A stretch of 39,113 nt of DNA from an uncultured Nannocystaceae bacterium (GTDB taxonomy: Bacteria > Myxococcota_A > Polyangia > Nannocystales > Nannocystaceae), in NCBI GenBank assembly GCA_964505145.1, contig CAZDHJ010000013.1, positions 50,662-89,774 on the forward strand, read 5' to 3'. The notes beneath the pieces were generated by a model. That model saw only the letters and a program-made list of their open reading frames with translations, did no database searches and was not told where the DNA came from. The position numbers and the translations under genes were made by a program. This document shows positions 1 through 39,113 of this stretch, in pieces. The number at the start of each line of letters is the position of its first letter. The first letter of the stretch is position 1.

Positions 1-1
1 C

Positions 2-55
2 GGCACGTGCGACCCGGGGCTGGCGTGCGTGTCGCAGACGTGCGTGATGCCGTGA
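2..55 (+). CDS. 3' end of an upstream CDS, partial. Cysteine-rich C-terminus (GTCDPGLACVSQTCVMP*).
   Basis: Frame +2 reads to a TGA at 53-55 with GC3 near 100%. No start codon in the window. The spaced Cys residues resemble secreted myxobacterial Cys-rich proteins. Confidence 0.3.
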   Translation, partial: GTCDPGLACVSQTCVMP

Positions 56-267
56 CTCTCTCGCAACCGCTCGACGCGTTCGCTCGCGGAGTGAACTGCA
101 CGGACGCGATCGGATGGCCACGATGCCGCGTCATCGCGACCGCAGAGCGCACCCGCGCGCACCGACTCGCGGTGGCGCCGTGAGATTTGCGCGGCGCCAA
201 CCGGAAGAACCTCGTTGACGGATCTACAATCGCCAGACATGGTGCCAATGCGATTGTGGAGGCGTAT

Positions 268-453
268 CGGATGACGCTCGGCGGCGATGAGAGGACGAGA
301 TTCCTCGTCGTCTCGGCGCTGATGCTGCCGGCGATGATGTCCTGCGCCGGTGAACCCGTTGCGCGAGAGCGGATCACCCTCGCCGCCGCGCACAGCGAAT
401 CCATCGCCGTCGACCTGACGGGCATCCCAATCCGGACGACGCAAACGGCGTGA
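268..453 (+). CDS. Small hypothetical protein of 61 aa, possibly secreted or a lipoprotein.
   Basis: ATG at 268 lies within the track ORF 187..453. GC3 is high, about 80%. The N-terminus RTRFLVVSALMLPAMMSCAG looks like a signal peptide. The lower-GC stretch upstream (181-260) looks intergenic. Confidence 0.3.
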   Translation, partial: RMTLGGDERTRFLVVSALMLPAMMSCAGEPVARERITLAAAHSESIAVDLTGIPIRTTQTA

Positions 454-471
454 ACCACCCGGACCCCTGAT

Positions 472-1593
472 ATGTCCTGCACCGAGGTGAGAAACGGCAA
501 TCGCCCACATCGGGCGCATCGGTGTGTTCTGCTGGCAGCTTTCCTCGCTGGCTGCGGCAGCCGAGGGGGGGCTGCAGGCGAATCGGGGCCTGAGGGCACG
601 AGCGCCGCCTACGCGTCCAGTACGACAACAGGCGATGCTGACGGTCCCGCAAGCAGCAGCGCGACTGCCGATCCGACTTCAGGAAGTGCAACCTCGAGCG
701 GGTCGCTTTCCACGACGAGTGAGTCCGCGGGCACGTCCCCGGCCGATACTCCCACGAGCGCCTGCGATCCATACCAGGAGACTGTTCAGTCGCTCTGGGT
801 ATACTCGCAGCAGGATGTCGATGGCGCCGAGGGCGTTCAGTGCGTAGTCGGAGAGACCGTCGTGTGGGCTGGGCAACGCGTACCCGTGACGGACTTGGCG
901 CCGTTGGCGGACCTTCATGCAATCGGTGGCTCGCTTTCGGTACATCAGCTCGGAGAACCGGACCTCCATGGCCTCGACGCATTGGAAAGAATCGGCGGAA
1001 GTCTGGTACTCGGAGCTGAAGTGGTCGACGGCGTGGGCTGCTCGCCGAACCCCGGGCTCGTCACGCTAGAAGGCCTCGACGCGCTCTCGAGCCTTCGAAG
1101 TTTGGAGGTTTGCGGCCTCGATGCCCGCGGCCAGGCCGTCGCACCACTGCAGTCGATCGCAGCCCTCGACGCGGCGCTCGACGGCGAACTCGAACGGGTC
1201 TCGCTGCGCTACCTACCCGCGCTAGCCTCGATCGACGCGCTCAGCGGGGTCACGCACCTCGATGGACTGGTACTGATCGACCTGCCGCAGGTCACCGACC
1301 TTGCCCCGCTCGGCGAGCTGGGCGGGATGATCTCCATGACGATGTGGCGGACCGGCGTCGCCGACTTGCACGGGCTGGAGTCCGTCATTGCACTCGACGA
1401 CCGCCTCGACATCAGCGGCAACGATCAGCTCGTCACGCTCGATGGCCTCGATGCGCTCGCCTCCGTCGGTGCGCTCTACATCACCAACAACGCGATGCTA
1501 CCGCAGACCGAGGCCGAGGCCTTCGCGGCCACCATCGATGTCGCCGCGGAGGTCGTGATCTGCGGCAACCTCGATGGCGAGCCCTGCGCGTGA
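472..1593 (+). CDS. Lipoprotein with leucine-rich repeats resembling a receptor L-domain.
   Basis: Signal peptide with lipobox LLAAFLAG-C. A Ser/Thr/Gly-rich linker follows. Repeats such as LxxLxxIGGSLxV, LExIGGSLVL, LDISGND and LYITNN are typical of receptor L-domain/LRR folds. Coding-like GC3. Confidence 0.6.
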   Translation: MSCTEVRNGNRPHRAHRCVLLAAFLAGCGSRGGAAGESGPEGTSAAYASSTTTGDADGPASSSATADPTSGSATSSGSLSTTSESAGTSPADTPTSACDPYQETVQSLWVYSQQDVDGAEGVQCVVGETVVWAGQRVPVTDLAPLADLHAIGGSLSVHQLGEPDLHGLDALERIGGSLVLGAEVVDGVGCSPNPGLVTLEGLDALSSLRSLEVCGLDARGQAVAPLQSIAALDAALDGELERVSLRYLPALASIDALSGVTHLDGLVLIDLPQVTDLAPLGELGGMISMTMWRTGVADLHGLESVIALDDRLDISGNDQLVTLDGLDALASVGALYITNNAMLPQTEAEAFAATIDVAAEVVICGNLDGEPCA

Positions 1594-1656
1594 GGCCTGG
1601 GCCGCCGTGCCGTGCGTGGCGTCCGCCGTGATCGACTCCGCCGGCGCGGCGCGCGA

Positions 1657-2565
1657 TCACGGCGGCGGTGCAGCCGGCGGCTCCGCCTTCGCTGGCGCGC
1701 CGGCCGGAGCCACCTCTGCGCCGCCGGTTGGCTTCGCGAACTTGCTCGCATCCACCGGCACGTCGATCTCCACCACCGTCAGGGTCTGCGTGGCCTTGGC
1801 GATGCCGATGTCCATGACCTGCTTGTACGGCATCTTGAAGCCCTGCACCTCGCGGTAGTCCTGCAGCTCGACCGTCACCGGCGTCTCGCCCATGGGCGTC
1901 TGCTGCTTGAACTGATGCGCGACCTGCAGGCCGCTGTCGGCGTCGAAGGACAGCGTGACGGTCGCGCCGCTCTTCGCGGTGAGCTCGACGTCGTAGACCG
2001 GCTTGCCGCCGAGCTCGCGCTTGCCGACCGTGCGCGCGGCGGTGAAGTAGCGCTGCCACTGCGCCGGCAGCGACGGGCTCGAGGCCCACGCCTGCTGCTC
2101 GGCCTCGATGCCGGTGAGCGTGCGCAGGCCGCTGACGGGATCGTCGGCCCAGATCACGTCGCCCTGCTTGCCCGCACGCACGGTGCCGACGCCGACCATG
2201 GTCTGCTCGCTGTAGAAGTCGCCGGCCTTCCACCACAGCTTCATGTCGCCGCCGATGTTCTGCGACAGCACCGAGACGGTGCCCTCGAGGTGCAGGCTCT
2301 GCAGCTGCTCGATCTTGTCCTTGCCGCCCTGCGCGACGGTGGCCTTGTCGAGCAGCGACTCGGCGCTGGGCAGATCCGACGACGGCGCGGCCTTGGCTGC
2401 CGGGTCGCCGGCCTTGCCCTCGCCCGACTTCGTCTCGCCCTTGGCGGTCGCAGACTTGCCGTCCGCGGTCGTGCCCTCGTCTTTCTTCTCGTCGCACGCG
2501 ACCGGCGCGAGCAGCAGCACGAGGGACAGACACAGCCGGGGGTGGACGCGGCGCGGACGGTTCAC
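1657..2565 (-). CDS. Hypothetical lipoprotein of 302 aa.
   Basis: GTG start at 2565 with a GGAG Shine-Dalgarno about 8 nt upstream. Lipobox LLLAPVA-C followed by a Lys/Glu-rich linker. The start overlaps the stop of the upstream S41 gene by 4 nt (GTGA). Only the C-terminal 302 aa of track ORF 1657..3852 is sensible protein. Confidence 0.7.
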   Translation of the reverse strand: MNRPRRVHPRLCLSLVLLLAPVACDEKKDEGTTADGKSATAKGETKSGEGKAGDPAAKAAPSSDLPSAESLLDKATVAQGGKDKIEQLQSLHLEGTVSVLSQNIGGDMKLWWKAGDFYSEQTMVGVGTVRAGKQGDVIWADDPVSGLRTLTGIEAEQQAWASSPSLPAQWQRYFTAARTVGKRELGGKPVYDVELTAKSGATVTLSFDADSGLQVAHQFKQQTPMGETPVTVELQDYREVQGFKMPYKQVMDIGIAKATQTLTVVEIDVPVDASKFAKPTGGAEVAPAGAPAKAEPPAAPPP

Positions 2566-3998
2566 GGTGGCGCTCCTGGGGCTCGGGGATCGGTCGGCGC
2601 GGTGGGGCCCGCGTTGCCCAGGGCCGCGACCGCGGCCTCGAGCACCGGATCGTGCCCGCCCACGAAGGACTCGCGGGTCTCGGGCACGAGCACGTCGGGC
2701 ACCACACCGACCCCCTCGACCACGGTGCCCTCGGGCGAACGGTAGTCGCCCACGACATACTGCAAGATGGCGCCGCCGGGCAGCTCGTCGATCACCGACG
2801 GCAGCGCCGCGCCGGCCGAGGCGCGGCCGCCGAAGATCGTGACGCGCCCCAGGTCGCGCAGGCCCGCGGCGAAGATCTCCGACGTGCTCGCGGTGCCCTC
2901 GTCGACCAGGATCGCGACCTTGCCGGTGAAGCCCAGCGGGTTGCCCTCGACGTTGAACTCCTGCTTGAAGTCGCGAAACTGCAGCGTGCCCAGGCTGCCG
3001 GGTTGCGACAGCAGCATGCGCGCGACCGGCACGCTCATGGCCCCGACACCGCCGGGGTTGCCCCGCAGATCGAGCACCAGCGCGGTCATGCCGGCGTTGC
3101 GCAGCTCGGCCATGCCGGCCTCGACGCGCTTGACCATCGGCAGCATCCACACGTTGAACGCGAGGTAGCCGACGGTGGTGCCCGGCATCATCCGCCACGT
3201 CACGCGCGTGGGGATGTTCTCGAGGTTGCCCAGGGTCACGCGCTCGCCCTCGGGCTCGGCGCACTGCAGCATGCGGATCACCTGGTGGCCGTCGGGCCCG
3301 GCCAGCTTGACCTTCTTCGACTGGCCCGCGCGCGCGCACGACAGCCGCGCCGAGGCCACGCGCCCCAGCTCGAACGCCAGCTCGCTGGGCCGCTGGCTGC
3401 GCGCACGCAGGCGCGCGATGGCCTCGTCGAAGTCGCGGTCGTCGACCGCGAGCAGGGTCGCGCCGGGCTCGACCGTGCCCAGGTGCCCGCCGGCGTGGCT
3501 GTCGACCACGACCAGCCGCTCGTCGATCCAGCGCACCGACAACGGCGGCTCGGCCGAGCCCTCGCGGCGCTCCTCGTCCTGCCCGCCGCCGCCGGGTGGG
3601 AACAGCCGAAAGTGGCTCTGGCCCAGCTCGCCGAGCATCTCGTTGATGATCGCGTAGCCGCGATCGGCCTGCTCGATCCCGACGAGCTTCTGCGCGTAGC
3701 GCAGCCGCAGCGCGGGCCAGTCCTTGCAGCCCAACGTCGGGTCGTAGTGCTTCTGCAGCACCCGCAGCCACACCTGCTGCAGCGTGTCGGCGTAGCGGCT
3801 GGCGGGCAACGCCGGCAGGCTCGCGGGATCGAGCGTGCCGTAGTCGACGCACGCCGGCGTGGGCTTTTCGCTGGGCGTAGGCTCGGGCGCGCGCTCGGGC
3901 GTGACCGCGGTCGACGAGGGCGTGGGCGCAGCCTCACCGCAGCCCAGCGCGAGCGCGAACACGGCGGCCGGGCAGCCGCGACCGCAGGTGTGCATCAT
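2562..3998 (-). CDS. Peptidase S41 family (C-terminal processing / tail-specific protease-like) lipoprotein.
   Basis: Begins MMHTCGRGCPAAVFALALG-C, a lipobox. S41 motifs are present: LRGNPGG, DEGTASTSEIFA, and IFGG after the Ser. It is the real 3' portion of track ORF 2562..4643. 4-nt overlaps with the Crp gene upstream (ATGA) and the lipoprotein downstream. Confidence 0.8.
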   Translation of the reverse strand: MMHTCGRGCPAAVFALALGCGEAAPTPSSTAVTPERAPEPTPSEKPTPACVDYGTLDPASLPALPASRYADTLQQVWLRVLQKHYDPTLGCKDWPALRLRYAQKLVGIEQADRGYAIINEMLGELGQSHFRLFPPGGGGQDEERREGSAEPPLSVRWIDERLVVVDSHAGGHLGTVEPGATLLAVDDRDFDEAIARLRARSQRPSELAFELGRVASARLSCARAGQSKKVKLAGPDGHQVIRMLQCAEPEGERVTLGNLENIPTRVTWRMMPGTTVGYLAFNVWMLPMVKRVEAGMAELRNAGMTALVLDLRGNPGGVGAMSVPVARMLLSQPGSLGTLQFRDFKQEFNVEGNPLGFTGKVAILVDEGTASTSEIFAAGLRDLGRVTIFGGRASAGAALPSVIDELPGGAILQYVVGDYRSPEGTVVEGVGVVPDVLVPETRESFVGGHDPVLEAAVAALGNAGPTAPTDPRAPGAPP

Positions 3999-4702
3999 TC
4001 GTAGGTGACGCGCTCGAGCGCGGCGAGATCCAGCACCACGATCTCCTGCCGGCTCAAGTTGAGGATGCCGTTGCGCTGCATGCGATTGAGCGCGCGCGAG
4101 ATCTCCTCGCGCACGGTGCCCAGTCGCGCCGCCACGGTGTTCATGTCGAGCTGACGCGGGATCACGGTCTGCTTGCCCGGCTCGGCGCCGTTGCGCACCG
4201 CGAGCGTGAAGAGGAACGACGCCAGCCGCCGCTCGACCGAGCGCAGCGACAGATCGAGCACGAGATCGATCAAACGGTTGGCGCGGAACGCCATGTGCCG
4301 CATCAGCGCGAACGCCAGCGCCTCGCTGCGCGCGGTCAGCTTCACGACCGCATCGGTCTCGAAGCGGTAGACCTCCGAGTCGGCCATCGCGAAGGCGCTC
4401 GCGGCACACTGCACGTCGCGCGGCAGGAAGCCCTCGCCGATCATCTTGCCGGGCTCGGCCAGGTACAGGATCTGCTCGCGGCCCTCGCTCGAGATCAGGC
4501 TCAGCTTGAACTCGCCCGACTTGACCAGGAACAACCCGGGGCCGGGCTCGCCGCGACGGAACAGCGAGCGCTTGCGCTTGACGTCGAGCAGCTCGGCGAT
4601 CTGGCACAGCTGGCCGAGCACGTCGTCGGGCACGCGGTCCCAACCTGCCCAGCGCTTGAGCATCTTCGAGACCAGCTCGGCGTCCCCGGCGTCGACTGCC
4701 AT
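3995..4702 (-). CDS. Crp/Fnr family transcriptional regulator (cNMP-binding domain plus C-terminal HTH).
   Basis: Track ORF 3995..4702 (235 aa) contains cNMP-binding-like motifs (FRRGEPGPGLFLVKSGEFKL, EGFLP). The C-terminal HTH reads TVIPRQLDMNTVAARLGTVREEISRALNRMQRNG. First gene of a three-gene overlapping operon. Confidence 0.85.
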   Translation of the reverse strand: MAVDAGDAELVSKMLKRWAGWDRVPDDVLGQLCQIAELLDVKRKRSLFRRGEPGPGLFLVKSGEFKLSLISSEGREQILYLAEPGKMIGEGFLPRDVQCAASAFAMADSEVYRFETDAVVKLTARSEALAFALMRHMAFRANRLIDLVLDLSLRSVERRLASFLFTLAVRNGAEPGKQTVIPRQLDMNTVAARLGTVREEISRALNRMQRNGILNLSRQEIVVLDLAALERVTYE

Positions 4703-4849
4703 GCCGCGCAGTGTAACTCCATGGGACCGCTCATGCGACTGTTCTCACGGCTCGGCTGCGCGCAAGGGGTCCGCGAGGCTCGTGTGCCGCGGGCCCGCCA
4801 CGCGCTCCGCGGCCTGCCGTCGCCGGCGTGGGGCCAGGCGTTCAGGGGT

Positions 4850-5194
4850 TCATGCGTCCTCGAAGCGACCCGCGCGGAAGAGCCCGCGCTTGCGGCCTGC
4901 CGGCGGGGACTCGGGCGCCAGCTGGCGCAGCCAGGTCCACGAGTAGATCCCGGCGTCGTGTCCGTCGCTGAAGCGGATCCCCAGCGCATACGCGCCCATC
5001 TCGTAGAGCCCCACCGCGGTGACGTCCGCGGCGGGTTCGTGGAACCGGACGACGTCGCCGTGCCCCTGGCACTGCGCGCACGGACACCAGCCGCGCAGAT
5101 ATGGGATCGGCAGCTCGCTCGTGGTGCCGTCGGCCCACGCGATCGCGAGCAGGTTCTCGCCTCTGTGGTGGGCGACATCGAGCGGCTGCGCCAT
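4850..5194 (-). CDS. DUF971 family protein (gamma-butyrobetaine hydroxylase-like N-terminal domain).
   Basis: 114 aa. LAIAWADGTTSELPIPYLRGWCPCAQC...YALGIRFSDGHDAGIYSW matches DUF971 architecture, including the CPCAxC motif. Confidence 0.7.
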   Translation of the reverse strand: MAQPLDVAHHRGENLLAIAWADGTTSELPIPYLRGWCPCAQCQGHGDVVRFHEPAADVTAVGLYEMGAYALGIRFSDGHDAGIYSWTWLRQLAPESPPAGRKRGLFRAGRFEDA

Positions 5195-5308
5195 GCGCCG
5201 CGAGCATACCGCGAGCCGTCGCGGCTGCCGCAGCGACGCCGGCAGCGCCGGTCGCGAGCGCGCCGCGGGGTTGCCGGGGCCGGCGCGACCGCGTCAAGCT
5301 CGGCCTCG

Positions 5309-5677
5309 ATGCTGCTGCTCCGCCGTCCTGCGTCGCTGCTGGTGACGCTCATGCTCGCGCTCGCGTGCCAGCGAGATCCGGCACAACCCGCCGAAGGTGG
5401 CGGTGAAGGCGGTGGCTCGACCGGCAACTTCGACGCGCAGCTCGAAGAAGCGTGCCGACCGTGGTGCATGCACAACCTCGACTGCAACCCCGGTGCGACC
5501 GACGTCGAGATGTGCACCGCGTCGTGCGTCGAGGTCGAGTCGCACTACGGGCAAAACTCGCAGGAGTGCCGCGACGCCGTGATCGCGTTCTACGACTGTC
5601 TCACGACCGTGGAGTGTGGCGGCGGGTCGATGTGCCAGGGGCAGAGCACGACCGTGCATGATCTGTGCGGCAACTGA
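5309..5677 (+). CDS. Small secreted cysteine-rich lipoprotein of 122 aa.
   Basis: ATG at 5309. Signal peptide with lipobox LMLALA-C. The mature part has about 10 Cys (CRPWCMHNLDCNP...CTASC...ECRDAV...CGGGSMC). It is the real C-terminal part of track ORF 4295..5677. Confidence 0.6.
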   Translation: MLLLRRPASLLVTLMLALACQRDPAQPAEGGGEGGGSTGNFDAQLEEACRPWCMHNLDCNPGATDVEMCTASCVEVESHYGQNSQECRDAVIAFYDCLTTVECGGGSMCQGQSTTVHDLCGN

Positions 5678-5680
5678 AGC

Positions 5681-5704
5681 GGGCACGGGCACGGGCACGG
5701 GCAC
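5681..5704. repeat. (GGGCAC)4 hexanucleotide microsatellite in a 3' UTR.
   Basis: Four perfect tandem GGGCAC units directly after the TGA at 5675-5677. Confidence 0.9.
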
Positions 5705-5707
5705 GGA

Positions 5708-5750
5708 GCAGGGTGTCCCGAAGAACGCTTCGCGTTCTTTCGCACCCTGC
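5708..5750. terminator. GC-rich nested hairpin between convergent genes, a candidate bidirectional intrinsic terminator.
   Basis: Outer arms GCAGGGTG (5708-5715) and CACCCTGC (5743-5750). Inner arms CGAAGAACGC and GCGTTCTT(T)CG around a TTC loop. It sits between the + gene ending at 5677 and the - gene whose stop is at 5750-5752. No U-tract, which is common in high-GC genomes. Confidence 0.5.
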
Positions 5751-6640
5751 TAGCTTCCCATCGCGCGCAGGACCCCGTCGAGGCGGTGGCACAGCTCGAC
5801 GGGGACCCACAGCGCGCGGCCGTGGGGGCCGCCGCGGAACGCCAGGCCGCAGCTCTCGAGCTCGGCACACGGCGTCGGACCGGGGGCCGCGTCGCCGACG
5901 GCGATCGCGAGCCGATCCTGCTGCAGCACCGCCTCGATGCCGCGCGCGTCGAGGCGATCGCGCACGAGCGCGCCGAGCAGCACCAGCGCGTCGCTCGACA
6001 GCGTCGCGACCAGGATGCCCAGCAGGTGGTCGTCGCGCAGCACCTGCTCGACCTCGAGCTCGACCGCGCCGCGCATCGTCGTCACGCCCATGCCGGTCGC
6101 GGCCATGCGCCGCGACAGCCCCAGCCGCCGCGCGATGGCGGACAGCGAGGCGTCGCCGGCCTGTTCGAGGCCCGCGCGCAGCGAGCGGGATCGCAGGGAC
6201 TCGTCGGTGCTCGGCGTCGACTCCTCGGGCGCGCGATCCGGCTGCACCAACGGCGCGGTCAGCTCGCGATCGTCGATGCGGATCGCGAGCTCGAACGCCC
6301 GCAGCCGCGCGCGCTCGTGGCCGACCAAGCCCGCGACCATCGCCCGCGTGACCGCGCGCAACGCCGCGACGCCGTCGTGCGCGGCGCGCTCGTCGACGCG
6401 ATCGGGCTCGGCGAGGTAGCGCGCCGTCACGGCATCGGCGTGGGCGAGCCGCGAGACCAGCTCGATCGGCCAGCGCGTGAACGGATGCCCGCTGGCGTGC
6501 AGCGCCCGCAGCAGCCGCGCGACCGAGCGACGCGTCGCCCGGACCTCGTCGTGCAGCGGCATCGGCTCGGCGTTGGGCTGCGGCTCACCGGCGATCAGGC
6601 GCAAGCGCGGGCTCGACTCGCTCTGCATGTCTGGCTGCAT
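5750..6640 (-). CDS. Hypothetical protein of 296 aa with an HTH-like segment.
   Basis: Start taken at ATG 6640 (MQPDMQSES...), 58 codons inside track ORF 5750..6811. The segment ASLSAIARRLGLSRRMAATGMGV is HTH-like. The + strand ORFs over the same DNA are R/Q/D-rich shadow frames. Confidence 0.45.
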   Translation of the reverse strand: MQPDMQSESSPRLRLIAGEPQPNAEPMPLHDEVRATRRSVARLLRALHASGHPFTRWPIELVSRLAHADAVTARYLAEPDRVDERAAHDGVAALRAVTRAMVAGLVGHERARLRAFELAIRIDDRELTAPLVQPDRAPEESTPSTDESLRSRSLRAGLEQAGDASLSAIARRLGLSRRMAATGMGVTTMRGAVELEVEQVLRDDHLLGILVATLSSDALVLLGALVRDRLDARGIEAVLQQDRLAIAVGDAAPGPTPCAELESCGLAFRGGPHGRALWVPVELCHRLDGVLRAMGS

Positions 6641-6727
6641 CGCTGTCCGAGGCCGCGGCCTTGAAGTCGGCGCGCGCACCGTCGGCCCCGATCCCGGCCG
6701 CTTCGCCGGAAACTTGGTCGGGCGCAG

Positions 6728-6739
6728 CCTACATGTAGG
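6728..6739. promoter_or_regulatory. Perfect 12-bp palindrome CCTACATGTAGG in a divergent intergenic region.
   Basis: Seen directly. It lies 9 nt upstream of ATG 6749 and about 90 nt upstream of the divergent gene start at 6640. It also supplies AGGA as a possible Shine-Dalgarno. Confidence 0.5.
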
Positions 6740-6748
6740 ATATGCACG

Positions 6749-7183
6749 ATGGAGCCCGAGAACCCGCAAAGCAGCGCTCCCCGGAGCTTTCGTGTGCGTC
6801 CGCTGCCGCATCCCGGCGGCCCCCCGTTCGATCGACGCAAGCGCCGGTCGAGCTCGGCTGCGGTCGCGATCGAGCTGGCGCTCACCAGCGCGGCCGCGCG
6901 GGCGCGACTGGACGCGATGATCGTGGTCGACGACGACGGCATGTTGGTCGCGCGCAGCCGCGGCCCGCTCGATCTGTCGATGCTGGCCGCGGTCACGCCC
7001 ATCGTGGGCCGGGGTCAGGCCATCCCGCGCATCAAGCGAGAGGGCCGGCAGCTCGACATGAGCGTCGAGACGATCGAGATCGCCGGTGACCGCTACTACG
7101 TCGCGGCGCTGGGCGGGCGCTACCTCGAGCGGCGTCGCGAGCTCGAAGACGGCGTGGCCGCGGCGCGGCGCATCTTGGCCTGA
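6749..7183 (+). CDS. Roadblock/LC7 (MglB-like) domain protein, putative.
   Basis: 144 aa. The core LDAMIVVDDDGMLVARSRGPLDLSMLAAVTPIVG...IEIAGDRYYVAALGGRYL resembles roadblock/LC7 regulatory domains. The N-terminal roughly 35 aa are low-complexity, so the true start may be internal. Confidence 0.4.
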   Translation: MEPENPQSSAPRSFRVRPLPHPGGPPFDRRKRRSSSAAVAIELALTSAAARARLDAMIVVDDDGMLVARSRGPLDLSMLAAVTPIVGRGQAIPRIKREGRQLDMSVETIEIAGDRYYVAALGGRYLERRRELEDGVAAARRILA

Positions 7184-7315
7184 GCGGCTGTCCGCGGATG
7201 CTGGCGGCCTCTGCTCGCGCCGGCGACCGCAAGGAGACGGACCGAGGCCGGCGAGGCCGTTGCGACTCGCGTCCTTCCCGTCGCCGCCGCGACGAGGGCG
7301 CGGACGATCGCGCGA

Positions 7316-8497
7316 TCACTCGAACGCGGCCAGCGCGGCGCGCAGGCCCGCATCGGTCTCGCCGGCGACCGGCACGATCGGATCGAGCGCGATCGCGACG
7401 TCTGGGGTCACGCCCGCGCCGTCGACCAGACGATCGTCGGGCGAGAAGTAGCGCGCGACGGTGAACGTCGCGACCGAGCCATCAGGCAGGCCCAGAACCT
7501 CCTGCACGGTGCCCTTGCCGTAGCTGCGCTCGCCGACGATGCGCGCGCGCTTGTGATCCTGCAGCGCGGCCGCGAGCAGCTCCGACGCCGACGCGCTGCG
7601 ACGGTCCTGCAGCACCACCAGCGGCGTGGTCACGTCGCTGCCCTGGCTGTGCGCGGCCTCCTCGCGCAGCAGGCGACCGCCGCGACCCCGGGTGCGCACC
7701 AGTACTCCCGTGGCCACGAACGCGTCGGCGACGACCAGGGCCTCGTGGACCTCGCCGCCAGGGTTGCCGCGCACGTCGAGGATGATGCCGGCGAGCTCGT
7801 GTCGCAGCGCGCGCCGACGCGCGGCGATCGCCGCGAGCACGGCCGCACCGCTCTCGGCCCCGAAGTGGCGCAGCACGACGTGCGCGAAGCTGCGGCCACG
7901 ATCGTCGCGGACGATCGCGGCTTCGACCATCTTGGCGCGGGGCTTGTCGAGCACCAACGCGACCTCGCGCGGGGCCGAGCCCTCGCCCGATTGCACGAGC
8001 AACGCGACCTCGTCGCCGACCGCCCCGGCGAGCAACACCTCGGCCTCGATCTGCGTCGCGATGCGATCGACGTCGCGCTCGCCGATGCGAACCACGCGAT
8101 CGCCCGGCGCGAGCCCGGCGCGGGCCGCCGGCGACGCGGGCGTGACCGCGAGGACCTCGAGCGCGGGCCCCTGCTGGGCGTCGTGCCGCAGCGCGACCGC
8201 GAGCCCGGTGCTGCCGGCGTGCGGTCGCTTCGTCAGCGCCTTGCGCTGGGCCGACGTGAGGAAATGACTGTGAGGGTCCAGCTGCGCGAGCATCGCGGAC
8301 AGCCCCGCGGCGAGCAGGGCCGGCTCGTCCACCGGCTCGACGTAGCGGTCCAACACCGCGTCCAGCGCCTGTTCGAAGCCGGAACGATCGAGCCGGGGCG
8401 CGGGCGCAGCGGCGGGTCCCGGCCCGAAGCTGGCCGTGAGCGCCAGCGTGACCGCGACCCCCAGAGCAAACCCACCGACCGCGCTGCGGGCCGTCAT
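7316..8497 (-). CDS. ctpA: Carboxyl-terminal processing protease, S41 family with PDZ domain.
   Basis: 393 aa. N-terminal signal peptide. PDZ region GLAPGDRVVRIGERDV. S41 motifs ILDVRGNPGG, SASASELLAAAL and GERSYGKGTVQ, covering the Ser/Lys catalytic dyad region. Confidence 0.85.
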   Translation of the reverse strand: MTARSAVGGFALGVAVTLALTASFGPGPAAAPAPRLDRSGFEQALDAVLDRYVEPVDEPALLAAGLSAMLAQLDPHSHFLTSAQRKALTKRPHAGSTGLAVALRHDAQQGPALEVLAVTPASPAARAGLAPGDRVVRIGERDVDRIATQIEAEVLLAGAVGDEVALLVQSGEGSAPREVALVLDKPRAKMVEAAIVRDDRGRSFAHVVLRHFGAESGAAVLAAIAARRRALRHELAGIILDVRGNPGGEVHEALVVADAFVATGVLVRTRGRGGRLLREEAAHSQGSDVTTPLVVLQDRRSASASELLAAALQDHKRARIVGERSYGKGTVQEVLGLPDGSVATFTVARYFSPDDRLVDGAGVTPDVAIALDPIVPVAGETDAGLRAALAAFE

Positions 8498-8544
8498 GAA
8501 CGGTCATCGTGTCGTATCCTCCGCGCGAGGTCAAAGCGCCCCCG

Positions 8545-10467
8545 ATGAAATCCACGACGACGCTCCACATCACCACGGTCGCGCTCGCGCTGGCACTCGC
8601 GCCTGCATGCAAGAAGGACGAGCCCAAGGCAGACGAGAAGAAGACGGAGGCGACGCAGACCAAGACCACCGACGCCGGCAAGACCGATGGCAAGCCCACC
8701 GACGCCGGCAAGCCCACCACCGACAAGCCCGCGCCGATCCCCGGCGAGGGTGTCACGCCGACCAGCCAGCCGCTGACGCCGGCGTCGAAGCTCAGCCGCG
8801 GCGCCGTGCTCGCGCACGTGCTGATGCCCAATCCCGCGACGATGCTGTCGGACATCAAGGCGCAGATCGTTCCGGCCCAGGCGGCGCAGTTCGTCGACGA
8901 GACCTTCTTGCGCACCATGGGCGCCGGCACGCTCGGCAGCCGCTCGGGCATCGCCAAGAACCTCGATCTGACCAAGCCCATGGGCTGCGCGCTGGTCGAC
9001 ACCACCACGACCAAGGCACCGGTCGCGTGCGTCATCGGCTACACCGGCGGCGCCAAGGCGCTCGTCACCGATCTCGGCGAAGAGGGCAAGCAGGCCGACG
9101 CCGGCGGTCACACGGCGAAGTACAGCGTCGGCGGGCAGGACATCTTCGTCGACGACATCGGCGGTGAGGCCATCGTCAGCACCGGGGCCGACGTGTTCGA
9201 GAAGGCCAAGCCGTACATCGAGGAGAACCTCATCGCGCGCGCCGGCAGCGTCGCGACCGACCTCGAGGTCGTCGCCTACCCCGGCAGCCTCATGACCCGC
9301 TACGAGGCCGAGCTGCGGCCCGTGCTCGAGGCCATGAGCAAGGTGGCGCCGGCGCCGGTGCCCGGCGTGCCGCCGAGCACGGAGAAGCTCATGGGCGCGA
9401 TGCAGGCCTATGGCGTGAAGGCCAACGCGCGGACGATCCAGACCTTCCGCGACATGGAACAGTTCACGCTCGCCTTCTCGGTCGAGCCCGCGGGCTTCGT
9501 CGCCCGCTACGCGCTGTTCCCCGTCGCCGGCAGCGAGCTCGAGGCGCAGACCAAGCTCACCGCCGCGGGCCCGGTCGATCCGAAGTTCGTGCGCAGCCTG
9601 CCGAGCTCGTCGTGGGCGGTCATCGCGGTCAACAGCCACGTCGGCGAGGTCGCGGACATGCCGTCGGTGAAGGAGCTGCGCGACGTGTTCGTGTCGGCCT
9701 ACGCCGAGGCCGTGGGCAAGGATCCGGCCGCGACCTCCGCGGCAGTCGACAGCTTCGTCGCCGAGACGCGTGCGACCTACTCGGGCGTGACCGCGCTGAC
9801 GTTCATGCACGAGCCCGGCACCCTGGGCGGGCTCGCCGTGGTCGCCGGGCTGCAGCCGGGCAAGAGCGCGCGCGACGGCTACAAGACCTGGTCGGAGGGC
9901 TTCACGCCCGAGTCGATCCTCGGCCCCGAGGCCTCGAAGAAGGTCACCTGGTCGTTCCAGATGGACGCGGCCAAGGCCGGTGACGTCGCGGTCGATCGCT
10001 GGATCATCGAGCCGACCGACGCGGTCAAGGCCGACATGCGCAAGGACGGCGGCGCCAAGCTGGCCGAGTGGGAGACCAAGCTCGGCGGCCTGCGCCTGGT
10101 GCTCAACCGCATCGAGAAGAACGAAGAGGTCGTGTGGGTCGTGGGCCCGGGCTCGGACGACAAGTACGTGCAGCGGATGGTCGACGCGATGGGCGGGACC
10201 GGCTCGCTCGCGGACAACGCCGGTCTGTCGCGCGTGCTCGATCGCAACCCGTCGGTTTCGAGCATCTTCGCGTTCGACGTCAAGGGCATGTTCGCCTGGG
10301 TCTCCGAGCTCATGCCCGCCGAGGAGCGCGCCAAGCTGCCGGCCGGCATCGGCAGCGACCTGAGCGACGTCTTCATGGCCGCGTCCTACGGCGACAACGG
10401 CTCGCAGTCGGGCGAGATCGTGGTCTCGCAGACGCTCATCGATCAGCTGCGCGCACTGGCGAAGTGA
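8545..10467 (+). CDS. Large hypothetical lipoprotein of 640 aa.
   Basis: ATG at 8545. Signal peptide TTVALALALAPA-C, a lipobox. A Lys/Thr/Asp/Pro-rich linker follows, then a large globular region. Coding-like GC3. Divergent from ctpA with a 47-nt intergenic gap. Confidence 0.7.
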   Translation: MKSTTTLHITTVALALALAPACKKDEPKADEKKTEATQTKTTDAGKTDGKPTDAGKPTTDKPAPIPGEGVTPTSQPLTPASKLSRGAVLAHVLMPNPATMLSDIKAQIVPAQAAQFVDETFLRTMGAGTLGSRSGIAKNLDLTKPMGCALVDTTTTKAPVACVIGYTGGAKALVTDLGEEGKQADAGGHTAKYSVGGQDIFVDDIGGEAIVSTGADVFEKAKPYIEENLIARAGSVATDLEVVAYPGSLMTRYEAELRPVLEAMSKVAPAPVPGVPPSTEKLMGAMQAYGVKANARTIQTFRDMEQFTLAFSVEPAGFVARYALFPVAGSELEAQTKLTAAGPVDPKFVRSLPSSSWAVIAVNSHVGEVADMPSVKELRDVFVSAYAEAVGKDPAATSAAVDSFVAETRATYSGVTALTFMHEPGTLGGLAVVAGLQPGKSARDGYKTWSEGFTPESILGPEASKKVTWSFQMDAAKAGDVAVDRWIIEPTDAVKADMRKDGGAKLAEWETKLGGLRLVLNRIEKNEEVVWVVGPGSDDKYVQRMVDAMGGTGSLADNAGLSRVLDRNPSVSSIFAFDVKGMFAWVSELMPAEERAKLPAGIGSDLSDVFMAASYGDNGSQSGEIVVSQTLIDQLRALAK

Positions 10468-10548
10468 TGCGCGCTCGCGGCCGATCCCGCGGACGCGGGA
10501 TCGGGCCGCGGGACCAGCCCGACGGCGCGGCGCAACGGCACCGCGCGC

Positions 10549-12945
10549 TCACCCCGGTTGGTAGCGCAGCGCTCGCAGGCCCGCGAGCGACACGCCGTCG
10601 TGGAAGAAGAACACGTCGTCGTCGACGTCGTAGGTCAGCTTCTGCCCCGCAGCGTTGGGCGGGAAGTCGGCGGGCGGCGCAGGCAGCTGCGTCCAGGCAT
10701 CCGCGACCAGGTCGTAGGCCCACAGCTGCAGCGCGTCGCCGCTCATCGCGAGCACGCGCTGGTGCACGTCGTCGTAGGCGAGGTGGGCATAGCCGCCCGG
10801 TGGCGCGTTCGCAGGCGCCTTGGCCACGCAGTGGCCCGCGTCGACGTCGACGACGTAGGTGTCGCTGTCGAGCGGACCGTTGTAGTGCGCGCCACCGAAG
10901 AGCACGAAGGTGCCCGCGGCGGCGTGGAAGGCCGCGCCCGCGAAGCCGCCGGTGGGGCAGTCGGCGAGCGCGCGGAAGCGGTTGCTCGCGACGTCGTAGA
11001 GATGGCCGCTGAAGTACGCCAGCTGCCGCTCGGGGTCGAAGGCACCGGTGACCTCGACCCCCGGTCGCGCGAGATCGAGTGGCAGCAGTCGCTGGCCGCG
11101 ACCGGCGAGCACGTCGTAGGCGTACAGCGTCCACGCGGTGCCGCTGTTGAGCGTGAGGTTGCCGTTGGTCAGATACAGCCCGCGTTGGCCGTCGACGGTG
11201 ACGTTGCCCTCGTCGTGGCCGATGCCCGGCAAGTGCTCGCTCCACGCGTTCTCGGTGACCTCGAGCAACTCCCAGCGGTTGTGCGAGAAGTCGTAGCCGA
11301 GCAGCGCGTTCTGATCCTCGCCGTACGACAGCTGCACCGCGTGGTACTTGCCGAACACGACCGCACGCTTCGCCGCCGCGATGTAGTTGATGCTGCTGTA
11401 GCCCTCGTCGCCCACGCCCTGCGCGTCGACCGTGATGCCACCGGCCTGCAGCACCGTCCAGGTGTTGGGCGCCAGCTGCGGCGCAGGGCCGTCGCTGCCG
11501 TAGCGCACCAACTCGACCGGCGGCTCGTCGCCGTCGTCGCCGCGCTTGGCGACGTAGACCTGCTTGGTCGCGGAGGGGAAGTGCTTCTCGGTCCAGATCA
11601 CGTGGGCGACATCGCCGACGAGCGCGAGCGCGGGCGAGTCGGCCGCGCCGTCGCCGTGGTGGACGGCGAGTGGACTCTCGACCGCGGACCACGAACCGCC
11701 GCTGCGCGTGCGGGTGTACAGCTCGGCCTTCTCACCCGCGGGCGCCTCGCTCCACGACAGCAGCAGGCCCTCACCGGTGGCCAGCAGCGCGGGGCGACCG
11801 GGCTGGCCGTCCGGCGTCGCGTCGGCCTCGTCGGCGTCGATCGACCACGTGCCGTCGACCAGGTGCCCCGTGCGGATGCGGTAGTCGCCCGCGGCCGGCT
11901 TCTCCTGCCATGCGAGGTGCAAACCCTCGGCGTCGGCCGCCAGCGCGAGGTAGTTCACCTGGCCTTCGCCGTCGGCATCGAGCGGCTCGGGCCGCACGAC
12001 GAAACCATCGCCCTGCAGCGACGCGATCCGAAGCGCGGCGTCGTCGTGCAGCAGGCCGTCGGTGGCGGTCTCTTCGATCTCGCTCCACGCCACCGTCGGC
12101 ACGCCGTCGTGCTCGACCAACGCGAGGTCGATGATCTTGCGGCGGCTGCCCTCGCCCGCGCCACCGTTGTACGGTTCACCCACGGCCACCCAACCGTCGC
12201 CTTCGCGTCGCTTGACGGCGATCGCGTCGACGTCACCCTGCTCGGCGAGGTTCTCGATCCACGCGACGTGCAGCACGCCGCCGATGTCGGCCAGCACGGG
12301 GTTGCGCGCGTCGTGGGTCGGCGCGAGGTTGAGCGCACCGAACGCGTCGCCGGCGTCCGCGTCGGCGACCCACGCAGCGCCGTCCCAGTGCGCGACGAAC
12401 ACCGCGGACTCGTGCGCCTCGGCCCAGCCGTAGCCGCCGCCCTCGTACCACGCGACGTAGATCGTCTCGCCGCTCACCGCGATGCTGGCATCGAACGCCT
12501 CGGGCCACAGCACGCCGTCGGCCTCGGTGTGGCCGATGCGTCCGCCCAGTGGGCTCCACGAACCATCCGCGTACGACGCGACCGCGATACCGGAGTGCTC
12601 CCAGATCGACGGGTTGCGATGTTGCGTCCACGCGGCGACGATCGTGCCGGCGGGTCCCGCCGCGACCGCGGCGTTGTTGGTCCAGCCCATCGGATCGGTC
12701 GAGAGGCTCGCGCTGATCCGCGTCCACATCGAGGGCGGCAGCGGCTCGCCCGTGCTGCTGTCCATCCCATCGTCCGCGCTCGAGTCGCCGCCGCGGCTGC
12801 TGCTGCCGCCGGGCCCGCTGCCGGCGTCCGACGACGAGGCAGCGCCCGCGTCGGACGACGTCGCGTCCCCCGCGGGCTGGCTGCCACCGTGACACGCGAC
12901 CAGTGCGGCGATCGGGATCGAGCAGGCGTGGCGGACGCGCGGCAT
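10549..12945 (-). CDS. Lipoprotein with BNR/Asp-box-like repeats and a C-terminal Kelch-like beta-propeller, 798 aa.
   Basis: ATG at 12945 (MPRVRHACSIPIAALVA-C, lipobox). Repeated HVAW, VAWxE, LSWSE and SxDGxWS units. C-terminal FGG, Y and W Kelch-like blades. Only the 3' 798 codons of track ORF 10549..13305 are sensible. Confidence 0.7.
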   Translation of the reverse strand: MPRVRHACSIPIAALVACHGGSQPAGDATSSDAGAASSSDAGSGPGGSSSRGGDSSADDGMDSSTGEPLPPSMWTRISASLSTDPMGWTNNAAVAAGPAGTIVAAWTQHRNPSIWEHSGIAVASYADGSWSPLGGRIGHTEADGVLWPEAFDASIAVSGETIYVAWYEGGGYGWAEAHESAVFVAHWDGAAWVADADAGDAFGALNLAPTHDARNPVLADIGGVLHVAWIENLAEQGDVDAIAVKRREGDGWVAVGEPYNGGAGEGSRRKIIDLALVEHDGVPTVAWSEIEETATDGLLHDDAALRIASLQGDGFVVRPEPLDADGEGQVNYLALAADAEGLHLAWQEKPAAGDYRIRTGHLVDGTWSIDADEADATPDGQPGRPALLATGEGLLLSWSEAPAGEKAELYTRTRSGGSWSAVESPLAVHHGDGAADSPALALVGDVAHVIWTEKHFPSATKQVYVAKRGDDGDEPPVELVRYGSDGPAPQLAPNTWTVLQAGGITVDAQGVGDEGYSSINYIAAAKRAVVFGKYHAVQLSYGEDQNALLGYDFSHNRWELLEVTENAWSEHLPGIGHDEGNVTVDGQRGLYLTNGNLTLNSGTAWTLYAYDVLAGRGQRLLPLDLARPGVEVTGAFDPERQLAYFSGHLYDVASNRFRALADCPTGGFAGAAFHAAAGTFVLFGGAHYNGPLDSDTYVVDVDAGHCVAKAPANAPPGGYAHLAYDDVHQRVLAMSGDALQLWAYDLVADAWTQLPAPPADFPPNAAGQKLTYDVDDDVFFFHDGVSLAGLRALRYQPG

Positions 12946-13034
12946 CGCGACCAGAGGTCGCGCGAGCCCGGCCGCACGGCTCACGGACACGCCACGGCGG
13001 CGCTGCGGTCGGCGCCCCGCGGCCCCGCGCCCGA

Positions 13035-13211
13035 TCAGGCCGCGCGCTTGGTCACCGGCACGGTGCCGCTGGCTTCGCCCGGCGCGCTGCGGGCCCGATC
13101 GAACATGCGCGCCAGCCTCGCGCGCTGGACCTCGATCGACAGCGCCTCGGTCGTGACCGCGTCGACGAACCGTGCCACGAACGCGTAGTACCGGAGATTG
13201 GGTGCCTGCAT
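13035..13211 (-). CDS. Small hypothetical protein of 58 aa.
   Basis: MQAPNLRYYAFVARFVDAVTTEALSIEVQRARLARMFDRARSAPGEASGTVPVTKRAA. A strong GGGAGG Shine-Dalgarno lies 6 nt upstream of the ATG. High GC3. Co-directional with, and 89 nt upstream of, the propeller lipoprotein. Confidence 0.4.
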   Translation of the reverse strand: MQAPNLRYYAFVARFVDAVTTEALSIEVQRARLARMFDRARSAPGEASGTVPVTKRAA

Positions 13212-13436
13212 CGTCGTCCCTCCCGTCCTGCCAAACCCAACGGAGCTCGGGGTCCGGCCTGACACTCGGCTGAACGAGTGCAGGCGCCGTACCATATCGG
13301 TGCACGGGCGAGCGGCCCCGGCGTTCCCGAAAAAAGCCTGTGCCGTCGCGGCGCGCTCGCGGAATCTCCGCGCACGTGCCGGGGTTCGCTCGGCCCGCAG
13401 TGTCAAGCGTCCGGCGGCGGCCGTCGGCGTTCCATC

Positions 13437-14363
13437 ATGCCACCTGTGATCCCCGGGCCGACAGAACCCGTGACCCGCCGCTGCGGTGGCTGCGGTGCCA
13501 TGCTCGCGTCGCCGCCCGAGCGCATCGCCGATCGCTGCAGCTACTGCGACGCGCAGCTGGTCGACGCGACCGCGGTGACGGCGGTCGACGCGGTGTGTCC
13601 GTTCGCGATCTCGCAACGCGCCGCGCTGCAGCGCATGCGCGAGCACGTCGCAGGCAACCCGTGGTTGCCCGGCGAGCTGCGTCTGCTCGCGCGCCGCGGG
13701 CAGCTGCGGCCCGAGGTGCTGCGCGGCGTGCTGGTGCCCTACTTCGTCTACGACGCGCGCACGCAATCGCGCTGGCAGGCCAAGATCGGCGTCGACTGGT
13801 GGCGCAGCGAGACCGTGCGCGACAAGGACGGCAAGACCCGCACCGAGCGCGTGCGCGAGACCGAGTGGTTCGAGCTCGGCGGCACCGCGGTGGGACAGTG
13901 GCTCGATCATCTCGAGTGCGCCTCGGTCGCGCTCACCGCCGAGGAGGTCGATCGGCTCGGCGGCTTCGACCTCGGCGCGGCCGTGGCCTACGACCCACGG
14001 GTGTTGGCGGGCTCGGTCGCGGAGCTGCCCTCGCGCACGCGCGCGCAGGTCGACCGCGACGCAGCCGCGGCGGTGCGCGAGCTCGAGGCCCGCCGCATCG
14101 AGCACAAGCTCTTGCCCGGTGATCACGCGCGCATCGTCGCGCTCGCGACCGAGGTCTCGCTGGGTCACGCGCGGCTGGTGCTGGTGCCGGTGTGGCTCGC
14201 GAGTTTCCGCCACGGCGGGCGCCCCCATCGCATGCTCGTGCACGGTCAGCACGGCGCGTGCATCGGACGACCGCCGCTGTCGCGCGCGAAGGTCTCGCTC
14301 GCGGCCGCCGGCTTCGCCCTGGCCGTGGTTGGGCTGCTGTGGCTCGCGGGGGTGTGGTCGTGA
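13437..14363 (+). CDS. Zinc-ribbon protein with C-terminal transmembrane anchor, paralogue A, 308 aa.
   Basis: ATG at 13437. N-terminal C-x2-C ... C-x2-C (RRCGGCGAML...RCSYCDAQLV). C-terminal hydrophobic helix AAAGFALAVVGLLWLAGVW. Its stop overlaps the start of paralogue B. Confidence 0.6.
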   Translation: MPPVIPGPTEPVTRRCGGCGAMLASPPERIADRCSYCDAQLVDATAVTAVDAVCPFAISQRAALQRMREHVAGNPWLPGELRLLARRGQLRPEVLRGVLVPYFVYDARTQSRWQAKIGVDWWRSETVRDKDGKTRTERVRETEWFELGGTAVGQWLDHLECASVALTAEEVDRLGGFDLGAAVAYDPRVLAGSVAELPSRTRAQVDRDAAAAVRELEARRIEHKLLPGDHARIVALATEVSLGHARLVLVPVWLASFRHGGRPHRMLVHGQHGACIGRPPLSRAKVSLAAAGFALAVVGLLWLAGVWS

Positions 14364-15229
14364 TCGTCGTGCGTTGCGATGCCTGCGGCGGTTCGGTCGC
14401 GTTCGATGCCGAGCGCGCGCGGGCGCAGTGCCTCTTCTGTGCCGCGGTCGCGCTCGAGCCGGTGCCGCTGGCGCAACCACCGGCGCCGCCCGAGCGCGTG
14501 GTGCCGTTTTCGATCGACGACGCCGCCGCGCGCGGACGCTTCGCGCAGTGGTGCCGGGGATCGTGGTGGCGCCCCGTGGCGTTGCGCGAGGTCGCGTTGC
14601 AGCTGCAACCGCTGTGGCTGCCGGCCTGGCGCGCGCGTGCCGAGGTCGAGCTGCACTGGGCCGGCCTGGTCGCCGCGCGTACGCGCAGCGGTCGACGCCC
14701 GCGCGCCGGCGTCGACCGTGGCACCGCCGAGGCGATGATCCCGGCGTCGCTGGGCATCTCGCCCGCGGAGCTGTCCCACGCCGCACCGTTTCCGCCAGCC
14801 AGCCGCAGCTGGACCGCCCACGACGGCGCGATCGCACGCGAGTTGCCGAGCTTGACCGAGGCGGGCGCACGCGCACGCGTGCTCGCGGCGCTCGAGGCCA
14901 CGCGGCTGCGCGAGGTCGCCGCGCGCGAGCACCTGCACGATCCCGGCGGCACCGCGCGGCTACACGCGCTCGCAACCTCGCTCGAGTCGCTGCCGGTCTA
15001 CATCGGCGCGTTCCGCTTCCGCGACCGCCCCTGGCGCGTGGTGATCAACGGCGCGACCGGCAAGCTGGTCGGCCGCGCGCCGATCGATCGCGTCAAGCTC
15101 ACGATCGCGATCGCGATCGGCGTGCTCGTGCTGCTGGCGCTGGCGTGGTGGTCGCGGCCGCCCGACGATCAACCCGGCGGCCCCGAGGACGACTCGAAGC
15201 CCAGCGTCACGCGCAGCCGCTCGTTCTGA
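14354..15229 (+). CDS. Zinc-ribbon protein with C-terminal transmembrane anchor, paralogue B, about 291 aa.
   Basis: GTG at 14354/14360 overlaps the TGA of paralogue A (14361-14363). N-terminal RCDACGGSV...CLFCAAV zinc ribbon. Shared VPF(S/A)I and ...VVINGATGKLVGRAPIDR... blocks. C-terminal TM helix LTIAIAIGVLVLLALAWW. Confidence 0.6.
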   Translation: MVVIVVRCDACGGSVAFDAERARAQCLFCAAVALEPVPLAQPPAPPERVVPFSIDDAAARGRFAQWCRGSWWRPVALREVALQLQPLWLPAWRARAEVELHWAGLVAARTRSGRRPRAGVDRGTAEAMIPASLGISPAELSHAAPFPPASRSWTAHDGAIARELPSLTEAGARARVLAALEATRLREVAAREHLHDPGGTARLHALATSLESLPVYIGAFRFRDRPWRVVINGATGKLVGRAPIDRVKLTIAIAIGVLVLLALAWWSRPPDDQPGGPEDDSKPSVTRSRSF

Positions 15230-15945
15230 CCGATGGTGTTGCCCATGGTCGTGTTGGTCTGCAGGTCGCCGTCGATGGTGTACTCGACGGTCTCGGGCGC
15301 CGCGTTGTCGCCCAGCGCGACGAAGCTCGCGACGTAGTTGCCGAACTCGGTCGGCTGGCCCTCGTACTCGAGCCCGATCTCCGCGAGGTTGAGCCCGCCG
15401 CCGGCCGGCAGCGCGTAGGCGAACACGCCCGAGATCGTCAGGTAGCGCCCGTCGAGCTCGAACACGCCGTCCTGGTCGGAGTAGTAGACGTCGTAGAACT
15501 CGGTGTCGACGCCCTTGATGTCGCGGTTGGCGTCGCCGAGCGGATCGTCGAGCCGCGTGGTCAGCTCGGCGCCGTCGACCGCGAAGGTGTAGGGCGTGGG
15601 CGCGTCGCCGCCCGAGCGCTCGTAGAAGGTGATCGAGACCAGGCCCGGGATCATGCGCACGGGGTAGGTCGTGGGCCCGCCGCTGCCGCTGCCGTCGCCG
15701 CCGAGGTCGAACTTGAAGTCGCTGCTGGTGCTGCCGTCGGTGCCGCCCATCGACGTCATCGATGCGCCGCCGCCGGTGGTGCCGCCGGTGGTGCCGTCGC
15801 CGCTGCCGCCCGCGCTCGACGAGCCGCCTTGCAGGGTCGTGCTCGACAGCGTGGTCGCGGTGCCGCCGTCGCCGCGGCCCTCGTCCGCACCGCACGCGGC
15901 CAGCCAGGTCAGCACCAGTGTCGACGCGGCGCGGCCGGGGCTCAT
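15169..15945 (-). CDS. Hypothetical lipoprotein of 258 aa.
   Basis: ATG at 15945 (MSPGRAASTLVLTWLAA-C). Gly/Ser/Thr-rich linker. 4-nt ATGA overlap with the prolyl oligopeptidase gene upstream. Its 3' end overlaps the convergent gene by about 60 nt. Confidence 0.65.
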   Translation of the reverse strand: MSPGRAASTLVLTWLAACGADEGRGDGGTATTLSSTTLQGGSSSAGGSGDGTTGGTTGGGASMTSMGGTDGSTSSDFKFDLGGDGSGSGGPTTYPVRMIPGLVSITFYERSGGDAPTPYTFAVDGAELTTRLDDPLGDANRDIKGVDTEFYDVYYSDQDGVFELDGRYLTISGVFAYALPAGGGLNLAEIGLEYEGQPTEFGNYVASFVALGDNAAPETVEYTIDGDLQTNTTMGNTIGQNERLRVTLGFESSSGPPG

Positions 15946-18167
15946 TGCGTCATCGTAGCAGCTTCGCGCGCGGGCCCGACGCCCAGGGCGTGGAGCAGGA
16001 ACGAGAACGTGTCCACGGCCTGCTCGATGTCCTTCTTGATCATGTCCGAACCGCCGTGGCCAGCGTTGGTCTCGATGCGCAGGTATACCGGCCTGGGCGA
16101 GACCGCCTGCATCGCCGCGACGAACTTGCGCGCGTGCATCGGGTCGACGCGGTCGTCGCTGTCCGCCGACAGCATGAGCATCGCCGGGTAGGGCTTGCCG
16201 CGCGCGACGTGGTGGTAGGGCGAGTACGCGAACAACGTCTCGAACTGGCCGCGATCCTCGGCCGAGCCGTACTCGGCGATCCACGTGCGGCCGGCACCGA
16301 AGAGGTGGTAGCGGACCATGTCGAGCAGCGGCACCGCGCACACGACCGCACCGAACAGCTCGGGGTGCTGCGTCATCGCGGCGCCGACCAGCAGGCCACC
16401 GTTGCTGCCGCCCATGATCGCGAGCTTGTCGGGCCGCGTGATGTCCTGCGCGATCAGGTGCTGCGCCGCCGCGGCGAAGTCGTCGAACACGTTCTGCTTG
16501 TTGGCGCCCATACCCGACTGGTGCCAGGCCTCGCCGAACTCGCCGCCGCCGCGCAGGTTGGCCACCGCGTACACGCCACCGTGCTCGAGCCACAACACCG
16601 CGCGTGAGCTGAAGTTGGGCTCGAGGCTGACATTGAAGCCGCCGTAGCCCACCAGCAGCGTGGGGTTGTCGCCACGGCGCTGCATGTCCTTGCGGTGGAC
16701 CACGAACATCGGCACCCGGGTGCCGTCCTTCGACGTGAACCACATCTGCTCGGTCACGAACTGCGAGGTGTCGACCGGGATCTCGATCTTCTGCCACAGC
16801 TCCGACTTGCCCGACGCGATCGACGTCTTGAAGATCTGCGGCGTCTCGGTGAACGAGCTGAAGTAGTAGTAGCCCTCGTCCTCGTCGGGCTCGCCGAGGA
16901 TGCCGCTCGCGCTGCCGATGCCGGGCAGCTCGACCTTGCGCACGAGCTTGCCCGCCAGATCGTGAACCTCGAGCTCGGAGTGGGCGTCGCGCAGGTACGA
17001 CAGCACCAGGTGGTCGCCGACGACGCTGGCGCCGTCGAGCACCGCGTCGGACTCGGGCACGATCTCGCGCCAGTGTTCGCGCGCGCGCTTGGCCGGATCG
17101 ACCACGTACACGCGATAGCGCGGCGCGCCGTCGTTGGTGTGGACGTAGAACTTGTCGCGCCAGGCGCTGACCGAGAAGATCGCCGGCTTGTCCTTCACCA
17201 GCGGCTCGAACTTCGGCGCAGCGGTGGGCGGGCGGCGCTTGCCGCCCTTGGCCCTGCCGAGATCGGCGACGTAGACGTCGCTCGCGCTCCAGCCGCGCGA
17301 GTGGTTCACCAGCAGCCAGCGGCCATCGCGTGACACCGACGCGCCGACGAAGCGCGTGGGATCGTGCGACGCCGGGAACATGATCGGGTCGGTCTTGGGA
17401 TCGGTGCCCAGCCGATGGAAGCGCACGTCGGCGTGCCCCGGCAGCTCCGCCACCGGGATCGCGGGATCGGTCGGCAGGTTCACGTAGAAGAAGCCCGAGT
17501 CGTCGGGCAACCACGACGCCGCGGCATAGCGCGCGCCCTCGATGGTGTCGATGGTGAGCTCGGTGTTGGTGTCGAGATCGCGGACGTACAACGTCGCGGC
17601 GTCGGCGTTGTTGCGCGACAGCTTGTACGCGAGGTAGCGGCCGCTGCGGCTGGGCATCACGCCGTGGACCGAGACGCTGCCGTCGGCCGACATCGTGTTG
17701 GGATCGAGCAGCACCTCCTCGGCGCCATGCTCACCCTTGCGCACGTAGTAGATCGCCTTCTCCTTGTCCTTGTGGCTGCGGGTGTAGAAGTAGCGGCTGC
17801 CGCGGTGGGCCGGCGGCGAGATCGAGTCGAGGTACGACAGCTCCGAGAGTCGCTGCTCGAGGTCCGCCCGCAGCGGCAGCGCGCCCAGGCGCTTGCGGGC
17901 GTAGTCGTCCTGCGCCTTCATCCACGCCGCGACCTCGGGGTCGTCGACGTTCTCGAGCCAGCGGTACGGGTCGTCGACCTTGCGGCCGAACAGGACGTCG
18001 CTGACCTCGCTCGCGCGGGTCGTCGGGGTGGTCGTGTCGTCGTGCGCGGTGGGCATCGTGGCGCCGCCACCTCCGGGGGTCGTGCTCGTCCCGCCGGCGC
18101 CGTCGCGGTCCGGTCGGCACGAGAGCAGCGCGAGCGCGAGCAGGGAGACCGTCGGCAGGTGGCGCAT
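15942..18167 (-). CDS. Prolyl oligopeptidase (S9A family) lipoprotein, 741 aa.
   Basis: ATG at 18167 (MRHLPTVSLLALALLS-C). An N-terminal beta-propeller domain is followed by an alpha/beta-hydrolase catalytic domain. The catalytic domain has the GGSNGG nucleophile elbow, then DDRV and GHGG, giving a Ser/Asp/His triad. Strong overall S9A resemblance. Confidence 0.9.
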   Translation of the reverse strand: MRHLPTVSLLALALLSCRPDRDGAGGTSTTPGGGGATMPTAHDDTTTPTTRASEVSDVLFGRKVDDPYRWLENVDDPEVAAWMKAQDDYARKRLGALPLRADLEQRLSELSYLDSISPPAHRGSRYFYTRSHKDKEKAIYYVRKGEHGAEEVLLDPNTMSADGSVSVHGVMPSRSGRYLAYKLSRNNADAATLYVRDLDTNTELTIDTIEGARYAAASWLPDDSGFFYVNLPTDPAIPVAELPGHADVRFHRLGTDPKTDPIMFPASHDPTRFVGASVSRDGRWLLVNHSRGWSASDVYVADLGRAKGGKRRPPTAAPKFEPLVKDKPAIFSVSAWRDKFYVHTNDGAPRYRVYVVDPAKRAREHWREIVPESDAVLDGASVVGDHLVLSYLRDAHSELEVHDLAGKLVRKVELPGIGSASGILGEPDEDEGYYYFSSFTETPQIFKTSIASGKSELWQKIEIPVDTSQFVTEQMWFTSKDGTRVPMFVVHRKDMQRRGDNPTLLVGYGGFNVSLEPNFSSRAVLWLEHGGVYAVANLRGGGEFGEAWHQSGMGANKQNVFDDFAAAAQHLIAQDITRPDKLAIMGGSNGGLLVGAAMTQHPELFGAVVCAVPLLDMVRYHLFGAGRTWIAEYGSAEDRGQFETLFAYSPYHHVARGKPYPAMLMLSADSDDRVDPMHARKFVAAMQAVSPRPVYLRIETNAGHGGSDMIKKDIEQAVDTFSFLLHALGVGPAREAATMTQ

Positions 18168-18367
18168 GGGCGCGGATGCTAGCAGTCCGCGCGAGGTGGG
18201 CCGGGTCGGCATGGAGGCTTCGAAACCTGCCGCAGCCGTGCGGTTTCGCGGCGCCGGCCGCCGCGGTGCCGCGGGCATGGCGACCTGCCGACCAGCGTGG
18301 CGCCGGGTGCCTCCGGCCGCCGGCAGTGGACAGCATCGCCCGGCAGTGCTCCGATGGACGGCGGCGA

Positions 18368-18948
18368 TGCTGGACGCGTCGGAGATCGATCGGCCCAAGG
18401 GCGAGCCGCGGATCCGCGGCGCGATCGTCCTCAACAACCTCGTGGGCTTCGAGGACGTCGTCGGCGCCGACGTGGTCCGGCGCGCCCTGGCCGGGCTGCC
18501 GCCCGAGCTGGTGCACGAGGCCAGCACGGTGGTGCCGGTGGCGTGGGTCCGCGCCGATCTGGTCGACTCGCTGTTCGCCGCGATTGCGCACGCGGCCAAG
18601 CGCGAGCCCGAGGAGCTGTTCCCCGAAGCGATCGAGCGCGGGGTCTACCGCACGCTGCACACGGTGTGGCGCGCGCTCATGCACCTGTCGAGCGACGCGG
18701 CCATCGTCAAGCGCACCCCGGCGTTGTTCGCCCGCACCTACTCGTGCGGGCGGCTCGAAGCGCGCTTCCTCGGCGACGGCGCCGCGGAGGCCGAGCTGTT
18801 CGAGTGGCCGGGGGTCTCGCGCTTCCGCATGCTTGCGATCGCGGCGGGCGTGCGCGCGGTGCTGCGGGTCGCGGGCCGCGACGAGGTCGTGGTCCGCAGC
18901 GAACGCACCGCCGACGGCGCCCGCTTCCGCGCCAGCTGGAAGCGCTGA
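18368..18948 (+). CDS. DUF2378 (TIGR02265-like) Myxococcales paralogous-family protein, 193 aa.
   Basis: ATG at 18368 (MLDASEIDRPKGEPRIRGAIVLNNLVGFEDVVG...). Length and composition match the Myxococcus-specific TIGR02265 family. The upstream part of track ORF 17980..18948 is a shadow frame. Confidence 0.6.
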
Positions 18949-18966
18949 GCCGCGGACATGGGCGGC

Positions 18967-20823
18967 TCACGGCCGCGCGCGCGCGAGGTGCTCGGGCACG
19001 ATCGCGGCGGCGGGCGAGAGCACTTCGTTGGCGAAGCGGTAGCCGTCGTGCTCGGGGTCCGCGTAGTAGGTCGAGCCGTCGTCCGCGACGTAGAACAGCA
19101 TCTTGTTGCCGCTCGAGAACGCGGGAAAGTACGCCGTGATGCGCTCGTGGTGGCCGTCGTCGGCGACGTACTCGATGTCGGTGGTGAACGGCTGCGCTGC
19201 GGTCGTGCCGAAGGTGTGGCCGACCATCAGGTGCGCGCCGGGGTAGCTCGCGCCGGGGTAGTCGTACGGCCAATCGTTGCCGCCCAGCAGGAACACGCCT
19301 TGGCAGTTGTTCCAGCCGTCTTGCGTCTGCGCACAGAAGTACTGCGTGCGGTCGAGCGCGGCGCTGCGCGTGACCCCGACGACGTCGCGCAGTCGCAGCG
19401 GCGCGTCCTCGTCGGCGCAGCGCAGGCGCGCGGCGTAGATCTCGGTGCCGCCGACGGACGCACCCAGCTCCGAGCTGCCGGCCCAGCCACCGATGGCGAA
19501 GAGGTCGTCGTCGTCGGTGACCACGACGTCGCGCAGGCGGCTGTAGCCCGGCCCGCTCGCGATCGCATCGAGCGCCAGCACCTCGCCGTCGCTGCCGATG
19601 AACGCCAGCGCATCGTCGTAGCTGCCCGCGCTCGCGCGATGCAGCGTCCCCACCGCGGTCTCGCCGTCGTACGCGAAGCCGACGATGGTGGTGCCACGGC
19701 CGTCGATGTCGAGCGACTCGGGCAGTTCGTCCGACGCGCCGCCGAGCGCCTCCACGTCGAGCAGCTGGCCGGTGGGATCGTAGTGCGCGAGCAGCAGATC
19801 GCCGGCACCCTGGGCGGCGAGCCCATGGCCAGCCATCGTCACGCTGCCGCTGAAGTGGCCCAGCGCCGCGAGCTCGCCCTGCGGCCCCTCCGCGACCAGC
19901 GACAGCGCCGGATCGACCGCCGCGTTGCCGGTGTGCCACAGCAGCGTGCCGGTGCCGGCGTCGAAGCGGGCGAGGGTCGCGCGGCCGCCGTTGCCGTCGG
20001 CGATCGATCCGACCGCGACGAGGGTGTGGTCGTGGCCCAGCCGCAGATCGCGGATCTCCGACGGCGACGTGACCTGCCACAGCTGCGTGCCGTCGGCGGC
20101 GAAGTGGATCAGCTGGGTCTCGCTGCCGCCGGTGGCGATGATCAGCCGGCGCACGCCGATGGTGATCTCGCCGGCGTCGTCGACCACGAGCCCGCTGTAG
20201 TAGTCCGAGCTGTCGGTGCCGCCGAGCTGGCGCGTCCACAGCACCTGGCCGTCCTCGTCGAGCACGCCGAGGAACACGTCGCCGACGACGACGTGCTGCG
20301 GATCGGGCGGCGGCAGCATCGGCGTGAACACGTCGCCGAGGGTCGTGCCGGCGCCGCCGCTGCTGGCCACCGCGATGATGCCGCCGCCGGCCGCGAGCGA
20401 GCCGCGGTTGTTGACGTCGCTGTCGACCATCTCGATCGCCCACAGGAACTGGCCCGAGGCGTCCAGCCGCGTGATCACGCCGGGGTAGAACAGAAACGGC
20501 ACGGTCGGCAGGCTCAGGCTGCCGAAGGTCCCGCTCGCGCCGTTGCCGAGGAATCGTCCCAGCATCGCGATGCCGCCGTCGTCGAGTGCGGCCCCGGCCA
20601 CGCCGGTCTCGCGTGGCTGGCCCGCGAACGCGATCGAGGAACCGCCGTGTTGCGACCAGCTCCGCACCGGCGTGCACGCAGGCGCCCCCGGCTCGACGCG
20701 ATCGTCCTCGGTGCCCGGACCGAGATCGCGCGGCGCGGCCGCGCTGTCGCAGCCCGACGCCATCGCTGCCAACGCGAGCGCCCACGCGCGCGTCCGAGGT
20801 TCGTGCCCGTTTCGGTCTTGCAT
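18967..20823 (-). CDS. PQQ-like (BamB-like) beta-propeller repeat lipoprotein, 618 aa.
   Basis: ATG at 20823 (MQDRNGHEPRTRAWALALAAMASG-C). Repeated GQFLW, GQVLW, GTQLW and GTLLW blade motifs. It is the real 3' part of track ORF 18967..21438. Confidence 0.7.
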   Translation of the reverse strand: MQDRNGHEPRTRAWALALAAMASGCDSAAAPRDLGPGTEDDRVEPGAPACTPVRSWSQHGGSSIAFAGQPRETGVAGAALDDGGIAMLGRFLGNGASGTFGSLSLPTVPFLFYPGVITRLDASGQFLWAIEMVDSDVNNRGSLAAGGGIIAVASSGGAGTTLGDVFTPMLPPPDPQHVVVGDVFLGVLDEDGQVLWTRQLGGTDSSDYYSGLVVDDAGEITIGVRRLIIATGGSETQLIHFAADGTQLWQVTSPSEIRDLRLGHDHTLVAVGSIADGNGGRATLARFDAGTGTLLWHTGNAAVDPALSLVAEGPQGELAALGHFSGSVTMAGHGLAAQGAGDLLLAHYDPTGQLLDVEALGGASDELPESLDIDGRGTTIVGFAYDGETAVGTLHRASAGSYDDALAFIGSDGEVLALDAIASGPGYSRLRDVVVTDDDDLFAIGGWAGSSELGASVGGTEIYAARLRCADEDAPLRLRDVVGVTRSAALDRTQYFCAQTQDGWNNCQGVFLLGGNDWPYDYPGASYPGAHLMVGHTFGTTAAQPFTTDIEYVADDGHHERITAYFPAFSSGNKMLFYVADDGSTYYADPEHDGYRFANEVLSPAAAIVPEHLARARP

Positions 20824-20947
20824 GGTGCCGCCTTCGCGCGGCCGCGCTCGCGGCCTGCGAGCTGTCAGTAACGCCGGGCGGAACGCGGTTCGGCGCGCGC
20901 CGCTTCTGAGCGCGGGCCCCGCCGGAAGACCTGCTAGCCTGCGCCGC

Positions 20948-22021
20948 GTGAACGAGCGTCGTGGTGGCTGGCTGTTGGGAGTGTTGGCGTTGTGCGCATG
21001 CCCGGGCGGGGACGACGGCTCGACCGCCGGCGACACCGGCAGCAGCGGCGGTGGCAGCTCGCAGACCACCGCATCGACGACCGCGACCACCGACGACGCG
21101 ACCTCGATCTCCACCAGCGAGTCGAACACCACCGCGACCACCACGGTCGGCAGCACCGGCGATGGCAGCAGCACCAGTGCCGACGGCAGCGGCAGCGACA
21201 GCGGCACCGGTGACGGCAGCACCGGCGGTGGCGTCGACGCGAACGGCTGCCCCGCGAACGCGCCCGACTCGTGGGTGATGTGCGAGGACTTCGAGGCCAT
21301 CGACGACCCCGAGACACAGCTGTCGCAGTGGAACGTCGCCGGCGACGCCTTCGGCGTCGAGGGCGAGCTCGGCGACGCCGGCGATCGTGCGCTGCGGGTC
21401 ACGCTCACGCCCAACCTGATGTTCGGCGGCTGGGTCACGCTGCGCTTCGGCGACGGACCCGACGCGCCTGCGATCGACTCGCCCGACGGCCACTTCGACG
21501 AGGTGTGGGTGCGCTACAGCCTGCGCACGGGCGACGACTGGCCCGGCTACCCCATCGGCGACGTCGGCGAGGTCATCGCGATGAACGGCGCCAACTGGGG
21601 CATCGCGGCGGACCTCAACCTGCGCGCCGAGGCGCCGATGCGATTGCATCCGCTGGTGTGGAGCTGCGTGTTCGGGGGCAACCTCGCCTGCGACGGCAAC
21701 AACGACTGGGCCGGCACGTTGCAGAACATCTGGGGTCAGGAGGGCGACACGGTGCTGTTCGACGACAACAGCGCCGGCGTGCAGCGCTGCGTGGTCGCGC
21801 ACATGCGGCTCAACACCGTGGGCCAGTCGGACGGCGAGGTCGACGTCGTGGTCGACGGCGTGCAGGAGATCGCAGGCAGCGGCCTCGATCTGCGCGGCAC
21901 CTGGGACGACTACGGCATCAACGCCGTGCGCTTCACCAACTACACCAATCCGCCGGCGCAGCCGCTCGACTTCTGGGTCGACGACGTCGTGGTCGCGACC
22001 GAAGCGCTGCAGTGCCCGTGA
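20948..22021 (+). CDS. Secreted lipoprotein with a Ser/Thr-rich linker and a C-terminal jelly-roll-like domain, 357 aa.
   Basis: GTG at 20948 (VNERRGGWLLGVLALCA-C). About 90 aa of S/T/G/D linker, then a globular domain rich in W, D and G. It is the 3' part of track ORF 20543..22021. Confidence 0.65.
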   Translation: MNERRGGWLLGVLALCACPGGDDGSTAGDTGSSGGGSSQTTASTTATTDDATSISTSESNTTATTTVGSTGDGSSTSADGSGSDSGTGDGSTGGGVDANGCPANAPDSWVMCEDFEAIDDPETQLSQWNVAGDAFGVEGELGDAGDRALRVTLTPNLMFGGWVTLRFGDGPDAPAIDSPDGHFDEVWVRYSLRTGDDWPGYPIGDVGEVIAMNGANWGIAADLNLRAEAPMRLHPLVWSCVFGGNLACDGNNDWAGTLQNIWGQEGDTVLFDDNSAGVQRCVVAHMRLNTVGQSDGEVDVVVDGVQEIAGSGLDLRGTWDDYGINAVRFTNYTNPPAQPLDFWVDDVVVATEALQCP

Positions 22022-22036
22022 GCCGCGGCCGCGGGC

Positions 22037-22468
22037 TCACCGCGTCGCCGCGCGCTTGGCCCGGACGCCGGCGACGGCCGCCGCGACCACGCTCCACACG
22101 AACATCGCGGCGAGGATGATCGAGAGCGCCCACAGCCACAGCGCGTGCAGCACGACGACGCCGCCGGCGTGCATCGACATCATGGTCGAGAGCAGGGTCC
22201 AAGGTCCGAGCAAGAGCGACGCGACCAGCGGCCGGGCCCACGAGCGGCGGTAGGACCACGGCCGCAGCATCGCGTAGAGGATCGCGAACTCGATCGCGAG
22301 CGCCACGAGGCCTTGCAGCAGCGCCCCCTCGTGATTGCCGTGCTCACGCACGACCGTGGGCGGCCCGGGATCGCGGTACCAATCCCGCACCATCGCAGCG
22401 GCTGTCGCCGCGGTCAGCAGCGGCAACCACAACAGGTGGATCGTGCGCAGCGGTGACCGGCGGCTCAC
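22037..22468 (-). CDS. Small integral membrane protein, about 143 aa.
   Basis: The GTG start overlaps the fhs stop (GTGA at 22465-22468). Three or four hydrophobic helices (IHLLWLPLLTAATAAAMV, LVALAIEFAILYAML, VVVLHALWLWALSIILAAMFVWSVVAAAVAG). The start could instead be the internal ATG (MVRDW...). Confidence 0.5.
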   Translation of the reverse strand: MSRRSPLRTIHLLWLPLLTAATAAAMVRDWYRDPGPPTVVREHGNHEGALLQGLVALAIEFAILYAMLRPWSYRRSWARPLVASLLLGPWTLLSTMMSMHAGGVVVLHALWLWALSIILAAMFVWSVVAAAVAGVRAKRAATR

Positions 22469-24099
22469 GACAGCCCGACGATGGTGCCGTCCTGGAGGTC
22501 GATCTTCGCCGCGGCCGGGACCTTGGGCAGACCCGGCATGCGCATGAGCTCGCCGGTCAGCACGACGATGAAGCCGGCGCCGGCGTTGATCTGCAGCCCG
22601 CGCACGGTGATCTCGAAGTCGCGCGGACGGCCGCGCAGCTTGGGATCGTCCGACAGCGAGTTCTGGGTCTTGGCCACGCAGATCGGCAGGTTGCCGTAGC
22701 CGAGCTTGTCGATGTCCTTGAGGTCGCGCTCGGCCGACTTGGTGAAGGCCACGCCGCGCGCACCGTACATCGCCCGGGCCACGGCCTCGATCTTGGCCGG
22801 GATGGACGCCTCGAGCGGATACAGCGGCTCGAAGCGAGCGCCGCCCTTGTCGACCGCGGCGATGACCTGGCGACCGAGCTCGAGCGCCCCCTCGCCGCCG
22901 CGACCGAAGTGCTCGCACACCGCCACGCCCACGCCACGCTTGGCGCAGGCCTCGGCGACCACGGCGAGTTCCTCGTCGGTGTCGCTGCCGAAGCGGTTGA
23001 GCGCGACCACGGCGGGCTTGCCGAAGCGCGCGACGCTCTCGAGGTGCTTCTCGAGGTTGGGCAGGCCCGCGGCCACGCCCGCGGGATCGGGCCTGTTGAT
23101 CGCGTCGAGCGCGACGCCACCGTGCATCTTGAGCGCGCGCGCGGTCGCGACCAGCACGACCGCGTCGGGATCGAAGCCGGCGCTGCGGCACTTGATGTCG
23201 AAGAACTTCTCCGCGCCCAGGTCGAAGCCGAAGCCAGCCTCGGTCACGACCCAGTCCGCCAGCTTGAGCCCGGTGCGCGTGGCGATGACGCTGTTGCAGC
23301 CGTGCGCGATGTTGGCGAAGGGCCCGCCGTGCACGATCGCCGGGGTGCCCTGCTCGGTCTGCACGAGGTTGGGCAGCAGCGCGTCGCGCAGCAGCGCCAG
23401 CATCGCGCCGGTGACCCCGAGCGCGCCGGCGGTGACGGGTGCGCCGCTGCGATCGAAGCCGACCAGGGTACGATCGATGCGGCGGCGCAGATCGTCGGCG
23501 TCGTCGGCCAGGCACAGCATCGCCATCAGCTCCGACGCGGCGGTGATGTCGAAGCCGGCCTCGCGCGGGGTCCCGTTGGTCTCGCCGCCCAGGCCCACGA
23601 CGATGTTGCGCAGGCTGCGATCGTTCATGTCGATCACGCGGCGCCACAGCACCCGACGCGCGTCGAGCCCCGGCGCGGTGCCGAAGTGCACGCAATTGTC
23701 GATCGCCGCCGCCAGCAGGTTGTGCGCGCTGGTGATCGCGTGAAAGTCACCGTTGAAGTGCAGGTTGATGTCATCCGAGGGCGAGAGCCGACTGCGACCA
23801 CCGCCGGTGCCGCCGCCCTTGACGCCGAAGCACGGCCCCAACGATGGCTCGCGCAGCACCGCGGTCGCGCGGTGCCCCAGCAGCGTCAGCGCATCGGACA
23901 GCCCGATCGACGTCGTGGTCTTGCCCTCGCCCGCCGGCGTCGGCGTGATCGCGGAGACCAGCACCAACTTCGCCGGCGTCGCGCTCGCGCGCGGCCGCGT
24001 CAACACGGCGCGGTCGATCTTGGCCTTGTCGCGGCCAAACGGGATCAGATCGTCGGACGACAGGCCCAGGCGCGAAGCGACATCGAGCAGCGGCAGCAT
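22465..24099 (-). CDS. fhs: Formate--tetrahydrofolate ligase, 544 aa.
   Basis: ATG at 24099 (MLPLLDVASRLGLSSDDLIPFG...). Canonical Fhs blocks PTPAGEGKTTTSIGL, FDITAASELMA and VVTEAGFG..DIKCR. The 5' part of track ORF 22465..24468 is a shadow frame. Confidence 0.9.
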   Translation of the reverse strand: MLPLLDVASRLGLSSDDLIPFGRDKAKIDRAVLTRPRASATPAKLVLVSAITPTPAGEGKTTTSIGLSDALTLLGHRATAVLREPSLGPCFGVKGGGTGGGRSRLSPSDDINLHFNGDFHAITSAHNLLAAAIDNCVHFGTAPGLDARRVLWRRVIDMNDRSLRNIVVGLGGETNGTPREAGFDITAASELMAMLCLADDADDLRRRIDRTLVGFDRSGAPVTAGALGVTGAMLALLRDALLPNLVQTEQGTPAIVHGGPFANIAHGCNSVIATRTGLKLADWVVTEAGFGFDLGAEKFFDIKCRSAGFDPDAVVLVATARALKMHGGVALDAINRPDPAGVAAGLPNLEKHLESVARFGKPAVVALNRFGSDTDEELAVVAEACAKRGVGVAVCEHFGRGGEGALELGRQVIAAVDKGGARFEPLYPLEASIPAKIEAVARAMYGARGVAFTKSAERDLKDIDKLGYGNLPICVAKTQNSLSDDPKLRGRPRDFEITVRGLQINAGAGFIVVLTGELMRMPGLPKVPAAAKIDLQDGTIVGLS

Positions 24100-24275
24100 C
24101 GCGCACGACCGTACCCGCCTTCGCGCGCGAGGTGAACCACGGGCGGCGCAAGCCGGCCGCCGACGCCCCGCGCGCCGCCGCGGCACCATCGCGGCCGTGC
24201 GCGGCCGGGGGCGGGTGTGCCAGCCGCCGCGGCCGCGCGACGATCGGCCCCCCCGACGGTGTGTACGATCGCCCG

Positions 24276-25646
24276 ATGGTCGACGTGCTACAGGAGTTTC
24301 GCCGCGCGTTGTGGTTCGCGGCCGCGGGCTCGCTCGCGTGCGGGCCCACGGTGGTCGCCCCGGGCGGCGATGCGGGAGCAGACGGGAGCTCGTCTTCCGG
24401 GCTCGGCACCGACACCGCCGCGTCGCACTCGAGCAGTGCCGACGCGAGCGCCACGACGGCGACCGCAACGAGCGCGGCCGGCACGGACTCGCTCGATGGC
24501 GGCTCGACCGACGCGCCGATCAAGTTCGACCTCGGCGCCCCCGACAGCGGTGTGCCGCCCGAGTGCGTTCCGACCGTGACGCCGCGCGAACCGTGCGAGG
24601 TGCCGCCACCGCCGGACGCCATCGACGTGCGACTGCTGTGCGTCTCGCCGGCAGTCGAGTGCGCGACGTGGGCCGCTGCCTTCGACCCGGGCAACCTCGA
24701 CCCGGCGGCGCAGGCCGTCGTGCCCTGCATCGACGGCGGCGACGGCAGCTGTGGTGGCGGCACCCTCGGACCGATCCTGTGTGGGCCCTACGAAGGCGAC
24801 GACACCTGTTGCTTCTGGTTCGCGATCGAAGACACGCAGATCTGTCCTGGCCGCCCGTTCACGATCGCAGGTACGGCCCGACGTGCGACTGCCCGCGCGA
24901 ACGCGGCGTGGCTCGCCGCCGAGCCGAGCGCGACCGTGGGCTCGCGCGACGCCGACGCGATCGCGGCGGCCTGGACCGAGGCAGCGCTCTTCGAGCACGC
25001 GTCGGTCGCCTCGTTCGCCCGCGCTGTGCTGCATCTACTCGCGGTCGCCGCCCCCGCCGAGCTGGTCGCGGCGACCCAGCGCTCGTTGTCGGAGGAGATC
25101 GGGCACGCGCGCAGCCTGTTCTCGCTCGCCTCGCGCTGGGCCGGCCACGCCGTGGGACCCGGGCCGCTCGACGTCGACGGCGCCCTGGCGGACGTCGCCA
25201 CGCTCGCGCAACTGGTCATCGCCACGGTCGAAGAGGGTTGCATCGCGGAGACGGTCTCCGCGTGGCAGCTCTACGTCGCGGCGGAACGTGCGGCGGATCC
25301 CGAGGTCCGCACGATGCTCCACCGCATCGCGCGAGAAGAGGTCGAGCACGCCGCGCTCGCGTGGCGCGTACTCGCGTGGGCGCTGCCGCAGGTCGAGCTC
25401 GAGACCCGGTGTGCGATCCAGCAGCGCTTCGCCGAGCCGCATCGGTACATCGCGCGCGGCCCACGGCTCGCGTCCGGTGTGAGCGACGAGACCTGGCGCG
25501 GCGCCGGCCTGCTGCCGGCGTGCGAGCGCGAAGCGGCGGCACGCAACGCGATCCATGCGCTGGTGTTGCCGACCGCGGCGATGGTGCTGACCGGCGCAGC
25601 GCCGGCGTTCGCCGACGATGCGGCGAGCGAGACCGTCACGGCATAG
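24276..25646 (+). CDS. Secreted protein with a Cys-rich N-domain and a ferritin-like di-iron domain, 456 aa.
   Basis: ATG at 24276 (MVDVLQEFRRALWFAAAGSLA-C). About 14 Cys in the N-terminal 230 aa. The C-terminal four-helix region has paired ExxH motifs (SEEIGHA ... REEVEHA) plus E-containing helices, typical of ferritin-like di-metal sites. Confidence 0.65.
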   Translation: MVDVLQEFRRALWFAAAGSLACGPTVVAPGGDAGADGSSSSGLGTDTAASHSSSADASATTATATSAAGTDSLDGGSTDAPIKFDLGAPDSGVPPECVPTVTPREPCEVPPPPDAIDVRLLCVSPAVECATWAAAFDPGNLDPAAQAVVPCIDGGDGSCGGGTLGPILCGPYEGDDTCCFWFAIEDTQICPGRPFTIAGTARRATARANAAWLAAEPSATVGSRDADAIAAAWTEAALFEHASVASFARAVLHLLAVAAPAELVAATQRSLSEEIGHARSLFSLASRWAGHAVGPGPLDVDGALADVATLAQLVIATVEEGCIAETVSAWQLYVAAERAADPEVRTMLHRIAREEVEHAALAWRVLAWALPQVELETRCAIQQRFAEPHRYIARGPRLASGVSDETWRGAGLLPACEREAAARNAIHALVLPTAAMVLTGAAPAFADDAASETVTA

Positions 25647-25695
25647 CGGCGGCCTCGGCTGAGGCGGCCGCGCGGGGCACCGACGCCAGGGCGAA

Positions 25696-26478
25696 TCACC
25701 CCCGCGCCGGGCCACAGCGTGTCTCGGTGCCGCAGCGCGCAGCGGTCGCGCCCGGGCGCGGCCGCTGGGGGCCGAGCACGGACTCGGGCGCCTGCCGGGC
25801 GCCGAGCGCCACGAGCATCCGGGCCGCAAGGTGCCACGCCCCGGTGCGGTCGAGCCACGGGTCGAGCCAGCCGTTGGTGATCGAGAAGTGCACGTCGTGC
25901 GGCGCGCGATGATGCACCGCGTGGTGCTCGGGCCGCAGGAGCAGGCCGCTGCGCTGCAGTGCGCGGATGATCGGGTGACACGGCCGACGCGCATGGGCAA
26001 AGCGGTGGATCTGGTTGGTGAAGGCGCCGAAGACCAGGAACACGACCCCGGTCGACGTCGCGGCCAGACCCCAGCGGGTCGTGTCGGTCGGCACCCACAG
26101 CGCGAGCACCAGCAGGATCGGCGTGCACAGCGTGATCGCGGGCGCGTTGAGCTCGCGGAAGCTCAGCGTGCAGATGATGCCGGGATGCTCGTGGTGCTGA
26201 CGGAAGCGGAACACGAACGCGGGCCCGAGCAGTGGCGTCTTCTCGTCGCCGAAGTTGTCGGCGACAACGTGCAGGAAGCCCGTGGCCAGCGCTGCGCCGA
26301 CGACACCGAGCGGCCATAGCAGCACCACCCAAGCGGTGGCGACACCGAAGCGGGCGAAGCCCGCGATGACGTCGATCGTCGCGGCGAGCAGCGCGAGCGG
26401 GAACACCGTCATCGCAACGAGCTCGACGGTGGACATCAGGACGTGAAAACGCCGCGTGCGCGGATGGACCTGCGCCAT
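25696..26478 (-). CDS. CarF/TMEM189-like membrane lipid desaturase (plasmanylethanolamine desaturase family), 260 aa.
   Basis: ATG at 26478 (MAQVHPRTRRFHVLMSTVELVAMTVF...). Several TM helices. Histidine-box clusters RFRQHHEHP, QIHRFAHARRPCHP and EHHAVHHRAPH, as in the Kua/TMEM189/CarF family. Co-directional and 55 nt downstream of the Cys-rich lipoprotein. Confidence 0.75.
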   Translation of the reverse strand: MAQVHPRTRRFHVLMSTVELVAMTVFPLALLAATIDVIAGFARFGVATAWVVLLWPLGVVGAALATGFLHVVADNFGDEKTPLLGPAFVFRFRQHHEHPGIICTLSFRELNAPAITLCTPILLVLALWVPTDTTRWGLAATSTGVVFLVFGAFTNQIHRFAHARRPCHPIIRALQRSGLLLRPEHHAVHHRAPHDVHFSITNGWLDPWLDRTGAWHLAARMLVALGARQAPESVLGPQRPRPGATAARCGTETRCGPARG

Positions 26479-26533
26479 CGACGGGATCAGTCTATCCCAC
26501 GGTCGATTGCGCAGGCCAGCCGCACGCCGGGGC

Positions 26534-34793: not shown

Positions 34794-35438
34794 ATGGCCG
34801 ACGAGACCGACTTCGAGCTGCTGGCGCACTGGCGCGGCGGCGACGCAGCCGCCGGCAATCGCCTGCTGCGCCGGCACTTCCAGACCGTCCACCGCTTCTT
34901 CCGCAACAAGGTCGACGGCGACATCGACGACCTCATCCAGCGCACGTTCCTGGGCCTGGTCGAGGCGCTGCCGCGGTTCCAGGAGCGGGCGCAGTTCAAG
35001 ACCTTCCTGCTCGCGGTCGCACGCAACCACCTGCTGCTGCACTTCCGCGAGCGCGCGCGACTCAAGCAGCGCGATGCCGAGGACGTCTCGGTCCACGACC
35101 TCGGCGTGGTCGACGCGCCCAGCGGCGTCATCGCGCTGCGCGAGGAGCAACAGCTGCTGCTGGTCGCGCTGCGCCGCTTGCCGCTGGCGCTGCAGATCAC
35201 CGTCGAGCTGTTCTACTGGGAGCGCATGGGCATCGACGACATCGGCATCGTGCTCGAGATCCCGCCCGGCACCGTGAAGAGCCGCCTGGCCCGCGCGCGC
35301 GACAACCTCAAGCAGACGCTCGAGCAGCTGGCGAGTTCACCCGCAGCGCGCGCCAGCTCGATCCAGGACCTCGAGGCCTGGGCGCGATCGTTGCGCGACG
35401 TGCTCGCGGCGCTCGACGGCGTCGAGGGCCCGGCCTGA
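34794..35438 (+). CDS. RNA polymerase ECF-type sigma factor (sigma-70 family) with a C-terminal extension, 214 aa.
   Basis: ATG at 34794 (MADETDFELLAHWRGGD...). Sigma-2 region (DLIQRTFLGLVEALPRF) and sigma-4 HTH (IDDIGIVLEIPPGTVKSRLARARDNL). About 40 aa extra at the C-terminus. Divergent from the kinase gene with a 63-nt gap. No anti-sigma gene follows. Confidence 0.85.
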   Translation: MADETDFELLAHWRGGDAAAGNRLLRRHFQTVHRFFRNKVDGDIDDLIQRTFLGLVEALPRFQERAQFKTFLLAVARNHLLLHFRERARLKQRDAEDVSVHDLGVVDAPSGVIALREEQQLLLVALRRLPLALQITVELFYWERMGIDDIGIVLEIPPGTVKSRLARARDNLKQTLEQLASSPAARASSIQDLEAWARSLRDVLAALDGVEGPA

Positions 35439-35445
35439 GCGAGGC

Positions 35446-35673
35446 TCACGCGTCCGCGCGCAGGTCGGCGCGCAGCCGCGCGATGACATCGCTGGTGAAG
35501 CGCAGCTCGTGCTCGCGATCGAAGACGTAACCGCGCACGCGCAACACCACCCGCGTCAGGTCACCCTCCTCCGCGATCACGAAGACCTCGGGCGGACACC
35601 GCGGCGACGCGAACGGCGACAGCGAGGTCGCCAGGCGTTGCTGGCGGACGCGCGGCGCGGTCGCGGTGCGCAC
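35446..35673 (-). CDS. Small hypothetical ORF of 75 aa.
   Basis: High GC3, about 90%, favours coding on the minus strand (…EVFVIAEEGDLTRVVLRVRGYVFDREHELRFTSDVIARLRADLRADA). No recognisable family. Sits between the ECF sigma gene and the Usp-like remnant. Confidence 0.3.
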   Translation of the reverse strand: MRTATAPRVRQQRLATSLSPFASPRCPPEVFVIAEEGDLTRVVLRVRGYVFDREHELRFTSDVIARLRADLRADA

Positions 35674-35681
35674 ACCCTGTT

Positions 35682-35867
35682 CGGCAACTTCAGACGGCCG
35701 GCGAGCCCGAGGAGGCCATCTTGGCGCTGTGCGCCGAGGGCAACTACGACCTCGTTCTGATCGGCAGCGGCCTGCGCATCGCCAGCGCGCGCGCGTTCTA
35801 CGGCCACCGGGTCGAGCGCATCCTCGAGCGCGCGCCCTGCCCGGTCGGCATCGTCAGCTCGACCTGA
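35682..35867 (+). pseudogene. Universal stress protein (UspA-like) C-terminal remnant of about 61 codons with no start.
   Basis: Frame ≡0 mod 3 reads EAILALCAEGNYDLVLIGSGLRIASARAFYGHRVERILERAPCPVGIVSST* with about 95% GC3, a typical Usp C-terminus. The same frame upstream of about 35680 is an Arg-rich non-protein sequence with in-frame stops at 35484 and 35496. The end overlaps the TetR 3' end by 14 nt. Confidence 0.4.
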
Positions 35868-36474
35868 CGCGGCGCGACGGCGGCGGCCGTTCGACGATGG
35901 CGCGCACGAGCGCGCCCAGCTGCTCGCGATGCGCCGCGGTCGAGCTGGCGCAGTAGCTCGCGCCGTGGCCCGCAGCCATCAGCAGCGACTGCAGCGTCGC
36001 CGCCTTGCCGCCGAAGCGCGCCAGCGACACCGCCTGCTCGCGTGCGGCGGACTTGATCGCCGCCAGTAGCACCTCCGCGAAGGCCTTGTCGCCTGCGGCG
36101 ACGACGTCGCGCGCAGTGGCATCGCTGGACTCGAGCAGCTCCCGCGCGTGCGGTGACGACTCGACCAGCGCATACACCGTGGTGAACTTGGCCGCCAGCA
36201 CCGCGGTCAGCCGCGCGATCGCGTCGGGTTCGGCCAGCGCCGCGCGGGCCTGCTGCACGATGCGATCCATGACCGCCTGGCACACCGCGACGAAGATGGC
36301 GTCCTTGTCCTCGAAGTGGGCGTACAGCGTGGGCTTGGCCAGTCGCGCCTCGCGGGCGATGAGCTCGACGGTGGTACGGCGGTAGCCGTAGCGACCGAAC
36401 AACGTCGTGGCCGCCCGCACGATCGCCTCGCGCTTGCCCTGGCCTCCCGACGCCGCCGCTGCCACGGGCGTCAT
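35854..36474 (-). CDS. TetR family transcriptional regulator, 206 aa.
   Basis: N-terminal HTH (REAIVRAATTLFGRYGYRRTTVELIAREARLAKPTLYAHFEDKDAIF). Start placed at ATG 36474 so that the operator palindrome lies upstream. Track ORF 35854..36540 would run through the operator. Confidence 0.8.
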   Translation of the reverse strand: MTPVAAAASGGQGKREAIVRAATTLFGRYGYRRTTVELIAREARLAKPTLYAHFEDKDAIFVAVCQAVMDRIVQQARAALAEPDAIARLTAVLAAKFTTVYALVESSPHARELLESSDATARDVVAAGDKAFAEVLLAAIKSAAREQAVSLARFGGKAATLQSLLMAAGHGASYCASSTAAHREQLGALVRAIVERPPPSRRVRSS

Positions 36475-36512
36475 CGTAGCAACCCGTGCGGGCCCGATGC
36501 CAGGAACCTCAC

Positions 36513-36540
36513 TTGAACCAAGTTCATAAAGCTGGTTCAA
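36513..36540. promoter_or_regulatory. Inverted repeat TTGAACCA-N12-TGGTTCAA, candidate TetR operator.
   Basis: Seen directly in the 118-nt divergent intergenic region between the TetR gene (start 36474) and the SDR gene (start 36593). The region is relatively AT-rich. There is a nested GAAC...GTTC sub-palindrome. Confidence 0.6.
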
Positions 36541-36592
36541 TCAGGAAACCCCGGCCCGCGCGGCGCCGCCCACGGGGCAAAGGCGATCGTCC

Positions 36593-37450
36593 ATGTCACA
36601 GTCCAAGGCCGTCCTCATCACGGGTTGCTCGTCCGGCATCGGCCGCGCGACCGCGCTCCACCTCGCGACGCTGCCGGGCTGGACCGTGTGGGCGAGCGCG
36701 CGACGCCCGGCGGAGCTGGCCGAGCTGCAGGCGGCGGGCTGTCGCGCGCTCGCGCTCGACGTCACCGACCCCGCGTCGATGGACGCGGCGGTCGCTGCGG
36801 TCGAGGCCGAACACGGTGCGGTCGCAGCACTGGTGAACAACGCCGGCTACTCGCAGAGCGGCGCGTTCGAGGCGGTGCCGCTCGAGCGCGTGCGCGCGCA
36901 GTTCGAGACCAACGTCTTCGGCGTGATCGCGCTGACCCAGCGCGTGCTGCCCGGCATGCGGCGCCAGCGATGGGGCCGCGTGGTCAACCTCAGCTCGATG
37001 GGCGGCAAGCTGGTGTTCCCCGGCGGTGGCTACTACCACGCGACCAAGCACGCGATCGAAGCGCTCGGCGACGCGCTGCGCTTCGAGGTGCGCGGCTTCG
37101 GCATCGACGTGGTCTTGGTCGAGCCCGGCCTGATCAAGAGCGGCTTCAGCGAGGCCGCGCTCGGGGCCATGTCCGTGCGCGAGGGCATGGACACGGTCTA
37201 CGGCCCGTTCCACGAGGCCGTGTCCCGCGCGACCAAGGAGAGCTACGAGAAGGGCCCGCTCGCGCGGCTGGCGGGCGTGCCGCTCGACGTCGCGCGCGTC
37301 GTCGAGAGGGCCCTGCTCGCGCCGCGCCCGCGCGCACGCTACACGGTCTCGCTCTCTGCCAAGGTGCTCTTGGCCCAGCGACGTTGGAGCAGCGATCGCG
37401 TGTGGGACTGGCTCATGCGGCAGAACTTCCCCAGCCCGGGCGACGCGTGA
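36593..37450 (+). CDS. Short-chain dehydrogenase/reductase (SDR) family oxidoreductase, 285 aa.
   Basis: TGxxxGIG cofactor motif (LITGCSSGIGRA), NNAG and YxxxK (YYHATKHAIEALG). Classical SDR length and order. Confidence 0.9.
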   Translation: MSQSKAVLITGCSSGIGRATALHLATLPGWTVWASARRPAELAELQAAGCRALALDVTDPASMDAAVAAVEAEHGAVAALVNNAGYSQSGAFEAVPLERVRAQFETNVFGVIALTQRVLPGMRRQRWGRVVNLSSMGGKLVFPGGGYYHATKHAIEALGDALRFEVRGFGIDVVLVEPGLIKSGFSEAALGAMSVREGMDTVYGPFHEAVSRATKESYEKGPLARLAGVPLDVARVVERALLAPRPRARYTVSLSAKVLLAQRRWSSDRVWDWLMRQNFPSPGDA

Positions 37451-37613
37451 ACCCGCGCGTGCGAGCACGGCGCGGCGGTGGCCGTGATCGTGCCGCACGC
37501 GTGCGACGTCGCGTCGCGCGCGGCGTGGTCGCATGCGCATGCGTGCACCCGACCTCCGCCGGCCCGCTGCACGACTCGACGTATCGGCCGAACGGCGTCA
37601 CATTGATCGCACG

Positions 37614-38234
37614 ATGTCGGGCCCCTACCTCGCATGGTGGGCCGGGGGCATGGCCCTCGGCGGCCTCGCGTTGGCGCAGTGGTTGATCGACCGCCGCTCG
37701 CTCGGGGTCTCGGGCTACCTCGATCGCGGACTGCGGGCGCTGGGCCGACCCGAGCAGGCGCGCGAGGAGGCGCGGGTGCTCGCGGCCGATCCCGAAGCGC
37801 TGCGTGCCGCACTCGCGGCGGCGGTGCTCGAAGACGTCGCCGATTCGGGGCACGATGGTTCGCCGTCGCGCAGCGCGGTTGCTGCGCAGGTCCGCGAGCC
37901 CACCCGTCGCGCACGTCCGGTCGGCGCCCGCACGGCGCTGTGGTACGTCGTCGCGATCATCGCGGGCGGCGCGATCGCTGCGGCCCAACGCGGGGCGTGG
38001 TCGCTCGAGCTCGCGCTGCCGGCGAGCGCGAGTGCGCGCTTCGGCGCCGGTGGTTGGCTCGCGCTGCTGCTCGGTGGCGCGCTGGTCGGAGTCGGCGCGC
38101 GCATGGCCGGCGGCTGTTCCAGCGGGCACGGCCTGTCGGGTTGCGCGCGACTGCAGCCCGCGAGCATGGTCGCGACCGCGACCTTCCTCGCCGCCGCGAT
38201 CGCGACCACGTGGCTCTTCGGGAGGTTCGCGTGA
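37614..38234 (+). CDS. YeeE/YedE family (sulphur-compound transport) membrane protein, first half, 206 aa.
   Basis: ATG at 37614 (MSGPYLAWWAGGMALGGLALAQW). TM helices. GGCSSGHGLSG motif (the conserved Cys of the YeeE/YedE half-domain). Unusual hydrophilic insert of about 70 aa. Its stop overlaps the next gene's start. Confidence 0.7.
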   Translation: MSGPYLAWWAGGMALGGLALAQWLIDRRSLGVSGYLDRGLRALGRPEQAREEARVLAADPEALRAALAAAVLEDVADSGHDGSPSRSAVAAQVREPTRRARPVGARTALWYVVAIIAGGAIAAAQRGAWSLELALPASASARFGAGGWLALLLGGALVGVGARMAGGCSSGHGLSGCARLQPASMVATATFLAAAIATTWLFGRFA

Positions 38235-38638
38235 GCCGGGCGGACACACGCCTGGTGGCGTACGGCCTCGCGCTGGGCTACGTGCTCAGCCACATGGGCT
38301 TCACGGACGCCGCGCAGGTGCAGGCGATGTTCGCCCTGACCGACCCGCGGCTGTGGCTCGGGTTCGGCCTCGCGGTGATCATCGCGGCGATCGGCTTCCG
38401 CCGCGATCGCCTCGCCGCGCCCGAGCGTCCGTTGCACGCCGGCGTCGTGCCGGGCGCAATCCTCTTCGGCGTGGGCTGGGCCGTGTGCGGTACGTGCACC
38501 GGTTCGAGCTTGGCCGCACTCGGCGAGGGTCAACTCGCCGTCGCCGTCTCCGTGCTCGGTGTGGTGGCCGGCACGTGGGGCTACGGCGCGATCCACCGCC
38601 GGTGGTTTCGATGGGATCCAGGATCATGCGGGTTGTGA
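38231..38638 (+). CDS. YeeE/YedE family membrane protein, second half, 135 aa.
   Basis: GTG at 38231 overlapping the TGA of the first half (GTGA). GWAVCGTCTG motif and TM helices. Together the two ORFs form one YeeE/YedE two-domain transporter. Confidence 0.7.
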   Translation: MSRADTRLVAYGLALGYVLSHMGFTDAAQVQAMFALTDPRLWLGFGLAVIIAAIGFRRDRLAAPERPLHAGVVPGAILFGVGWAVCGTCTGSSLAALGEGQLAVAVSVLGVVAGTWGYGAIHRRWFRWDPGSCGL

Positions 38639-38841
38639 ACGACAAGGCCGGCAGCAGCTGCACGCATCGCGGCACGTGCCCGATGTTCGCGCTCTTCGAT
38701 CGCGGCAACCAGCTCGAGTACTGGAAGGAGCGCTACTGCGACTCCGAGTTCACCCGCTGCGCGCGCTACCAGAAGATGACCGAGGGCGAGACGCCGCCGG
38801 TGCAGCTGCTGCCCAGCGGTCGCATGCTGCGGCTGGGCTGA
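38626..38841 (+). CDS. Small Cys-containing hypothetical protein of 71 aa.
   Basis: ATG at 38626, within the last 13 nt of the preceding gene. Very high GC3. Sequence MRVVNDKAGSSCTHRGTCPMF...YWKERYCDSEFTRCARY has four Cys spaced like a small metal-binding domain. Confidence 0.45.
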   Translation: MRVVNDKAGSSCTHRGTCPMFALFDRGNQLEYWKERYCDSEFTRCARYQKMTEGETPPVQLLPSGRMLRLG

Positions 38842-38860
38842 GCTGCGGACTCCCGCTGGC

Positions 38861-39113
38861 TCACCGCGACTGGACCAGGTTCCAGCGATCCGCGACCAGC
38901 GGCTGCGACGGACCGGCGCCGCTCGAGAAGCTCCACTGCACCGCACCCTCACCGGCCGGGATCGCCTCGGCGCCCAGGCGCGGACCCGGATTCGGCGGGC
39001 TGTAGCCGTAGCCGCTGTCGTAGCCGCCGCCGTCGCTGTTGTAGCCGCCGTCGCTGCCGTAGCCGCCGTCGCTGCCGTAGCCGCCGTCGCTGCCGTAGCC
39101 GCCGGACTCGCCA
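38861..39113 (-). CDS. 3' end of a CDS extending beyond the window (partial), with (GGYGSD)n repeats.
   Basis: Reverse strand reads …GESGGYGSDGGYGSDGGYGSDGGYNSDGGGYDSGYGYSPPNPGPRLGAEAIPAGEGAVQWSFSSGAGPSQPLVADRWNLVQSR* with a stop at 38861-38863. High GC3. No start in the window. Confidence 0.5.
   Translation of the reverse strand, partial: GESGGYGSDGGYGSDGGYGSDGGYNSDGGGYDSGYGYSPPNPGPRLGAEAIPAGEGAVQWSFSSGAGPSQPLVADRWNLVQSR
39020..39100. repeat. Tandem 18-nt repeat (GTAGCCGCCGTCGCTGCC) x about 4, encoding the GGYGSD units.
   Basis: Three perfect copies at 39041-39094 with degenerate flanking copies. Confidence 0.8.

Follow-up and report, generated by a model that had tools for sequence, protein, structure and literature searches.

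To our knowledge, only two activities have been characterized in the PF10520 family (Lipid_desat), and both are desaturations: PEDS1 (TMEM189) of animals and CarF from Myxococcus xanthus carry out delta-1' desaturation of the sn-1 alkyl chain of plasmanylethanolamine (plasmanyl-PE), and plant FAD4 carries out delta-3-trans desaturation of the sn-2 acyl chain of PG. We know of no chloroplast-type PG substrate context in myxobacteria. Eight histidines are conserved in every PF10520 member and are essential, while a ninth (H113 in CarF, H131 in mouse PEDS1) is specific to PEDS1 and occurs in metazoan, myxobacterial and Leptospira proteins, all with PEDS1 activity (PMC9131029). The plant homologues, which usually have Arg at this position, and the alphaproteobacterial ones lack the ninth histidine and fail to replace CarF (PMC9131029, PMC8960569). 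Mutagenesis of mouse PEDS1 has shown that D100 is essential and F118 also important, that alanine at most conserved non-His positions leaves >20% of the activity, and that the H131A variant, altered at a residue which sits behind the iron ligand H121, retains ~7% (PMC8960569). CarF proper is confined to the Cystobacterineae and N. exedens, its genes are isolated ones, and the Nannocystineae lack its signalling partners CarQRS (PMC9304148).

The gene analysed here belongs to an uncultured Nannocystaceae bacterium and lies in a stretch of 39,113 nt (contig CAZDHJ010000013.1), which is referred to as the window. It occupies positions 25696..26478 on the minus strand and is an intact ORF of 260 aa plus the stop codon, encoding a homologue of the membrane di-iron desaturases of the Lipid_desat (CarF-TMEM189-FAD4) family. 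The GC content of its three codon positions (0.72/0.52/0.90) follows the same pattern as in the adjoining genes and is typical for coding sequence in this window of 72% GC. A longer version of the ORF (342 aa, reaching position 26724) was rejected, as the in-frame extension has a GC3 of 0.63, i.e. is non-coding in that frame, and overlaps the real D8C gene upstream. For these reasons the start was placed at the ATG at 26478, in agreement with the N-terminal sequence MAQxxPRTxxF, which is common to the relatives P0003, P0005, P0014 and P0016. A public protein (P0001) is identical to the product of this gene, a scan of genomes found the same sequence (100% identity) on contig JAXLYC010000019.1 of the metagenome-assembled genome (MAG) Nannocystaceae bacterium STL-MYX3, and contigs from several sequencing runs encode this same protein.

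The preliminary description of this gene had proposed a multi-pass membrane protein with dense His clusters, related to the Kua/TMEM189/CarF family, and the profile HMM analysis confidently bears out this family: the sequence matches PF10520 with 132.9 bits (E=1.6e-38, profile positions 4–167 of 175) against a gathering cut-off of 26.4 bits. The sole other Pfam match, FA_hydroxylase (PF04116, 22.5 bits), is under its cut-off of 31, and hence no rival family of di-iron membrane enzymes gives a better match. The clusters RQHHEH (H95, H96, H98), NQIHRFAHARRPCH (NQIHRFAH...H; H158, H162, H168) and EHHAVHH (H185, H186, H189, H190) are all present. Residues were mapped by alignment to the 271-aa rodent PEDS1 (P0180), whose numbering is the same as in the mouse study (PMC8960569); the vertebrate PEDS1 sequences had been retrieved with an approximate human TMEM189 query that served as bait only (P0173 is 98% identical to it). 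All boxes are encoded on the minus strand. The first, H70-V-V-A-D74 (26257..26271), corresponds to H96...D100 of the mouse enzyme, F92-R-Q-H95-H96 (26191..26205) to F118, H121 and H122, the second His box, H158-R-F-A-H162 (25993..26007), to H187 and H191, and the third, H186-A-V-H189-H190 (25909..25923), to H215, H218 and H219. The eight family-wide histidines align with those of PEDS1 without insertions or deletions inside any box; all 173 family sequences sampled have seven of them as well as D74, and H162 is found in 172, with one Tyr. The essential Asp and Phe are both kept (D74, F92), and these positions are invariant or near-invariant family-wide. Judged from these alignments, the window protein is a member of PF10520 with a predicted complete set of di-iron ligands.

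The AlphaFold2 model (mean pLDDT 89.7) comprises long helices at residues 9–44, 46–75, 107–128 and 135–152, and agrees with the multi-pass membrane character. It represents a confidently predicted four-helix membrane fold, in which the His boxes follow helices 2 and 4 and come together in a single extramembrane domain. The basic N-terminus and the analogy with CarF suggest that the boxes are located on the cytoplasmic side.

The nine histidines essential for CarF-type function had been suggested as a further check, and here the comparison is split: the eight family-wide residues align, while the position of the ninth (CarF H113, mouse H131) is taken by Leu105 (codon CTG, 26164..26166, minus strand) within the motif ICTLSFRELN, according to the alignment with mammalian PEDS1, Leptospira and 80 genome loci. 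Among the 173 family sequences, 127 have His and 21 have Leu at position 105; in the set of 282 sequences used for the tree, His is found in 213 and Leu in 28 tips of one clade (duplicate entries included). All animal PEDS1 sequences and all sequences from named Leptospira species that we examined have His. When scored with the CarF equivalog model of NCBIfam (NF045946, cut-off 500 bits), the window protein reaches 97.4 bits, the lowest value among the sequences scored (tied with P0003 at 97), compared to 233 for mammalian PEDS1, 218 for the Leptospira borgpetersenii homologue and 144–250 for 13 other nine-His homologues from bacteria or metagenomes. Three further proteins with Leu at the ninth position (P0010 from Nannocystaceae ST9, P0007 and P0023) score 144–159 bits, and among the family representatives and genome loci no true CarF equivalog was found by this score, as none exceeds 250 bits. 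The sequence comparison indicates that the window protein is not an orthologue of CarF/PEDS1. Plasmalogen synthesis and singlet-oxygen signalling, the functions implied by the preliminary description, are therefore unsupported, since the PEDS1-specific histidine is replaced here and is also absent from the homologues that fail to replace CarF.

HMMER searches of the protein library retrieved 1643 family representatives at E<=1e-3 and only eight at E<=1e-30. When 5.8 billion proteins were searched with a profile derived from the close relatives, ~21 clusters scored between 296 and 413 bits, followed by a drop to 206. The window protein is best described, on the basis of its sequence, as a member of a rare and discrete clade (hereafter the Leu clade), centred on the Nannocystaceae and Polyangia; its named members come from Nannocystaceae (ST9 and a TPA MAG), one Polyangia MAG and one MAG labelled Alphaproteobacteria. 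All sampled members have Leu105 within ICTLSFRELN, whereas most other bacterial sequences have His, typically in the context ITRHDF(I/V)ETN. The clade likewise reads FRFRQHH where others have F(I)RPFREHH, and is set apart by R91 (Pro in others), Q94 (Glu), R108 (hydrophobic), F198 (Tyr), H216 and A219 (Glu), as well as by a C-terminal motif of the form QAPESVxG, absent from most other family members (QAPESVLG in the window protein, residues 229–236, encoded at 25770..25793 on the minus strand). Neighbor-joining (NJ) trees, built without M. xanthus CarF, plant FAD4 and Bradyrhizobium sequences and weak in their deep nodes, recover the Leu clade with a bootstrap of 75%. In both trees it is joined next by P0024, with Lys at the position of the ninth His, and in the larger one then by P0079, with Glu, and by a small His-bearing group including a Myxococcota MAG. 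This branching order hints at an origin of the Leu clade from a nine-His ancestor. In the databases, one clade member is automatically annotated by JGI as 'plasmanylethanolamine desaturase', and relatives are named 'fatty acid desaturase CarF family protein' by NCBI.

On balance, we favour the prediction that the window protein is a functional stand-alone membrane di-iron lipid desaturase, which depends on O2 and acts on an intact glycerolipid near the glycerol backbone, whose substrate or regiospecificity is probably not that of the conversion of plasmanyl-PE to plasmalogen, and whose function is probably not tied to the MVP and D8C genes located next to it. By homology, the eight histidines of the three boxes would bind two iron atoms, with D74 and F92 as an essential second shell. 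By analogy with PEDS1/CarF and FAD4, the two characterized members, O2 would then be activated with electrons supplied by an NAD(P)H-linked partner, and an intact glycerophospholipid would lose two hydrogens from one of its hydrocarbon chains, near the glycerol backbone. The second-shell histidine that lies behind the HH box in PEDS1 is replaced by Leu, and the residues around it have also changed (Pro to R91, Glu to Q94, a hydrophobic residue to R108); this replacement, together with the altered flanking residues, makes it most likely that substrate or regiospecificity differ from those of the plasmalogen-forming reaction. More tentatively, and with somewhat less than even confidence, we suggest that the Leu clade could represent a third functional class in the CarF/PEDS1/FAD4 family, in which a re-modelled second shell (L105, R108, R91 and Q94) would direct the enzyme to a new substrate, or make it introduce the double bond at a new position, in a membrane lipid of Nannocystaceae from the sea or from soil, and which may descend from a myxobacterial ancestor with all nine histidines, once the plasmalogen pathway had been lost.

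Could the window protein nevertheless be a genuine plasmanylethanolamine desaturase with the function of CarF/PEDS1, able to form plasmalogens even with Leu in place of the ninth histidine? Membership in the same Pfam family and the presence of all eight metal-binding histidines and of the essential Asp and Phe agree with such a function, and so do the automatic JGI label on one clade member and, in the larger NJ tree, the Myxococcota sequence among the nearest His-bearing neighbours of the clade. In addition, the ninth histidine belongs to the second shell and is not strictly catalytic, as illustrated by the residual activity of mouse H131A (PMC8960569), and the PEDS1 chemistry could still take place in a pocket in which Leu and Arg have become adapted to each other. 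Against these points stand the replacement of both the ninth histidine and its flanking residues in every member of the clade, the lowest score with the CarF model (97 bits versus 218–233 for the validated PEDS1 lineages), and the failure of homologues without the ninth histidine to complement a delta-carF mutant (PMC9131029). Moreover, the VEPE/AEPE ether-lipid gene cluster has been reported absent from the cultured Nannocystaceae genera Nannocystis, Enhygromyxa and Pseudenhygromyxa (PMC12766979), and the genes of the 39-kb window scanned against Pfam include none for ether-lipid enzymes (ElbD, FAR/GNPAT/AGPS). We regard this function as unlikely, although it is the best of the alternatives to the desaturase of different specificity proposed above.

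Or perhaps the enzyme catalyses a di-iron oxidation other than desaturation, e.g. the hydroxylation of a lipid? The score with FA_hydroxylase mentioned above is under the cut-off and reflects the common geometry of the His boxes, and the two characterized PF10520 activities both argue for a desaturase. A sequence search of the PDB returned no significant match to any chain, and no PF10520 structure has been solved, so that Scs7p is merely the nearest available fold. Hydroxylation is, in our opinion, quite improbable.

The favoured prediction also requires that the desaturase gene be functional, and several sequence features could be read in the opposite way. Compared with the family, the window protein exhibits the changes D63A, W160F, C199S and N206D at near-invariant positions (kept in ~87–96% of the sequences), which could indicate relaxed constraint; its score with the CarF model is, together with that of P0003, the lowest tested, and the dN/dS values calculated by the NG86 method against the two nearest relatives (~0.39 and 0.48) are indicative of purifying selection, if not a strong one, and are probably overestimated because of the extreme GC3 bias. 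The changes at positions 63, 199 and 206, however, are each common to at least one of the nearest relatives P0002–P0005 and hence are traits of the lineage; only W160F is unique to the window protein, with the Trp retained in all other members of the clade and in almost the whole family. Decay or loss of function in this MAG would be at odds with the intact ORF and its normal codon bias, with the retention of all eight histidines, D74 and F92, and with the recovery of the identical protein from several sequencing runs, and most alanine substitutions of conserved non-His residues in mouse PEDS1 are in any case tolerated with >20% of the activity (PMC8960569). Decay appears slightly less probable even than hydroxylation, and we consider it a poor explanation.

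The gene directly upstream of the desaturase (26534..28309, minus strand) encodes a Cys-rich putative lipoprotein, which has a LLAGC lipobox, a disulfide repeat of the myxobacterial type and D8C_UMOD domains in three copies (E=4e-44), and whose likely true start is an ATG near 28237 (MREIRISGAASLCGLLLLAGC). As stated in the preliminary description, the two genes are co-directional and separated by 55 nt (26479..26533, minus strand), the stop codon of the upstream gene being located at 26534–26536. The next gene upstream, on the same strand, encodes an 843-aa MVP homologue (28528..31059; MVP_shoulder, E=1.9e-25; Vault_3, E=4.9e-11). The 55-nt spacer was scanned and contains no terminator-like or sigma-70-like site, which makes co-transcription of the desaturase and D8C genes possible. 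One terminator-like hairpin was found between the MVP gene and the likely start of the lipoprotein gene, a number equal to the chance expectation. On the other side, a convergent gene (24132..25646, plus strand) ends 49 nt from the stop codon of the desaturase; its product shows weak ferritin-like hints and no significant Pfam domain.

The MVP, the D8C protein, the product of the convergent gene and other neighbours from the window were compared by tblastn with 88 other loci of related desaturases, and homologues of MVP, of the D8C domain and of the convergent gene were found within 8–10 kb of the desaturase in 0/88. The sole match of the D8C protein in this set concerns its disulfide-repeat region, at locus L030, 9 kb from the desaturase homologue. 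Nine other loci of the Leu clade exhibit eight different neighbourhoods. In the closest relative (69% identity, L006/L007), a gene for an AI-2E transporter is found upstream and an unrelated gene is convergent, while in Nannocystaceae ST9 (L003) and a JGI contig (L004) a prolyl oligopeptidase gene is upstream and a radical-SAM gene is convergent. Elsewhere the desaturase gene lies beside genes for a 2-hydroxyacid dehydrogenase (P0003 locus, L005), a PALP enzyme and an AMP-binding enzyme (P0013, L008), MurJ (P0295, L090), a MAPEG protein (P0294, L091) or an esterase (P0017, L092). The arrangement common to L003 and L004, whose radical-SAM genes are 92% identical, reflects the close relationship of the two genomes. 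The radical-SAM protein was rejected as a conserved partner, because the L003/L004 copies match neither the radical-SAM gene of L005 nor anything in the window. The window also encodes a prolyl oligopeptidase, with 38–41% identity to the peptidases of L003/L004, but a second, syntenic desaturase paralogue following it, as in these two loci, was rejected, as the 258-aa gene at 15169–15945 has no match to PF10520. The functional link between the desaturase, the Cys-rich lipoprotein and MVP that had been proposed earlier is thus left without comparative support, as no relative examined has the same neighbours, and the position of the desaturase gene after the other two is probably a lineage-specific accident of gene order and not a conserved functional module. 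An envelope- or vault-related module of the three genes, for which their common direction and the terminator-free gap of 55 nt might speak, is the least probable of all alternatives, given the absence of MVP, D8C and convergent-gene homologues from the related loci, the AI-2E transporter gene upstream in the closest relative, the diversity of neighbourhoods within the clade, the isolation of true CarF genes (PMC9304148) and, for what a site expected by chance is worth, the hairpin that follows the MVP gene.

The PF10520 family and the existence of its eight-His members without PEDS1 activity were already known; our analysis adds to this a small subfamily of the Leu type, and advises against treating such proteins as plasmalogen enzymes or as parts of a vault module. 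In databases, any PF10520 member tends to be labelled 'plasmanylethanolamine desaturase' or 'CarF family'. The window protein lacks the sole sequence feature that separates the plasmalogen-making enzymes from the other members. For this reason it should be left out of the evidence for aerobic plasmalogen synthesis in the Nannocystaceae, a point that bears on current arguments for a myxobacterial origin of eukaryotic plasmalogen synthesis. A tempting but unsupported tie between lipid remodelling and a bacterial vault-protein gene is likewise removed. On the positive side, the Leu clade provides a defined set of natural second-shell variants for the study of substrate choice and regiospecificity in the PF10520 family.

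Among the known systems, the solved membrane di-iron enzymes, i.e. the hydroxylases Scs7p/FA2H and the desaturase SCD1, have only 15% identity to the window protein and a different arrangement of the His boxes. FAD4 from Arabidopsis and the alphaproteobacterial homologues resemble it in possessing the eight-His motif without the ninth histidine, but differ in the residue found instead, as plants usually have Arg and the clade of the window protein has Leu; a plasmid tblastn search for the alphaproteobacterial homologues gave no match. CarF from M. xanthus and animal PEDS1 (TMEM189) belong to the same PF10520 family and exhibit the eight histidines with the same spacing, as well as the same Asp and Phe; mammalian PEDS1 is ~25% identical to the window protein over the whole alignment, and a topology with four transmembrane helices is predicted for both. 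Unlike the window protein, they have the ninth histidine in place of Leu, ITRHDFIETN in place of ICTLSFRELN and FIRPFREHH in place of FRFRQHH, and they do not share the extra conserved C-terminal motif QAPESVxG, while the CarQRS-type signalling context of CarF is not expected outside the Cystobacterineae (PMC9304148). Nannocystis exedens, also a member of the Nannocystaceae, is reported to have a PF10520 protein that is a CarF orthologue with nine histidines and 54% identity to CarF from M. xanthus (PMC9304148). With its eight histidines and 97 bits in the CarF model, the window protein appears to represent a different lineage of the family from this orthologue.

The window desaturase, a 260-aa membrane di-iron lipid desaturase homologue of the CarF/TMEM189 family, carries four substitutions (D63A, W160F, C199S and N206D; 25909-26271, minus strand) at positions where about 87-96% of a set of 173 sequences from the family share the same residue. 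The changes at positions 63, 199 and 206 are common to this protein and its closest relatives (P0002-P0005), and W160F is found in the window desaturase only.

The gene directly upstream encodes a putative Cys-rich lipoprotein (26534-28309, minus strand; lipobox LLAGC, likely start near 28237), which has, besides a Ser/Gly-rich linker and a myxobacterial disulfide repeat (DUF4215), a tandem array of three D8C domains of the uromodulin type (PF23283, E=4e-44); its internal repeats are 58-63% identical to one another. The D8C domain is best known from animal uromodulin and GP2. The product of the next gene upstream (28528-31059, minus strand) is 843 aa long and is a bacterial homologue, here in a Nannocystaceae MAG, of the major vault protein of eukaryotes (MVP_shoulder, E=1.9e-25; Vault_3, E=4.9e-11); no counterpart of it was found in any of the 88 loci with related desaturases. 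It is preceded by a gene for a 208-aa protein that matches no Pfam family (31108-31734) and by one for a Ser/Thr kinase-TPR protein (31731-34730). Between the MVP stop codon and the point where the D8C lipoprotein probably begins lies the sole terminator-like hairpin of the region 25400-28700, CCGCGCTGCCGCGG, followed by a T-rich tail (28282-28295, minus strand), and this placement suggests that MVP may be transcribed separately, even if a single such site matches the chance expectation of 0.9.

On the other side of the desaturase, a convergent gene (24132-25646, plus strand) encodes a protein of 461-504 aa whose N-terminus resembles that of a lipoprotein (GSLAC) and whose middle part is rich in Cys. 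Its C-terminal region yields weak ferritin-like matches, all below threshold (NCBIfam EncB-family encapsulin cargo, E=0.004; Rubrerythrin, E=0.036; EncFtn-like, E=0.05); a ferritin-like protein near a vault-shell gene would be a curious pairing. Further on, the stretch 22037-24099 (minus strand) holds a formate-tetrahydrofolate ligase gene (PF01268, E=2.5e-237), which the mechanical ORF list extends by about 120 aa too far upstream, the probable ATG being at 24099, and, overlapping it by 4 nt, the downstream gene for a 143-aa hydrophobic protein with no Pfam match.

A desaturase of the Leu clade, the small subfamily with Leu105 in place of the ninth His, is also encoded on a contig of 4.4 kb that was assigned to an 'Alphaproteobacteria bacterium' (L011, JBEIQZ010000533.1, and L092, P0017; 47% identity to the window protein). 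This contig is relevant because alphaproteobacterial homologues without the ninth His did not replace CarF (PMC9131029), and either the gene was transferred horizontally or a myxobacterial contig was put in the wrong bin.

In two other Leu-clade loci, from Nannocystaceae ST9 (L003) and a JGI contig (L004), an S9 prolyl oligopeptidase gene (5629-7845 and 5659-7881, respectively) lies directly upstream of the desaturase, whereas the S9 gene of the window (15942-18527, minus strand) lies on the opposite side of the desaturase, at a distance of about 7 kb. Since its product is also only 38-41% identical to theirs, it is probably a different gene.
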